Translations under genes and position numbers: made by a program
Notes under the pieces: generated by a model
Database searches by the model: none
Told to the model about the DNA's origin: nothing
The model's input: only the letters and a program-made list of their open reading frames with translations
IMG/VR virus record: IMGVR_UViG_3300044703_000081
Span: 1 to 61,899 of that record
Source of the DNA: a virus
Taxonomy: Duplodnaviria > Caudoviricetes
DNA: 61,899 nucleotides
Direction: 5' to 3' (one strand)
Shown: positions 1 through 61,899 of the stretch, piece after piece
How the letters are laid out: every line of letters starts with the position of its first letter
Position numbering within the stretch: position 1 is the first letter of the stretch

Positions 1-54
1 CAAGCCTATGCGCTCGGAAGCGGCGTGGGGTAACGGAAGCGGCGTGACGTTGCG

Positions 55-741
55 ATGGCGGGCGACATCGACCAGACCACGATCGCGAAGGCCTATGCGC
101 GCTGGGCGCCGATCTACGATCTCGTGTTCGGCGCGGTGTTCGACGCCGGGCGCCAAGCCTCGATCGCGGCGGCCGACCGGATCGGCGGGCGCATCCTCGA
201 CGTCGGCGTCGGCACCGGCATTTCGCTTTCCGACTATTCGCGCGAAAACCGCATCGTCGGCGTCGACTATTCGGAACCGATGCTGCGCAAGGCGCATCAG
301 CGCGTGCGCGACCAACAGCTTGTACATGTGGACGCGCTCGCGGTCATGGACGCGCAGCATCTCGGCTTTCCCGACAGCTATTTCGATGTCGTGGTGGCGC
401 AATACGTTATCACCGCGGTGCCCGACCCGGAGGCGACGCTCGACGAATTCGCACGCGTGACGCGGCCGGGCGGCGAGATCATCCTGGTCAATCACCTCGG
501 CGCGGAGACGGGCCCACGGCGCGTGTTCGAGCAGGGGTTCGCACCGCTGGCGCGCCGGCTCGGCTGGCGGCCTGAATTTGCCTGGGGCCGCATCGCGCAG
601 TGGGCCGAGCGGCACGGCGGCGTGCGGGTGATCGAGCGACGCGCCATGCCGCCGCTGGGGCATTTCTCGCTGATCCGGTTCGAGCGGCTGAAGGGATTTG
701 GTAGCGGGGGCGGGCTCCCGCCGTCAGGAACCGCCGTTTGA
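55..741 (+). CDS. pmtA: Host phosphatidylethanolamine N-methyltransferase (class I SAM methyltransferase); last codons come from prophage DNA
   Basis: AYARWAPIYDLVFG N-terminus, LDVGVGTG SAM motif, VAQYVITAVPDPE; att core lies near the 3' end. Confidence 0.85.
   Translation: MAGDIDQTTIAKAYARWAPIYDLVFGAVFDAGRQASIAAADRIGGRILDVGVGTGISLSDYSRENRIVGVDYSEPMLRKAHQRVRDQQLVHVDALAVMDAQHLGFPDSYFDVVVAQYVITAVPDPEATLDEFARVTRPGGEIILVNHLGAETGPRRVFEQGFAPLARRLGWRPEFAWGRIAQWAERHGGVRVIERRAMPPLGHFSLIRFERLKGFGSGGGLPPSGTAV
698..711. repeat. Left att core TTGGTAGCGGGGGC
   Basis: Identical to 61786-61799; reverse complement of the tRNA-Met 3' end. Confidence 0.85.
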
Positions 742-837
742 CGGGGGTTTCGCCTTCTCGGCATAGGCGCTTCCACCCCCGGGAGCCACAATCCTTAGCG
801 GCTGGACTCCGGGCCCAAGCTGAGGCGCAATCGCGCC

Positions 838-1221
838 ATGGCCCACAGCATCAGTCTGCGCAAACGCCTGGAGACCGAGAAGCGCCGGCGCCGCGAGGAA
901 GCCGAGAAATTCCGCAATACCACCGATGCCATCCGGCAGGACGGCGGCGCGCTGATCGAAGCCTGGAACGCTCGAATCGCCGCCCGAATGCCGATGCTGA
1001 CCTCGCCGCTGATCGGTCCGGCGATCGCGGCCGGCTATCCGTTCCTGCGCGCCTACTGCCCGGGTTGCCAGACCGGGCGCACGGTCGACCTCCGCATCAT
1101 CGACCGGCATCCCTTCGGCGCCGTCACCAGCCTGATCCCGGCGTTGTCCTGCAAGCGCTGTCGGCCGCATGCGCCGTTCGCGAAGATCGCCGGGCTGGCG
1201 CGCATCGAGGACGGCGGCTGA
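838..1221 (+). CDS. Hypothetical zinc-ribbon protein
   Basis: CPGC...CKRC motifs; convergent with the late operon. Confidence 0.7.
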   Translation: MAHSISLRKRLETEKRRRREEAEKFRNTTDAIRQDGGALIEAWNARIAARMPMLTSPLIGPAIAAGYPFLRAYCPGCQTGRTVDLRIIDRHPFGAVTSLIPALSCKRCRPHAPFAKIAGLARIEDGG

Positions 1222-1238
1222 TCCGGCGCGCAGACAAC

Positions 1239-1267
1239 AAAAAAAGCCCCCGGCCGAAGCCGGGGGC
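1239..1267 (-). terminator. Intrinsic terminator of the late/lysis transcript (also the sRNA 3' end)
   Basis: GCCCCCGGC-4nt-GCCGGGGGC followed by T7 on the minus strand. Confidence 0.85.
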
Positions 1268-1302
1268 AAAGTACAGGAGGAAACGCCCAAGGAGGGCACC
1301 AC
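1239..1302 (-). ncRNA. suhB/MmgR (alpha-r8)-like small RNA
   Basis: Minus strand TGCCCTCCTTGGGCGTTTCCTCCTGTACTTT followed by a GC hairpin and T7; resembles the family core CCCUCCUUGGGYGUUUCCUCC. Confidence 0.7.
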
Positions 1303-1356
1303 GCCACCATGGCAGCGGCGTGGTCTCGGACGGCGGCGCGCAGCCGCCGAAACTCA

Positions 1357-1653
1357 TCAGTTGTGCTCGGGGGTCATGTTCTCTTCCGCTTCGGCCAGAT
1401 AGCGGCGGCGTGGGAAGGTCTTGCGTTGCGGCGGCGCATCGCCATCGCGCAACGCATTGCGAAGATGGATCCGCCAGATCTCGTTGCTGAGCTCCTCGAA
1501 GCGGTCATCGTCCTCGCGGTTGTGCAGCGAGATCACCCTGTAGAACAGACGATGTGTCTTCGCAAACTGCTCCCGCACGAACCAAGTCAGCCAGGCGGTA
1601 ATGAGGACGGCACTCACCACGATCGAGACGAGTTGGATCGTCACGTGCTCCAT
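1357..1653 (-). CDS. Single-TM membrane protein of the lysis module
   Basis: N-terminal hydrophobic helix (IQLVSIVVSAVLITAWLTWFV); position after the spanins. Confidence 0.6.
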   Translation of the reverse strand: MEHVTIQLVSIVVSAVLITAWLTWFVREQFAKTHRLFYRVISLHNREDDDRFEELSNEIWRIHLRNALRDGDAPPQRKTFPRRRYLAEAEENMTPEHN

Positions 1654-1685
1654 TTCGGTTTGACCCTCTGCTTCGCGGTTGATCG

Positions 1686-2204
1686 TCAGCAGGAACGTCC
1701 CCAGAAGAAGCACCACCCACTGCGCGGGGCTGGCACCACCACCCGCGGCGGGCCCGATGGCTCCAGCAGGTCGTCATCGTCCGGAGAGGATGCCGGTGCC
1801 GGCGCGGGTACGCTGGCCGGCTCCGCAACGGCGGCAGTGGGATCGTGCGGCGGTGCCGGCGCGGCAGCGACCGGAGCCGCATGCACCGCGCGTTGCACCT
1901 TCGCCTTGACCCGCGCGCCCAGCGACGGCTTCGGCTTCACCACCTTCGAGCTCACGGCCTTGCCGGCGTCGAACTCCGGCGGCCGCGGCTGTGGCGCGGG
2001 CCACCCACAGCCACCGGCGCCGGCGGCGATGTTGCCATCGATCCAGTCCTGGTCGTATTGCTTCTTTCCGAGCACCACATAGGGCGGCGGCTCGAACACG
2101 CGGCATTCACCCCCCTTCACACTTGAGGGTAGATTGGTCCCAGCGCAGCCCGCGAGCGCGGCAGTCATTGAAAGCGCTGCGATACTTCTTAGCCTTCGCA
2201 ACAG
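1686..2204 (-). CDS. Outer-membrane spanin-like lipoprotein (Rz1-like); start uncertain
   Basis: Lipobox LAGC after a basic/hydrophobic leader; Pro-rich; overlaps the upstream gene in another frame. Confidence 0.6.
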   Translation of the reverse strand: MLRRLRSIAALSMTAALAGCAGTNLPSSVKGGECRVFEPPPYVVLGKKQYDQDWIDGNIAAGAGGCGWPAPQPRPPEFDAGKAVSSKVVKPKPSLGARVKAKVQRAVHAAPVAAAPAPPHDPTAAVAEPASVPAPAPASSPDDDDLLEPSGPPRVVVPAPRSGWCFFWGRSC

Positions 2205-2385
2205 CCTTGACGTCTTGCGCAGCAATGTTCGCGATCGCTTTGTCATACCCATTGCTCCAGATGTGGTGATAGACGATGCCGCCGGCACTCAGCAGCGTCA
2301 CCGCCAGGCTTCCGACGACGATCAGCTTGGTGAGCAGCCCCGCGGTGCCGAACATCGCGAGCCCGCCTCTGAGCAACAGCATCAT
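2107..2385 (-). CDS. Inner-membrane spanin-like protein (Rz-like)
   Basis: N-terminal TM then helical Ala/Lys region with two Cys; ATGA overlap with the endolysin. Confidence 0.6.
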   Translation of the reverse strand: MMLLLRGGLAMFGTAGLLTKLIVVGSLAVTLLSAGGIVYHHIWSNGYDKAIANIAAQDVKAVAKAKKYRSAFNDCRARGLRWDQSTLKCEGG

Positions 2386-3740
2386 TTGCGGGCTCCCGAT
2401 TGCACCTGTGCAGTGATCTGCGCCTTTGCCCTGTGCACCTGCCAGGCGACGGCGCCGAGACCGGCCGCACCGAGCAGGATCCAGAACGACGTCGGCACCG
2501 CGCTGACATAGCCCCACACCGTGCTCACGATGCCGCTGTCGGTGTCGGGCAGATCGTCCTTGTGATCGGTGAAGAAGTCCCAGGCCTGGCTGGCGTAGCC
2601 GCTGATCGCGTTCCAGATCGACGCCATGAACGTGAGAAACGATGCCCACGCCGTCGCCAGGAAGCCGCGGTTGACCGGCTTGATCTCCGGCGCCACCTCC
2701 GCGACGGTTTCCGGATCGGCGCTGGCGCGCGCCGCCGACACCGGGCGCTTGAAGCCTTCGGCCTCGGCCCGCGACAGTTCCGCCTTGATGTCGGCGCGCA
2801 TCGACTGAAACATTTCGAGCGAGGTCGGGCCCGGCAGCGACGTCGGACGATCGTTAAGGAAGCCCCCGATCGCTTCCGCCGTCATGCCGCCCCAATCGCC
2901 CTCGAGTCGGCCGGGGTTGTAATTCATCGCCTTGAGGCGATGCTGCACCGAGAGGATTTCGGGATCGCCCTTGGCCTCGACCTCGGCCGGCAGTGCCGGA
3001 GCCGGCGCTTCGCTATCCGCCGCCGGCGCGGCGGCCGCGTCGTCGTCGTCGTGCGCGATCGCCGCATCCGGGTCCGCGTCGTCGGCGGTCTCCGAGTCGG
3101 ACAGCAAGCCGACCGGCCGCTCCAGCAGCGCGGCCTTCCATTTCGCCAGCCAGGCTTTGCGTTCCGCCAACCCGATCGTGCCGCCGTTCACGCGCCGCGT
3201 GACGAGGCGGACATCGTCGGCGTCGCACGCCGACAGGCAATTGAGCTTCTTGAATTCCGCCGCGGCAATCTCCAAGGCATGGCGCGGATCAAATGCCAAA
3301 TCGGGATTGCCAACCAGGTCGAGCCCGGTGCGCTTCGCCATGTCGGCATAGGATTCGCGGCCGGTGATCTGCAGCAGGCCGCGACCGCGATAGGTGTAGC
3401 CGTCATCGGTCCCGGCCTTGTTGCCCATGCGGCCGTTGTAGACCTTCGACGCCAGCTTCTTCGGGTTGCGCACATAGGCGGCCGCGCTCGCGGCGGTGAA
3501 ACGAGACGGCCATACAGCGGCGATCCGGGCGGCGGTCGTGTAATTCATATTTTCGGCGGTGATCGTCCCGCCGCTGCTTTCGTGGCTGATCTGCGCCATG
3601 AAATGGGCGAGCCGCAGCGGCGTGGTGATGCCGTAGCGCGCGAATATCGCATCTGACGTCTCGATCATCTTGCCGATCAATGGCGCCGGCGCGCGCGGCC
3701 ACAGCCGCCGCAAGTTCGAGGCGAACGACGATTGAGTCAT
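2382..3740 (-). CDS. Endolysin: GH19 glycosidase, peptidoglycan-binding domain and C-terminal TM helices
   Basis: HFMAQISHES, YRGRGLLQITGRESY, RRVNGG motifs. Confidence 0.9.
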   Translation of the reverse strand: MTQSSFASNLRRLWPRAPAPLIGKMIETSDAIFARYGITTPLRLAHFMAQISHESSGGTITAENMNYTTAARIAAVWPSRFTAASAAAYVRNPKKLASKVYNGRMGNKAGTDDGYTYRGRGLLQITGRESYADMAKRTGLDLVGNPDLAFDPRHALEIAAAEFKKLNCLSACDADDVRLVTRRVNGGTIGLAERKAWLAKWKAALLERPVGLLSDSETADDADPDAAIAHDDDDAAAAPAADSEAPAPALPAEVEAKGDPEILSVQHRLKAMNYNPGRLEGDWGGMTAEAIGGFLNDRPTSLPGPTSLEMFQSMRADIKAELSRAEAEGFKRPVSAARASADPETVAEVAPEIKPVNRGFLATAWASFLTFMASIWNAISGYASQAWDFFTDHKDDLPDTDSGIVSTVWGYVSAVPTSFWILLGAAGLGAVAWQVHRAKAQITAQVQSGARK

Positions 3741-3781
3741 CGGGCAATTCCTGTTTCAGATCGCGAAGCGAAGCGCGCTGC

Positions 3782-3904
3782 TCACCGCAGCGCGAAATAG
3801 ACGATGATGCCGATCAGGATCAGCCACAGCACCACTCCCGTGATGGCGCCATAGAAAATCCCTCCGAAGCCCATCTTTTCGGAAAGCCTGCTGAAGGTAC
3901 CCAT
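3782..3904 (-). CDS. 40-aa membrane peptide (holin/antiholin candidate), not in the ORF track
   Basis: GGAG RBS; MGTFSRLSEKMGFGGIFYGAITGVVLWLILIGIIVYFALR. Confidence 0.6.
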   Translation of the reverse strand: MGTFSRLSEKMGFGGIFYGAITGVVLWLILIGIIVYFALR

Positions 3905-3922
3905 GGTGTCTCCTTTACGATT

Positions 3923-4240
3923 TCACGCCGGCCCATCCGGGGCGCGACCGAGCAGGCACAACAGCGCTGCGGCGAGGCTCACGATGGCGACTACAGCGCC
4001 GATGGCGCCCGCTTGCTCGGGATCGTGCAGCCCGCCCCATGCCGTGACGACACAGACGACAGCGCCCACAAGAGCGCCGATCGGAAACCAGGAGCCGTCA
4101 CGCTGCCCGTCCGCCAATATCTCGGAACGGCGCCAGAACCCGCCATCACGATCGGTCTTGACGAGCAGCAGCTTCGCGCTCCAGGCGCACACGAACACGA
4201 GGAGCAGCAATGCGATGATGATGGTGGACCTATCGAACAT
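3923..4240 (-). CDS. Three-TM membrane protein, holin candidate
   Basis: Three hydrophobic segments, upstream of the endolysin. Confidence 0.55.
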   Translation of the reverse strand: MFDRSTIIIALLLLVFVCAWSAKLLLVKTDRDGGFWRRSEILADGQRDGSWFPIGALVGAVVCVVTAWGGLHDPEQAGAIGAVVAIVSLAAALLCLLGRAPDGPA

Positions 4241-4469
4241 GGCCCGCCCCTCGCTCGATCCCGCAATCTTGCTCGATCTTTTCGACCCGCTCTGTCGACA
4301 GCGAGTAATAGACCGCCCACGAGATACGCTCACCGGGCGTCATCTTGCGCAGGGCGTCGCAGTCGATCGTTGTGAGCGGCGGCGGGACCGGGATTTGTCC
4401 GGCCGCAATGGCCGCGCCGGCGTTGAGCCCAACCCAGAACGCCAGCGTCGCAATAACGATCCGCGTCAT
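4230..4469 (-). CDS. Small secreted hypothetical protein
   Basis: Signal peptide MTRIVIATLAFWVGLNAGAAIA; two Cys; coupled to neighbours. Confidence 0.55.
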   Translation of the reverse strand: MTRIVIATLAFWVGLNAGAAIAAGQIPVPPPLTTIDCDALRKMTPGERISWAVYYSLSTERVEKIEQDCGIERGAGHVR

Positions 4470-5104
4470 GGCTGCACGAAGGCGTAGACCCGCCGCCGCG
4501 CATACACCGCTTCCGCCACCCGGCCGTTGTGATTGCCCGACAGGATGATCGGGTTGCCGTTGGCGTCGATGCCGCTGACGATGCCGACATGGCCGCCGCG
4601 GCGGCCACGCGACAGCACCGCATAGGCGCCGATCGCCGGGCCCGACAGCCGCGCACCGTAGGACGCAAACGACGCCGCCATGCGCGAGCCGGTGCCGCGG
4701 GCGCCGACCTGGTACTCGATGAAGTTGGCGAAATCCGCGCACCACAGCCGCCGCGGCAACCCGAGCTGCCGCGCATTCATCCCGAGATACTGCCGCGCCA
4801 CCGCGACCCGGCCGCTGCCGAGCATCGCCAGTGGCCACCCCACCGGAACCGGCCGGGCTTTGCCAGGATGATGCACGCGACCGCGGCGACGATCAGAGTG
4901 AACAGCGCGCCGCGCGCGATGAAGACCCCTCCGCGCGCCGCGCGATTTCACCGCCTTGCGCCGTGGCACGACCGGATCGGCAAGCCAGAACGGCAACGGG
5001 ATCGCGCTCGTCTGTTCCTGCGGCTGCGTAGGCCTGCCGGCGGCAGCGGTGTTCGCGCTCACGATGATGAACGCAGCGGCGATCGCCGCGAGAAATGCGC
5101 GCAT
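4466..5104 (-). CDS. Secreted CHAP/NlpC-like cysteine peptidoglycan hydrolase (TIGR02594-like)
   Basis: Signal peptide; WCADFAN, GHVGIV and SGNHN motifs. Confidence 0.75.
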   Translation of the reverse strand: MRAFLAAIAAAFIIVSANTAAAGRPTQPQEQTSAIPLPFWLADPVVPRRKAVKSRGARRGLHRARRAVHSDRRRGRVHHPGKARPVPVGWPLAMLGSGRVAVARQYLGMNARQLGLPRRLWCADFANFIEYQVGARGTGSRMAASFASYGARLSGPAIGAYAVLSRGRRGGHVGIVSGIDANGNPIILSGNHNGRVAEAVYARRRVYAFVQP

Positions 5105-5135
5105 GATAACCCCCCGTTTTCAGTGCTGAGAGCCG

Positions 5136-6158
5136 TTATCGGCTGTCGCTGGCGCCCTGCGGCCGCTTCAAGCCGACGTCGCAGACATAGCCGAGCCGTT
5201 TGTCGAAGCGATGCGTGACCTCCTCGATCACGTAGCTGCCGTCGATCCCGGGCCGCGTGCCGGCCACCACCAGCGTGCCCTCGGGCTTGGCGGCGGCATC
5301 GCCGACGATCACCACCGTGCCGGCGCCGGCATTGCGCTCGCTCGCCGCCTTGCCGCCGTCGGCGTTCTGATCGGCCTGGTCCTCATCGGCGGTCTGGTAG
5401 CGCATCGTGCGCTCGGCCTCGGCCGTGGTGCCGTCGATCGCCTTGTTCTTGATCTTCCACTTCGCGGATTTGGGATCGTAGTAGCGCACGCGCACCTTTT
5501 TGAACTGCGGGCGGCCGATGTCCGGCGCGATCGACCAGTCCAGCAGGTTGTCGCCCGCCACCGCCCGCACCGTGCCGAGCGTGAGCCCGCCGGCGGAGAG
5601 CCCGGCATTGCGCTGCACGAACAGCGCGGTATTGCCGGCGATCTTGAAGGTGGCGCCGAGCTCGCGCGCCAGGCGCTGGCCCCAATGCGCGAAGCTCTCG
5701 TTGTCCAGCGACCAGTATTTGCGGGTGACGGACGCAAGCGCGCCTGACACCTGCACGCCCAAGCCCGCGAGCGCGCCGAATTCCCTGGCCGCGTCCCCGA
5801 ACGTCTTGTCATCGAGATGCTTCTCGAAGTTCTGCTTGGCCATCGACTTCGGCCGCGCGCTCTTGCCCTTGATGCAGAGGTCGCGGCCGCCCTGCTTGGA
5901 GCCCTTCGACGTCACCCCGTCGACGAAGCCGGTGAACACCAGGCCGACTTCGCCGTCATGGCCGAGCAGCACGGTGATCGGATCGTCCTTGCGCGGCATC
6001 AGCACCGAGCCGTCCGGATCGGCCAGCGTGATCTCGCAACTGTCGGATTCGACGCCATCGCGATCGCTGACGGAGATCGATTTCAGCAGCGGATTGAGCG
6101 CCGAGGACACGTCGCGCCCCGACACCGTGACGCGGAAAGCCGCCTGCCGGAACGCCAT
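5136..6158 (-). CDS. P2 gpD-like baseplate hub / late control D protein
   Basis: SISVSDRDGVESDSCEITLAD motif; synteny after X and U. Confidence 0.88.
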   Translation of the reverse strand: MAFRQAAFRVTVSGRDVSSALNPLLKSISVSDRDGVESDSCEITLADPDGSVLMPRKDDPITVLLGHDGEVGLVFTGFVDGVTSKGSKQGGRDLCIKGKSARPKSMAKQNFEKHLDDKTFGDAAREFGALAGLGVQVSGALASVTRKYWSLDNESFAHWGQRLARELGATFKIAGNTALFVQRNAGLSAGGLTLGTVRAVAGDNLLDWSIAPDIGRPQFKKVRVRYYDPKSAKWKIKNKAIDGTTAEAERTMRYQTADEDQADQNADGGKAASERNAGAGTVVIVGDAAAKPEGTLVVAGTRPGIDGSYVIEEVTHRFDKRLGYVCDVGLKRPQGASDSR

Positions 6159-6159
6159 C

Positions 6160-6381
6160 TCAATCCCACAGATTGACCAGCGGCCGCTCGACCAGCGCGC
6201 GCGGCGGGTCGATCGGCAGCGTCAGCCGCAGCCCCACCGGCAGCAGCACATGCGCCGACAGGCCCGGATTGCTGTCGAGCACCCGCTCGACCAGTCCCGG
6301 CATGCGGCGGCGGAAGCGACGCCACACGATCCGCGTCACCGTCAACCCTTCGCTGCCGACCGTGAAGGTTTCGCTGTTCAT
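6160..6381 (-). CDS. Tail protein X (LysM-like)
   Basis: VERVLDSNPGL...LPVG..LTLP...VNLWD. Confidence 0.88.
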   Translation of the reverse strand: MNSETFTVGSEGLTVTRIVWRRFRRRMPGLVERVLDSNPGLSAHVLLPVGLRLTLPIDPPRALVERPLVNLWD

Positions 6382-6800
6382 CGCAGCAGCCCGCCGATGA
6401 TGTCGATCAGCGCACCGGCGCCCGGCGCCGTCGCCACCTTCATGTCCAGGCAATAGGTGATTTCGCGGCCGATGCCGGTGAAGCCGAGCGTCTCGCTCTC
6501 CTCCGAGATCTTCTCGAGCGCGACCCAGCCCATCGGCGTGCCATCGCCGCGCATCAGGTGCTGCGGCACGCCCGCGCGCACCATGCTGCGCAGCGCCGCC
6601 AGCTCCGCCAGGCCGCCGAAGTGCTCCGGGAACACGCAGCCCTTCAGGCTGTAGCCGCGCTCGCCTTCGCCCATGTTCTCGTACAGCGGCGGCCCGCCCA
6701 CCACCTCGTGCTCGGCGAACGGATGCCGGGTCTCGGCGCTCACCTTGTCGGTATTCAGCGGCACCAGCTGGAAGACGACAGGACCCAAACAATAAAGCAT
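6378..6800 (-). CDS. P2 gpU-like tail protein
   Basis: LGPVVF, FAEHEVVG, LMRGDG; follows the tape measure. Confidence 0.85.
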   Translation of the reverse strand: MLYCLGPVVFQLVPLNTDKVSAETRHPFAEHEVVGGPPLYENMGEGERGYSLKGCVFPEHFGGLAELAALRSMVRAGVPQHLMRGDGTPMGWVALEKISEESETLGFTGIGREITYCLDMKVATAPGAGALIDIIGGLLR

Positions 6801-9800
6801 TTAAACCTCGACCCCGTAATCCGCGAACGCGCCGCGCAGCCCGGATTCTATGCGCTCGTTGAGCTGCGCCGAGACCTGTTGCGCCAGCGCACCGACGTCG
6901 TTGATCCCGTGCATGTGGTTGTTGATGGTGGTCGAGCCGTTCATATGGAAATCGCCGCGGCCACCGCCGCCGGCACCGGCCGGCAGCGTCGGCAGCACCA
7001 CGCCGTCGCTTTCCGGCGAGAAGTATTCCTGGCGGAATTCGTTGACCCGATAGATGTCGCCGGCCGACACGCTGCCGCCTTGCCCGCGCTCGCCCTCCAC
7101 GGGCAGCTTCTCGAACGGCTTCACCCCATGCGACAGGTTGCGCAGCGCTTCGGCCGCGCCGCCGCCGGCACCTGGCTCGCCCGCGCGATCGAGCCAAGGC
7201 TTCTTGCCGCTCCACTCCCAATGACCGAAATCGGGATCGCGCCAGTCGCCGCCCGAGGTCATGCCCCAACGCCGCTCGGCGTCGCGCAGTGCACCGGCAT
7301 TGCTGTTGGCCCAGGTGCGAAAGCCTCGACCGACCACGTTGCGCGCCGCCTGGTTGATGTCGATGGCGTTGCCGAAGGCATGTTGGCTCCATCGCCCGCT
7401 GCCGGCGATGTTGCGATGCGCGTAGGAGCCGACCGAGGTGATCGGCGCGCCCTGCGACTCCAGCTCGTTGAGGAAACCCTGGATCGCCGGGGCGGATTCG
7501 CGATTGACCGTGAGCCGGCGGCCGCCCGCCGTCGACACCGTGACCAGGTTTTGCCCTGGGCCGCCGTACTGCCCGTGCATGAAATTGGCGCGGCCGCGGT
7601 TGGCGGCATTGCGCATCAGGCCGCCGAGCGACGGCAGGGCGGCAGGGCCGCCGGCCGGTGGCAATGAGGCGACGCGCGGGCCGCCGCTGCCACCACCACC
7701 GCTGCTGCTGGCACCACCGCCGCTCGCTGCATCGACAGAAGCCGCCGCGCGCGGAATGCCGCCGAAGCGGCCGCCGCCGCCGCCAAGACCACCAGCACCA
7801 TCGGACGGCGAGTAGCTGGCACGCTGCAATGCGCCATCACCACCGACCCCAGGCGGGATCTGAGGGGCCGCCGTGAAGTTCATCAGCGACTTGAGCCGCC
7901 TGATGAACTGCTCGACGACGCCAAGCGCCTTGTCGCTCTCGACCTGCAACGGTGCGGCAATCTGCGGCGACGGCAGCGGCACGCCGGTAATGGTCTTGAG
8001 TTCTTCGATGCGGGCGTGAATGCGGGACGGCAGGTCGGGCGAGAGCAGATCGAGCGGCAGCGTACCGCCAGGCTTGCTCGGCACCACTTCGAATTTCATC
8101 GCCTCGCGGTTGCGCATGAACGGCGAGGGACTTGGCAACGTCCCCGCGTTGCGAAACGATTGCGACGACTTCCCGAACGTGAAGTCGGTCTGCGGATACT
8201 GGTAGAGCTTCGACGCGAGCGGGCCCTTGCCCTTTTTGGCGTCGTCCTTGGCCTGCTGAATCAACTCCTCGCGCAGGGCTGCGCCAGCGGCGTGCCAGCC
8301 GAGCACGCCAGCGGCACCGCCGAGCACGCTCATCACACCGCCGAGCGTCGTCGCACCGAGAGCTGTCGCCCCTGCCCCGACTGCAGCGGTTGCGCCACCG
8401 GCCACCGCAACGCCGGCCGGGGCGGTGACCTCTCCGAAAACCTTGCTCTCTTTGACCTTGGCGGCGATCCGCGCCAGTGCGTCCGCGACGGTGTTGAGTG
8501 CGGCCGCCGCCCGCTCGCTGTAGGGTTCGAGCGCGTTCTGCACGACGTTGATAAGTTGCTCCATCACGCCATGGGCGGCGATGAAGGGGTCCTTCTCGCG
8601 CAGCCCCTCGGCCACCTCGAGCCCTTTGGTACGGTTCAACATCGCCAGGTCTTTTGCGATCACCTGCTGATTGACCAGCAAGCTCGTGAAGAATTCGGCC
8701 GCGTTGCGGTTGCCGAACATCTTCTGGACGACGCTGACGAACTCCTCCCTTTCCTTCTCGGTCGCGTCGGGACCGATCTTGACGCCCTGCGCAGCCAGCG
8801 CCGGCTGCATCACGTCGCGCGCCCAGAGGAACGGATTGGAGATCAGGAGGTCTTCCTCCTTGATCTTATCGAGATAGCGTTTGCGCCCTTCCCAATGGAC
8901 TTTCTCGGCCAGGCCGAACTTCACCATTTGGTCGACAGAGCGCGGCAGCGAGCGCAAGCCCACCAGCGAGCCGAACGCGGTCGCCTGCATCGTGCCGAAT
9001 TTTGCCGCCCCTTCGTGCTGCATCATCGTCGGTGCGACGGTCGCCAAATACCCCTCGCTGAGACCGTATTTCGACGCCTTCGAGGTCTGCAGATATTGCC
9101 GGAAGTCCTCGCCCTGCAGATCCGGGAACAACTGCTTCGCCTTCAAAAAGGCGTTCACCAGCGTCGTGAATTTGACCGGATCGCCGCCGACGATCGTTTC
9201 GAGACCGAGCACCAGCCGTTCCAGATCATGCCCGGCGTGCTCGCTGCCCTTGCCGAGATTTCCCAGCACCACTTGCGCCTTGACGAGAGTCTCGACGTTC
9301 TCCATCGCATGGTGGAAGTCGCCGAACCGGGCCCTCAACTGGCGAATGTGCTCCATTACGTCGAGCTGCCCCAGCGACGGATACTTCGCTGAGAGTTCGC
9401 GGGCCTTCACCGCCGCAATCGCCTGCTCTTGCGCGGTCATGCCGGCAAGCCACTGTCGCGTCTGTTCCCGCGGCAGTTCGGCGGCGCTCTTGATGCCCCG
9501 CCGCGCCACGTATCCGGCGCCGTAAACGCCGCCGCCGATGCCGGCAACAATGCCGGTATTTTTGACGATGCGCCCCATCGTCCGGCCGACGCCGAGACCT
9601 GAGAGTTCGTGCTTGGTCTTGGACGCCTGCGCGTTGACTGCGGTCAGCGCCGCAATGGTCTCGTTGCGCCAGTGCTGCACGGCATTGGTGCGGAACGCTT
9701 CGTCGAAGGTGCCGGCCTTCAGCTGGCTCTGCAGCCGTTGCCACGATGACCTGACCTGGTCGATGTCGCGCGCACCGAGCTTGAGTCGGCCGAGCATGCG

Positions 9801-10031
9801 ATCGAAGCGTTGGCCCCAGCCTTCCAGCCCGCGCCCTTCGCTGGCGAGCAGGCGGGCATTGTCGGCGGCATGCTTGAGCGCGGTCGCAAGACTGTCGGCG
9901 CCGCGCGCACTCTTGCCGGTTCCGATCGCGGTGCGGTCAACCTCCTTGAGCGAGGCAGCAACCTTTTTCGCTTCGGCCGAGACATTATCGACCAGGCGTA
10001 CGATCAGTTCGCCGATCAGCTTGCGCGCCAT
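6801..10031 (-). CDS. Tail tape measure protein with C-terminal M15 metallopeptidase domain
   Basis: 1076 aa helical protein; SQHAFGNAIDIN and DFGHWE motifs. Confidence 0.85.
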   Translation of the reverse strand: MARKLIGELIVRLVDNVSAEAKKVAASLKEVDRTAIGTGKSARGADSLATALKHAADNARLLASEGRGLEGWGQRFDRMLGRLKLGARDIDQVRSSWQRLQSQLKAGTFDEAFRTNAVQHWRNETIAALTAVNAQASKTKHELSGLGVGRTMGRIVKNTGIVAGIGGGVYGAGYVARRGIKSAAELPREQTRQWLAGMTAQEQAIAAVKARELSAKYPSLGQLDVMEHIRQLRARFGDFHHAMENVETLVKAQVVLGNLGKGSEHAGHDLERLVLGLETIVGGDPVKFTTLVNAFLKAKQLFPDLQGEDFRQYLQTSKASKYGLSEGYLATVAPTMMQHEGAAKFGTMQATAFGSLVGLRSLPRSVDQMVKFGLAEKVHWEGRKRYLDKIKEEDLLISNPFLWARDVMQPALAAQGVKIGPDATEKEREEFVSVVQKMFGNRNAAEFFTSLLVNQQVIAKDLAMLNRTKGLEVAEGLREKDPFIAAHGVMEQLINVVQNALEPYSERAAAALNTVADALARIAAKVKESKVFGEVTAPAGVAVAGGATAAVGAGATALGATTLGGVMSVLGGAAGVLGWHAAGAALREELIQQAKDDAKKGKGPLASKLYQYPQTDFTFGKSSQSFRNAGTLPSPSPFMRNREAMKFEVVPSKPGGTLPLDLLSPDLPSRIHARIEELKTITGVPLPSPQIAAPLQVESDKALGVVEQFIRRLKSLMNFTAAPQIPPGVGGDGALQRASYSPSDGAGGLGGGGGRFGGIPRAAASVDAASGGGASSSGGGGSGGPRVASLPPAGGPAALPSLGGLMRNAANRGRANFMHGQYGGPGQNLVTVSTAGGRRLTVNRESAPAIQGFLNELESQGAPITSVGSYAHRNIAGSGRWSQHAFGNAIDINQAARNVVGRGFRTWANSNAGALRDAERRWGMTSGGDWRDPDFGHWEWSGKKPWLDRAGEPGAGGGAAEALRNLSHGVKPFEKLPVEGERGQGGSVSAGDIYRVNEFRQEYFSPESDGVVLPTLPAGAGGGGRGDFHMNGSTTINNHMHGINDVGALAQQVSAQLNERIESGLRGAFADYGVEV

Positions 10032-10044
10032 GGTCGGTCCTCAG

Positions 10045-10311
10045 TTATCGCCGGAACAGCCGCGCGACCGCATGCGCGGTGTGCATGCCGCCGAGCTTGG
10101 CGCGCTCGCGCTCGATCGCCAGGGCCTCCTCGGCCCAGGCGATCAGTTCGTCATAGGTGAGCGCCATCAGGGAGTCGCGCGACCACCCGAAGGTTGCGGC
10201 GACAATGGCGGCGTAGCCGCGCCAGGCGCCGGGGGCTGCGCGGGTATAGGCTCTTGCGTCGCCCCGGCCGCCGGCGTCGCCAGCTCGAGCAACCTTCGGG
10301 GAAAAAAATCC
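10045..10311 (-). other. Programmed -1 frameshift site (T7 run at 10302-10308) and E'-like extension
   Basis: GGATTTTTTTCCC; alternative frame encodes AATFGWSRDSLMALTYDELIAW, typical of gpE+E'. Confidence 0.78.
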
Positions 10312-10670
10312 AACGCCGCCGTCGATATCCGGTCCTGATCGTCGGGATCGAGCGCGTCCATCACCGCGCGTGGCGCGTCGAACATCGGCGGCCACGGATA
10401 ATATTTGCCGTCTGCCTCGATAGTTTGGATCGCTTCGGCCAAGAACGTCTCGAGCTCCGCAATCGTCACGCGGCGGATCGTCACCTCGCTGTAGACCTTG
10501 CCGTCGTATTCCAACGGCCAGTCGAGCGGGATGGTGAGCGAGCGAGGCTTGCCGCCGACAAAGCGTGGCGGCTCCGGCGCGGCCACCACGGCCGCGGCCG
10601 ACTCGACCGCCGGCGTCCCCTCGGGCGGCGTCTCGGGCTTCTCGGGCATCGTCTCGAGCTTCGTCTCCAT
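10167..10670 (-). CDS. Tail assembly chaperone (P2 gpE-like)
   Basis: IPLDWPLEYDG, LDPDD motifs; between tube and tape measure. Confidence 0.85.
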   Translation of the reverse strand: METKLETMPEKPETPPEGTPAVESAAAVVAAPEPPRFVGGKPRSLTIPLDWPLEYDGKVYSEVTIRRVTIAELETFLAEAIQTIEADGKYYPWPPMFDAPRAVMDALDPDDQDRISTAALDFFPRRLLELATPAAGATQEPIPAQPPAPGAATPPLSPQPSGGRATP

Positions 10671-10705
10671 GGCGTACTTCCCCTTGACCGCTTATTGTTG
10701 ACCCC

Positions 10706-11245
10706 TCACGCCAGCCCGAGATTGCGCGCCTCGTCGGCGAACTGGGCGACGCCGTCGACCCGCCAGCCGATCGGGCCGGCGAAATAGTCGAAGTAGTATT
10801 TCTCCGCGCCATTGAGCATCAGCTGGTAGAACACGATCTCGTCGATCGTGTAGTCGTTCGCCAGCCCGTCGTCGCGCTTCCACGAACTGGGCTCGACCTT
10901 CACCATCCGCCCTTGCACCACCGCGACCGCGGCGAAGGTGGCGCCGGTGCGCAGGTCGCGCACGTTGCCGCGCGTTGTGTATTTGCGTCGCGTCGGAGAA
11001 TTCACGCCGAACTTGTTCATCACCTCCGGGTTGAAGCCGCGCAATTTGAAGGTCTGTTCTAGCGGCTCGAACAGCCGCAGCCCGATCTTGACCCCGAACA
11101 CGGCGCCGCCGGCGGCGTGCTCCTTGGTCTTTTCCTGCAACTGCGGCAGCTTCACATCCTCGATGGCGAGATGCTGACTGTTGGTCGGGTCTTCATCCCC
11201 GGCAAAAATGTTCGCCATATCGAGTTCGTAGAGGGTGGCAGCCAT
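10706..11245 (-). CDS. Major tail tube protein (P2 FII-like)
   Basis: VKLPQLQEKTKEH..GG; YYFD...VDGV; follows the sheath. Confidence 0.88.
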   Translation of the reverse strand: MAATLYELDMANIFAGDEDPTNSQHLAIEDVKLPQLQEKTKEHAAGGAVFGVKIGLRLFEPLEQTFKLRGFNPEVMNKFGVNSPTRRKYTTRGNVRDLRTGATFAAVAVVQGRMVKVEPSSWKRDDGLANDYTIDEIVFYQLMLNGAEKYYFDYFAGPIGWRVDGVAQFADEARNLGLA

Positions 11246-11307
11246 GTCGGCCTCCGGTCAGCGATGAGGGGGGATTGGTGGCGTCGCTTCGCGAGCGACG
11301 GGAACGC

Positions 11308-13164
11308 TCACGCGCCCAGATTGTTGAGCGCCGTCGCGATCGTGCGGGTGAGGTTTTCCAGCGCCTCGCGGTAGCGGCGCGAGGAGATCACGATCTTGCG
11401 CAGCACGGGCGGTTCTTCCGCCTTGAACAGCACCTGCAGGTTGCCCTGGCGCAGTTCTTCCGGCGAGTTCTTGTCAACCTCGAAGCCGACGCGGAAGTCG
11501 ATGATGTCGCCGCGCGCGCGCAGGTCGCCGAGGTGCGACTCCATGGTGTTGAGCACCGCGCGCACCGCCTGCGTGGTGATATTGAAGCGGCCGAGATAGA
11601 ATCGCAGCGTGCGCACCTGACCGAGCTCGATGTAATCGCGGCCGCGCATGACGTGGTAGAACATCCACAGCGGGTCCTCGGCGCAGGTGTCGGTGCCCCA
11701 GAACACGAAGCCGCCCTCGGCGATCGCGTCCTCGACGCCAGATTCCCCGCGCACGATCACGCCGGCGTTGCGGCCGATCAGGTCCTGCGCCTCGACCGCG
11801 CCGTCGGTGAGCGAGAACGCGATCGGGCGCGACGGCCCGACGATGCCGCGCACCGGCTGGTTGGCCCAGGAGTGGAACGGGCGGCCGTCGAATTCGTGAT
11901 CGCGGCGCACGCCGATGCCGGCGATGCGCGGGCTGGACGGTCGCACCACGATCTCGCCGCTCACCGGGTCGAGCACCCTGGAGTCCACCGCCAGCGGAAT
12001 GATGCGGTCGGACTGGATGGTCTCGCGCCAGTCGATCCACGCTTGCCGGCCGGAGGCGGGCCCGTCGGCGATCATCATGGCGCGCAGGCGATCGAGGATG
12101 GTCGGAATCTCCGCCACCACCGGGTTGGCCTCCGCCACCGCGGCGGTGATCGCCACCGTCACGTTGAAGCCGTCGCCGACGACGAAATCGGTCGCGCCGT
12201 CGGCAATGGTGAACTTGATGTGGGCGCCGTTATAGGCAGCGCCGACCGTGGCATTGGCGAGCGCGACCCCGTCCGGATCGACCACCGAGAACACGCCGCC
12301 GTTCGCCGGCACGCTGTCGACCACCGTCACCACGAACTCGTCGCCGGCGGCGAAATCGGTGCCGCCGTCCGCGAGCGTGAAGTTGACGCCGTGGGCGCTG
12401 TTGTAGGCCACGCCGACCACCGCTACGCCGTCGAACGTGCCGTCCGGCCGGTAGACCGCGAACACGCCGCCGTCGGCCTGCGGCGTCGTGCACACCACGC
12501 GCCAGGCGCCGGTGACGGCATCGTTGTCGGAGGTCAGCGCGCCGAGCGTGCCGGTACCGGTATTGCCGCCGGCCTTCGCCGCGCTCGAGGCCGCCTTGGC
12601 GCCGCCGATGCAGCGCACCAGATAGACGCCGGCCTTGCGGCTCGATCCAAACGCCGGATTGGCCAGGTTGAGCACGCCATTGCCGGTATTGCCGCCGGGC
12701 TTCACCGCGCTCGTCACATTGACCACGCCGCCGGTGACCGTGTGCTGGCTGGTATAGCCCGGCACGATGATCAGCCGCGGCGTCACGCCGAGCACGTTGG
12801 GCGCTTCGAGCAATTCCCAGATGCCGGTTTTCGCCGATTCCTCGCCAACCAGGTTGACGATCGTGGCGTCGGCATCCACCCCCTCGGCCACGCGCACGAT
12901 GATGCAGCGCGCGGCGTGCTGCCCGACCGCGAGCTGATCGGTCACCCCGCGCACCGCGTCGGGGATGGTGCCGGTCGCACCGAGCTTGGCCATCAGCACG
13001 CTGTCGTCCGTGGTGCCATAGACCGCGGTGTCGAGCGGAAAGGCGTCCGCGTCGGCGAGCGGCGCCGTGCCGACGATCCCGACCACCGACATTTCAGAGC
13101 CGGCGACGGGCAAGGTCTCGATATCATCGCGTACGTGTTTGATGCCGACGACGACTTCGGTCAT
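11308..13164 (-). CDS. Tail sheath protein (P2 FI-like) with two inserted beta-rich domains
   Basis: SVVGIVGTAP, GVTPRLIIVPGY, PFHSWAN, FVFWGT. Confidence 0.92.
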   Translation of the reverse strand: MTEVVVGIKHVRDDIETLPVAGSEMSVVGIVGTAPLADADAFPLDTAVYGTTDDSVLMAKLGATGTIPDAVRGVTDQLAVGQHAARCIIVRVAEGVDADATIVNLVGEESAKTGIWELLEAPNVLGVTPRLIIVPGYTSQHTVTGGVVNVTSAVKPGGNTGNGVLNLANPAFGSSRKAGVYLVRCIGGAKAASSAAKAGGNTGTGTLGALTSDNDAVTGAWRVVCTTPQADGGVFAVYRPDGTFDGVAVVGVAYNSAHGVNFTLADGGTDFAAGDEFVVTVVDSVPANGGVFSVVDPDGVALANATVGAAYNGAHIKFTIADGATDFVVGDGFNVTVAITAAVAEANPVVAEIPTILDRLRAMMIADGPASGRQAWIDWRETIQSDRIIPLAVDSRVLDPVSGEIVVRPSSPRIAGIGVRRDHEFDGRPFHSWANQPVRGIVGPSRPIAFSLTDGAVEAQDLIGRNAGVIVRGESGVEDAIAEGGFVFWGTDTCAEDPLWMFYHVMRGRDYIELGQVRTLRFYLGRFNITTQAVRAVLNTMESHLGDLRARGDIIDFRVGFEVDKNSPEELRQGNLQVLFKAEEPPVLRKIVISSRRYREALENLTRTIATALNNLGA

Positions 13165-13178
13165 GGGTCTCTCCTGTC

Positions 13179-13210
13179 AAAAATACCAACGCCGCCTTGC
13201 GGGGCGGCGT
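13179..13210 (-). terminator. Possible intrinsic terminator/hairpin between tail fibre and sheath genes
   Basis: ACGCCGCC-6nt-GGCGGCGT then TGGTATTTTT. Confidence 0.45.
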
Positions 13211-13243
13211 GCATGGGCGTGGCGGCTGCGGCTTGGGCTATGA

Positions 13244-14563
13244 TCAGAGCAGGGTGCCGGAGAAATACGTGTTGGCCGGGTCTCCATCGATCGACTTGTC
13301 GCCCGCACCACTCATGGAGAAGTACATCTCGAAGTAGTCGGTACCATTGGCTGCGAGGATCGCCACCACCGGCTTGTTGACAACCACGTTGTCAGCAGAA
13401 ACATATTCGGCCGATCGCACCGCGACCACGCCGTTCTTGCGGATGCTTGTGACGATCTGCGCGCCGGCCACGACGCCTTCGAATGGCAGCGCTGCGGCCA
13501 CAAGCAACACAGATCCTGCCGGAGGCGTCCACCGGCCGATTTCGAAATCGTAGTGACCTCCCTCGTCAAACAAGACGTTGAAGAAGTCGACCTTGGTGTC
13601 TTCGCCGGACGTCACTCCGATCTGTGCCACCGTGTTCTTGTTGGCGTGGAAAGACGCTTTGCCAAATCCCAGCGCGGCGCGGGCTGCTGGCAGGTCGTCG
13701 GCAAGGATGAACGTCCGCAACGCGGACACCACCCCGAGATTGCCGAACGCCTGCGCCTGCTGCGTGTCGGTCAGCGCTTGTCCGGCGTCGAAGCGCACCC
13801 GGTTGTCGAGCGCAGCCAGGACGGCGCTCGCAACGTCGTCATTGTTCGAGAGAATATAAGCGATCGTCGCAGCCACGAACCCGCAGCTTGCGATCTGCTC
13901 GGTGTTCGTGCCGAGCATCGCGGTCGGCACCTCCGGCACGCCGGTAAAATGCGGATTATGATTGGGCGCTTTCTGCGCCAGCGCTTCGTCGACCTCGGCG
14001 GTGCTATAGGCGCCGACTTGGGCGGCTGTCGTCTCGTGCGGATTGTCGGTGCGCGTTGCATGCGTGACGTCCGGCTTGGTCGAGACCGTGATCTGCCAGT
14101 CGTCATGTGTGCCGGCACCGTCGGCCAGCACCACATCGACGGTCACAAGTCCGCTCGGGCGATCGTACGAGAGGACGCGGCCGATCAGTTGCGTGGTCGG
14201 GTCGGCGATGCGGCTGATATTGACGTAATCGACAAACACCCAGCCGGCGCGAGTCTCCGCGCTCAGGACGAACTGCTTCTCCCCGGTTTCGACCGCGTTC
14301 GCGCTGGCAGAGCTGGCGGTGAACAGTACCCCGAAGTTTGACAAACGGCTCTGCGCTTCCAGGATCAGCGGCAGGAAGGTGTCGTTGAGGCGCTGCAGCG
14401 CCAGCGACGTCAGTTGAGTGACCGCATCAGCGATCCGTTCACCATCGAGCTCGCGCGCAGCCAGGCGCAGGTCGATATCCTGAAAGCGCTTGTTCCAAAA
14501 ATCGGGGTCGCCGAGATTGTCGTTGCGCTTGACCTTGTAGGCCGGCTCGTAGCGGGAAGGCAT
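13244..14563 (-). CDS. Tail fibre / receptor-binding protein with C1q-like C-terminal domain
   Basis: H..RTDNPH..TAAQVGAY and P.FTG.P..PTA fibre motifs; SFHA...F..VLFDEGGHYD...WTPP...YFSGTLL. Confidence 0.8.
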   Translation of the reverse strand: MPSRYEPAYKVKRNDNLGDPDFWNKRFQDIDLRLAARELDGERIADAVTQLTSLALQRLNDTFLPLILEAQSRLSNFGVLFTASSASANAVETGEKQFVLSAETRAGWVFVDYVNISRIADPTTQLIGRVLSYDRPSGLVTVDVVLADGAGTHDDWQITVSTKPDVTHATRTDNPHETTAAQVGAYSTAEVDEALAQKAPNHNPHFTGVPEVPTAMLGTNTEQIASCGFVAATIAYILSNNDDVASAVLAALDNRVRFDAGQALTDTQQAQAFGNLGVVSALRTFILADDLPAARAALGFGKASFHANKNTVAQIGVTSGEDTKVDFFNVLFDEGGHYDFEIGRWTPPAGSVLLVAAALPFEGVVAGAQIVTSIRKNGVVAVRSAEYVSADNVVVNKPVVAILAANGTDYFEMYFSMSGAGDKSIDGDPANTYFSGTLL

Positions 14564-14567
14564 CGTG

Positions 14568-14774
14568 TCAGGTCTCGACCAGCGCGTAGCTCTCGACGGC
14601 GTCGCCCAAGGTGGCGATCACCTTGCCCTTCACTACGTTGTCCTTCGCCGGCGACAGCACGGTGTCGCCATTCTTGCCGACGCGCACCGCCCGGGTGAGC
14701 GTCACCCGGTAGTTGGCTTCCGGGTCGATGTCGGGCGCTTTCGGCGCCGGAGACGGTGTAGTTGCCTTGGCCAT
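14568..14774 (-). CDS. Small hypothetical tail-associated protein
   Basis: GAGG RBS; 68 aa between fibre genes. Confidence 0.65.
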   Translation of the reverse strand: MAKATTPSPAPKAPDIDPEANYRVTLTRAVRVGKNGDTVLSPAKDNVVKGKVIATLGDAVESYALVET

Positions 14775-14811
14775 GGTTACCTCGATGTCTTGCAGGGGGA
14801 CGGCGCGCGGA

Positions 14812-17100
14812 TCACGCGGCGTAATAGGTGCGCTCGGCGACGTGGAAGGTGTTCTGCGCCGAGTTGGTGGCCCCGGTCTGCACGATGCGGAACTGGCTGA
14901 TGTTGCCGCCGGCCAGCAGGAACACGTATTCACGCTCATAGCGCTCGTCCGGCAGGCTGATCAGCGTCGTGGTCGTGGTATCGGGGTTTTCGTTCACCAG
15001 CCCGACGCCGGTCTTGAGCACGCAGGTATGGTCGTGCGGGGTCTCGTCGAAACCCTCGAGCAGGACCTTGATGTGGATCTCGTCGGACGGCGTGGCGAGC
15101 ACGATCGTGGTCGACACGTGCTTGAATGCGAGCTTCGGCCGCGACACGTGCACGCGCGAGCCGGTCAGCGTCAGCGCTGCCTGCATGGTGCCGGTGCCGA
15201 CGAAGCGGGCGCGGAACTGCGCCAGCGGCGGGGCCGCAGCCAGGATGGTGGTGTTGTCCTTGGTCAGCGGCTGCCAGTCGCCAGCGCCGTTCGGGCGCAT
15301 TTCCCAGATCAGTTGCGTCGATTGCGGCACCCACATCGCCGCCAGGATGTCGATGAAGCGAAAGCCGCCGTCGAGGTTGATCGGCGCGAATTCGATCGTC
15401 ACCTGCGCGGCGTTGAAGCGGGCGCCGTAGACTTCCAGCATCAGGTCCTTGGTGAGGTCGCCCTGGAAGTAGCCGCCGTCGGTCGAGTAGAAGAACGTCC
15501 CCTCGAGGAAGCCCTGGCCATCGGCCATGCCGAGCTTGTGGTTGGCGTTCGACACCAGCACCACCGCGTAGCGCGCGCCCTTCTGCAGGAAGGTCGGCGG
15601 GATCACGAACCGGTTCCAGCCGACCACGATATCGGCCTGCGCGATCACCGTCTTCATGATCGTGCGGTCGAGGTTCGGCACACCGTTCGCCACCTCGCAC
15701 AGCGCGACGTGGATATCCTCGTTGGCGCCCTTCTGCGACACATAGAGGCCGAGCTTGGTCGCCCACAGATCGTTCGAGGCCAGGAACGTCTGCGCCACAT
15801 GCGCGCCGGTCAGCGTATGGTCGACTGTCACCGCATAGATGAACGGCTCGTTCCAGGTGTCGAGCCAATACGAATCGTAGCGGATGATCTCGTGCGGCGA
15901 ATTGACCCCATCCCACCATTCCCCGCCGACCACGATCAGATTCCACGCGGCGGAATCATAGAGGCCCTGCACCGGCACCGTCCGCGCACCGTCGGGATTG
16001 GAAATTTGGCCCCAGTTATTCGTGTTCGAACAAACAAAATTCGACCCGCCGTAGCGCAGGCGCGTGCGCGACATGAAGCCCTGTTTCATCTCCACGGTCT
16101 GAAAGCCGTATTGCGCGATGCCGAGATCGGTCGCGAAGACGCCGGTCGCGATGCGGAGCTCGTGCGTGTATTTCGGCAGCAGCACTCCGTTGCTGAGGCT
16201 GGCGTTCGGGTCGTTGGCCGAGAACAGCGAAATCTCGAATTCGTCGGCGTTGGCGTCGGGAAAGCGCGCGCCTTCCTCGACCCGCGCGTCATAGCCCTGC
16301 GCGGCCACGTTGCCGGTGTCGGATAGGCTGGCGTCGAGAAACCAGTCGGCGCCGTAATCCGAGGCCGTGGCCGGGTAGCGCAGGCTGGCCTTGACCTTGG
16401 CGAGGTCCTCGGCGATGCGCTGCAGCCCGCGATTGGTGCCGAGCGCGTTGATGCGGCTCTGCAGCGAGGCGAGATCGGAGGCGAGCGAGGTCAGCCGCGG
16501 CCCGGTCTTGTCCTTGAAATCCTCCAGCAGGTCGGTGCGCAGGTCGAGGTTCTCGGTCGACTCCACCGCGTTGGCGGCAATCATGGTGACCGACACGATC
16601 TGCACGGTGTCGAGCAGCAGCCGCGCGATCTCCACATTGGTGGCCGGAATCGCCGGCGGCTGCGGGTCGGATGATTCCGCGCCCTGAATGAAGGCGACCA
16701 CGGCGTCGCGCGAGCGCACCATGGCGACCGCCTGCGGCTCGGTCTGCCCGGTCTCGACATTGGTGAGGAAGTCGCGCTCCTCGACATCGGTCTCGTTCTC
16801 GACGCCATAGGCCACGATCGACACGATGCGCTTGGAGGCCGCGGGCAGATAGGAGACCACCGACTGGATCACGCTGGTGGCGCGCGCGAACACCGCGCCG
16901 TCCTGGTCGTAAAACCGGCCGGGCGCCACCGTCGCTTCGGTCTGCGCCGACTTGATGACATTGAAGCCGGCGTAACGGCGGGAACGCGTCACCGCATCGG
17001 CGACCACGTGGTCGAGCGCACCGCGGACGAAGCTCTGCAGATCGTTGTGATCGGCCGCCTGCTGCTCCTGATAGTCGCGAAAGATGACCTGCTGTTCCAC
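14812..17100 (-). CDS. Large baseplate/tail fibre-associated structural protein
   Basis: GTG start with AGGAG; beta-rich; VAQTF motif; position after gpI. Confidence 0.75.
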   Translation of the reverse strand: MEQQVIFRDYQEQQAADHNDLQSFVRGALDHVVADAVTRSRRYAGFNVIKSAQTEATVAPGRFYDQDGAVFARATSVIQSVVSYLPAASKRIVSIVAYGVENETDVEERDFLTNVETGQTEPQAVAMVRSRDAVVAFIQGAESSDPQPPAIPATNVEIARLLLDTVQIVSVTMIAANAVESTENLDLRTDLLEDFKDKTGPRLTSLASDLASLQSRINALGTNRGLQRIAEDLAKVKASLRYPATASDYGADWFLDASLSDTGNVAAQGYDARVEEGARFPDANADEFEISLFSANDPNASLSNGVLLPKYTHELRIATGVFATDLGIAQYGFQTVEMKQGFMSRTRLRYGGSNFVCSNTNNWGQISNPDGARTVPVQGLYDSAAWNLIVVGGEWWDGVNSPHEIIRYDSYWLDTWNEPFIYAVTVDHTLTGAHVAQTFLASNDLWATKLGLYVSQKGANEDIHVALCEVANGVPNLDRTIMKTVIAQADIVVGWNRFVIPPTFLQKGARYAVVLVSNANHKLGMADGQGFLEGTFFYSTDGGYFQGDLTKDLMLEVYGARFNAAQVTIEFAPINLDGGFRFIDILAAMWVPQSTQLIWEMRPNGAGDWQPLTKDNTTILAAAPPLAQFRARFVGTGTMQAALTLTGSRVHVSRPKLAFKHVSTTIVLATPSDEIHIKVLLEGFDETPHDHTCVLKTGVGLVNENPDTTTTTLISLPDERYEREYVFLLAGGNISQFRIVQTGATNSAQNTFHVAERTYYAA

Positions 17101-17114
17101 CTGGGCGTCTCCTG

Positions 17115-18503
17115 TTACGGCTGGCCGACAGTGAAGCGATCGACATCGGCGAAGAACGGCTTGCCGGCCACGAAGCGATGGGTCGGGCCGGTCTTGAGCA
17201 AAACATGATCGGACAGTCGCTTCGCGGCCTGGATGGCGCGCCGCACGTTGTCGACCCGGCTGCCGTCGTGCGGCAGCCAGAACCGCGCGCGCGGGATCAG
17301 CAGCCCGTCGCCGGCCTGCCAGCGCGAGCGCCGCCCCGGGATCGACGCGTCGACATGCGCGGTGTGACGCGGGAAGCCGTAGCGGCCCGTGCCCATGAAC
17401 TGGCACGCCGGCCGGCGCAGCACGCGGCGGCCGTCATGCACCGCGAAGCGGTCGAAGATGCGGTACTTCGCCGTCGACGGCACGAAGTAGCCGTGCATCG
17501 GGACGTTGTCGAACACCGAGCGCCCGCGCGTACCGGCGACCGTCACCCGCTCCGGCTCGTTGGTGACCGGCTGCAGCGTCGGGCCCGACGGCGAGCGCCA
17601 CGGCAACCGCGCCTGCGGCATGATCGTGACCAGCCGCCGCCAGGCGTCGGATGGAATGTAGAAGTGACCGCCGATCGGGCGATGATCGAACACCTTCTTG
17701 CCTTCGACCGACTTGAAATGCAGACGGTAGTACGAGCCGAAATCGCTCACCCGCACGTCGCTCTCGACGCCGTCGACCAGCCAGCGCGCTCGCCGGTGCA
17801 GCCGCGACAGCGCCGTTGACGGCACCGCGTAGCTGCGCTCGACGAACAGGCCGCGCTGATAGCCGCCGTGGAACGCCTTGGCGGTGCCGAACCGGCCTTC
17901 CTCCTGGACCAGCCACACCCGCAGCTGCGGCAGCGCCGACAGCCAGGCCTCGCGCTGCTCACGCGTGAGCGACGGGCCGGAATAGACCACCATCGGCGGC
18001 CGCAGGATCTGCCGCACCACGCCACCGGCGTAGCGGACATATTCGCGGATGCAGTAGGCGGTGCCTTTCTTCTGGTGCAGTTGCAGCGATCGCGCCGTGA
18101 TCGCGCGCTTGGTCGCCTCCGGCCAGTCGCGAAACCAGACGTCGACCGACATTTCCCAGCCGAGGAACGGCAGGAAGGCCGCCGTCACCGCGAACGGCTG
18201 CCGCACCGTTTCGATCGGCGTCGGGATATCTTGCACCCGCCCGCCCGCGGCCGCGAAGGTCTGCAGCAGCAGCGGCGCGTTCTGCGGCAGTAGATCGTCG
18301 GTGCGCCGATAGGTGTTGACGCGGATGCTGGCGGTATCGGAGCCTGTTTCGCTGACCGCCAGCACGCCGGCGAATGTCAGCGTGCCGGTGCCGGTTGCCC
18401 GATCGGCGCCGGCCTCGTCGACGATGAGCGCGCCGAGCAGGTGATCGCCGCCGAAATAGTCATCACCGAAATAGGCGCCGCCGAAATAACGCAGACCCAG
18501 CAT
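17115..18503 (-). CDS. P2 gpI-like baseplate/tail protein
   Basis: LLPQNA, FLPFLGWEMSVDVW...W..ATKR...HQKKGT. Confidence 0.85.
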   Translation of the reverse strand: MLGLRYFGGAYFGDDYFGGDHLLGALIVDEAGADRATGTGTLTFAGVLAVSETGSDTASIRVNTYRRTDDLLPQNAPLLLQTFAAAGGRVQDIPTPIETVRQPFAVTAAFLPFLGWEMSVDVWFRDWPEATKRAITARSLQLHQKKGTAYCIREYVRYAGGVVRQILRPPMVVYSGPSLTREQREAWLSALPQLRVWLVQEEGRFGTAKAFHGGYQRGLFVERSYAVPSTALSRLHRRARWLVDGVESDVRVSDFGSYYRLHFKSVEGKKVFDHRPIGGHFYIPSDAWRRLVTIMPQARLPWRSPSGPTLQPVTNEPERVTVAGTRGRSVFDNVPMHGYFVPSTAKYRIFDRFAVHDGRRVLRRPACQFMGTGRYGFPRHTAHVDASIPGRRSRWQAGDGLLIPRARFWLPHDGSRVDNVRRAIQAAKRLSDHVLLKTGPTHRFVAGKPFFADVDRFTVGQP

Positions 18504-19735
18504 CAGCCAGCGTCCAGCACGACACCCATGCGATTGCCGGAGCCGCTGACATTGGCGACCACCCGGTCCCTGTCATCGGCGATATTGCGGAAGCGCACGA
18601 TGCCGGATTCGAAGCCACTGGCCTTGCCGGCGAGCACCGCCATCGTGATCCGCTCCTGGCCCACGCGGCTGAGACCGGGTTCGACTTCGGCGGCGCCGAC
18701 CGCCGCGGCGATCGCGACCGCGCTCGGAATGTCGCCGACCGCCGCCGGACTGGCCGGCAGGTTGTCGGTCTTGGCCTTGATGGCGGCGAACTGCGTATCG
18801 ACATTGGCCGCCGCCAGGCCGAGCGCGCCGCGCACACCGGCGGCGTCGAGATCGTTGAACCCGGTGATGCCGGTGCCTTTCGCCAGCGCAATGTTGGTGC
18901 CGGCCGTCAGCAGCCGGGTTGCGGACGCCCAGACATCGGCGGCGCTGTGGCTTGAGCGCGAGGACACGGGCGCATCGATACGGCCGAGCTCGGTCGTCAG
19001 CTCGGTCCGCACCTGGCTGCCGATGGCCGCGAGCGTAAGCCCGCTAAGCGACGGATTGACCGACGCGATCTTATTGGTGATGGCGGTCAGCACCTGCTCG
19101 GAATCGGTGTCGTCGATGATCTGCGCTTCGACCTCGTTGGCGATCGCCGTGCGCTCGCCGCCGGTCAAGGTCATGGCCGAGCCGACCGCCGCCGGCGATG
19201 CTGGCAGGTTGTCGGTCTTGGCCTTGATCGCGGCGAACTGCGTATCGGCATTGGCCGCCGCCAGGCCGAGCGCCCCGCGCACCCCGGCGGCGTCGAGATC
19301 GTTGAAGCCGGTGATGCCGGTGCCTTTCGCCAGCGCAATGTTCGTGCCGGCCGTCAGCAGGCGGGTTGCGACCCCCCAGACATCGGCGGCGCTGTGGCTC
19401 GAGCGCGACGTCACCGTGGCGTCGAGGTTGCTGGCGCCGCCGTTCGTCGCACTGACCACTTGGCTTATTTGCTCGCTGTCGTCGCAGGCGGCGGCGGTGC
19501 CGCGCACCACCAGGTCGCCGAGCGTGTTGGTATCGGTCACGTCGAGCGTGACCTTGTACCAGCCGTTCGACACTTCGGTCGCGTTGGTGGCGCCGGCGTT
19601 GGGATCGCCGAAGGCGCCGCCGGCCTTGCTGATCTTGATGGCCACCGTCTTGCCGGTCGCCGCCGACACGTGGTCCGACGACAGGAACAGCTTGAGCATG
19701 ACGACGAAGGAGGTGCTTTGGGCAAGGCGTCGCAT
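18503..19735 (-). CDS. Virion-associated protein with internal ~75-aa duplication
   Basis: Two copies of SRSSHSAADVW...IKAKTDNLPASPAAVG. Confidence 0.75.
   Translation of the reverse strand: MRRLAQSTSFVVMLKLFLSSDHVSAATGKTVAIKISKAGGAFGDPNAGATNATEVSNGWYKVTLDVTDTNTLGDLVVRGTAAACDDSEQISQVVSATNGGASNLDATVTSRSSHSAADVWGVATRLLTAGTNIALAKGTGITGFNDLDAAGVRGALGLAAANADTQFAAIKAKTDNLPASPAAVGSAMTLTGGERTAIANEVEAQIIDDTDSEQVLTAITNKIASVNPSLSGLTLAAIGSQVRTELTTELGRIDAPVSSRSSHSAADVWASATRLLTAGTNIALAKGTGITGFNDLDAAGVRGALGLAAANVDTQFAAIKAKTDNLPASPAAVGDIPSAVAIAAAVGAAEVEPGLSRVGQERITMAVLAGKASGFESGIVRFRNIADDRDRVVANVSGSGNRMGVVLDAG
18734..19408. repeat. Intragenic direct repeat of ~228 bp (18734-18961 and 19181-19408)
   Basis: Offset 447 nt; differences mostly synonymous. 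Confidence 0.85.
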
Positions 19736-19738
19736 GGT

Positions 19739-20578
19739 TCACATCCCCGTTTGCTTGCGAGAGGCGGGATAGCCGGTAGAGCCGCCGCCGGCGGGTGGCG
19801 TGATCGTGATCCCGCTATTGCCGCGAAGATCGAAGCTGTTGGTGGCTGCGAAGGTGGCGCCGCCGGAGAATGTGAGGTCGCGAAGGGCGCACCAGTCGAA
19901 TGTTTGCGTCCCGCTCGCCACCGACAATGTGGCGGCGGTGCCTGGAGCGTTGCTGGTTATAAGAGTCTCGGTGCCGGACGAACCGGCGATATTCAAGGCA
20001 TTTGCCGTGACCGTCGCACCGCCGACTATAGAGACGTTGGAGCCAGCATTGATGATTAAGTTGTTGAAAGCGTAGGCGCCGGTACCAAGGGTAGTCAACG
20101 TACTATTGGAGGCCGCACCTATCGTTAGGTCGTTGTAGGTTAGCGGCCCGGCTTGGAATGTTCGGGCAGCCGACACGCCGGCACTCAACGTGATATTGGC
20201 AGAATTTTTGTTGAACGTCAGGCCGGTAACAACGGTGTGGTTCCAAGCCGAGTTTCCGGTGCCAGTAATCGTCCAAGCGCCATTGCCCATGCTCAGCGTG
20301 CGCGTGGCCGTCCCGGAGTTGCCAAACGTCTGTACCGTGACGTCGTTGTTGTTGACGCTGAAATTCAGGTGTCCGGTGAACGTCGGCATCGCGATCGAGA
20401 CGACATTGACCGTCGTATTGACGGTGACGGTGCCGCCGCCCGAGCTGCCGTCGAACGTCACCGTATCTGCCGAGCCGGGAACAGATTGTCCCCCCGCCCC
20501 GCCTGACGTGGCAGCCCAATGCGTGGTGTCGGAAGCATCCCAGGTTCCCGTCCCACCAACCCAGAAGCGTGAGGCCAT
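19739..20578 (-). CDS. Gly/Thr/Asn-rich beta-helical adhesin-like virion protein
   Basis: RFWVGGTGTW...W...SGG...SVP..AD.VTFD N-terminus; visibly lower GC. Confidence 0.7.
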   Translation of the reverse strand: MASRFWVGGTGTWDASDTTHWAATSGGAGGQSVPGSADTVTFDGSSGGGTVTVNTTVNVVSIAMPTFTGHLNFSVNNNDVTVQTFGNSGTATRTLSMGNGAWTITGTGNSAWNHTVVTGLTFNKNSANITLSAGVSAARTFQAGPLTYNDLTIGAASNSTLTTLGTGAYAFNNLIINAGSNVSIVGGATVTANALNIAGSSGTETLITSNAPGTAATLSVASGTQTFDWCALRDLTFSGGATFAATNSFDLRGNSGITITPPAGGGSTGYPASRKQTGM

Positions 20579-20605
20579 GGCGTTGTCCCTCGACTGTTCG
20601 CGCGG

Positions 20606-20980
20606 TCAGGTGGCGTGCCGGAAGGCGGCCGACGTGATGCCCACCGCGGCGTGCTGCTGGATGGCGACCGAATTCATGATGATCGCGGCGCCGGAGCCGT
20701 CGACACCCACCGTCAAGCCCGACACTTTGACGATGCCAATTGCGCTCTTGATGCGCGCGGCCGCCGCCGTGCCGGTGGCGTCGGCATCGGTGTCGGTCTC
20801 CGGCATCGTGAATGTCAGCACGTCGTCGGTCACCGTCCCGCACGGGCTCGCCAGCGGAATCGCCGCCAGCACCGCCGCAAAGCCGGCGTTGCCGATTTCC
20901 AGCACGGCGCCGTTGCCGATGTCGTCCACCACCGCCTGCATGCGGCGGGTCTTGATCGACATCGCGTAGGTCACGGCCAT
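20606..20980 (-). CDS. Hypothetical structural protein
   Basis: ADATGTAAAARI motif; in the tail operon. Confidence 0.65.
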   Translation of the reverse strand: MAVTYAMSIKTRRMQAVVDDIGNGAVLEIGNAGFAAVLAAIPLASPCGTVTDDVLTFTMPETDTDADATGTAAAARIKSAIGIVKVSGLTVGVDGSGAAIIMNSVAIQQHAAVGITSAAFRHAT

Positions 20981-20990
20981 GCTGGTCTCG

Positions 20991-21875
20991 TCAGATGATG
21001 GTGGTGGTGACGGTCAGCGCGCCGCGCGTTGCGATTTCGGTGTCGCCGCACACGACGTCGGCAACAGGATCGCCCAGGATGACGTTGTCGACGCCCGCCA
21101 CTTTGGCGGCGGCAATCAGTCCGGCGCGAAACACCTCCGAGCCGATGCGGTAGCGCTGCGCCATGTGCGCGCTGATCGCCGTCTCGGACGCGGTCTTGAT
21201 CAGCATCGGATCGGGTCCGCGCGGAATGAACAGTTGCGCCGTCACCGGCACGATCACCACGGCGGCCCGCACCACCGTGACGATGTCGGTCAGCGGCACC
21301 GTGTCCTCGCGCGCGAAGCGCTCGATCACGCGCAGCATGACGGCATCAGACACGTCGGCGCCGCCGGCGCCGGCCAGCACCACCGTCACCCTTCCGTCGG
21401 CGGGCGAGAACGCATGCGCGTCGACGATGTCGAGCGACAGCGTGAGCGCATGGAATTCGTAGGCCCCGCGCGCGCCGGCGGTCGAAAAGGCTTCCGGCGC
21501 GAGCTGGATGCGCTGGCGCAGCCGCGTATCGTCCTCGACGACGCTGCCGGCGGCCATACGCTGCACGCCGTAGAAAGCGCCGAGATGGTCGAGATCGGTG
21601 CCGACCGCATAGGCCAGCAGCACCGCCCGCGCTTTGTCGTTGACCAGCGCCCGCAGCAGGGTCTCGCGGTAGGCCAGCGCCTGCAGCACGATGGCGATCG
21701 GCTCGCTCTCGAGGTCGAGCGTGTCGAGCGCCGGCAGATCCGGACGGCGCGCGCGCAGCACCGCCCACACGTCCTGCACGTAGCTCTTGGCGGCGGCCAG
21801 CACGGCCTCGAAGCTGATGATATCGATCAGCTGCGGCGGCGGCAGCTGCGACAGGTCGATGGCGACAAATCTCAT
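20991..21875 (-). CDS. Baseplate J protein
   Basis: IDLSQLPPP, AYRETLLRALVND, APEAFSTAGARGAYEFHA. Confidence 0.93.
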   Translation of the reverse strand: MRFVAIDLSQLPPPQLIDIISFEAVLAAAKSYVQDVWAVLRARRPDLPALDTLDLESEPIAIVLQALAYRETLLRALVNDKARAVLLAYAVGTDLDHLGAFYGVQRMAAGSVVEDDTRLRQRIQLAPEAFSTAGARGAYEFHALTLSLDIVDAHAFSPADGRVTVVLAGAGGADVSDAVMLRVIERFAREDTVPLTDIVTVVRAAVVIVPVTAQLFIPRGPDPMLIKTASETAISAHMAQRYRIGSEVFRAGLIAAAKVAGVDNVILGDPVADVVCGDTEIATRGALTVTTTII

Positions 21876-21896
21876 GGGGACCTATCTACGTGGCCT

Positions 21897-22310
21897 TCAC
21901 GCGGTCGCCCGCAGGCCTTTGTCGCCGTCGATCACCCGCATGCTGCGGCGGCTGTCGACCGTGAAGTCGCCGAGATGCCCGCGCGGCATGTAGTCGCCCT
22001 CGACCTGCACCTCATAGAGGCCGGAGCGGTCGATCCTGGTGCTGTTGATCTTGACGATGCGAAAGCGCGGCTCGGTCGGCAGGCCGTTGACCTGCAGCAC
22101 CGTCAGCGCCGTCACCACCGCATTCCAGAACCGCAGGATGGTCTGCTCATTGGCGAGCTCGCCGAGGAGCGCGAGGCCGGGATAGCCGAACCATTCCCGC
22201 ATCACCCGTTCGCCGATGCCGGTCGTGAGGATGATGCCGATCGACTGCACAACGTGATCGAAGTCGGCGAGCGGCTTGCCAGTCGCCGCATCGGTCCCGA
22301 GCGAGGCCAT
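21897..22310 (-). CDS. Baseplate wedge protein W (gp25 family)
   Basis: HVVQSIGIILTT.IGERVMR..FG...EPRF. Confidence 0.9.
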   Translation of the reverse strand: MASLGTDAATGKPLADFDHVVQSIGIILTTGIGERVMREWFGYPGLALLGELANEQTILRFWNAVVTALTVLQVNGLPTEPRFRIVKINSTRIDRSGLYEVQVEGDYMPRGHLGDFTVDSRRSMRVIDGDKGLRATA

Positions 22311-22314
22311 CAAT

Positions 22315-22548
22315 TCACGCGTGCGGAAGTCGGCGGTGTCGTGTCCGCCGCGGCAGCGGCTTCTCCTCTCCCCCTTGTGGGGAGGGGTCGGGGGTGGGGG
22401 CCGCGGAGGGTGGCTCCTTGATCTCGCCGACACGCAGTGGGTGCTCGGCTTCCGCGTCGGTTAACAGGATCTGTACCTGGCCCGGCTTGCGCCTGTAGCC
22501 GGCGACGTAATCGCCGGCCCGGTCCGTGATGTCGTAGAGATTGCGCAT
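22315..22548 (-). CDS. Small hypothetical baseplate-region protein containing a REP-like insert
   Basis: YVAGYR...LTDAEAEHPLR.GEI; GAGG RBS. Confidence 0.65.
   Translation of the reverse strand: MRNLYDITDRAGDYVAGYRRKPGQVQILLTDAEAEHPLRVGEIKEPPSAAPTPDPSPQGGEEKPLPRRTRHRRLPHA
22364..22400. repeat. Rhizobiales REP-like palindrome half-unit
   Basis: CTCCCCCTTGTGGGGAGGGGTCGGGGGTGGGGG, translating as PTPDPSPQGG. Confidence 0.6.
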
Positions 22549-22566
22549 ATTTGCCTCGATCGGTGC

Positions 22567-23220
22567 TCAGTCGCCGCCGCCGCCGCCATCACCACCGCCG
22601 CCGGTGGCGGCCTCGATGGCTGCAGCCACGCCGGACGCGGTCGCGTAGACGCTCTCGCCTTCGGTCTTGAGGTGCACGCGCGGCACCGAGCCAGCCTCGC
22701 TGGTCGCCGGGTCGCCCTCTTCCTGGTCTTTGTTGGAAACGCCGATAAACACCTTGCCGCCGCCGCCGACAGCGTTGAAGATTTTCTGCGACACCACGTT
22801 GATCGCGCCGCTCTTGATCTCGACTTCGCTCTCGCCGACCTTGGCCGAGAGCTTGTCGGCCGTGAGCGTGATGCGCACCGACCCGAAGGTCAGCACGTGC
22901 TCGTCTTTGTTCTGGCTCGGCGACGGGTTCTCATCCGACCACGTCATCGGGATGGCCAGCGCTTGTTCCGGCACGCCATCGGGCGCGTAGACGTCCATCT
23001 GCTGCCCGACCGAAGGCACCGAATGCAATTTCAGCGCGCCGGCGATCTGCGCGTACGGAATCCACGGCGACTTCATCGGCTCGTCGTCGGTGCCGCCGAT
23101 GCGCACGCGGATACGGTGCTTCTGCGCGTCGACGTCGGTCACCGCACCGCGCAGCTTGGTGCGCGACATGCGGCGCTCGAGCTCGGCCACCCGCACCACC
23201 AGCTCGTTGAACGCGCTCAT
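22567..23220 (-). CDS. Baseplate spike protein V
   Basis: G.VTDVD...RVRIG...SPWIP...PSVGQQ. Confidence 0.88.
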   Translation of the reverse strand: MSAFNELVVRVAELERRMSRTKLRGAVTDVDAQKHRIRVRIGGTDDEPMKSPWIPYAQIAGALKLHSVPSVGQQMDVYAPDGVPEQALAIPMTWSDENPSPSQNKDEHVLTFGSVRITLTADKLSAKVGESEVEIKSGAINVVSQKIFNAVGGGGKVFIGVSNKDQEEGDPATSEAGSVPRVHLKTEGESVYATASGVAAAIEAATGGGGDGGGGGD

Positions 23221-24047
23221 GGTCCGGCGGGCGGCACGATGGTGAGATCGGCCGGGTCGATCGTGAGCGCGCCCGCGTCGCCATCCTCGCCGCCGAGCAG
23301 CGCGGCCTCGCCGGTGGCGGTGTCGTCTTGCGGCGCCAGGCCCGATGCGCGGATCGCGTCATCGGACAGCGCCAGCGCCGCCTGCGCCTGCCGCCAGCCC
23401 GGCATGTCGTCGGGCTGCTCGATCATGCCCTTGATCAGGTCGGCGAGCGGGGTCAGTCCCGGTTCCGCCCGCATCGCGGCGTCGAGCCGCAGCCAGTGGT
23501 TTGCCAGCGGCACGCCGAACATCGGCTCCGCCATGATGCGGCAGTCGAGATCGTATTCCACCGCCGGCACCCGCAGCCGCTTTTCCTGGCGCGAGTCTTC
23601 GTACAGGAGTGGCGTCGACGTAATCTTCTCGATGCCCGGCACAAACTCGGCGAACAGCCGCGGCCACGGATTGGCCGGATCGGTCGTGTCGCGCACCAGC
23701 GCGGCGGTGCACTGCCGCCAGGTTAAATCAATCAGCGCCGCGGCGCCGGCCCCGCGCGCTTCGAAAGCGAGCGGCGAAGGCCCGCCGATATCCACCTCGG
23801 CGCGCGGCGGAATGAAGATCTGCACCGTCAGCAGCACGGTGCGCAGGCCTGCGAGCAGGTCGCGGCCTTCGCCTTCGTGGCTGCTGGTGCCGGTGAACAC
23901 CGCGATCAGCGGCAGCGCCGCTGCGCCCTCGGCCAGCACGTCGTCGAGCGGCTCGACCGGCGCATTGAGCACGCGCGACCCGGCGAAGGTCTTTCCGGTC
24001 AGCGCGCGAGTGACGATCAGGCGCAACGCGAAGGCGATCAGGCTCAT
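23217..24047 (-). CDS. Tail completion/terminator-like protein
   Basis: AL.GKT.AGSRV...P.IAVFT; position. Confidence 0.65.
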   Translation of the reverse strand: MSLIAFALRLIVTRALTGKTFAGSRVLNAPVEPLDDVLAEGAAALPLIAVFTGTSSHEGEGRDLLAGLRTVLLTVQIFIPPRAEVDIGGPSPLAFEARGAGAAALIDLTWRQCTAALVRDTTDPANPWPRLFAEFVPGIEKITSTPLLYEDSRQEKRLRVPAVEYDLDCRIMAEPMFGVPLANHWLRLDAAMRAEPGLTPLADLIKGMIEQPDDMPGWRQAQAALALSDDAIRASGLAPQDDTATGEAALLGGEDGDAGALTIDPADLTIVPPAGP

Positions 24048-24457
24048 GATCCTGCCTTCTCCGGGCTGCAGCGCGCGTTCCAGCGGCTGCCGTCGGAATC
24101 CGCTTCCGCCACCAGATAGCGCGCGCCGTCCAGGAGCCGCACGATGCGGTCGCCCTGGCGCGGCCACAGCGTACGCAGCGGCGGCAGCGTGGCGATGACG
24201 AAGGAAAACTCGACCAACCCGCCAGCGAGCTGCGCGCCTGCGCCGGTGCTGGAGCCGGCGATGTTGGATTGCCGGTGCATCATCGGCGCGATCGGATTGA
24301 GATCGAAGATCGCCACACCATCGTAGGCCGGCCGGTCTGGATCTGCGCCGCCGGCCAGAAACTCGCCCGCCAGCCGCGGCTCGACCGTCACCCGCTCGCC
24401 GTGCTCGGCATTGACCGCCGCCTCCATGCGGGCGAGGCGGGCGGCGAAGCGGCTCAT
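24044..24457 (-). CDS. Head-tail joining protein
   Basis: Follows the capsid gene; PRQGD motif. Confidence 0.65.
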   Translation of the reverse strand: MSRFAARLARMEAAVNAEHGERVTVEPRLAGEFLAGGADPDRPAYDGVAIFDLNPIAPMMHRQSNIAGSSTGAGAQLAGGLVEFSFVIATLPPLRTLWPRQGDRIVRLLDGARYLVAEADSDGSRWNARCSPEKAGS

Positions 24458-25512
24458 CAGGCTTGACGCTTGGCCTTGAGCAGCACGCGCGGGCGGGTGC
24501 AGATGTTGAGCTCGTTCATCTGCACGTCGAGATTGGTGCCCTTGCCGTTCGGCATGTCGTAGATCTTGCCGTACAGCCTCTTGCCCAGCGTGTTGACGGT
24601 CTCGTTGTAGTCGGCCGGTGCCCAATAGGTGCGGAACAGGCCGGGCACGCCCTCCGGAATGATGTAGGCCTTGTCGCTCTCGACATAGTCGTGCATGTCG
24701 CCCTTCACGTCGCTGACGGTGCCGCGGTAGTTCTCCCAGATGACGTCTGAGAACTCGAAGGCGCCCCAGCTCTTGCCGTCGGCCTCGATATAGCCCTCGC
24801 GCAGGATCTGCGCCTGGGTCCAGCCCTTGTAGGTTTCACGCACCTCTTTGTTGCCGAGCAGGTCGTCAAAGAAGTTGTCGCCGCAGAACCCGCGCAGCTT
24901 GCCGGTGAAGGGAATGCCGTCGAGCTCCCGCCCGATCAGGCGTTTGAGCCCCGCGGACTTCTTGCGCAGCGGGCCGTTGTCGATATTGGCCTGGCCCAGG
25001 TCCATCGCCTGCTCGGCAATCTGCGACACGCCGAAGGTGGTGAACAGGTTGAGTTCCTGGGTGACGCCGTCTTTGTCGGGTGCATAGGTGACGACGCCCT
25101 TGATGGCGCCGATCTGCGAATACTCCGTCGTGGCCGCCATCGACTGCGAATGCTCGCCGGATCGCTCGGCGATCTTGTCCATCACGCTCTCGAGCTCGGT
25201 CTCGGTGCCGAAGGCGCGAACGCCCTGCACTTCGTCGGCGATCACCGCGTCGTTGATCTCGAAATGCGGCACCCGCACGTCGAGCATCGAGCGCTTGCCC
25301 TTGTCCACTGTGGTGCCGGGCGCGCCGCGCGGGGACGGCGGCACCAGGATCAGTTGCGATCCCTTGCGCTCGATCGCCACCGACAGCGAGCGCACCCGCG
25401 TCGCCTGAAAGATGCCGAGCTGCGCGAGGCGGCCGGGCACGAACTTGATCTGGTTGATGGCGTCGGTGAGCGGGACGATCTGGAACGGATCGGCCTTGAA
25501 GATGTCGAGCAT
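24457..25512 (-). CDS. Major capsid protein (lambda gpE family)
   Basis: MLDIF..DPF...LTDAIN; QMNEL.ICTRP..L. Confidence 0.92.
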   Translation of the reverse strand: MLDIFKADPFQIVPLTDAINQIKFVPGRLAQLGIFQATRVRSLSVAIERKGSQLILVPPSPRGAPGTTVDKGKRSMLDVRVPHFEINDAVIADEVQGVRAFGTETELESVMDKIAERSGEHSQSMAATTEYSQIGAIKGVVTYAPDKDGVTQELNLFTTFGVSQIAEQAMDLGQANIDNGPLRKKSAGLKRLIGRELDGIPFTGKLRGFCGDNFFDDLLGNKEVRETYKGWTQAQILREGYIEADGKSWGAFEFSDVIWENYRGTVSDVKGDMHDYVESDKAYIIPEGVPGLFRTYWAPADYNETVNTLGKRLYGKIYDMPNGKGTNLDVQMNELNICTRPRVLLKAKRQA

Positions 25513-25580
25513 GGCAGGGTCCTCTATCGCGGCGTGGCCGCCGCCCCTCAGTGGGGTAGGGTTTGCGGGTTTCGGCGGCG

Positions 25581-26249
25581 TCAGCGGACTTTGATGCCGT
25601 GCTCGCGCAGTTGCAGGATGGCGGCTGCCTTCTGGTCGGCGGTGATGCCGGCCGGCCATCCCAGGCAGTTGCCGTTGAGCACCGCGTCGTCGGTGATGGC
25701 GGCGATCTTGCGGTCGGTATCGGTGGCGGCGAGCGGATAGATCGCCATCGCGGCGGCGTTCTGCACGCCGTTGGTGGCCGTGAGGTCGAGCGGCAGGTAG
25801 CCGCCGACGCCGGCCGGGTTGCCGATCGTCACCGGGATGGTGAACTCGTCGCCGGCGACGAAATCGGTGGCGCCGTCGGCGATCGTGAACTTGACCTGCT
25901 TGTTGTAAGCGACGCCGACCCGGGCATAGCCGTCGACCGTGCCATCCGGACGTGTCACCGCGAATTGCCCGGCATTGGCGCCGTCGGTCACCAGGGTAGC
26001 CTTGTAGCTGCCCTCCTTGACGGTGCCGCTATAGGCCGGGGTCGCCAGCGTGAGAACGCCGTTGCCGGTGCCGACAAAGGTTGCCGGCCCGACCGCCACG
26101 GCATCCGTGTCGGGCTCCAGCAGACCGAGGATCTGGTTGGCATTGACGTCGACCGCGCCGGGAATGGTCACGGCTTCGCGCGAACGATTGCCGTTGGCCT
26201 CGTGGATGATGGCTTCACCCGGGTGCCGGGTCTCGGTGAAAACGGTCAT
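25581..26249 (-). CDS. Head decoration protein with inserted beta domain
   Basis: E..H.GE.I..EANG.RSRE.VTI; between protease and capsid genes. Confidence 0.85.
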   Translation of the reverse strand: MTVFTETRHPGEAIIHEANGNRSREAVTIPGAVDVNANQILGLLEPDTDAVAVGPATFVGTGNGVLTLATPAYSGTVKEGSYKATLVTDGANAGQFAVTRPDGTVDGYARVGVAYNKQVKFTIADGATDFVAGDEFTIPVTIGNPAGVGGYLPLDLTATNGVQNAAAMAIYPLAATDTDRKIAAITDDAVLNGNCLGWPAGITADQKAAAILQLREHGIKVR

Positions 26250-26326
26250 GGTGGATCTCCGTCAAATGACCGGGTGACCGCGCGTCTCAGGTCTCAGACC
26301 GACGGCGGAAGGGGGAGGTGTGCGCG

Positions 26327-26830
26327 TCAGACGCCCGTGCGTGCCGCCGGATCGCTGACGCGGGCGTTGACCTTGGCGACCGACGAACTCCACGACGCCG
26401 CGCCGGTTTTCGCGGGCGGCGTGTGATTGCCGAGGCCGAGCGCGCCGGCATCTTCTTTGCGCTGCTCATATCCGGCCGCTGCGCTCGCGGCCGGCGAGAC
26501 CTTGAGCGTTGCGATCGCGTCGGCGGCGGACATCTCGGTGTTGAGCGCCAGATGTTGCGCCATCGCCTCGCGGCCCTTGGCCTCCGGCGCGTTGAGAATC
26601 GTCTTGATGCGCGTCGCACCGGCATCCTGCTGGCCTGCGGGCAGTGCCGGCGGAGTCGGAGGAGTCGGCGGAGTAGGCGGCGCGGCGGCCGCGACCGGCG
26701 TCGTCTTGAGCGTCGCGATCGCGTCCTCGGCCGACAGCGTAGTGTTGTTGGCGAGGTGCGCCGCGAGTGACTCACGGCCCTTGGCTTCCGGCGCACCGGT
26801 GATGGCGGCGACGCGTTGTTCGTTGGTCAT
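26327..26830 (-). CDS. Nested scaffolding protein (Nu3-like internal start)
   Basis: GGAGG before MTNEQR; two PEAKGRE..A.HLA repeats. Confidence 0.7.
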   Translation of the reverse strand: MTNEQRVAAITGAPEAKGRESLAAHLANNTTLSAEDAIATLKTTPVAAAAPPTPPTPPTPPALPAGQQDAGATRIKTILNAPEAKGREAMAQHLALNTEMSAADAIATLKVSPAASAAAGYEQRKEDAGALGLGNHTPPAKTGAASWSSSVAKVNARVSDPAARTGV

Positions 26831-27736
26831 GCTGGGTCCTCCAGTGGTGGTGCGCCGGCGGGGCCCTTTGCCCTGCGCCAGCGCGGCGAGAGTTTCGTCG
26901 AGCGTTGCGATGCGATCGGCGAGGCCGGCTTTGATGGCTTCGGCGCCGATGTAGATGCGGGCCTCGGTGGCCTTGGCACCGGCTGCGCCGAGCGCGGGAC
27001 GGCCGAGACCGACGGTCTCGAAGAAGCGCTCGTCGAAGGCCGTCACGATCCGCAGCAATTCCGCATGGATGTCGGGCGTCATCGTCTGCAAGGGATGACC
27101 GTCCGGCTTGTGCTTCTGATTGAACACCAGCGTCGGCTTGATGCCCTTCTGGTTCATCTCGGTCGTGCGATCGAGATGCATTAGGATCGAGCCGATGTGA
27201 CCGACCGACGACGTCGGCGAGATCACGATCTCAGTGCAGGCGCTGGCGAGGCCGTAGCCCGCGCTCATCGCCATGTCGTTGACGAAGGCGATCACCGGCT
27301 TGCGCTGGGCCACGTCGCGGATCTTCGCGGCGGTCCCGAACATGCCGGCGGCCTCCCCGCCCGGTGTGGATAGGTCGAGCACGACCGCCTTGACGTCGGG
27401 ATCCCTGTCGGCATCGCTCATCTGCGCGTCGATGCCCTCATACGACACCAGGCCGGAGCGGGCATCGATCCAGGCACCGCGATTCACCAGCCCGCCGGCG
27501 ACCGTGACGATGCCGACGCCACCCGCGGCGCGGGTAAGCCGGTAACCGCCGTCCGGACGACGTTGTGAGCCGATGAAGCGCGACGCCTCCGGCGACAGGT
27601 CGGCAAGATCGTCAGGCAGCGCCATGTCGACCGCAATGCGCCCGCCAAGCACGGCGAGCAGCACTTCGGCTTTGGCCGGATGCAGCAACAGAGGCACGCC
27701 GATCACGCGATCAGCGAGGCGCGCCAGGATCGTCAT
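26327..27736 (-). CDS. S49 prohead protease fused to scaffold (lambda C/Nu3-like)
   Basis: STPGGEA, AMSAGYGLAS, VGHIG motifs. Confidence 0.9.
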   Translation of the reverse strand: MTILARLADRVIGVPLLLHPAKAEVLLAVLGGRIAVDMALPDDLADLSPEASRFIGSQRRPDGGYRLTRAAGGVGIVTVAGGLVNRGAWIDARSGLVSYEGIDAQMSDADRDPDVKAVVLDLSTPGGEAAGMFGTAAKIRDVAQRKPVIAFVNDMAMSAGYGLASACTEIVISPTSSVGHIGSILMHLDRTTEMNQKGIKPTLVFNQKHKPDGHPLQTMTPDIHAELLRIVTAFDERFFETVGLGRPALGAAGAKATEARIYIGAEAIKAGLADRIATLDETLAALAQGKGPRRRTTTGGPSMTNEQRVAAITGAPEAKGRESLAAHLANNTTLSAEDAIATLKTTPVAAAAPPTPPTPPTPPALPAGQQDAGATRIKTILNAPEAKGREAMAQHLALNTEMSAADAIATLKVSPAASAAAGYEQRKEDAGALGLGNHTPPAKTGAASWSSSVAKVNARVSDPAARTGV

Positions 27737-27749
27737 GTTCGATGTTCTT

Positions 27750-28049
27750 TCAACAGCTGCCGACGCCGAAGGGGCCACCCCGATCGCGCCTCGTGCCGGC
27801 GGTGATGGCGAAACGGCGCGGCGTGCCGCTCGGATTGGCGGCCGGGCAGTCGGCCTCGAGCTGCTTGATCAGCGCGCCGAAAGCGGTGAGATCGGTCTTG
27901 CTCCAGGTGGTCTCGCGGTCGCGGAACTTGACCGTCTGCTCGACGCCGCCGGTGAGCAGCGCCATGTAGGCCGGGCGCAGCGCGCGCAGCGCCGCGCACG
28001 GGTCGTAGGTATCGCCGCCGAACAGCGCCTCAAAGTCGATCGGCATCAC
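27750..28049 (-). CDS. Head completion protein (lambda gpW-like)
   Basis: AY..LL.G....VKFRDRETTW...L...I..LE..C...RRFAI. Confidence 0.75.
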   Translation of the reverse strand: MMPIDFEALFGGDTYDPCAALRALRPAYMALLTGGVEQTVKFRDRETTWSKTDLTAFGALIKQLEADCPAANPSGTPRRFAITAGTRRDRGGPFGVGSC

Positions 28050-29647
28050 GCGGCCTCTTGCGACTTGCGCTGCGGCTCATCCTTCGGATCGCCGCCGTCC
28101 TTGTTGCCGGCGCTCGGCGGCGGCTCCGGGGGATACGGATCCGGCAGCCCGAGCTTGAGCGCATATTTCCGCTCGCGGGCGCGCTGTTCCATGTTGTCGC
28201 GCCAGTTGATGCCGTAGCCGGCATTCATGGTGGCGAGATTGCCGATGCCGATCGCCTTTTTGGTCTCCTCGGCGCGGGCGGTCTTGAGATCGTCGGCCTG
28301 CGGCTTCGCCGGCCCTTGCCAGCTATGCGCGGTCGCGAACTCCTTCTGCACGAAAAACGCCTCGAGCCCGCCCGGAAATTCGATGCGGCCGGTGCCAACC
28401 TCCTCCTCGAGCCAGGTATCGAGGACCGCGTCGCCGAACGGCACCGGCACGTTGGCGCGGCGCTTTTCGGCGATGCCGTATTCCATCTCGATGCCCATGC
28501 GCGAGGCCGAGTAGGAGGAATTGCGGTAATCGCCGGTGGCGCTCTCGTAGGTGACGCCGGCGCAGCGCGCCAGCTCGCGATAGAGCCAGGCCATCAGCGG
28601 GTCGAAAGTCGCGGCCGGATGATTGTTAGTGTGAAACTGCAGCTCGTCGTTCGGAAACAGATGCGCGATGCGGCCATGTTGCGAAAAGTCGATCTTGGCG
28701 CCGTCGTACCAGTCGCCTTTGAGCTCGCCGAACGCTTCGAGCATATTGCCCTTGCCCTGGTCGCGCTCGGTCAGCATACCCTCGAACGCGGTCTGCCCGG
28801 TGAGGTTGCTCTTGATCGAGGCGGCGAAGATGGTCTGCAGCAGCGACGTCGTCACGGTGGCGTCGAACGACTGGTCGATCTGCCGCGTGGTCTTGAGCAC
28901 GGGCGCCAGCGAGGAAATACCGCGCGTGGCGCCGAGCGACGGCTCGAACACATGCACGATATTGCGGCGGCCGTCGGCGTCGGTCGCCTGGATTTCCACG
29001 TCGTCTTTGAAGCCGTAAGGATTGGTGCGCTCGATGAAGTAGGAGACCGGCGCGCTCCAGCCGTCGACCTTGACGCCCTGCACCACGCGCTCGTACGGCA
29101 AATTTTTCTGCGAGAGCCGCGTCGGCGGCAGCATCAGCACCTTGGTCATGCCAGGGACGCCCGGGCGCTTGATCATCGGCAGCGCCGCCAGCACCTCGCC
29201 GAACACCATCCAGGACGCGTAACCGAGCTGCTTCATCTGCCCGAGCGTCATGCGGCCGCCGGCATCGCAGGCGCGCGGGTTGTTAGCCCAGGAATTGAAG
29301 CGGTTCTCGACGTCTTCGCCCCATTCCGTGGCGCGCTCCTCGCTCCAGCCGAGCGCCTTGGCGTCGGGCGCCAGCGACAGCGTGAGCTTCGGCCCGACCA
29401 CGGACGCGACCGAGTGCTCGACAATGCCGGCGATCATGCCGGAATTCTGGATCTGCTCGCCCATCCGCGCGGCAGCCAGCGGCCAGGCGGCGCGCACGTC
29501 TTCCGAGTGCTCGCGCAGCACCGGCCGCCATCCGAACAGGAACGGCGACTTGTCGTTGCGAAAATAGGCCGCGCTCGGCGTCGGCCGACTCTCGAAGCGC
29601 GGCTCGACGCGGGTGCGCGGGACAAGAGGGACGCTAGTTGTTGCCAT
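28046..29647 (-). CDS. Portal protein (lambda family)
   Basis: HVFEP....RGIS.LAP; YE..TGDY...SYSASR. Confidence 0.92.
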   Translation of the reverse strand: MATTSVPLVPRTRVEPRFESRPTPSAAYFRNDKSPFLFGWRPVLREHSEDVRAAWPLAAARMGEQIQNSGMIAGIVEHSVASVVGPKLTLSLAPDAKALGWSEERATEWGEDVENRFNSWANNPRACDAGGRMTLGQMKQLGYASWMVFGEVLAALPMIKRPGVPGMTKVLMLPPTRLSQKNLPYERVVQGVKVDGWSAPVSYFIERTNPYGFKDDVEIQATDADGRRNIVHVFEPSLGATRGISSLAPVLKTTRQIDQSFDATVTTSLLQTIFAASIKSNLTGQTAFEGMLTERDQGKGNMLEAFGELKGDWYDGAKIDFSQHGRIAHLFPNDELQFHTNNHPAATFDPLMAWLYRELARCAGVTYESATGDYRNSSYSASRMGIEMEYGIAEKRRANVPVPFGDAVLDTWLEEEVGTGRIEFPGGLEAFFVQKEFATAHSWQGPAKPQADDLKTARAEETKKAIGIGNLATMNAGYGINWRDNMEQRARERKYALKLGLPDPYPPEPPPSAGNKDGGDPKDEPQRKSQEAA

Positions 29648-31469
29648 GCAGCCGCCCGACGATCTTTTTCAAGTTGCCCTTCGGCGGATCGAAGCCGGCG
29701 GTGAGCTCGGCCTCGCGGCGGTCATTGTCGAAGCGGCAGATGTGGCGCACGGCGCGGGCATAAACCGACGCGTCGAGCGCTTCCGCCTGCCGGCCGGGGA
29801 TGCGATGCCATTCCACCTTCGGGCGACCACGCAAGACCACGAGCACGCGCCGCTCTGAGGTGAATTGCACGAACCATTCGTTGTCGAGCGTCTCCGAGAA
29901 GCGGATCGCGCCCAATTGCCCACGCTCGATCGATAGAAGCGTGAGGATGTCCTGCTTTCCCTGGTCGGTGCCGACGATGTAGACGGTGGCATCGGCATAT
30001 TTCTTGCGCTTGGCCTTCGAGCGTTCGATCGTCGGCCGCGGACCGCCGGCGCCCTTGATGGCGACGATGCGGCGCGCCGCGCGCGGACCGCAGAAATCGT
30101 AGACCTGCTGGGTGCGGTTGCCGTCACCGCTGTCGACCGCGGCGGCCTCAATGCCGATGCGGTTGCCGAGAGGATGCTTCCACGTCGTCGACAGGAAGGC
30201 GTCGAGCTCGGCCCAGGTCGTCTCCAGGTTGGTGGGGCCGCGAATGATGTGGTGACCGAGCACGAAGTTCTCGGTGCGCGACCAGCCCCACAGCGTGCAT
30301 TCGAAACGATCCGGCTGCACGTCGCAACCGACGGTGATGTAGAGCACGTCGGGCGGGATGTCCTCGCGCCACCGCGACTTCTCTTCGTCCCAGGCAACGC
30401 CGAACTTTTCCGCTCGCGCCATCAGCGCGTGCTCGTCGACATGCTCGAGCGCCGACGACCACGGCAGCGCCAGCACGGTGTTGTAGAAGACCTTCAGATA
30501 GGCGGTGCCGGCGCGCTGCGCTTCCAGATACTCTTGCGCCAGGATGCCCCACGTTGCCTTCGGCTGCAGCGAGATCAGCGTCGGGAAGCGGAAGCCCGCG
30601 TGTCCTTTCACTTCCGGCTTGGTGATGCGGAACGATCCGGCCTCGATCATCGCCGGCTTGTGACGCTCCTCAATCGGCTCCTTGCAGTGCGGACAGCGGC
30701 AGACAGCCAGCTCCGGCTTGCCGTCCGGCCATTCGATGTGCTGCCACTGCGGCTCGAAGAACACGCCGCAGAGCGGGCACGGCCACTCGAAGACGCGCTG
30801 GTCGCTCTCGTTGTAGCGCCGCACGATGATCGAGACGACGTCCTCGGTCGGCGACGATCCGAACACGCCTTTGCGGTCGGCGTAGCTGTCGGTGCGCTTG
30901 ATGCCGAGCTTGATGGGGTCACCCTCGCGGGTGAGCTCCATGGCGTCGACCTCGTCGCCGTAGATCTTCTTGGCCGTGTGGCGGCGCAGGTTGCGCGGTG
31001 AGCGCGCGGCCAGCACTTTCAGCGATCCGCCGCTCGGGAGGTAGCGTTGCGTCAGCGTGTTGCGGGAATCGTAGCGGCCGCCTGGCATCAGCCCGCGCAG
31101 CGCCGGCACTTCGTCGAAGGCCGGATCGATTTCGTCGACCACGAGCCCGCGGGCGTCGTCGTCGGTCGGCATCAGCACGATGACCGCGCACGGGTCGTTC
31201 ACCATGTCGGCGCCGACCGCGGCGCAAACCATGGTGGTGAAGCCGATGCGGGTGCCCTTGACGACGTCAACGAATTCGATGGTCGGGTCGCCGATGGCGT
31301 CGAGGATCTCCCGCTGCGGCTTCCAGGGCCGATAGCGTCCCGGCTGCGCCGAAGAATCCGGCAGCCGCCATTCCTTTGCTGCCCAAGCCGAATACGACAG
31401 CACCGGCGGCGGCCGCAGTGCCTTAGCGACGTCGCGGAAGATCTCGCCCAGAATTAAATTGGCTGACAC
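29634..31469 (-). CDS. Terminase large subunit (lambda gpA family)
   Basis: KGTRIGFT, GDEVD, CPLC/CPHC, GCDVQ, AVDSG, EALD. Confidence 0.95.
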   Translation of the reverse strand: MSANLILGEIFRDVAKALRPPPVLSYSAWAAKEWRLPDSSAQPGRYRPWKPQREILDAIGDPTIEFVDVVKGTRIGFTTMVCAAVGADMVNDPCAVIVLMPTDDDARGLVVDEIDPAFDEVPALRGLMPGGRYDSRNTLTQRYLPSGGSLKVLAARSPRNLRRHTAKKIYGDEVDAMELTREGDPIKLGIKRTDSYADRKGVFGSSPTEDVVSIIVRRYNESDQRVFEWPCPLCGVFFEPQWQHIEWPDGKPELAVCRCPHCKEPIEERHKPAMIEAGSFRITKPEVKGHAGFRFPTLISLQPKATWGILAQEYLEAQRAGTAYLKVFYNTVLALPWSSALEHVDEHALMARAEKFGVAWDEEKSRWREDIPPDVLYITVGCDVQPDRFECTLWGWSRTENFVLGHHIIRGPTNLETTWAELDAFLSTTWKHPLGNRIGIEAAAVDSGDGNRTQQVYDFCGPRAARRIVAIKGAGGPRPTIERSKAKRKKYADATVYIVGTDQGKQDILTLLSIERGQLGAIRFSETLDNEWFVQFTSERRVLVVLRGRPKVEWHRIPGRQAEALDASVYARAVRHICRFDNDRREAELTAGFDPPKGNLKKIVGRLHGNN

Positions 31470-31699
31470 GGCGGTGTCAGTTTGGAGTGAATCCTGGTGC
31501 CGTCAGGAGCGTACCACTCGGTCCAGTGCTGCCACGCCTCGTGCCGCGTCACCTTCATCAGCTTGCAGTCCCAACACACGCGCTCGGTCGTGTGCTCATC
31601 GACCGGATGGCGATCCGACCACGCGTGTTGCTTGCGCTTCTCGATCGAGCTGGTTGCGGGAGCCGGATTTGAACCGGCGACCTCAAGGTTATGAGCCAT
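31454..31699 (-). CDS. Small Cys/His-containing hypothetical protein whose only suitable ATG lies inside the tRNA
   Basis: H.W...TERVCWDCKLMKVTRHE...HWTEW...TPPC looks like a real protein; start uncertain. Confidence 0.5.
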   Translation of the reverse strand: MAHNLEVAGSNPAPATSSIEKRKQHAWSDRHPVDEHTTERVCWDCKLMKVTRHEAWQHWTEWYAPDGTRIHSKLTPPCQPI

Positions 31700-31727
31700 G
31701 CGCGCTACCGGACTGCGCCATCCCGCG
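31651..31727 (-). tRNA. Phage tRNA-fMet-like (CAT), atypical
   Basis: CGCGGGA...CTCATAA...TTCAAAT...TCCCGCAACCA; C1:A72 mismatch; encoded CCA. Confidence 0.85.
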
Positions 31728-31734
31728 TGAACAC

Positions 31735-32183
31735 TCCGACGCCGCGACTGCAAAACTCTCGGAGGGGGCTGGGACCGAGAGCCGAGCAATCGCGACGCCG
31801 AACTGAATGGAAACCGCGCCGCGGGCATCGCGGCGCCGTCTCGATAGAGGCAAAGCCCTGGCCTCCATCAGCGCACCCCCGTCGGCAAGCCGATGGGTGC
31901 ATGGAAAAATCCGAGTGAGACTGGACCGCTCGCTTCCCACCCCGGCTTGGCTGTGGCGGCGTGGTACAATGGAGATTATTTCACTCTCCCACGCCGACGG
32001 CGCTAGCACAGCCTCACGGGCCAAAGCCTCGTCCGTCCGCTCACTCGAAACTTGCGCGGGTCGATGACCTTGAACGGATAAACGAACTGGGCTCGCGCCC
32101 AGCGGACAGCCCCGCAGGTCATCTTTCTGAACACCGAGCCCAACTAACGCGCGCTGCCCGATGAAAAGGCGGCGGCCCATGAA
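31735..32183 (-). ncRNA. Candidate large structured ncRNA
   Basis: At least 8 helices of 7-17 bp with G-U pairs on the minus strand, two crossing; no convincing ORF. Confidence 0.6.
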
Positions 32184-32885
32184 TTAAGATTCCGACAACT
32201 CCGACGGCAACACCGCGCCAGGCACCGCGCCGCCTTCGATCTCGGCGGCGGCATCCTCCAGCCGCTCGCGCACGATGGCGCCGATCGTCACCGTGTCGTG
32301 GGCGGTGAGATGCGGCACCGCGGCGCGGATTTTCGACGGCAGCGACAGGAACGACGTGCGCACGATGGTGGCAAACCGGGTCCAGCCCTCGCGCACGACC
32401 TCGCGCGGGATGTTCTTGCGATCGCGATCGGCCTTGCGGTCGATCAATTCCTGCTGCTTGAGCTGCTCGGTCTTGGCGCGCTCGTCGGCGAGCGAGAGCC
32501 CTTCCGACGTCCGGCCCGCCGCCATCCGGCGCAGGTGATCCATGTAGGCGCGCAGCGACGCCAGCACCGCGAAGCCTTTGCCGCCCTTGTCGTCGGCCCG
32601 CACTAGGATCCCGCGCTCGGCGAGATCGCGCACGAAGCGCGGCGTGATGTTGAACAGCGACGCCAGTTCGGCGCCGCTCGCCGTCTCCGGCAGCGATTCC
32701 ACCAGCCCGACGCGGGCGGCGGACGCGGGCGGCCCCGAAGGCACCGCCCGCTTCCCCTTCCGCTCGCCCACCGAGGGTTTATGAGCTTTTGGCGACTTCG
32801 CCGGTTGTCGTTTCGTTCGTTGGGGCTTTTTGGAGCGCGCTTTTTTTGCTGGCTTGCGCGACGTCCGTTTAGAACCCGAAAGCAT
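32184..32885 (-). CDS. Terminase small subunit (Nu1-like)
   Basis: wHTH ELASLFNITPRFVRDLAERG followed by coiled coil; basic N-terminal extension, start uncertain. Confidence 0.85.
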   Translation of the reverse strand: MLSGSKRTSRKPAKKARSKKPQRTKRQPAKSPKAHKPSVGERKGKRAVPSGPPASAARVGLVESLPETASGAELASLFNITPRFVRDLAERGILVRADDKGGKGFAVLASLRAYMDHLRRMAAGRTSEGLSLADERAKTEQLKQQELIDRKADRDRKNIPREVVREGWTRFATIVRTSFLSLPSKIRAAVPHLTAHDTVTIGAIVRERLEDAAAEIEGGAVPGAVLPSELSES

Positions 32886-33420
32886 GGAGCATGTTGCTCA
32901 CGACGCGGCGCTCGAGGTCGCGCTCGGCGAAGGCCTCGCGCGCCTTCAAGTTGGGCATGTCGCGGCGCATCAGCTCGCTCGGCAGCACCGGACCCCACAA
33001 CATCTGCAACGGTCCGCGCTGCGAGCCGCGGCGGCGGTAGATGCGGCCGCCATAGGCCGCGATCGTGAAGGCGCCGCGATAGGTCTGACCGCGCCAATCG
33101 CCGGCGCGGGCGCCGAGCATGCCGCGTGACCAGGCGCGGTAGGTGAATTCGCCGAGCGGGATCGCCTGATCGGTGAACACCACCGCGGCGTCCATCGCGC
33201 CGGCCGGCGAGGCGAGGCGCACTTTCGAAATGCGCGCCACCCGGCTCGCTGGAATCTTCGTCCCCGCGGCGACGGTGGCGACGGAATCTTTTTCCTGCAC
33301 GCGGATGTGTTCGTTCAAGCCGCGCGCGGCGGCCAGCCGCATCGCCGGAGAATCCAGGCGCTGCACGAAAGTGCCGATTCCCGCCGCCCGGTTCACCGCG
33401 ATCTGGATCTTCACGCCCAT
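32869..33420 (-). CDS. Minor tail protein Z-like
   Basis: RGLN...GAF...GGRIYRR.G..R.PL..LWGP..P.E. Confidence 0.75.
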   Translation of the reverse strand: MGVKIQIAVNRAAGIGTFVQRLDSPAMRLAAARGLNEHIRVQEKDSVATVAAGTKIPASRVARISKVRLASPAGAMDAAVVFTDQAIPLGEFTYRAWSRGMLGARAGDWRGQTYRGAFTIAAYGGRIYRRRGSQRGPLQMLWGPVLPSELMRRDMPNLKAREAFAERDLERRVVSNMLHAFGF

Positions 33421-33504
33421 CGACGCGTCCTTGCTCGCGCTTCGAGTACGAATTTGCCTCGCAGCGCGATTTTTCCCGATTTTTGGCGGAGGTACCCCCT
33501 AAGA

Positions 33505-33575
33505 GACCCTGCCAGCGACCGATATCCCGCGCGGCGGCGGCCTCGCAGGCCTGTGGGGGCGGATACGGTCCCTAC
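33505..33575 (-). other. Possible cos packaging site
   Basis: GGGACCG then, about 20 nt later, GCGAGGCCGCCGCCGCGCGGGATATCGGTCGCT; loosely like lambda cosQ/cosN, upstream of the terminase genes. Confidence 0.4.
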
Positions 33576-33781
33576 GATTTCATGGGCAGCTGCTCGCGGG
33601 CTCGCGCGCGCCAGGTGCACGAGCTCGCGCTCGAGCACTCGACTGCACGCCGCCGGCGCGCAAGGTGTTGCGTCACATGACACGCACCTCGTGGCTGCAG
33701 GACTCAAGCGTCCGCCAGGGCGGCGATAGGTCGGGCAGGTTAGATTGGAATGCGCGTAGGGAAGGGGGAAAGTGCTCACCC

Positions 33782-33819
33782 TGTCAAACCGCCGTTGGGG
33801 GGACAACAGGCGTTTGACA
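33782..33819. promoter_or_regulatory. Inverted repeat carrying two divergent TTGACA boxes; likely late promoter region
   Basis: TGTCAAAC...GTTTGACA with inner CGCC-GTTG/CAAC-GGCG complementarity. Confidence 0.5.
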
Positions 33820-33924
33820 AATAGAGAATGCCATGCCCCGCACCGCGACTCGCATAGCATAAGCACGCCGCAACGCGCGTCCTAACACCCAACAAAAGAA
33901 TGATATTGCACGCTTTTCCTCACT

Positions 33925-33962
33925 TTGTTGGTGCATGCAGACGCGTCCTGTGCTAGACAATT
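33925..33962 (+). promoter_or_regulatory. Candidate promoter of the accessory operon with palindrome GACGCGTC in the spacer
   Basis: TTGGTG...GCTAGACA with CAGACGCGTCCTG between. Confidence 0.35.
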
Positions 33963-34033
33963 CTCAGGAGCGAAGCGCGCTCCACAGCCGCGATTGCGCG
34001 GTATTCCGGGATCACCGGGTAGGAGACGACAAG

Positions 34034-34285
34034 ATGACAATCACCCAAGCCAGAACCACGACACTTCCGGTCTGCATGATCGAGCTGCGCAGCGTCTATG
34101 GCGAATGGAAAGTCTACCCCATTGGCTATGAGGCAAAGCAGTTTGCCGAGATTGCCGGGACCACGACGCTAACGCCTCGCGTGCTGCGCTCAATCGAGCG
34201 CCTGGGTTATCGACTCATGATCGAGAGCGGCGGTTCCGGCAAAGGCCAAGCCGTGCTCGATGCCATGCTCAAGTCAATTCATTGA
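34034..34285 (+). CDS. Hypothetical phage protein
   Basis: AGGAG RBS; VYG...YP....KQFA.IAGT.TLT...LGY. Confidence 0.8.
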   Translation: MTITQARTTTLPVCMIELRSVYGEWKVYPIGYEAKQFAEIAGTTTLTPRVLRSIERLGYRLMIESGGSGKGQAVLDAMLKSIH

Positions 34286-35002
34286 CGTTGCGGCCGGTGG
34301 CCGGCGCAGCCCGGCCACTCCCGGAACGCCAGTGTTCCCGTCGCCCGCGATCGTGCGGGGACGTTTTGGAGGTCTCAGTCATGGGTACAAGGTCCGATAT
34401 CATCGTGCAGCTGGGGAACGGCACGTGGAAGCGAATCTACTGCCATTGGGATGGCTATCTGGCGCACAACGGCCGCATCCTGTTCGATCACTACACGTCG
34501 CAAAAACAGGCGGAGCAGCTGGTCGCGCCCGGCGACATGTCATCGCTGGAAAAGGACTGCAGCAAGCCGAAGGGCCACAGCTTCGACAAGCGGGTCAAGG
34601 GCTATTGCGTCTACTACGGCCGCGACCGCGGCGAAAAGGACGTGGCCGGCACCACCGGCGACACCCTGCAGGCGGTGTGGCCGGAGGATAGCGGCACCGA
34701 ATTCACCTACGTTTGGAAGGATGGCAAGTGGTGGGTCGGTGATCCGGATGAAGGCACGCAGACCTTGATCGACTTGGGCGATGCTCTCACCGGCAAGCGC
34801 ACCTTGCAGCCGGCCGTGAAATGCTTCGGCGTCAGCACCGTCATCGGCAAGCACGCCGCCCATGACCCGGCCAAGCCCGATCATCACACCTGGACCAGCT
34901 ATTTGTGACGTTGCGGCCGGGCGGTGCGCCGCGGCGCACCGCCTCCCGGAACGCCACCGTTCCCGCCCCGCGATCGTGCGGGGCGATCAGGAGGAAAGAG
35001 GG
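34283..35002 (+). repeat. Two copies of a ~97-nt structured intergenic element (34283-34380, 34906-35002)
   Basis: TGACGTTGCGGCCGG-[variable hairpin]-CTCCCGGAACGCCA..GTTCCCG..CCCGCGATCGTGCGGGG..GGAGG. Confidence 0.85.
34381..34908 (+). CDS. Hypothetical phage protein (YCHWDGY family)
   Basis: MGTRS.I...IYCHWDGY...G..L..HY; GGAGG RBS. Confidence 0.85.
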   Translation: MGTRSDIIVQLGNGTWKRIYCHWDGYLAHNGRILFDHYTSQKQAEQLVAPGDMSSLEKDCSKPKGHSFDKRVKGYCVYYGRDRGEKDVAGTTGDTLQAVWPEDSGTEFTYVWKDGKWWVGDPDEGTQTLIDLGDALTGKRTLQPAVKCFGVSTVIGKHAAHDPAKPDHHTWTSYL

Positions 35003-35482
35003 ATGAATACATTCACCGACCGCGAGCTCGGCACCGTGCTCGCCGCGCTGCGCACTTGGCAGCGGCATCACGCCAGACAGATGTTCACCAGCGACACCCG
35101 GCTGCCAGAAGATGACATCGCGACCGTCGGCCGCACCCTGCATCCGCTCACCGTCGAGGAAATCGACGCCCTGTGCGAGCGGCTCAACACGCCGAGCACC
35201 GCCCCGGTGATCGCCATCGCCCTCGACGGCGGCGTGGTGCAATCGGTGGTGAGCGACGATCCCCGCCTGCAGGGCATCGACGTGCTGGTGATCGACTATG
35301 ACGCCGAAGGCGCCACCGAACTCTACCAAGTGCGACAGACCGGCGCCGGCCATGCAGCCGACGACAAGGCCTACGCCGCGCTCTCCGATCACGCCATCGG
35401 CGCGGCCGACGGCATTGCGCTCGCCGAGACCTGGGAACAGTTCTGCAAGCACGGTCCGCTTCCCGTGGCGGAGGGCGCGTGA
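35003..35482 (+). CDS. Hypothetical acidic protein
   Basis: AGGAGG RBS; RELGTVLAALR.WQ; GGVVQ.V...VIDYD. Confidence 0.8.
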   Translation: MNTFTDRELGTVLAALRTWQRHHARQMFTSDTRLPEDDIATVGRTLHPLTVEEIDALCERLNTPSTAPVIAIALDGGVVQSVVSDDPRLQGIDVLVIDYDAEGATELYQVRQTGAGHAADDKAYAALSDHAIGAADGIALAETWEQFCKHGPLPVAEGA

Positions 35483-35483
35483 C

Positions 35484-36074
35484 ATGCACAACGACAATGA
35501 GCCGCTCTACAGCCCCGGCAATGCCGGAAAGCTTGGCGCACCTTGGGTCATCGTGCGCGACGATGACGAAGCGATCGAGGTGTTCGACTGCCGCCGGGAA
35601 ATCGTCTGGCTGGAAGATTGGTCAAACCTGCCGGCCGATGAATACACCGAGGCCGAAATCGTCCAGGCCAAGGCGGAAGGCCGCGCCCGCATCGCCGCTA
35701 TCGTCGCGGCGATCAACGGCGCCGCCGAACGCCCGGCCGGCTTCGAAGCCTTCAAGGCCGGCCAGCCGGCACGGGCGATCTTCCGCGCCTTGGGCTTGAG
35801 CGAATATCTGGAAGCCGCCACCAGCTGGCGCGTGCTGCGCATGCTGATCGTGCAGTTCAACGATTGCGACAAGGGCAACTTCGTGGCGTTGGCGCGCCGT
35901 TACGACGGCGTCTGCAGCTCCGGCGAGCGCGTGCTGTTGCATGCCATCTGCTACGTCACCGACTTCGCCTGGCTCGCCGACGAGCTCGGCGGCAAGCGCG
36001 TCTGGCAGAACATGCACCGCGCCAGCGGCGAGTGGCGGCAGGCCGTTGTCGCCTGCATCGCGGCGGAGGTGTGA
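35484..36074 (+). CDS. Hypothetical protein
   Basis: Adjacent to upstream stop; GGAGG RBS; coding-like codon usage. Confidence 0.75.
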   Translation: MHNDNEPLYSPGNAGKLGAPWVIVRDDDEAIEVFDCRREIVWLEDWSNLPADEYTEAEIVQAKAEGRARIAAIVAAINGAAERPAGFEAFKAGQPARAIFRALGLSEYLEAATSWRVLRMLIVQFNDCDKGNFVALARRYDGVCSSGERVLLHAICYVTDFAWLADELGGKRVWQNMHRASGEWRQAVVACIAAEV

Positions 36075-36075
36075 C

Positions 36076-36645
36076 ATGGACAATACTCACCCGCGCGCCA
36101 TCGTCGCCCAATTCCACAAGGATTCAGGCGGTCGGCTGACGATGTTTTCACTGACGGTCATTGAGCACGGCACCGAGCGCGATGGACGCGAATACCTCTG
36201 TCGAAAGACTTACGACGTCGATCACTCACGGGCGTATGGCTATCTGTTCCATCAAAGCGGTGGTGGAGGTTCGCTCCCCGTCAATGTGCAGGGAATCTAC
36301 TTCGCCAGCGGCGATGTCGAGATCGAGGAAAAGCCGACCCAGCTCGTAGACGCGCGCGACAAGCCGCCGTGGCGGGGAAAAAAGACCCGCGCGATCCGCA
36401 AGCGCAACCGGACGCGCCGCCTGCCCAGGCTCCCCAAAGCCTGGACTCTTGAGCCCGGCTGGGACTTGCTGGACTGGATGCACCACAACGCGATTGAGCA
36501 GCGCGCCGTTTGGTGCTCGACGTGTCGCGACCGGTTTCCCGAAGATAGCCTGTGCGAGCATTGCTGGTGGTGCAACGTGAACGGCTGGTATTCGACCCCA
36601 GCCGAACGCTGCGAGTGCAAGGACCGCGAGGAGTGCTACGGATGA
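36076..36645 (+). CDS. Hypothetical protein with Cys-rich C-terminus
   Basis: CSTC, CEHC, CEC motifs; GGAGG RBS. Confidence 0.7.
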   Translation: MDNTHPRAIVAQFHKDSGGRLTMFSLTVIEHGTERDGREYLCRKTYDVDHSRAYGYLFHQSGGGGSLPVNVQGIYFASGDVEIEEKPTQLVDARDKPPWRGKKTRAIRKRNRTRRLPRLPKAWTLEPGWDLLDWMHHNAIEQRAVWCSTCRDRFPEDSLCEHCWWCNVNGWYSTPAERCECKDREECYG

Positions 36646-37229
36646 CCGCCGCCCTTGACACCAAGCCGCTCCCGCGGGACGACGGGGTCATGCCGACCCC
36701 GTCCGACCTGCGCGCGCTCCGCACCCTCCTCGGCTACAGCCGCGACGAGATGGCGCGCCTGCTCGACGCCGGCGGCCGCGACGGCCGCCCGCTCACCGGC
36801 GAGGACATCCGCAAGCTCGAGCGCGCCCGCACCTGGTTCGTCAGCGCCACCCATGTGGAGACGCTGGAGATCATGCTGGCGCGCGTCAACATCGCGCTCG
36901 ACGAAGCCCTGCAGGGCGAGCCACCGAAGTTCCTCATCGCCTTCCCGAACGACGGCGCTTTCCGCGACTATGCGCCGGCGATGGCCGAATGGATGCACTA
37001 CAACTCCGCGCACCTGATGTTCACCGCCCGCCTGCTCGACGGATGGATGGTCGACGGCCACCGCCCCGAGGTGATGGAGCTCGTGCCGGCGTCCTACGCG
37101 CAATTCCGCAACGACCGCAACGCGCCCGACAATGACGCCACCCGGCTCGCCTGGGCCGCGGACTACCGCACCCTGATCAAGCAGCGCTCCGGCCTGCTGC
37201 GGCCGGAGCGGGAGAACGACGACGCATAA
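36642..37229 (+). CDS. XRE-HTH regulator resembling the Aca2/YdiL (DUF1870) family
   Basis: DLRALRTLLGYSRDEMARLL HTH, then PKFLIAFPNDGAFRDYAP and a Y..F....D....R.AWA tail. Confidence 0.55.
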   Translation: MTAALDTKPLPRDDGVMPTPSDLRALRTLLGYSRDEMARLLDAGGRDGRPLTGEDIRKLERARTWFVSATHVETLEIMLARVNIALDEALQGEPPKFLIAFPNDGAFRDYAPAMAEWMHYNSAHLMFTARLLDGWMVDGHRPEVMELVPASYAQFRNDRNAPDNDATRLAWAADYRTLIKQRSGLLRPERENDDA

Positions 37230-37269
37230 TCACACGGCCGCGATCGCGCGGCGTGAACAGGAGGAACAC

Positions 37270-38640
37270 ATGACCACCATCCCGCTCGGCACCACCGCCG
37301 CCGGCGAAGCCATTGCGCTGCCGCTGCGCCTCGCCAACCGCCACGGCCTGATCACCGGCGCCACCGGCACCGGCAAGACGGTCACCTTGCAGCGCCTGGC
37401 GGAAGGCTTCTCCGCCGCCGGCGTGCCGGTGTTCATGGCCGACATCAAGGGCGACCTCACCGGCTTGGCCACCTCCTTCCCCGTCCGCTTCTTCGACCTG
37501 TTCGGCGAGCAAGGCCTGCCCATGCGCACCTCGGTGCACGAAATGGGCCCGCTGCTGCTGGCGCGCATGCTCGAATTGAACGACACGCAAGAGGGCATCC
37601 TCAATATCGCCTTCCGCTGGTCGCCGCACGGCGTCACCGTGCCGCTGCGCGACCTGCACGACCTGCGCGCGCGGCTCTCGGCCATGCTCGATTACCTCCC
37701 CGAGATCCGTGCCGCGTATGGCAACGTCGCCGCCGCACCCATCGCGGTGATCCAGCGCGCGCTGCTGGTGCTCGACACCCAGGGCGGCGACCGCCTGTTC
37801 GGCGAGCCCGCCTTCGACATAGCCGACCTGCTCACCACCACCACCGGCGAGCCGCGCCAGCGCGTCCGCGACGGATCGCGCGTAAACGGCCTCGGCACCA
37901 TCAACCTGCTCGCCGCCGACCGCCTGCTGGAGACGCCGCGGCTCTACGCCACCTTCCTGCTGTGGCTGCTCACCGCGCTGTTCGACCACCTGCCCGAGGC
38001 CGGCGACGCCGACAAGCCCAGGCTGGTGTTCTTCTTCGACGAAGCGCACCTGCTGTTCGCCGACGCGCCCAAGCGGCTCCTGGAGACCATCGAGCGCACC
38101 GTGCGCCTGATCCGCAGCAAAGGCGTCGGCGTCTATTTCGTGACGCAAAGCCCGCGCGACGTGCCCGACAGTGTGCAGGCGCAATTGTCCCACCGCATCC
38201 AGCACGCGCTGCGGGTCTACACCGCGCGCGACCGCCGCATGCTCAAGGCGGTGGCCGACGGCTTCCGCCCGCCCGCGCACCTCGCCGACGCGCCGAAGAA
38301 AGCCGCCGCCTGGATCGAAGCCGAGGTCACCACGCTCTCCACCGGCGAAGCCTTGGTCTCATTGCTGACCACCGAGACCGGCGCGCCCATGCCGGTCGTG
38401 AAGGTCAACGTAACCCGCCCGGTATCGCAGATCGGCCCAATCGCCGACGCCGCCCGTGCCGCCATCATCGCCGCCGATGCGCTGGCCGGCAAATACACCC
38501 CCGCGCTCGATCGCCCGGCGCAGTTCCGCGCCTTCTGCAAGCGCTTGGTCACCACCGGCGAATTGCCGTCCGCCGTCGTCGCCGAGGCCTTCGCACCGCC
38601 ACCGGCCGCGGCATCGTGGCTGGCGCGGCTGTTCGGGTGA
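37270..38640 (+). CDS. HerA-like ATPase, DUF853/YjgR family
   Basis: LANRHGLITGATGTGKT, DIKGDL, FFFDEAH, IRSKGVGVYFVTQ, QHALR. Confidence 0.9.
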   Translation: MTTIPLGTTAAGEAIALPLRLANRHGLITGATGTGKTVTLQRLAEGFSAAGVPVFMADIKGDLTGLATSFPVRFFDLFGEQGLPMRTSVHEMGPLLLARMLELNDTQEGILNIAFRWSPHGVTVPLRDLHDLRARLSAMLDYLPEIRAAYGNVAAAPIAVIQRALLVLDTQGGDRLFGEPAFDIADLLTTTTGEPRQRVRDGSRVNGLGTINLLAADRLLETPRLYATFLLWLLTALFDHLPEAGDADKPRLVFFFDEAHLLFADAPKRLLETIERTVRLIRSKGVGVYFVTQSPRDVPDSVQAQLSHRIQHALRVYTARDRRMLKAVADGFRPPAHLADAPKKAAAWIEAEVTTLSTGEALVSLLTTETGAPMPVVKVNVTRPVSQIGPIADAARAAIIAADALAGKYTPALDRPAQFRAFCKRLVTTGELPSAVVAEAFAPPPAAASWLARLFG

Positions 38641-38669
38641 AGGTATGCGTGTCACACGTATACCTTTCA

Positions 38670-38927
38670 TCAGTCCCCATCGGCGCGAAGTCGGCGGCAT
38701 GCGCGCCTGATCTCGCTGGCATCGTCGTTGTCGCCGTAGTCGCAATCGCCGCACGCCGTGCAGGTGTTGACCGGAACCGAGCACGCGCCGGCCTTGCACC
38801 CACAGTTGGCACCGCCCAGGCTCTCCCACCGATGCCCGACCTCGGCGCAGGTCGCCGCCGCCGCGGCCCTCTCCAGTCGCGCGACCTCTGCTTTGGCGGA
38901 CTCAAGTTGTTCTGCGAGCTTCATCAT
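38670..38927 (-). CDS. Small Cys-rich hypothetical protein
   Basis: C...GH.W...CGC...C...CTACGDCD. Confidence 0.7.
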   Translation of the reverse strand: MMKLAEQLESAKAEVARLERAAAAATCAEVGHRWESLGGANCGCKAGACSVPVNTCTACGDCDYGDNDDASEIRRACRRLRADGD

Positions 38928-41153
38928 CCGCGTTCTTCCGTTTCAATTCGGCATTGTGCGCAGCGATCGCCGCCTTCACCGCCGGCCCGTGACTGACCTT
39001 GGCCTCCGCCATCGCGGCGATCACGCACCAGTTGATTCCCATGTCGGCGATGATCGAAGCGGCCAGCTCTTTGCCGAGCACGCGCTCGCACGCTTCCCGG
39101 ATGTTCATCGCTTCCCCACTGTGTCGAGCGTGCCGTCGTCGACCACCGCCAGCACCCGCTCGGCCAGTTGCTCCATCGACCGGCCCCACACGTCGCCGGC
39201 GCCGCACACGTTCACGCTCACCGTGGCGTCGGTGTACGAGATCAGCACGCATCCGCGCAGCCCCATGCCCCGCGCCAGCCGCGTAAGCTCGCGCGCCAGC
39301 CGATCGGTGCGCGGGTCGACGGCGAGCAGGGCGGGGCGGACGTCAATCGTACTTGCCACCGGCGGTCCCCTCTTGCGCAAGCCGCCACGCGATCGGGGAA
39401 ACGGTGCCGTACCACTTCCCCTTGTCGGTCCAGAACGCCCAGGCTTCACCACCGCCCTTGGTGCGCTCGCCGCGATACTGCGCCGTGACCACGTGCCCGT
39501 TAGCGAACCTGATGTCGACGCGTGGCCCAGGCACGAGATGGTATTTGCCGGCGTCGTCGCGGAAGTCGGCCCACGGATACTCGCTCATCGGCCGCCACGG
39601 CCGTTCCTCTTGCCAGCCGTCGAAATAATCGTTCATCACCAATCGGGCGGCATTCAGATCAGCCTGGCGCTGCTGGATCGCTTCCGCCTCGGTCTCCTCG
39701 CCGATCACGAACGTCGACAAGTCCTCCACACTGCAGGCGCGCAACCGCGCCAGCCCGGCCTCCGCCGGCGCCAGCAGTGGTTCCCACGCGTCCGGTACAC
39801 GGAAGGTTTCAAAGTCGATCGGCTCACCGGGATACACCGTGCCTATCAGGTGACCACCGTTGTCCTGCTCAATCGCGACGAAGGCGGCGTGCAGGTTGGG
39901 GAAAGACTTTCCAGTGACCTCAATCATTTCATTGCTCCCTGCTTGGCCTCGCACCGCTTGCAGTGCTTGAACGTGCCGGCCTCGAGCAGCATGCCGACGC
40001 GCGCCGGCGACGCGCCGCACAGCGGATAGGCCACGCCCGCTTCCGCGCGTGTGAAGTAGTGCGCCTTGCCGAAGTTGAAGGTCAGCACCGCCCAGCCCTG
40101 GCGGAATTTCACCGGCTTGGGACCCGACATCATGGCTGCCCCCTCGCATCCCGAGCCCGGTGCAGTTCCCGCGCCAGCGCGCGTATCCGATCGCTGTCGG
40201 AGCCGTTGAAACACGCGCATAGGAACCGGGCCCCGGCGGCCCGCCAGGCCGCCTCGCGCTGCGCCGGCGTCGCCTCGACCACCCGCAGCCGCGACAGCAT
40301 CACCACCGAGGCGCTCGCCGCCGTGTGCTGCCACCGTTGCGCCGCCAGCGCCGTCCCGCTCATTGCAGGGCGTCCGTCAGCCCCACCGCGCGTTCCGCCG
40401 CCGCCACCACAGCGTCGACGATGCCGACGAGATCGCCGGCCTTGGCGTCCAACTCCTCCCACGGCACCATCATTTCGCAGTAGCTGCCTTGCGCCGCGAG
40501 CTCACCCGGCGTCAGCACGACGAAGGCCGCGCGAATCAAGAGGCCGGGACTCTCGTACTCCATCGTGGTGACGCCCAACCGGCGCTGCGGCGTGCCGCCC
40601 CACTGCGTCATGAAACGCACGTGCAGACCACGGCCGCTCGTGTCGCCGTGCCGCCGTTGATGCTCGCGCCCCCGTTCGATCGCCGCTTGTAGTGCAAGAC
40701 CGACATTCATTGCAGCCTCCCGCAGTTGGCGAGCCATTGTTGCAGCGTCCCCGCGAACGCCTTGAACGGCACCACGTCGGTGCGATGCTTGAAGCAATGC
40801 CAGCACACCACCGGCCCCGCCTGCTTCGGCCCGCCGCAGCCGAGACAGACCAGCGCCTCGCGCACGGTCTCCTCGAAGGCGTCGACAGGGGGGCTCATCT
40901 ACAGATTCCACAGCCGGGGATCGTCCGGCGTCTTCGGCTTGAGGTTCGTGCAGAACGATTTGAATATCTCGCTGTAGGTGCCGACGTGGCAGTCGCAGAC
41001 GCGCCAACCTTGTGCGCGTGCACGCGGCGGCACCCGGCAGGCGAACAGGCAGCCCGCGATCGGCACCAGCGTCCAGCGCGCCACCGCCGCCATGCGCTTG
41101 AATTCCTCCAGCGTCATGAAGTAGCGGTAGCGGTATTGGTAGGACGGTCTCAC
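38902..41153 (-). other. Run of eight small coupled hypothetical CDS (38902-39108, 39105-39359, 39343-39927, 39924-40133, 40130-40363, 40360-40710, 40707-40898, 40899-41153)
   Basis: Mostly 4-nt start/stop overlaps; several CxxC pairs; nin-like region. Confidence 0.65.
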
Positions 41154-43225
41154 TCCGCCGCCTCCAGCACGAAGTCCGGCGGCGCGTCGCGCTCGAGCAC
41201 GCGCGGCGCGAAGTTGGCCTTGACCAGCGCGCTCACCACCGGCGGCGACACCGAGTTGCCGACCATGCGGCCCTGCTCGTCGCCCGAGATCGTGCGCTGC
41301 ACCACCGTGCCGTTCTTGAGCCGCTTCGGCACCGTCAGGCTGATGATGTAATCCGGCTTGAAGCCCTGCGCGTTGAAGCGCTCGCGCGGGGTGAGCATCC
41401 GCATGCCGATGTCGACGATCTGATATTCGACGCCGTGCACCGTGACGATGCCGACGCGGTCCTTTGCCGTGACGGTATGCAGCGGGTCGCGCGCGTCCTG
41501 CCACTGCCCGCCGGTGCCGTAGTATTTGACCAGGAAGGCGCGCACCTCGGCGAGGTGCCGGCCCTGCGCGGTGATGCTGGCCACCGGCGCCGCAATGTCG
41601 CCGCCGCGCCGCTCGGTGCCTTTCAGGTTCACCATCCCGACCGACACCACCGCCTGCGTGCAGCCCTTGCTGACGATGGTCGACACCGGCTCGGTCGCGT
41701 CGTGGCCGATCATGTCGGTGTTGTGCTGCGCCAGGAAGGCAGAGACCACCGCGGCCTTGCCGCCGCCGCCCGGCGTAATCGTCCCCACCGGATCGTCACA
41801 CGTCGACCCGACGGACGCGCCGAACTGCCGCGACAGATGCGCCGCCACCACCGCGTGGCGCGGATCGCAGGTGATGGTGCGCAGCGGTTCCTCGGCGCTC
41901 GCCGAGCGATCGGTGCCGCCCTGGCCTTCGCCATAGAAAGCCGACAGATGCGCCGCCACCAAACAATCGTCCGCTTTCGCCGTCATCGTCCGCTCGGGTG
42001 CATCCGCAGGACGCGCCGCGCTCTGACCCGCGCGACCACCGCAACCGACCAGCACCGGCACCACCAGCGAGGCCTCATTGCCGCTCGGCACCACCACCGG
42101 CATCGGCTCCTCCACCGAGCGCGTGCGCGGCTCCTGTGCCGGCGCGGTGTCGGTCGCCGGCCGCTCGCCATAGCGCTGCACCAGGAACGGCGTCACGATC
42201 CCGAGCGGCGAGTAACCGCCCGGATGCGTCTCCGAATGCGCCGCCGTGATGGTATGCAGCGGCTCGTCGGCAGCGTGCCCGACGCAACCGTTGTTGAACT
42301 TGGTCACGAACGGCGTCACCACCGCATGCTCGCCGCGATGCGCGGTCGTCTGCGTCCGCAGCGGCTCGTCGATGCCGTTGACCCGGAAGTCACCACCGTG
42401 CGTGATCGGCACGATGAACGGCTGCGCGGCGTTGATGACATAGCGGAACACACCCTTGGCGATGCGCTCCATGGTCTTCGGCTTGAGCGGGCGCTGCACG
42501 CGGATGCGCGACGCCGCCCACAGCGCCTTCACCTCCGCCGGCGTCAGGAAGATCGACGGGCACGGCAGCGACCAGTCGATGATCTCCGCCGCCGCGCGCC
42601 AGGGTTTCAGCGTGCCGGACTTCACCGCCTCGGACTTCGGGTCGCCATGCGTCGGCGCCGGCCATACGATCGGCTCGCCGTCGCGCCGCGCGATCAGGAA
42701 CAGCCGCTTGCGGATCGTCGGCGCGCCGTAGTCGCACGCCCGCAGCTCGCGCCACTGCACGCGATAGCCGAGCTTCTTGAACTCACCCACCCATTTGCGG
42801 AACGTGTCGCCCTTGCGGTCGGGACAGGGCCGGCCGTCGGCGGCGAGCGGCCCCCAGGTCGCAAACTCCTCGACGTTCTCCAGGATGATCACCCGCGGCG
42901 AGACCTGCCGCGCCCACCGCACCACCACCCAGGCGAGATCGCGGATGCGCTTCTCGACCGGCTTGCCGCCCTTGGCCTTGGAGAAGTGCTTGCAGTCGGG
43001 CGAGGTCCACAACAATCCCACCGGCCGGCCGCCGCACACTTCGAGCGGGTCGACCTTCCAGATGTTGTGCGGCAGGTGCAGCGTGTTCGGATGGTTGGCG
43101 GCGTGCATGGCGAGCGCCGCGGCGTCGTGGTTGATGGCGATGTCCGGCGAGCGCCCGAGCGCCAGCTCGATGCCGAGCGAGGCGCCGCCACCACCGGCGA
43201 AGCTGTCGACAATGATTTCTCTCAT
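41150..43225 (-). CDS. C5-cytosine DNA methyltransferase with expanded repetitive variable region
   Basis: FAGGGG, SPDC, ENV, R.RLF and GNSV motifs. Confidence 0.93.
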   Translation of the reverse strand: MREIIVDSFAGGGGASLGIELALGRSPDIAINHDAAALAMHAANHPNTLHLPHNIWKVDPLEVCGGRPVGLLWTSPDCKHFSKAKGGKPVEKRIRDLAWVVVRWARQVSPRVIILENVEEFATWGPLAADGRPCPDRKGDTFRKWVGEFKKLGYRVQWRELRACDYGAPTIRKRLFLIARRDGEPIVWPAPTHGDPKSEAVKSGTLKPWRAAAEIIDWSLPCPSIFLTPAEVKALWAASRIRVQRPLKPKTMERIAKGVFRYVINAAQPFIVPITHGGDFRVNGIDEPLRTQTTAHRGEHAVVTPFVTKFNNGCVGHAADEPLHTITAAHSETHPGGYSPLGIVTPFLVQRYGERPATDTAPAQEPRTRSVEEPMPVVVPSGNEASLVVPVLVGCGGRAGQSAARPADAPERTMTAKADDCLVAAHLSAFYGEGQGGTDRSASAEEPLRTITCDPRHAVVAAHLSRQFGASVGSTCDDPVGTITPGGGGKAAVVSAFLAQHNTDMIGHDATEPVSTIVSKGCTQAVVSVGMVNLKGTERRGGDIAAPVASITAQGRHLAEVRAFLVKYYGTGGQWQDARDPLHTVTAKDRVGIVTVHGVEYQIVDIGMRMLTPRERFNAQGFKPDYIISLTVPKRLKNGTVVQRTISGDEQGRMVGNSVSPPVVSALVKANFAPRVLERDAPPDFVLEAAE

Positions 43226-43467
43226 GACACCTTTCCCCCACTCGCTCGAAAGTACGGCTTGACCGAGCCATTGAGCTTGACCGTCAGCCGTTTGCCGAAC
43301 CGATCCTTCGCCGTGCCAGCGATCACGCGAATCCATCCCTCGCTGACGCAATACTCAGCAACGTTGTTCTTCTCGACGCCGTTGAATCGAATGCCGACGC
43401 CGCGCGATAAAACATCGGCGTCGTGATACTGGCTTGCGGGATCGATCGAGAGACGGTCGGGCATCAT
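43222..43467 (-). CDS. DUF3297 family protein
   Basis: PDRLS..P....GVGIRFNG.EK.NV.EYCVSEGW. Confidence 0.8.
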   Translation of the reverse strand: MMPDRLSIDPASQYHDADVLSRGVGIRFNGVEKNNVAEYCVSEGWIRVIAGTAKDRFGKRLTVKLNGSVKPYFRASGGKVS

Positions 43468-44183
43468 TTCACCCGCTCCCCCGCCGCGTTCAACCCGTCC
43501 GCGATCGCCTGCAGCGCCGCCATGCGCTTCCTGCGAAAGGTCGAGTATTTCCAGCCGTGCTTGCGGCACAGCCGCTTCATGTCGTCGGCGCCGTCGCCGC
43601 GGCCGCGCGCCTTCACCAGCACCCACACCTGCAGCATGCGCGCGAGCTCCTCGCGGCCGGCGAGGAAGCGCGCCGGCCAGGCCATGGTCTCGTAGGCGTG
43701 CGAGATCTCCGCCGCCCGCGGCGGCACCGGCCGGCGCGCGAACGCCCATTTGGTCTGGTCGCGGCCGGCCTCGATCGACTGCACGTCGCGCAGCGCCTCC
43801 GCCCATTCGTTCACCGTCATGCTCCGCCGCGGCGCGGTGTTGTTGCGGGTATTGATCGCCGGCCACGGCGAGCGCGTCCCGGCCGGGCCCTTGGCCACCG
43901 GCAGCCGGTCGATCACCCGCACCATCTCGATCAGGCAGGCCGCCACCTCCGCCGCGTCGATCCGGTGCGGCGACGCCAACGGCGCCGGCGCGTCCTCGGC
44001 CGGCTGCTCGCGCGCTGGCCGCCGCGGCGTGCGGAAGTGCCGCGCGCGCGGATTGTCCTTGGCCGGCGGCTGGTAGATGTCCTCGACCACCGCATCCGGC
44101 GGCAACGACAGCCGCGTCCTGCCCGCATGCACCATCGCAAAATCCCCCATCACCGCGTTGCCCATTGAGGTGTGCATCGTCAT
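43464..44183 (-). CDS. Putative late-gene transcriptional regulator (DUF6362-like, C-terminal HTH)
   Basis: Position after rep; LC...GW..STFRR....AL..IA..LN. Confidence 0.6.
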   Translation of the reverse strand: MTMHTSMGNAVMGDFAMVHAGRTRLSLPPDAVVEDIYQPPAKDNPRARHFRTPRRPAREQPAEDAPAPLASPHRIDAAEVAACLIEMVRVIDRLPVAKGPAGTRSPWPAINTRNNTAPRRSMTVNEWAEALRDVQSIEAGRDQTKWAFARRPVPPRAAEISHAYETMAWPARFLAGREELARMLQVWVLVKARGRGDGADDMKRLCRKHGWKYSTFRRKRMAALQAIADGLNAAGERVK

Positions 44184-44503
44184 CGCCCCTTGTCGTCGAG
44201 CAGCCCCTCGATCGAGATTTCCCGCGCCACCGTCGCGAGGATGCGGCGGCACAGCCCGGCGAGATCGAGCCCGCGCGCCACCGCGTGCGGCAACAGCCGC
44301 TTCTGATCGGGGCCTTCGACCGGCACCGGCACCACGCGGGTGCCGAACGGCTTGGGATCGAGCCGGATGTTGTAGAGCCGCAGCGCCTCGGTGATGGCCT
44401 CCGGCGAGCGCGCACCCACCGCACTGGCGATCTCGCTCGCCGAATTGCCGCGCCCGGCGAGGAATGCCGCCTGCACCAGCGGATCGATGCGGATCTCGCT
44501 CAT
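44180..44503 (-). CDS. Small HTH DNA-binding protein
   Basis: G.SASEIA..VG..S. Confidence 0.6.
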   Translation of the reverse strand: MSEIRIDPLVQAAFLAGRGNSASEIASAVGARSPEAITEALRLYNIRLDPKPFGTRVVPVPVEGPDQKRLLPHAVARGLDLAGLCRRILATVAREISIEGLLDDKGR

Positions 44504-45777
44504 GCGCCGTCCCCATCGGTTTGCCCGGAGAGTTGCGCCTCGGCCTTGTTCAGCGGCCATTCGCGCGGATAGCGCCGGCCCTTGGTGCGGCGCTGGGTCT
44601 CGAAGGTCTTTCCGCTGCCGTCGGTATGCGTGACTGTGCCGTCGAGCATGATCAGCTCGGGCTCCGGCCAGCGCCCGCACCAGTCGTGCACGCGCTTCGA
44701 CCAGGCGAACCAGTGCGGCGTCTCGGGCTCGGCGATCGGCCACGTCGCCGTCGGCACGTCGGCGTACGCCGCATAGCCGAGCCCGCACGGCGGGACCTCC
44801 GCCGGGAAGGTGCCGCCGCGGCCTTCCGGCAGAAACTGCACCACCGGCGTCGGCACGCCGACCATCGCGCAGTACACCCACCACGCTTTCCACGCCGCGC
44901 TGTCCTCGGCGGCGAACCGCTTCGGTTTCGGGATCAGCTTCTTGGCGTCGGGGAACTCCTCGAAGCCGCGCCGCTCGAGCCATTTGTGCGCGTCGACCGG
45001 CCGGCGCTTGAGCGCCTCCAGCCGCTTGCCGTAGTCGATGGCGGCGAAGCGCGCCCATTGCCGATCGGGCTCGGCCAGTGCAGCGAACACCTCGGCCGCG
45101 CGCTCGCGGTCCATCACCTCGTGACCGGGGAAGTTCGACCAGAGCGCGATGAACGTCTCGCTCCTGGATGCGTTCGCTTGCTCGCTTACTCGATCGCCAG
45201 AATCCTGTTCGCGCACACCCCCCAAGGGGGGTAGGGGGGATTCTTTCTTAGACTCTGTAAGAATCGGGTGACTATTAGTCGCCCCTCCCGCGTCAGCCAG
45301 TCGCCCCCCGGGTGACTGATAGTCGCCCCCGAGGGGTGACTGTGTGTCGCCCCCCGCCGCCGGCAGGGGGTGACTATTAGTCGCCCCCCCGGGCGACTGT
45401 GTGTCGCCCGTGACATTGCCGGCGCTTTGGTCGCCTTTGCCGTCCAGCCGCGCGCCCGCCGCCGCCGCGGTCGCGTCGCTGCCGTCCTCGGAAATTTCCA
45501 GGTAGATCGGGTCGACCGGCGCACATATGCGATAGGTGCATGGCTTCATGCCGCCGTTGACGTTGGCCACCTTGACCAACACGGCGGCGGTTTCCAGCGC
45601 GCGCAGCTCGCGCTGCACCTGCCGCCGCGAGATGCCGATCTTCTCCGCCAGCCGCGGCACCGAGATGGTGATCTCGTGGGTTTTCGAATCCGCCGCGAAC
45701 GCCATGTCCCAGGCGATCGCGCGCGACAGGTCGTGCACCTTGCTGCGGTAAACCCATTTGCAGGCCTCGAAGCTCAT
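44500..45777 (-). CDS. Replication initiator protein (N-terminal HTH)
   Basis: SVPRLAEKIGISRRQVQRELRALE; internal iterons. Confidence 0.85.
   Translation of the reverse strand: MSFEACKWVYRSKVHDLSRAIAWDMAFAADSKTHEITISVPRLAEKIGISRRQVQRELRALETAAVLVKVANVNGGMKPCTYRICAPVDPIYLEISEDGSDATAAAAGARLDGKGDQSAGNVTGDTQSPGGATNSHPLPAAGGDTQSPLGGDYQSPGGRLADAGGATNSHPILTESKKESPLPPLGGVREQDSGDRVSEQANASRSETFIALWSNFPGHEVMDRERAAEVFAALAEPDRQWARFAAIDYGKRLEALKRRPVDAHKWLERRGFEEFPDAKKLIPKPKRFAAEDSAAWKAWWVYCAMVGVPTPVVQFLPEGRGGTFPAEVPPCGLGYAAYADVPTATWPIAEPETPHWFAWSKRVHDWCGRWPEPELIMLDGTVTHTDGSGKTFETQRRTKGRRYPREWPLNKAEAQLSGQTDGDGA
45266..45410. repeat. Iteron array / phage replication origin
   Basis: Five full and one partial copy of the quasi-palindrome GGGYGACT-N4-GTCGCCC inside rep, beside an AT-rich patch. 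Confidence 0.85.
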
Positions 45778-48437
45778 GAGGCCTCCGCGTCGTCGACCAC
45801 CGCGGGTGCATCGTCCGCCTCGTCCGCGGCCAGGAGATCGAATAGCGTCGGCACCGCGACGCCGCGCTCGGCCGCCTCGCAGTTGCGCACGCCGTCGGCG
45901 AAATAGTCGGCGTTAAGCTCGCAGCCGACGCCGCGGCGGCCGAGCTTCACCGCCACATAGGGCACCGTCATCAGTCCGCCGAACGGATCGAACACGCTCT
46001 CGCCCGGCATCGAGTGCAGGCGGATGGCGCGCTCGGCGATGTCGAGCGGCAGCGGGCACAGATGCGCGGCCCGGTTCTGCAGCCGCTGCTCCAGATTGAG
46101 CGTCCGCATGCGCGCGATCGACCACACGTCGGGATGCTCGACATGCGCCGGGATCACCGCGAATTCCGGTTTCAGCTTGCCGCGCGCGTCGAGCGCCTCG
46201 CCCACCGCGACGTGGTGCGCATAGTCGTAGGGCTGCGTCAGGCACTGCTCGCGCCAGGCCCGCCACACGCCGCGCACCGGCAGCAGCGCGAACTCCGCCG
46301 GCGTCAGCAATCGGTTGCCGTTCGATCGCTGCAGGCCGGCGGCGTCGATCTGCCAGGCCGCGCGCGAATAGGCGAGCCGGGAATCGTCGGCCGCCGCTTC
46401 CTCATCCGTGCGCGGATCGGTGACGCGCCAGCATTTCTCGTCCTTGTCCCATTCCTTTTTCAGCTTCACCACCGGCACGTCGGCATAGCCGCGCCCGCGG
46501 TCGGTCTGCGGCTTCCGAAACAGGTGCAGGTATTCGATCAGGCCGGCGCCCATGCGGCTGCCGTCCTTGCACTGCTCGGTCCAGCCGAGCCGGTTGGTCT
46601 GCGCGTTCTCGCGCACGACGTCGGTCGGAATGAGCTTGGTTCCGAGATAGGCGAAGCCGTGCTGCTGGAAATGGAACAGCACGCGCGCCCCGAACGGCGA
46701 CACCGTCTGGAAGCCGAGCCCGGAGCGCGCGCCTTCGACGATGCGGTCCTTACAGTGGATGGCGGCGACCCGTCCGGGCGCCAGCACCCGCAGCAGTTCC
46801 GGCGTCAGGAAATCCATCTGCTGGAAGAAATGCGCGTCGTCGTCGGTATGGCCGAAGTCGTTGTAGCTCGGCGTGTAGCGGTACTGCATCGCGAACGGCA
46901 GCGAGGAGACGATGAGGTCGACGCTGTCGCTCTCCATCGCCCGGGTCTCGTCGACGCAGTCGTTGTTGGCGAGATGCCAGCGCTCGCCGCTGGCCTCGCG
47001 CCGCGTGATGCCGATCGACTGCTTGAGCGTGGCGCCGAGCGAGAGCCGGGCGAGACCGAACTCCCGCAGCATGGCCGCCATCCGCGCCGACTGCTCCTCG
47101 TAGCGCCGCCATTTGGCTTCCAGGATGCGCCGGGTCGCGCGTTCCGCCTCGGTATAGATCAGGTCGATCCGCACGCGCGGCTGTTCGCCGGCGAATTTAT
47201 GGAATCTCTGTCCGTAGCGCTGCAGCCGGTGAATGGCCTGGATGAAGTCCTTGAACTTGAAGCCGATGCCGAGAAAGATCGCCCACCACGCGTAGGCCTG
47301 ATAGTTGCCGCCCGAGCCGATCATCACCGGCTTGCCGGCGAGCTCCTGGATGCGGCCGTCGGCGAAGCCGATCAGCGATTGCTCGCGTTCTTCCAGATCC
47401 TGCGCGCCGTAGACGGTGACGGCCGAAGGCACCGCCTTCTCGATCGCGCGCCGTTCGTCCTCCAGGTCGTGCCAGATCAGCCGGTGCGCGTCCGGCTGCT
47501 CGGCCCGCAGCGCCAGCAGCTTCTCGATCCGCGCCGGGATCGACGCGCGCTTCTCGGTCGCGGCTTCGCTGACGCCGATCGCCGCCGAGTTGATCAGCCG
47601 GTACTGGCCGTTCGGCTCGGCGCCGGCGCGGCGATGATCGGTCGCCACCTCGTGCCAGCGGATATCGAGCGCCGGCAGCAGGTAGCCGTCGTCGGAGAAC
47701 GACGGGTCGATGTCCGACGGCACCTGGATGAACAGCGCCCATGACGCCACCCACCGCCAGAACTCCTCCTCCTTGTGCGGATGGATGGTGAGCTTGTCGG
47801 CGTGCTCGGAATCGCGCTTGAAGAAGCGCGTGCGCGCCTGCCCGATATCCATGATGTCGAGATAGGAGGCATAGGCCAGGAGCTCGGTGTAGTCGTTGGG
47901 ATCGGGCGTCGCCGTCGCGACGAAGCGGTACTTCACCTGCTTGACGTTGCGCACGAAGGCCCAGAACGTCTTGGTCGAGAGGTTGCGCAGGATGTCGCCT
48001 TCGTCGAACGACGTGGCGGTGAAGCGGCGCGGGTCGATCTTGCCTTCGCGGATCGACTCGACATTGGTCAGGTTGATCGCGCCGGCATCGAGCTCGCGGT
48101 CCTCGCGCATGAAGTTGAGCCGCACGCCGTAGCGTCCGGTGAAGAATTCGCGGGCGTCGTTGAAGAACGACAGCCGCGCCCCGAGCGGCAGCGTGATCAG
48201 CGTCGGCCCGCCGGTATGGGCCGCAAAGAGCCGCATCAATTCGAGATGCGCCGTGGTCTTTTGCGTGCCGAAGCGCGAGAACAAAGCCCGCCGCCCGCCG
48301 GCCGCCATCCACTGCACCGCCACCTGGATGTGCGGTTTCAGCACCGGGTTGATGTCGGCCGGATCGACCTCGAATCCCGCCGGCGCCGCCAGCTTGATCT
48401 TGGCCTCGAGGAATTCCCGGTAGGCGGGCGCGTTCAT
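45774..48437 (-). CDS. SNF2-like helicase fused to N4/N6 DNA methyltransferase
   Basis: TATP.PND, QAIHR..RYGQ; SSLPF, HLCPL, DPFGG. Confidence 0.88.
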   Translation of the reverse strand: MNAPAYREFLEAKIKLAAPAGFEVDPADINPVLKPHIQVAVQWMAAGGRRALFSRFGTQKTTAHLELMRLFAAHTGGPTLITLPLGARLSFFNDAREFFTGRYGVRLNFMREDRELDAGAINLTNVESIREGKIDPRRFTATSFDEGDILRNLSTKTFWAFVRNVKQVKYRFVATATPDPNDYTELLAYASYLDIMDIGQARTRFFKRDSEHADKLTIHPHKEEEFWRWVASWALFIQVPSDIDPSFSDDGYLLPALDIRWHEVATDHRRAGAEPNGQYRLINSAAIGVSEAATEKRASIPARIEKLLALRAEQPDAHRLIWHDLEDERRAIEKAVPSAVTVYGAQDLEEREQSLIGFADGRIQELAGKPVMIGSGGNYQAYAWWAIFLGIGFKFKDFIQAIHRLQRYGQRFHKFAGEQPRVRIDLIYTEAERATRRILEAKWRRYEEQSARMAAMLREFGLARLSLGATLKQSIGITRREASGERWHLANNDCVDETRAMESDSVDLIVSSLPFAMQYRYTPSYNDFGHTDDDAHFFQQMDFLTPELLRVLAPGRVAAIHCKDRIVEGARSGLGFQTVSPFGARVLFHFQQHGFAYLGTKLIPTDVVRENAQTNRLGWTEQCKDGSRMGAGLIEYLHLFRKPQTDRGRGYADVPVVKLKKEWDKDEKCWRVTDPRTDEEAAADDSRLAYSRAAWQIDAAGLQRSNGNRLLTPAEFALLPVRGVWRAWREQCLTQPYDYAHHVAVGEALDARGKLKPEFAVIPAHVEHPDVWSIARMRTLNLEQRLQNRAAHLCPLPLDIAERAIRLHSMPGESVFDPFGGLMTVPYVAVKLGRRGVGCELNADYFADGVRNCEAAERGVAVPTLFDLLAADEADDAPAVVDDAEAS

Positions 48438-48751
48438 GGCAACGGCTCGTCTTCATTGTTGCCGGCCCAGCACACCACCCACTGCTCGGCCATGCGGCCG
48501 AACACCACGAAGCAATAACCCTTGCGGTTCGGCTCCACCGTCGACTCGAACGCGGCGTCCTTATCGGCCGGAAATGTTTTGACCAACGGCGCCTGCGGTC
48601 CTCTGCCGCGAGCGTAGACGCTGATGAACCGACAGCCGCGGGATTGCGCTTCGGCCGCTCCGAGCCGGGCAAAATCCTGCATGCGTTGCGCCTGCGGGAA
48701 GCTGGCGATGAACGTCGCATCGAGCGGTGCGAATTGCGGCTGCGCGTTCAT
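48434..48751 (-). CDS. Hypothetical protein
   Basis: ATGA-coupled on both sides. Confidence 0.6.
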   Translation of the reverse strand: MNAQPQFAPLDATFIASFPQAQRMQDFARLGAAEAQSRGCRFISVYARGRGPQAPLVKTFPADKDAAFESTVEPNRKGYCFVVFGRMAEQWVVCWAGNNEDEPLP

Positions 48752-50517
48752 GGCTTGCGCCTCAAGAACGCGGGAATGTCGGTGTCATCCACCACCGGCG
48801 GCAGCGTGTTGAGCGCCGCCGCGTCGATCTCGACGCCGTCAATCACCAGCGGATGCGGCAGGTCATCGCCACCGCACGAAGGGGTATTCATTCCGGATAC
48901 CCCTTCACCACCGGGCGGCGCCGCCGGCTCATCGACCACCACGCCGTCGGCATCGTGCGCGAGCCGATCGGCGTCAGTCGGCAGCGCGAACGGCAGCTCG
49001 TCGCTCCAGGTCACCCAGCCCGGCCGCTCGCGGCGCGCGAACAGTTCGAGATAAGGCCCGCTCACAAGCCGCTCGATGCGGTCGTGGATGTCGGGCTTGC
49101 GCGAGTGCTCCATCACCGGCGCGATCACCAGCTGCCGCACGTCGGCATTGAGCCGCGTCGGCGCGCCGCGCGTCGCCAGCCAGCAGGCTTCCGGGTTGGC
49201 GCGCGTCCAGTAGCCCGGCCCCATGAAGAAACTGGTCTCCAGGTCGCCGACGTCGATCTCACCGGAGGCGTTGAGCTTGATCCAGGTGAACGCCGTGGTC
49301 TTTTGGGTGAAGCCGAAGGCCTTGAGCACCTCGAGCGCGAGCTCCACGCCCCAATCGACCATCCACATCAGCAGCGTGGTGTCGGCATCGCACAGCGCCG
49401 CGATCGGCAGCGCCTTGATGGCGTCGAGCGTCATGGTGCGGTAGTGCATCGAAGCCGAGCGGTCCTCGCCGGCCGGCGAGCGGGTGAGGAACTTCCACGG
49501 CGGATCGGCCAAGATGGTCCTGGCCTTGAAGCCCGAGGCGGCGAGCGCGTGCAGATCGTCGACGGTGCCGCCCTTGAAGGACTGCGGCAGCACCACGCGC
49601 GCCCGCTTGGCCTCGACCCGGGCGGCACGGATTTGTTTCACCTCTTGCAGAAGCGGCCGCTGCGCCTTGGCGATGAGGCGGTCCTGCTGCTTGGCCGGCA
49701 GGTCGGCGATCACCGCGGCCGTCGCCGCCGCCACGTCGCCGCGGATCACCGCGGCCTTGAGCGCCGGCGATCCCTTCTCCTCCACCGTGTCGGCATATTG
49801 CTGCAGCCGTCGGCTGACCTGTGCCGCCGCCGCCTTCTGCTCCTGGGAGGGTGCGCAATTTTGCGCACCCTCACCACCGGCCCCACCGGCCATGGTGTGC
49901 TGGTTGATGCCCACCGCCAGCTTGCCGCGGGCCGCGGCGTACATCGCCCGCTGGCTCGGGGTGAGCTGCCGCCGCTCGTAATTCATCGAATGCACGAAGG
50001 CGAAGGCCGCCGCCTCGTCGCCGGAAAAATCGGTGAACGGCACCACCGCGCCGGTGACGTCGGCGGCGCGCAGCCGGTTGCGGCCGTCGAGCGTGCGTCC
50101 CTCGAACAGCACCACCGGCATGTTGATGCCGTTGGCCTTGATATCGGCGCAGAACTCGTCGAACGCCGCGCCTTCCAAGAGCGGCAGCAACTCGGCGAAC
50201 GGATGCGGCAACAGCATGCCGGCCTCGCCGTTGGCCAATTCGATCAGCACGTCGCCGTGGCACGGCCGCCCCACCGAGCAGCCGCAGCCGAGATCGCGAT
50301 AGCGCAGCCGGAACAGGTTGGCGCGGATGAAGTCGCCCTTACGGCTGTCGCGGTTGCGGATCATGTCGCGGTAGAGCGCGAGGTTTTCTTCCGGCGAGCC
50401 CTTGTCGTAGGGATTGTCCCAGTTGGTGCCGGCGCCGGCCCACACCAGCGACACGCCGGGCGGCTGGCTGTTGGCCTGCCCGCGCGTGCACTGGATGCGT
50501 TGCGGGGTCAGCGTCAT
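48748..50517 (-). CDS. DUF4326 + ParB-like + MT-A70 adenine methyltransferase fusion
   Basis: WDNPY...DLGC.C....CHGDVL; HPFA..LP...LDGRNR..A...N..RR.LT..QRA; ADPPW...HSRKP...LELFAR. Confidence 0.85.
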   Translation of the reverse strand: MTLTPQRIQCTRGQANSQPPGVSLVWAGAGTNWDNPYDKGSPEENLALYRDMIRNRDSRKGDFIRANLFRLRYRDLGCGCSVGRPCHGDVLIELANGEAGMLLPHPFAELLPLLEGAAFDEFCADIKANGINMPVVLFEGRTLDGRNRLRAADVTGAVVPFTDFSGDEAAAFAFVHSMNYERRQLTPSQRAMYAAARGKLAVGINQHTMAGGAGGEGAQNCAPSQEQKAAAAQVSRRLQQYADTVEEKGSPALKAAVIRGDVAAATAAVIADLPAKQQDRLIAKAQRPLLQEVKQIRAARVEAKRARVVLPQSFKGGTVDDLHALAASGFKARTILADPPWKFLTRSPAGEDRSASMHYRTMTLDAIKALPIAALCDADTTLLMWMVDWGVELALEVLKAFGFTQKTTAFTWIKLNASGEIDVGDLETSFFMGPGYWTRANPEACWLATRGAPTRLNADVRQLVIAPVMEHSRKPDIHDRIERLVSGPYLELFARRERPGWVTWSDELPFALPTDADRLAHDADGVVVDEPAAPPGGEGVSGMNTPSCGGDDLPHPLVIDGVEIDAAALNTLPPVVDDTDIPAFLRRKP

Positions 50518-50702
50518 TGCGGACGGCCCCGTTGCAACGCTGGAGTCACGCCACTGCCGCCGCACGCGGGGCATTGCTCGGGACCCAAGACTTCCGTCAC
50601 TGATCCGGTGACAACCTCTCCCGGAACGATCGGGTCGATCGCGATGAGGCACTGACGAATGAACCCATTGCCGTGACAGCGCTCGCAGGTCTTGAGCGTC
50701 AT
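50514..50702 (-). CDS. Small zinc-finger protein
   Basis: CERCHGNG and CPACGGSG. Confidence 0.7.
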   Translation of the reverse strand: MTLKTCERCHGNGFIRQCLIAIDPIVPGEVVTGSVTEVLGPEQCPACGGSGVTPALQRGRPQ

Positions 50703-51073
50703 GCCGCCTTCCGCGTCGCGACGTTCGCCGTCTTCCAATCCGGGAATGGAATTTCCGCCATGCGGTCCCACCACCGCCGACGCCAGCGGCGAAAACCTTG
50801 CACCGCATGCGGCAAGGTCACGGCGACCGCGTCACCGCCGCGCACGATCCGCCAGTCATAGGGATCGCCTTCGACCGCGAGCACCGGCGCGTAGCCGCGC
50901 AGCCGTTCGTGCGCCACGATGTAGAGCCGCTCGCCCGGCTCGATCGACGGCCGCGCCTTCGATTGGAAACCGAAGTCCCAATGCTGCCCGGACCACGGCT
51001 CGCCGGCGGCGTCGCCCTCGGCGATCCACTCCGGCCAGAACCATTTCGGCACGGTGACGACGAGATCGGTCAT
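50699..51073 (-). CDS. Hypothetical phage protein (possibly PUA-like)
   Basis: WIAEGDAAGEP...GERLYIV...RLRGY...GFR. Confidence 0.7.
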   Translation of the reverse strand: MTDLVVTVPKWFWPEWIAEGDAAGEPWSGQHWDFGFQSKARPSIEPGERLYIVAHERLRGYAPVLAVEGDPYDWRIVRGGDAVAVTLPHAVQGFRRWRRRWWDRMAEIPFPDWKTANVATRKAA

Positions 51074-51264
51074 TGCTGCCCTCGCGCCGACAATTCCTCG
51101 AACTTTCGATACTCGTCGCTGTCGAGCCGCAGCTTGGTGAAGAACGCGCGCTCGAAATCCGGCGGACACTTTCCCCTCGCCATGATCTCGAACACGCGCC
51201 GCAGGTGCTTCGGCGCCCACTTGGCCGCACCACCGCAGTCCTCGCAGATGAATTTCACCGTCAC
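51070..51264 (-). CDS. Hypothetical protein
   Basis: GTGA-coupled; CEDC. Confidence 0.5.
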   Translation of the reverse strand: MTVKFICEDCGGAAKWAPKHLRRVFEIMARGKCPPDFERAFFTKLRLDSDEYRKFEELSARGQQ

Positions 51265-51722
51265 GGCCGCCACCCCATGATGGTCTCGATGCGCGGCAGC
51301 CACATCGTCAGCGTGCCGTGAAAGCCGCCGTCGCGGTTCGGCTTGAACCATCCCAGCAACTGGTCGAAGTCGACAAAGCCGTCGGCGCGCGCGAAGTCGT
51401 CGAGTTGCCGCGGATGCCAGAGCCGCAACTCACCGTCGATCGTGCGCGTCTCGCGCGGCCACGCCGCCATCACCGAGCAGAGCGGCCCGCCGTGATAGCG
51501 CTCGTTGCGCTTGTCCTGGATCGAGATGCACGCCGCCACCGTGCAGAACGGGTCGGGCTCGACCAGCTTGCGCGCGCCCGGCCGCCGCAGGCCTTCATAG
51601 AGCTGCAGCAGGTCGTCTGTTTCGGGATCGCGCCCATCCTTGCGGTAGGCGCGGATGGTCTGCGTCTTGACCAGGTTGCGCACCTTGGGCGCCATCACCG
51701 GCGAGAAACCGAGCAGCGTCAT
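51261..51722 (-). CDS. ASCH-domain protein
   Basis: F......K.QTIR...LQLY.G.R...FARADGF. Confidence 0.78.
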   Translation of the reverse strand: MTLLGFSPVMAPKVRNLVKTQTIRAYRKDGRDPETDDLLQLYEGLRRPGARKLVEPDPFCTVAACISIQDKRNERYHGGPLCSVMAAWPRETRTIDGELRLWHPRQLDDFARADGFVDFDQLLGWFKPNRDGGFHGTLTMWLPRIETIMGWRP

Positions 51723-52021
51723 CGCGGCACCTCCGGCACCTTGACGGGCTCGAGCCCGGCGAGGTCGGCGATCTGGCGAACGAAGTCCTCGCGGTCGAAA
51801 TCGTCGGCGAAGTAGAGGATCAGCGGCCGCGACGCCGCCAGCCCCGGCACCCGCCGGCCGGCATCGGCACCACCGGCGACCGCCGCTTCGAACCCGGCGC
51901 GCTCTCCCTCCGCGATCGCTGTGTTGACGGCCTCGACCAGCAGCGCGTACTTGTTCGCCACTTCATCATTTTTGTTGGTGATGAAGTCGCGCACGATCTT
52001 TGCGCCCTTGCTCGCGCTCAT
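51719..52021 (-). CDS. Hypothetical protein
   Basis: Coupled ORF. Confidence 0.6.
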   Translation of the reverse strand: MSASKGAKIVRDFITNKNDEVANKYALLVEAVNTAIAEGERAGFEAAVAGGADAGRRVPGLAASRPLILYFADDFDREDFVRQIADLAGLEPVKVPEVPR

Positions 52022-53121
52022 GACCGCACCACCGGGAAGCCGTCGTGCACGACGCCGTCGAGCATTGCGCGCCCGGCTTTTTTCTTTTTGATGCGCACCA
52101 CGTATTGACCGCCGACGTAATCGTGCACGTGCGTCCAGCTTTCCTGCGGCACCTGATCCGGCGGCGCCCACGCGCCCCACTGCTTGAAGAAGAACGGAAT
52201 GCCCGCGTCGGCACATTGATCGCGCAGCGTGCGCGGCAGATCAGGGTGCATGATCCTGGCGCGCGGGCCGCTCTCACCACCGGCGATCACGCCATCGAGG
52301 CCCGGCAGATACTTCTCCGCCGGATTGGCGTGGTCAGGATCATCATGCCATCGCGTGCCGCGCAGGGAGTCGAAGAAGTAGTGACCGTTGCAGTGGTTAG
52401 TGAGATCAATCGGCTCCAGCAGCGGCTCGGCCGACACGATGCGCAGCGTCGCCTTGGTGCGCAGCAGGATCGGAACGAACTCGTCCGCTTCCGGCTGGTC
52501 GGAAACCGAGGTGCCTTCGATCACGTTCGGCAGCGGCCACGCCGTCAGGGTGTTCCGGTACAGCCGCTCGCCTGGCTGGCCATGATCAGCCCCTTGCACG
52601 TAACCGCGCGTATCGGCCCTTTGCAGGGTCATCGCGCCGATGATTGAGACGCCTTCGTTCGCGATCCGCTTCGGCGTCTCCGGATCGTCGAGATATTGCC
52701 GCCGCCGCGCCGGCCGCTTGCTCAAGTTGATGTAGATGTGCTGCGGCGTCAGCGCCATCACCGCATAGAGCTGGTCGACGAAGTTGCGCGGCCACCAATC
52801 GCCGAACGCGTCGCTCATCGATTCCACGAAGATCCGAGTCGGCTTCCGGCGCTTGAGCGGCGCCAACAGCTTGTCGCGGTCGATGACGAACCGGTAGTCC
52901 TTGCGGTGCCCGGGCTTGAACGGCAGCCCGCCGAGCCGCGCATTGGTGCGGTCGGCGTAGCACCACCGGCAGGCCTCGTTGACGTGCTCGCAGTGATGCG
53001 CCGAGACCGTGACGCGCGCGCCCTTGCGGACGATCTCGCGCTCCGCCCGCAGCGCGTTCCATGACAGCCCGGCGCTGCCGTCGGCGCCGCGCACCCACTC
53101 GATCGAGGTCGAGGTTGCCAT
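52018..53121 (-). CDS. Gp37/Gp68 (DUF5131) family protein
   Basis: TSIEW, C......C..CYA, FV.SMSD.F, SAEPLL, GGESG, FFFKQWG. Confidence 0.92.
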   Translation of the reverse strand: MATSTSIEWVRGADGSAGLSWNALRAEREIVRKGARVTVSAHHCEHVNEACRWCYADRTNARLGGLPFKPGHRKDYRFVIDRDKLLAPLKRRKPTRIFVESMSDAFGDWWPRNFVDQLYAVMALTPQHIYINLSKRPARRRQYLDDPETPKRIANEGVSIIGAMTLQRADTRGYVQGADHGQPGERLYRNTLTAWPLPNVIEGTSVSDQPEADEFVPILLRTKATLRIVSAEPLLEPIDLTNHCNGHYFFDSLRGTRWHDDPDHANPAEKYLPGLDGVIAGGESGPRARIMHPDLPRTLRDQCADAGIPFFFKQWGAWAPPDQVPQESWTHVHDYVGGQYVVRIKKKKAGRAMLDGVVHDGFPVVRS

Positions 53122-53309
53122 CAGCGTTCCTCCCGCAGGCCGAGCGCGCGCACCGCCGCCGCGTTGACGAACTGGTGCGGCTTCACTTCGATCATCAGCG
53201 CGTCGTCGGTGCTGCGGATGTAGCGGCCGCCCGCGAGCCACGGGCCATGCAGGTCCCATGTCTCGCCGTCAGTGGTGTGCATCACGTCGACCGGCTGCTG
53301 GTGCGCCAT
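53121..53309 (-). CDS. Hypothetical protein
   Basis: Coupled ORF. Confidence 0.5.
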   Translation of the reverse strand: MAHQQPVDVMHTTDGETWDLHGPWLAGGRYIRSTDDALMIEVKPHQFVNAAAVRALGLREER

Positions 53310-53959
53310 CACAGCCCGCCTTTCAGTGCGCGCACCGCCGGCGAGCGGCAGGCCGGCAGCCACCACTCGCAGGCGCCGCGGAACATATTTTCAGCGGCCT
53401 CGATCGAGCGCGGCACGATCGCGTCCGCCATCGGCGCGCCCTCCTCGTCATCGACCGACCACCGCAGCGAACTCGGCCGCATCAGGTCGCGCTTCTCGGT
53501 TTTGAGCAGCACGCGGTCGGCGTGCTTGATGGCGCGCTGGATCTCCAACGGCACCGGATACGGCAGTCCGGCGGCTTCGTGGATCGCGGCATCGATGCGC
53601 CGGCGCTGGATCGACAGGCTCGCGCCCACCGCTTGCGCGACGTCGATGCCGAATTCCTGCTCGGCGATTCTTTCCAACGCCAGCCGCTTCGGCGTGATGT
53701 CATCGCCGAGCGCAAATTCGTGGCCGTCGTGGATCAGCGCGTAGCCGGGCGCCAGCGGACCGAGCGCGCGGGCTTCCTTCTCCACCACCATGCCGACATA
53801 CACCGAGTGATCGGCCACGACGTAGAAGAGGTCCGGCGCCGCGTTGAAGCGCGGAATGCGCGCCAGGTGCCAGGCCAGATCGGCGAAGTCGACATCCTCG
53901 GCGCGCGGATATTCGAGGTCGAAGATTTTGCCGGAATGCGTTTGGAACCAGGTCGTCAT
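53309..53959 (-). CDS. HD-superfamily phosphohydrolase (YfdR/YfbR-like)
   Basis: LA..PRFN...Y.VA.HS...LIHD.HE...GD...P.K...AD...L.TE. Confidence 0.88.
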   Translation of the reverse strand: MTTWFQTHSGKIFDLEYPRAEDVDFADLAWHLARIPRFNAAPDLFYVVADHSVYVGMVVEKEARALGPLAPGYALIHDGHEFALGDDITPKRLALERIAEQEFGIDVAQAVGASLSIQRRRIDAAIHEAAGLPYPVPLEIQRAIKHADRVLLKTEKRDLMRPSSLRWSVDDEEGAPMADAIVPRSIEAAENMFRGACEWWLPACRSPAVRALKGGL

Positions 53960-54015
53960 GCGGCCTCGACGGCGGAACGGAGAGAGAGGAACAGACGAAA
54001 CGCGCGCGCCGGCGC

Positions 54016-54264
54016 TTACTTGGCCGCGGCGACCGTCGTCGGCTTGCTCTTCCGCTTCACCCGCACCCGCCGCACCCGCTTCTGCGCCGCCACCACCGCG
54101 GCCTCGCCGAATTGCTGCCGGCTATGGCTGCCTTCGGGATTGATCCACTCGATCTGGTACAGGTTCTCGTGTTGGCTGTGCTCGGCGCGGCCGGTGATGG
54201 TGCCGCTCACGCTGAGTCCCGGCACGGTGACGGTAGCGCCGCGGGCGAAGGCATATTTCTTCAT
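54016..54264 (-). CDS. Small basic hypothetical protein
   Basis: GAGG RBS; G.ITGRAE......Y. Confidence 0.7.
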   Translation of the reverse strand: MKKYAFARGATVTVPGLSVSGTITGRAEHSQHENLYQIEWINPEGSHSRQQFGEAAVVAAQKRVRRVRVKRKSKPTTVAAAK

Positions 54265-54331
54265 GGGGTTGCCTCGTGGGTTTCTTGTTGACGATGACGC
54301 GACGCAACCGACAGGACAGACCACCGCCGCC

Positions 54332-54610
54332 TCATGACGCACTACCGGCAACGGCGGATGCGGCATCGGCGCTGCCACCGCGCCGCGGTGCAGTGAGGGT
54401 CAGCAGCTCGAAGGTGATGCCGGCAAAGCCGCGGCGCGCGGCATGCGAGACCACCGCCGGGCGGTAGTCGTCGCCGATCGAATTGCGCCGGCGCATCTGT
54501 TTGGCCGCGTCGTAGGAAACACCGATGTCCTGGGCGAAATCGGACAGTGTCGCCCACCGGTCGATGACGTCGCGATGGCTGAGGAGGGGCTTGGCCGGCG
54601 AATCATTCAT
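54332..54610 (-). CDS. Cro-like repressor
   Basis: VIDRW....FA.DIGVSY..AKQM.RRNSI; divergent from cI. Confidence 0.85.
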   Translation of the reverse strand: MNDSPAKPLLSHRDVIDRWATLSDFAQDIGVSYDAAKQMRRRNSIGDDYRPAVVSHAARRGFAGITFELLTLTAPRRGGSADAASAVAGSAS

Positions 54611-54611
54611 G

Positions 54612-54692
54612 CTATGATCGGTACATTATGTACCAGTCAACCGCAACCGTGCCGGGACTACTTGTACCCAGGCTGGCGGTACAGATCGTCCC
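54612..54692. promoter_or_regulatory. Cro promoter and three operators (54620-54634, 54654-54668, 54678-54692)
   Basis: GGTACATTATGTACC, GGGACTACTTGTACC, GGTACAGATCGTCCC; TTGACT on the minus strand. Confidence 0.85.
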
Positions 54693-54693
54693 T

Positions 54694-55290
54694 ATGGACG
54701 ATTTTGTGGACCGATTGTCGTGGCTGTTTCGCGACGAAAAATTCGCCAGCAAGCGCGCGGCCGCCGACGCCTACGGCATCGGCTACGAAACCTATAAGAA
54801 GGTCGCCGGCGGACGCGAGGCGCGCGGGCTCACCAAGGAGCACGCCGAGAAGATCGCGCGCTACCACCGCGTCTCGGCCGGCTGGCTGATGTTCGGCGAA
54901 GGCACGCCGGAAGGCGAGTTCTCGGTGCCGCTACGCGGCTATATCGGCGCCGGCCAGGAGATGATTCCGTTCGACGATGCCGATGATGGCCGCCGCACTG
55001 ACGCGCTGCTCGCCGGGCCCGAGGTGAGCGCGTTCGAGGTGCGCGGCGATTCCATGTTCCCGGTCGCGCGCGACAAGGACATCGCCTTCTTCGGCCCGCC
55101 GCGCCGCGACGTGCGCCGCATGGTCGGGCAGGAATGCGCGGTGCTGCTCGAAGATGGCCGCCGGTTCTTCAAGGTGCTGGAAGCCGGCGAGCACTCAGGC
55201 ATCTATGATCTGCACTCCTACAACGCCGAGCCGATCCGCGGCGTCGAAGTGCACGAGGCCGGCCGGTTCTTGGGCGTGCGGCGGCGATAG
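54694..55290 (+). CDS. CI-like repressor (HTH + S24 peptidase)
   Basis: WLMFGEG, GAG cleavage site, VRGDSM, FFK. Confidence 0.92.
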   Translation: MDDFVDRLSWLFRDEKFASKRAAADAYGIGYETYKKVAGGREARGLTKEHAEKIARYHRVSAGWLMFGEGTPEGEFSVPLRGYIGAGQEMIPFDDADDGRRTDALLAGPEVSAFEVRGDSMFPVARDKDIAFFGPPRRDVRRMVGQECAVLLEDGRRFFKVLEAGEHSGIYDLHSYNAEPIRGVEVHEAGRFLGVRRR

Positions 55291-55320
55291 CCGGCCCAAA
55301 AAGTACCGGTTTTCCACTCC

Positions 55321-55364
55321 GGTACAAAATGTCCTTGCAGGCGTTAGGTACATATTGTACCTCT
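55321..55364 (+). promoter_or_regulatory. Rightward early promoter with operators (55321-55335, 55347-55361)
   Basis: GGTACAAAATGTCCT, GGTACATATTGTACC; TTGCAG-N17-TACCTC. Confidence 0.8.
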
Positions 55365-55395
55365 AGCCTCGATGATTCCAGGTGTCGCCCCCGTT

Positions 55396-55788
55396 TCAGC
55401 GGCCGCCACCCGGCCTCAACAGGCTGGGTATCTGGTCGCCCTTTTGCCCGAAGGCCTCCTCGGCCCGGGCACACGTTCGTGCACGCGCTGCCGGCGTATC
55501 CAGCGGCATCATCGACAGGAACGCGGACTGAGTGCCGACGAGCATTTGCAACATCGTTGCAATCTGCTCGGCATCGTAGCGGTGCGACGGCCCGAGCTTC
55601 GCTTCGATGAATTTGCGCGCGGCGAGCGGATCGACCATGCGGTCACAGATGCCGGCCCACGCATAAGCTGCGGCCACCTGCGCCATCGCTGGCCGCACGC
55701 CCGGACGGTCGAGCCAATCGTCCGCCGATCGAACTGCGTCGCCAACGAGCAGCAGACCGCAAGTCATAACCACCGCGGCGACTTTCAT
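55396..55788 (-). CDS. Secreted/periplasmic protein, possible lysogenic conversion gene
   Basis: Signal peptide, two Cys in the mature part, GGAGG RBS; antisense to the early leader. Confidence 0.6.
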   Translation of the reverse strand: MKVAAVVMTCGLLLVGDAVRSADDWLDRPGVRPAMAQVAAAYAWAGICDRMVDPLAARKFIEAKLGPSHRYDAEQIATMLQMLVGTQSAFLSMMPLDTPAARARTCARAEEAFGQKGDQIPSLLRPGGGR

Positions 55789-55946
55789 CCTTCCCTCCCT
55801 TGCCCCCACCGCCGCGATCGCGCGGGCGGACGCGTTGGCCGCGATGGCGCGGTGTTAACGCGTGGACCGGGGCTCGCGGCGGCGGACGCGGGATGCCCAT
55901 CCTCTGCGTCCGCCGCAACCTTAGCACGAATCCACGGCGGGCGGCG

Positions 55947-56135
55947 ATGAAGCGCCGCGCCGACGACACCATCGTGCGTGCCGCGCTCGCCCGCGGACCA
56001 CTCGTACGCGACGGCCGACACTGGCGCTTTCAGCGCCGCCTCTTCAACGGCGCCACCGTCAATGAGGTCATCGCCGCCGGCGATGCGGTGAAGCGCGATC
56101 GCGACACCGTGGTCGCCCGCGAGGCACGCCCATGA
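55947..56135 (+). CDS. Hypothetical protein
   Basis: First ORF of the rightward operon; ATGA-coupled downstream. Confidence 0.6.
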   Translation: MKRRADDTIVRAALARGPLVRDGRHWRFQRRLFNGATVNEVIAAGDAVKRDRDTVVAREARP

Positions 56136-56423
56136 CGGTCGCCGTGCTCGAGCTTGCCGCCGCCGTGCTGGTCATCGCCGCCATCGTATTCGCGGGGTCG
56201 CTGCTGTGATCCGGCTGATGCTGCTGATCCTCGCCGCCGAGCTGGTCGGCGGCCTCATGGTCTTGGTCCTCCTCGCTGTGTTCGCGGGGTATCGGCTGTG
56301 AGCGCGAGCACCACCGAGCGCACCGACCTGTTCTGGGTTTCGTTCTGGCTCGTCCTGCTGATCGCCGCCGGCACCGCGCTCAATGCGCGCGCCATCGCCG
56401 AGATCGCCCGCCGGTTTTTCTAG
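56132..56423 (+). other. Three coupled hydrophobic peptides (56132-56209, 56206-56301, 56298-56423)
   Basis: 25, 31 and 41 aa, each with one TM helix; ATGA/GTGA overlaps. Confidence 0.6.
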
Positions 56424-56468
56424 TTTCGTTGCGTCGCGTCATCGCCAACATTTCGGAGACGTCACGCC

Positions 56469-56846
56469 ATGCCAGATGAATCCCTGGGCGGCAATGCCAA
56501 GGAAGAGCTTAAGTCGATCGTCGAGCGCATCGAGCGGCTGCTCGAGGAGCGCACCGCGATCGACGACGATATCAAGGCCGTGAAGCAGGAAGCGCGCGGC
56601 AGCGGCTTCTCGGTCTCCGCCATCCAGGCGATCATCCAGGAGCGCAAGCAGGACGCCGAGGAAGTGAAAATCTTCGAGGCGGTCAAGGACACCTACCGCC
56701 ACGCGCTCGGCATGCTCGCCGATCTTCCGCTCGGCCGCGCGTCGATCGAGGCCGAGGCGCGCCGCACCCGGCGCGAGAAGGAAACCAAGCGCAGGAAGCG
56801 CGGCGACGGCGCACCATCGAGCGAGGGCGATGCCGCGGACAAATGA
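56469..56846 (+). CDS. gapR: GapR-like (DUF2312) nucleoid-associated protein
   Basis: LKSIVERIERL.EE...I..DIK.V..EA...GF...RK.D...Y..ALGM. Confidence 0.88.
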   Translation: MPDESLGGNAKEELKSIVERIERLLEERTAIDDDIKAVKQEARGSGFSVSAIQAIIQERKQDAEEVKIFEAVKDTYRHALGMLADLPLGRASIEAEARRTRREKETKRRKRGDGAPSSEGDAADK

Positions 56847-57193
56847 TCGAGCTGATCAAGATCCGCGAGAGCCTCGCGCGCCGGCGCTTGCCGCTGTCGA
56901 ACGAGCAGGCGCTGCAATGGGCGATCGCGGGGGCGTTCGACCAGGACGGCATCGCCTATCTGCGCGAGCACCGGCTGTCGGCGGCCGATGTGGTGGATTT
57001 CTTCTGCTGCGGCATCGTCGTCGAGGTCAAGATCAAGGGCAGCAAGATCGCCATCTATCGCCAGTGCGAGCGCTATTGCAGGCACGAGGAGGTCGCGGGC
57101 CTGGTGCTCGCCACCAATCTGGCGATGACGCTGCCGCCGCTGATCGCCGGCAAGCCCGCGCGCATTGCCGATCTGAGCCGCGCCTGGCTATGA
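56843..57193 (+). CDS. Small PD-(D/E)xK-like nuclease
   Basis: DF......VEVK......RQ..RY. Confidence 0.6.
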   Translation: MIELIKIRESLARRRLPLSNEQALQWAIAGAFDQDGIAYLREHRLSAADVVDFFCCGIVVEVKIKGSKIAIYRQCERYCRHEEVAGLVLATNLAMTLPPLIAGKPARIADLSRAWL

Positions 57194-58866
57194 AGAAAAC
57201 CTTCGGCACGCTCGCGCTGCGCCCCACCGGTCGGTCCTGGGTGCTCACCGGCGTGCCGGTGCACGTGGCGCTGCGGCTGAAAGCCACCTTCCCGCGCCTG
57301 CCCAAGCATCAGCCGGAGCCGTTCGTGTTCGCCGACAGTCTGGAGGCGCGCGCCGACCTCGACTGGTTCCTGCGCCGCTATCCGATGGCGATGAGCGAGG
57401 CCGACCGCGCCGCGCTGCGCCGCGGCCGCATGGACTTCGAGATCCGCCGCGACGCCATCGAGCGCATCCTGCTGCCGGACTGGAAGCCCACCGCGCCGGC
57501 CGCGCTCAAGAACGGCTACAATTTCTGGAGCTACCAGGCGCAGGCGATCGAGATCGCGCAGCGGCTCGGCCGCCTGATCCTGGTCGATCCCGCGAGTGCG
57601 GGAAAAACGCTCACCACCATCGGCGCGGTGATGAAGCCGGAGTTCCTGCCGGCGGCGATCGTGGTCGAGCCGCATCTGCGGACGCAATGGCGCGACAAGG
57701 GCGTCAAGAAGTTCACCGATCTCGACGTCCATATCATCCGCGGCACCGAGCCCTACACGCTACCCAAGCACGACATCGCGCTGTTCTCCTATTCCAACAT
57801 TTCCGGCTGGGTTGACGTCGCCGACAAAGGCTACTGGCGCTCCTTCGGCGCCGACGAATGCCAGGCCTTCCGCACCGGCATGGGGCCCAATCCCGAGCAC
57901 CCGATCAAGAAATACGTCGCCGCCAAGGTGTTCGCGCAGCACGCCGCGCTCACCATCGGCGTCACCGCCTCGCTGATCTACAATTACGGCAGCGAAACCT
58001 ATCCGATCGTCGACCTGTTCGCGCCCGGCGCGCTCGGCAGCGAGCAGGACTTCAAGCGCGAATGGTGCACCGGCAAGCTGGTCAGCGAGCCGGACGCGCT
58101 CGGCACCTATCTGCGCGAGGCGCAGGTGCTGTTGTCGCGCACCGAGGAGCAGAACGGCCGCGCGCTGCCGAAAGCCAATAGCATCCCGATCGAGGTGCCG
58201 TTCGACACCGACGTCGAAGCCGATCACCTGGCGCTGGCGCGCTCGCTCTCCATGCGCGTGCTGTCCGGCACCTTCGGCGACAGCGGCGAAGCGGCGCGCG
58301 AGCTCGACCGCCTGGCCTCGCGCATCACCGGCATCGCCAAGGCGCGCCATGTGGCCGCTTACGTCCGCATGCTGGTGGAAGGCGGCGAGCCGGTGCTGCT
58401 CGCCGGCTGGCACCGCGACGTCTACGACATCTGGCTGCGCGAGCTCTCCTCGCTCGAGCCGGTGATGTACACCGGCTCGGAGACCGTCAGCCGCAAGGAC
58501 CGCAGCAAGGAGGATTTCATCAAGGGCCGCACCGGCCTGATGATCATCTCCCTGCGCTCCGGCGCCGGCCTCGACGGCCTCGAGGAGCGCTGCAACACGC
58601 TGGTGTGCGGCGAGCTCGACTGGTCGCCCGGCGTGCACAATCAATTGATCTGGCGCCTGCGGCGCGCCGCGCAGCAGCGCTGGCCGGTCAACGCCGTGTT
58701 CTGCCACGCCGCCGGCGGCAGCGATCCCCTGAAAATGTCGGTGCTCGGCCTCAAGGGCGACCAGGCCCGCGGCATCGAGCGCCCCGGCGCCGCGGTCGAG
58801 AACGTGGTCAGCAACCCCGACCGCCTCAAGGATCTGGCGCGCATGTATCTGGAGCGGACACGATGA
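57190..58866 (+). CDS. SNF2-family helicase
   Basis: YQ, GKT, DECQ, GAGLDGL, ELDWSP....Q...RL.R. Confidence 0.85.
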   Translation: MKKTFGTLALRPTGRSWVLTGVPVHVALRLKATFPRLPKHQPEPFVFADSLEARADLDWFLRRYPMAMSEADRAALRRGRMDFEIRRDAIERILLPDWKPTAPAALKNGYNFWSYQAQAIEIAQRLGRLILVDPASAGKTLTTIGAVMKPEFLPAAIVVEPHLRTQWRDKGVKKFTDLDVHIIRGTEPYTLPKHDIALFSYSNISGWVDVADKGYWRSFGADECQAFRTGMGPNPEHPIKKYVAAKVFAQHAALTIGVTASLIYNYGSETYPIVDLFAPGALGSEQDFKREWCTGKLVSEPDALGTYLREAQVLLSRTEEQNGRALPKANSIPIEVPFDTDVEADHLALARSLSMRVLSGTFGDSGEAARELDRLASRITGIAKARHVAAYVRMLVEGGEPVLLAGWHRDVYDIWLRELSSLEPVMYTGSETVSRKDRSKEDFIKGRTGLMIISLRSGAGLDGLEERCNTLVCGELDWSPGVHNQLIWRLRRAAQQRWPVNAVFCHAAGGSDPLKMSVLGLKGDQARGIERPGAAVENVVSNPDRLKDLARMYLERTR

Positions 58867-59230
58867 AGTTCAGCGAGCAAGATCGTCTCGCCGTCGCACT
58901 CGCTGACGAGGTCGCGCGCGGCGACATGCGCCGCATCATGGGCCTGCGCTATGCCGCGCTCGCCGAGCACGGCCGCTTGCTGCGCGAGACCTGGCCGGAC
59001 CTTTTTCCACCAACCACCACTGACCAGACCACCGCGGAGTCGACGCGATGACGGCGAACGTGCGCACCCATCCGTGGATCGAGACCGCGCGGCTCGCGAT
59101 CGTCCACGTGCGCCGGCTCGGCTGGCGCGGCGGCATCATCCTGCACGGCAGGCATCTCATTTTACCCGGCCTCACCAGTGCTCAACGCCAGCCGCAACCG
59201 GCCGACAACGACAACGGAGCAGACCGATGA
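58863..59230 (+). other. Two small hypothetical CDS (58863-59051, 59048-59230)
   Basis: ATGA coupling. Confidence 0.55.
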
Positions 59231-59388
59231 CCGCCACCGACACCAGAGCCGACGATCTCACGCCCAAGCACATCGACCAGCGCCGGCACCGCTGCCTGCT
59301 GTGCGAGAAGCCGTTCTACCGGCGCGCATCGCTGCAGCACCACATGGAGGTCATGCACCGCGGCGACCCGGGCGAGAATCTGTCGTGA
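59227..59388 (+). CDS. Small protein with a classical C2H2 zinc finger
   Basis: CLLCEKPFYRRASLQHHMEVMH; GGAG RBS. Confidence 0.7.
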   Translation: MTATDTRADDLTPKHIDQRRHRCLLCEKPFYRRASLQHHMEVMHRGDPGENLS

Positions 59389-59840
59389 CCACCGCGGCGC
59401 CCACCGCCTCGCAAATCTTCGCCGCCGCGCTCCAGCGCGAGATCGAGACGTTCAAAGGTCTCGATCAGCACGCCTTCATGCAAGCGCTCGTCGACATCGT
59501 CACGGTCCCGGAGTGCGACCCCGATCCGGACCGGCTGATGGTCGCCCATCTGTCCGACCGCGCCGCCGAGGGTTCATTGCGCGCCGTCGCCGCGCTCCTG
59601 GTGATGTCATGGTCGATGCCGCAGCTGGAGCAGCGCGCCCACGATGCGACCAAAGCCGCGGCAGAGCGATCGCCAGACGTCATTGAAGCGGCGACGCTCG
59701 ACGTCCTGACGCAGATGTTTGAGGAGATTGCCGAAGAGGAGGTCGCCGCCGGCCGCATGCTGCGCACGGTCGATCCGGACACCGGACACAACCTCTATGC
59801 GCCCGCGCCGCGCAAGCGGTCGAAAAAGGCGCGGAAATGA
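59385..59840 (+). CDS. Hypothetical protein
   Basis: GTGA-coupled. Confidence 0.65.
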   Translation: MTTAAPTASQIFAAALQREIETFKGLDQHAFMQALVDIVTVPECDPDPDRLMVAHLSDRAAEGSLRAVAALLVMSWSMPQLEQRAHDATKAAAERSPDVIEAATLDVLTQMFEEIAEEEVAAGRMLRTVDPDTGHNLYAPAPRKRSKKARK

Positions 59841-59989
59841 CCAAGCGCGTCCCGCCGCCCGCCACCACCGACCTGCCACCACTCGATCCGGCTGTGATCA
59901 GACTCGTCGACGTGCTTGCGCGGCAACTGGCAAAAGAGGACCATGAGCGGGAAAAACAGCAGGACGGCGAGCTGGAGCCCCTTCAATGA
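59837..59989 (+). CDS. 50-aa helical protein, candidate recombination directionality factor (not in the ORF track)
   Basis: MTKRVPP...DPAVIRLVDVLARQLAKEDHE; ATGA-coupled on both sides, near the integrase. Confidence 0.5.
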   Translation: MTKRVPPPATTDLPPLDPAVIRLVDVLARQLAKEDHEREKQQDGELEPLQ

Positions 59990-60240
59990 GATTCCGTGAA
60001 CACCGGGGCAAACTTGCTGGCTCCATCACCACAACAGTTGAATTCCATACGCGTGAAGAACTAGCCCGATACCTTGTTACCAAATTCGATTGGCTGGAAC
60101 GCTCGAACGCTACGATTTCTGCATATCCATATAGCGGCGACGATGATCCGATTGGATGGCGCGACGTTCATATTGTCATCGCAGAAGGGCACGGTGTCTT
60201 GGGTTACATGGAGGGGCCGATGCCCCCGAAGTTTCCATAA
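59986..60240 (+). CDS. Low-GC hypothetical protein
   Basis: MRFREHRG.L..S..T...D..IGW....IV...GVLGY. Confidence 0.7.
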   Translation: MRFREHRGKLAGSITTTVEFHTREELARYLVTKFDWLERSNATISAYPYSGDDDPIGWRDVHIVIAEGHGVLGYMEGPMPPKFP

Positions 60241-61830
60241 ATGACCCGCTGCGCCATCTACGGCCGCTTCTCCGACGACAAGCAGAACGAGCGATCGGCG
60301 CGCGACCAGATCGCGCTGTGCCGCCACTATGCCGCCCGTCACGGCTGGCAGGTGATCGAGACCTTTGCCGACGAAGGCGTGTCGGGCGCCTCCATCCACG
60401 GCCGCCTCGAATACGAGCGCATGCTCGGCGCCGCCGTCGCCGGCCGCTTCGACGTCATCCTGGCGGAAGATCTCGATCGGCTCTCGCGCAACCAGGGCGA
60501 CATCGCCAAGCTCTACGAGCAATTGAGCTACGCCGACGTCGAGGTGCACACGCTCGCCGACGGCCTGGTGAACGAAATGCACATCGGCATGAAGGGCACG
60601 ATGAGCGCGCTCTTTCTCAAGGGCCTCCGGCTCAAGACCTGGCGCGGCAATTCGGCCAAGGTGCGCGACGGCCTCGCCGGCGGCGGGCTGACCTACGGCT
60701 ATGCGCCCGGCGCGGCCAAGGGCGAGCGCATCATCGTCGAGCACCAGGCCGCCGTCGTGCTGCGCATCTTCGAGGAATACGACGCCGGCCGCTCGCCGCG
60801 CGCGATCGCCGCCGGGCTCAACGCCGACGGCATCAAGCCGCCGCGCGGCTGTGACTGGATCGCCTCCGCGATCAACGGCAACCCCAAGCGCGGCTCCGGC
60901 ATCATCCACAACACGCTCTATGACGGCCGCCTGATCTGGAACCGGGTCGCCATGCGCAAGGACCCGCGCACCGGCAAGCGGGTGTCCCGCCCCAATCCGG
61001 CAAGCGACTGGATCGAGGTCGCCGTGCCGGCGCTGCGCATCGTGCCGGCGGATCTGTTCGCGCGCGTGCAGGCGAAGAACGCCGCCCGCGCCAAGCTGCG
61101 CCCCGAGCGATCGCGCCGCCCGCGCCATCTGCTGGCCGGGCTGCTGCGCTGCGGCTGCTGCGGCGCCGCGATGGCCATCAACAACGGCGGCCACGACAGC
61201 CGCCGCATCTATTGCGGGCGTCGCAAGGAAGGCGGCCGCTGCCCCAACGGCCATACCTACAAGCTCGCGCCGATCGAGCAGCGGGTGATCGTGGCGCTCA
61301 AGGCGCAGCTCACCGACCCGCGCGCGATCGAGCGCGCGCTCACCACCTACCGGGCCGAGCGCAAGCGCCTGGCGCAGGAATCCGAGGGCAAGCGCGCGAC
61401 CCTCGAGCGCAGCCTCGCGCAGGCCAAGCGCGCCATCGACCGCATCGTCGACGCCATCGCCGACGGCTCGCTGTCGAGCCCCGAGGCGGCAGTCAGGCTG
61501 CCGGACTTGCGGCGCCAGCGCGAGGGCGCCGAGAGCGAGCTCGCCCGCCTGACACCGCCGTCCAAAGTGGTGGCACTGCACCCGACCGCGGTCAGCCGCT
61601 ACCTCGCGGCCGTCGAGACGCTGTCGGTCACGCTGGCCGCACGGATCCTCGATACAGACGGGGAAGCCGCCGCCGCCTTGCGCGAGCTGGTGGAGAGCGT
61701 GGTCGTTCACCCGGGAGAGGGCGCGCCGGCGGTCAATGTCACCGGCCGACTGGCGATGCTCACCGGCGCAAGGCTGTTTCCAACGTTGGTAGCGGGGGCC
61801 GGATTTGAACCGGCGACCTCCGGATTATGA
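60241..61830 (+). CDS. Large serine recombinase (integrase)
   Basis: YGRFS catalytic Ser, DRLSR, YGY, LLRCGCCG zinc ribbon, coiled coil. Confidence 0.95.
   Translation: MTRCAIYGRFSDDKQNERSARDQIALCRHYAARHGWQVIETFADEGVSGASIHGRLEYERMLGAAVAGRFDVILAEDLDRLSRNQGDIAKLYEQLSYADVEVHTLADGLVNEMHIGMKGTMSALFLKGLRLKTWRGNSAKVRDGLAGGGLTYGYAPGAAKGERIIVEHQAAVVLRIFEEYDAGRSPRAIAAGLNADGIKPPRGCDWIASAINGNPKRGSGIIHNTLYDGRLIWNRVAMRKDPRTGKRVSRPNPASDWIEVAVPALRIVPADLFARVQAKNAARAKLRPERSRRPRHLLAGLLRCGCCGAAMAINNGGHDSRRIYCGRRKEGGRCPNGHTYKLAPIEQRVIVALKAQLTDPRAIERALTTYRAERKRLAQESEGKRATLERSLAQAKRAIDRIVDAIADGSLSSPEAAVRLPDLRRQREGAESELARLTPPSKVVALHPTAVSRYLAAVETLSVTLAARILDTDGEAAAALRELVESVVVHPGEGAPAVNVTGRLAMLTGARLFPTLVAGAGFEPATSGL
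61786..61799. repeat. Right att core TTGGTAGCGGGGGC
   Basis: Identical to 698-711. Confidence 0.85.
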
Positions 61831-61863
61831 TTCCGCTGCTCTAACCAACTGAGCTACCCCGCC
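61787..61863 (-). tRNA. Host tRNA-Met (CAT, elongator type), integration target
   Basis: GGCGGGG TA GCTC...GAGC A GCGGA ATCATAA TCCGG AGGTC GCCGG TTCAAAT CCGGC CCCCGCT ACCA. Confidence 0.93.
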
Positions 61864-61899
61864 ATCAGTAAAATCAATGCTTTAGGGAAGTAGATCGTT

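Follow-up and report, generated by a model that had tools for sequence, protein, structure and literature searches.

A structured RNA between the terminase genes of a phage genome, assigned from sequence to a new and widespread family of phage and prophage RNAs

A structured RNA lies between the genes for the small and large terminase subunits of a phage genome and, judged from sequence comparison, is a member of a new and widespread family of phage and prophage RNAs that is absent from Rfam 15 and unannotated in deposited phages. The DNA analysed (the window) is a 61.9-kb virus record of ~67% G+C, and the RNA occupies positions 31910-32049 of its minus strand. Comparison of homologues shows that this strand encodes a predicted RNA with a closing helix (P1) that keeps its pairing although its sequence varies freely, two near-invariant strands, and a variable arm. 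The reading that we favor for its function, with a rough probability of 0.55, is that it is a small stable RNA that would be freed by tRNA-processing enzymes and would act in trans.

The upstream neighbor of the RNA is the small terminase subunit gene terS (32184-32885, minus strand; phrog_57, E 3.4e-14; GC3 0.83), and the downstream neighbor is terL (29634-31469, minus strand; PF05876, PF20454, phrog_15), which encodes a large terminase subunit of the gpA type with GpA ATPase and nuclease domains in Pfam. A phage tRNA-Met precedes terL (31651-31727, minus strand; ARAGORN, and 62.1 bits in cmscan). It is initiator-like, with C1 opposite A72 as a non-standard first acceptor pair, and cmscan also reports a U-U mismatch in its anticodon stem. 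From the tRNA to terL runs a small coding-like frame (31454-31650, minus strand; GC3 0.79-0.82), which overlaps the terL start and has neither a Pfam or PHROG match nor a relative in the loci compared. In the 456-nt gap between the terS stop and the tRNA, GC3 is 0.64, as against 0.83-0.87 in the adjoining genes. The gap does contain an ATG-started frame of 163 codons (31689-32180), but this frame passes through the tRNA and has neither a Pfam nor a PHROG match. Based on these data the gap is taken to be non-coding, in agreement with the original prediction, made from the letters of the window, that it holds no protein-like ORF.

The same prediction regarded terS and terL as genes that are normally adjacent and are split here, and the relatives bear this out. 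In the two nearest terL relatives read in detail (terL 61% identical), the genes run neck protein, terS, terL, the last two being immediately adjacent or overlapping, and there is no tRNA; in the window terS and terL are ~715 bp apart. The tRNA is absent from 12 of the 13 terL-relative loci scanned, the remaining one having a tRNA-Cys, and the covariance model of the RNA (R1, see below) finds no match in terL relatives L002, L010, L011 and L014. Sequence resembling the gap was found in none of 56 loci compared. The best relatives recovered with a terL query are 61% identical and lack the insert; in viral contigs a terS query found no relative and a tRNA-specific 31-mer was unmatched, and when the whole gap was searched against phage records with blastn, the tRNA alone matched. 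Since terS and terL are contiguous in relatives, positions 31470-32183 (~715 bp) represent an insertion in the window phage, and this insertion is shown to consist of separate pieces, one of which is the structured RNA. The inserted module would comprise the RNA, the initiator-like tRNA-Met and the small ORF. Neither flank of the RNA was found beside any other copy of the family in ~3 Mb of loci compared, arguing that the pieces flanking the RNA are specific to the window phage.

The window copy is a large form of 140 nt. The 5' strand of P1 (32035-32049) pairs in two segments, 32049-32040 with 31919-31910 (nine Watson-Crick pairs and one G-U) and 32038-32035 with 31926-31923, leaving C32039 in an internal loop. 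The longer segment had been listed as a 10-bp helix in the original prediction, and it proves to be the closing helix of the unit, with covariation in homologues. P1 leads into a near-invariant 5' strand, GGACGAGGCUUUGGCCCG (32017-32034), in which G32030 pairs with C31928, and then into the variable arm of 71 nt (31946-32016), delimited by arm length and by the covariation of P4. Within the arm, P4 is formed by 32013-32007 with 31955-31949 and P5 by 31996-31989 with 31964-31957, and the apical hairpin carries a GUGAAAUAA loop. This is the nested arm of GGCUGUG, CGGCGUGG and GGAGA segments that had been predicted earlier (P4-P6), and it too is supported by covariation in homologues. The near-invariant 3' strand, CCGGGGUGGGAAGCGAGCGGU (31925-31945), and the 3' strand of P1 with its AGU internal loop (31910-31924; identified by the pairing check and the P1 flank test) complete the unit, all of it on the minus strand.

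The family follows the same order throughout: P1, the strand GGACRAGGCUNNGGCCCG, the variable arm, the strand CCGGGRUGGGWAGCGNGYGGU, and the return strand of P1. P1 has ~8-16 pairs with a frequent small internal loop (C on the 5' side and AGY on the 3' side in the window type), and inside it a 3-nt GGA bulge is followed by two pairs, C:G and R:Y. The only short hairpin of the unit has a 4-nt UNNG loop. The variable arm ranges from 5 to 126 nt in lengths that do not go in steps of three, which speaks against a coding function, and copies outside the window are 82-200 nt long.

The family was defined with R1, a covariance model built from 18 minimal forms. On the window, R1 has a sole match, 31905-32052 of the minus strand, with 63.9 bits (E 1.2e-11) across all 85 model positions, and every family pair of the model is present in the window sequence. 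The first homologues came from a BLAST search of 401 genomes from the order of the L002 genome, in which collinear matches occurred in three genomes and only to the middle of the gap. Alignments made with nhmmer contained two conserved blocks around a variable stretch. Among the 49 genomes at E <=0.01, the three Labrys genomes alone are confirmed copies; two others (G332 and G313) are weak look-alikes that R1 did not recover, and the remainder are short GC-rich chance matches.

Pattern scans extended the collection. A 20-mer scan of viral contigs gave 14 true copies out of 14, and the same scan of species-representative genomes gave 12 loci, five confirmed by R1, six false, and one (L096) divergent as judged by eye. 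A pattern for the 3' strand found 79 stretches in viral contigs and at least 120 in genomes; the latter correspond to at least 118 new loci, and R1 matched 18 of these 118. A pattern for the 5' strand found at least 119 loci in metagenome contigs, of which 68 proved to be distinct copies that also have the 3' strand, 41 are without that strand, and five lie at contig ends. Pattern matches in GC-rich genomes are often false, as in 6 of 12 cases for the 20-mer, 100 of 118 for the 3' pattern and 41 of 119 for the 5' pattern. R1 itself found 79 matches in 90 sources and 62 in the first 100 of the 119 metagenome loci. In all, at least 137 distinct family copies were collected from phage contigs, prophages and metagenomes, and three contigs (L145, L134 and L150) have two copies each.

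The original prediction could not assign the element to a known family, and this holds for the conserved unit. At the gathering score, Rfam 15 finds two tRNAs and mmgR in the window, all elsewhere than in the unit; with E values up to 10 in the region 31400-32400, no match overlaps 31910-32049. Two minimal forms (L112 and L118) are likewise unmatched in Rfam, whose models include GOLLD, ROOL and the known self-cleaving ribozymes and riboswitches. No cloverleaf or tmRNA was found inside the unit with ARAGORN or the Rfam tRNA clan, which place a tRNA only at 31651-31727.

Covariation provides evidence that the conserved unit is an RNA. The P1 flanks of the same copy pair with a mean of -16.1 kcal/mol, compared to -8.0 (sd 3.5) for non-cognate flanks, only 2.2% of which reach the cognate median. 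The helix has little sequence in common between copies, with 69 distinct 8-mers among 76 copies, and its inner pairs vary between CG, AU and GC. In a 79-sequence alignment, 97.5% of cells form pairs versus 88.8% in shuffles, and the covariation score is 0.242 versus 0.088 shuffled, a value reached by none of 500 shuffles; when partner columns are slid by 1-3 positions, pairing falls to 17-48%. Position 5 of the 5' strand and position 18 of the 3' strand (R5:Y18') form GC in 36 copies, AU in 35, GU in one and other combinations in two, with a mutual information of 0.73. In the 68 copies found via the 5' strand alone, this pair is AU in 45 and GC in 22, with one exception. Because the 3' strand played no part in finding these 68 copies, its conservation can be read from them without bias: 14 of its 21 positions show an identity of 97% or more. 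P4 covaries in the 35 large forms (column pair 41:148 is GC in 16, CG in 8, AU in 6 and UG in 3), where a GUGGGAG...ACCAC sub-domain recurs. The original prediction of a structured RNA on the minus strand is supported for the unit 32049-31910.

G-U pairs in P1 are alike in sense and antisense, and the helix pairs equally on either strand. The choice of RNA strand rests, for this reason, on co-orientation with tRNAs and genes. Mutual information reveals no complementary pair beyond R5:Y18', and two models of the core fit equally, with 97.5-97.7% paired cells. Model A is a three-way junction with a short GGC/GCC hairpin and a short P3; model B is a rod with long-range GCU:AGC and CCCG:CGGG pairs. 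The variant in L247 favors model A, and A-to-G changes at position 12' are compatible with model B.

The family spans several bacterial phyla. Copies confirmed by R1 occur in Alphaproteobacteria (three Labrys species, Methylobacterium platani, Pseudorhodoplanes, two Pseudolabrys MAGs, Aureimonas flava, Microvirga lupini and Agaricicola taiwanensis), Actinomycetota (two Gaiellaceae MAGs and three other MAGs), Chloroflexota (Limnocylindrales, Chloroflexi and Dehalococcoidia MAGs), Planctomycetota (a Phycisphaerae MAG) and Patescibacteria (a Saccharibacteria MAG). A blastn search of 50,697 deposited phage records with four queries matched Streptomyces phages (six records) and Microcystis phage Mwe-JY13, with T4-like phages absent from the matches in this collection. 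The RNA is present in five Streptomyces phages (Braelyn, Mandalore, Anedea, Navo and Riptide); the Braelyn copy lies in a tRNA region and scores 69.2 bits with R1, that of Mwe-JY13 lies 3' of terL, and both are unannotated. The family is abundant in soil and freshwater viromes. Two DNA soil-metagenome runs contain the window sequence itself, and among the sequencing runs listed there is no RNA run that contains it.

Some 35 positions hardly vary between phages of Alphaproteobacteria, Actinomycetota, Chloroflexota, Planctomycetota, Patescibacteria and Cyanobacteria. Orphan structured RNAs this conserved are rare, and time and again such RNAs have been recognized as ribozymes, as sensors of ligands or as components of RNA-protein machines. 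Because this RNA is short and occurs in cultured phages (Braelyn and its relatives, Mwe-JY13) and in prophages of cultured bacteria (Labrys, Methylobacterium platani, Microvirga lupini, Aureimonas flava and Agaricicola taiwanensis), its function is directly testable. The family is also of use in annotation, since non-coding gaps in tRNA arrays or before terminase genes can be checked for it. Full-text searches of the literature yielded no description of the motif, although the supplements of PMC4201824 might list phage RNAs that overlap the family.

The genomic context of the copies is dominated by tRNAs and by packaging genes. A tRNA lies within 600 nt of 39 of the 137 copies, and every such tRNA is on the strand of the RNA. 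At the 15 loci with at least two tRNAs, the RNA is first, inner or last in the array. Where it abuts tRNAs, 8-20 nt lie between the invariant strands and the tRNA, so that P1 just fills the inter-tRNA space. The commonest neighbor is tRNA-Met(CAU), with 12 cases, and most of these tRNAs resemble the one in the window in having a mismatched or weak first acceptor pair and an AACCA end, features that we take to be hallmarks of an initiator tRNA. To score large neighboring genes, we took the first same-strand ORF with 330 or more aa, up to 4 kb away, at loci that have 3 kb or more of flanking sequence. The downstream large gene is a large terminase at 13 of 37 loci (four Pfam families) and a portal gene at two more, versus a terminase upstream at 1 of 25. 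Terminator-like sites within 150 nt downstream were found in 14 of 133 cases, versus 15 of 125 upstream. A stand-alone small RNA gene with an intrinsic terminator was considered and rejected, since the downstream sites are not enriched and the one in the window is 74 nt off.

The co-orientation with tRNAs, the flush packing into arrays at varying positions, and the occurrence of two copies on one contig all amount to gene-like behavior. The arrangement suggests that the element is a gene for a stable small RNA and not a regulator of terL. The RNA would be co-transcribed with phage tRNAs or as part of a late or packaging transcript. RNase P would cut where a following tRNA begins, and a preceding tRNA would undergo 3' trimming. 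Excision by tRNA-trimming enzymes would leave P1 as the terminal helix, and the freed RNA would then act in trans via its invariant core. Given that this core is kept across phages of at least five phyla, it should contact an equally conserved part of the host RNA or translation machinery. The original prediction invoked RNase P cleavage at the tRNA to release the RNA; this fits the family overall but not the window, where the tRNA is 182 nt from the unit. With that distance and a terminator-like hairpin before the tRNA, RNase P would not set the 3' end of the RNA in the window. Only 39 of the 137 copies have a tRNA close by, and no processing route is evident for the rest.

There is a precedent for such an RNA in phage T4, whose tRNA cluster encodes small stable RNAs (species 1 and 2, or bands C and D). 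These are co-transcribed with the tRNAs and freed by tRNA-processing enzymes, and their function is not known. By description, they resemble the present family in being non-tRNA RNAs among phage tRNA genes.

The main alternative, which we consider less likely, is that the RNA acts in cis on late or packaging genes, either as a put-like antitermination element that carries polymerase through hairpins and tRNAs into terL, or as a leader that tunes terminase expression. The put RNA of phage HK022 is an antitermination RNA that works exclusively in cis and is not known from between tRNA genes; by description, the family is similar in being a sense-strand structured RNA before late operons with a conserved core that might bind a universal machine, and differs in that copies do occur between tRNAs. 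A cis-acting element would explain why the RNA is always co-oriented with downstream genes and why terminase and portal genes are concentrated on its downstream side. In the window a terminator-like hairpin does lie between the RNA and the tRNA and terL, and RNA polymerase would be a suitable partner for a core that does not vary between phyla. However, the RNA can be first, middle or last in tRNA arrays and is flush with its neighbors, and cleavage by tRNA-processing enzymes would sever the tether to polymerase. Furthermore, the distance to the start codon is not fixed, the RNA follows terL in Microcystis phage Mwe-JY13, and terminator-like sites show no enrichment downstream. The link to packaging genes also recalls the pRNA of phi29, which is known only from phi29-like phages and binds both the portal and the packaging ATPase. 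The family shares with pRNA a terminal helix, a junction and variable arms, but many of its copies sit in tRNA arrays well away from terminase genes, and it has no Rfam match.

A more specific version of action in trans is that the invariant core is a free-standing binding module of a new class of phage RNAs, one that captures or disarms a universal host component. This idea is speculative and we consider it doubtful. The target might be a tRNA-targeting defense nuclease, the RNA-decay machinery or a signalling molecule, the last of which the RNA would soak up as a sponge. On this view the variable arm serves as a scaffold that can be dispensed with, and the RNA would be expressed together with phage tRNAs, often beside an initiator-type tRNA-Met.

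It is improbable that the family represents a new kind of Y RNA, that is, a ligand of a phage- or host-encoded Ro60 protein (Rsr, with a TROVE domain). This reading was examined because in one phage contig (G402/L132) a TROVE gene is followed, some 430 nt further on and on the same strand, by the RNA. TROVE genes were found in 6 of 74 RNA-bearing IMG/VR records and in Braelyn, compared to none of 48 records without the RNA, against a background of 88 in 50,697 phage records (tblastn with the L132 TROVE protein). The terminal stem and internal loops give a Y-RNA-like shape, and the GAC(G/A)AGG of the 5' strand resembles the Ro-binding motif GNCGAAN0-1G as given in PMC4201824. On the other hand, TROVE is unmatched in the window and in 68 of the 74 RNA-bearing phage records, and 19 of 20 further RNA-bearing bacterial genomes have no TROVE match. 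Except in G402, the RNA and TROVE gene are 8-115 kb apart, and R1 is silent (at most 9 bits) beside the TROVE genes of four phages. All TROVE-positive records are tRNA-rich phages, which is a confounder, and the weak TROVE matches in three Labrys genomes come from one genus, with a background of 28 in 401 genomes.

As described in PMC4201824, YrlA is encoded ~4 kb or less from a Ro60/TROVE gene on the same strand, carries the GNCGAAN0-1G motif near its 5' end, and has conserved T-arm- and D-arm-like stem-loops that mimic tRNA. In the present family, only 1 of the 74 RNA-bearing records has TROVE within 4 kb, GAC(G/A)AGG fits 5-6 of 7 positions of the motif with position 5 base-paired, and neither a tRNA model nor ARAGORN finds a match inside the unit, which is without T- or D-arm-like hairpins. 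According to PMC4201824 and PMC12135203, YrlA and YrlB do resemble the family in their length of 80-150 nt, in ends that form a terminal stem, in a purine-rich 5' motif and in their presence in tRNA-rich phages, to which may be added the one family copy beside a TROVE gene. They differ in the tRNA mimic, which the family lacks, in the motif, which reads GNCGAA there and GAC(G/A)AGG here, and in the TROVE gene, which is usually missing from both phage and host in the family. The identity of the RNA as a Ro60 ligand or YrlA is not supported.

The original prediction took the whole of 32183-31735 to be one ornate multi-pseudoknot RNA of ~450 nt, akin to GOLLD and ROOL and with a 3' end made by RNase P, and this now seems very improbable. 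Folding of the parts of the gap was compared with 200 dinucleotide shuffles each. On the minus strand the gap as a whole does outdo its shuffles (z -4.85, none of 100 shuffles being as good), which it does not on the plus strand (z -1.64), and all five helices listed by coordinates exist with no mismatches. The signal nevertheless comes from two places, the middle of the gap (32052-31905; z -2.77 minus, -3.50 plus) and the hairpin region beside the tRNA (31840-31728; z -7.65 minus, -0.98 plus). The 5' 131 nt (32183-32053) are at chance, with z -0.83 on the minus strand (43 of 200 shuffles as good) and -0.85 on the plus strand. The helices of the proposed H-type pseudoknot, which lie in this post-terS spacer outside the conserved RNA, are present as sequence, but the spacer that contains them is no more structured than chance. 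The helix proposed between 32182-32174 and 32022-32014 has no counterpart in any homologue and competes for bases of the conserved core. The conserved unit measures 140 nt in the window, other copies being 82-200 nt long; its flanks are not conserved beside other copies, and no close relative of the window phage was found that could bear on the long-range helices. GOLLD and ROOL are several hundred nt long and have Rfam models. The family is like them in being borne by phages and prophages, often near tRNAs, and in having a function that is not known; it is unlike them in its size and in matching no Rfam model, and the assignment to that kind of RNA is not supported.

A self-cleaving ribozyme, or some other element by which phage transcripts are processed into separate tRNAs and mRNAs, is highly unlikely as well. 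Catalytic and ligand-binding cores are typically of this kind, with a near-invariant, purine-rich junction of ~35 nt, and the RNA does occur in phages among tRNAs, but there is no match to an Rfam ribozyme even with E up to 10, no conserved candidate cleavage site was found, and tRNA arrays need none. Least credible is the notion that the element is not an RNA at all: a DNA site (pac/cos or attachment) would suit the nearby terminase genes and the equal pairing of P1 on both strands, and an ATG-started frame exists (31689-32180), yet compensatory changes keep pairing while the sequence drifts, copies are found within tRNA arrays at a distance from terminase genes, and the frame has the non-coding properties described above.

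The remainder of the gap contains several hairpins on the minus strand. One of terminator-like form lies within the post-terS spacer (32103-32086; hairpin scan). On the 3' side of the RNA, the order is two small hairpins, a GC-rich terminator-like hairpin with a weak U tract (31816-31836; hairpin scan) 74 nt past P1, a long hairpin, and then the tRNA. Many Hyphomicrobiales genomes have short look-alikes of the 31816-31836 palindrome, on both strands. The long hairpin (31735-31802) stops 7 nt short of the tRNA and is specific to the window; it has a 17-bp outer stem (13 Watson-Crick and four G-U pairs) and a 9-bp inner stem, and it accounts for the minus-strand-specific z of -7.65. This long duplex may be a processing site of the RNase III type or may stabilize the tRNA precursor.

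The tRNA-Met at 31651-31727 (minus strand) in the window looks like an initiator: C1 stands opposite A72 and the 3' end reads AACCA. Judged by the usual initiator hallmarks (C1/A72, the anticodon-stem G-C pairs and position 11:24), the likeness is partial. Two of the three anticodon-stem G-C pairs are present, but a U-U mismatch replaces the third, and this mismatch counts against initiator likeness, as does C11:G24. More generally, tRNA-Met, mostly initiator-like, is the commonest tRNA neighbour of the unannotated phage structured RNA family (12 of the 137 copies).

Both flanks of this tRNA carry further features. A long hairpin (31735-31802, minus strand), with a 17-bp outer stem that includes four G-U pairs and a 9-bp inner stem, stops 7 nt short of it. 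The hairpin is strongly strand-specific, with z-scores of -7.65 on the minus strand versus -0.98 on the plus strand (dinucleotide shuffles, region 31840-31728), and it may be a processing site; a homologue was sought beside other copies of the RNA family and none was found. Between the tRNA and terL, overlapping the terL start, lies a coding-like frame (31454-31650, minus strand) with third-position GC of 0.79-0.82. Among the usual start codons, the earliest in it is GTG, 41 codons ahead of the stop, and the frame matched no Pfam or PHROG family and had no relative among the loci compared.

A second tRNA-Met, of the elongator type, occupies the extreme end of the record (61787-61863, minus strand). 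Its 3' 32 nt differ from those of the internal tRNA-Met at two positions, and it is probably the host tRNA that serves as the attachment site. The 549-codon ORF beside it (60061-61710) matched no Pfam family.

The RNA family can be present twice in a single phage contig, as in L145 (5090-5199 and 6501-6633) and in another contig represented by loci L134 and L150. A shortened variant in L326 (751-828) scores 31 bits with R1, the covariance model of the family; most of its UGGGWAGCG segment is missing, although the 5' strand and the closing helix P1 are retained, and it may be a decayed copy. Three phages each have an unannotated gap of 0.7-1.2 kb upstream of a TROVE (Ro60-like) gene, namely Xanthomonas phage MET23-P3 (L440, 3304-4006), Caulobacter phage CcrColossus (L441, 3223-3982) and Rhizobium phage RHph_TM30 (L442, 2702-3889). 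These gaps presumably house the Y RNAs of those phages, and R1 found no match in any of the three.

Elsewhere in the window, an Rfam match to the mmgR/suhB sRNA family (1231-1304, minus strand; 47 bits versus a gathering score of 41) suggests that this part is flanking DNA of an alphaproteobacterial host or that the phage has a copy of its own. Four copies of the 23-nt repeat GGGTGACTnnTAGTCGCCCC, itself partly palindromic, fall within 125 nt (45266-45390), and the cluster looks like a set of repressor operators. Within the structural gene region, two direct repeats of 245 nt (18734-18978 and 19181-19425), whose starts are 447 nt apart, share 91% identity.
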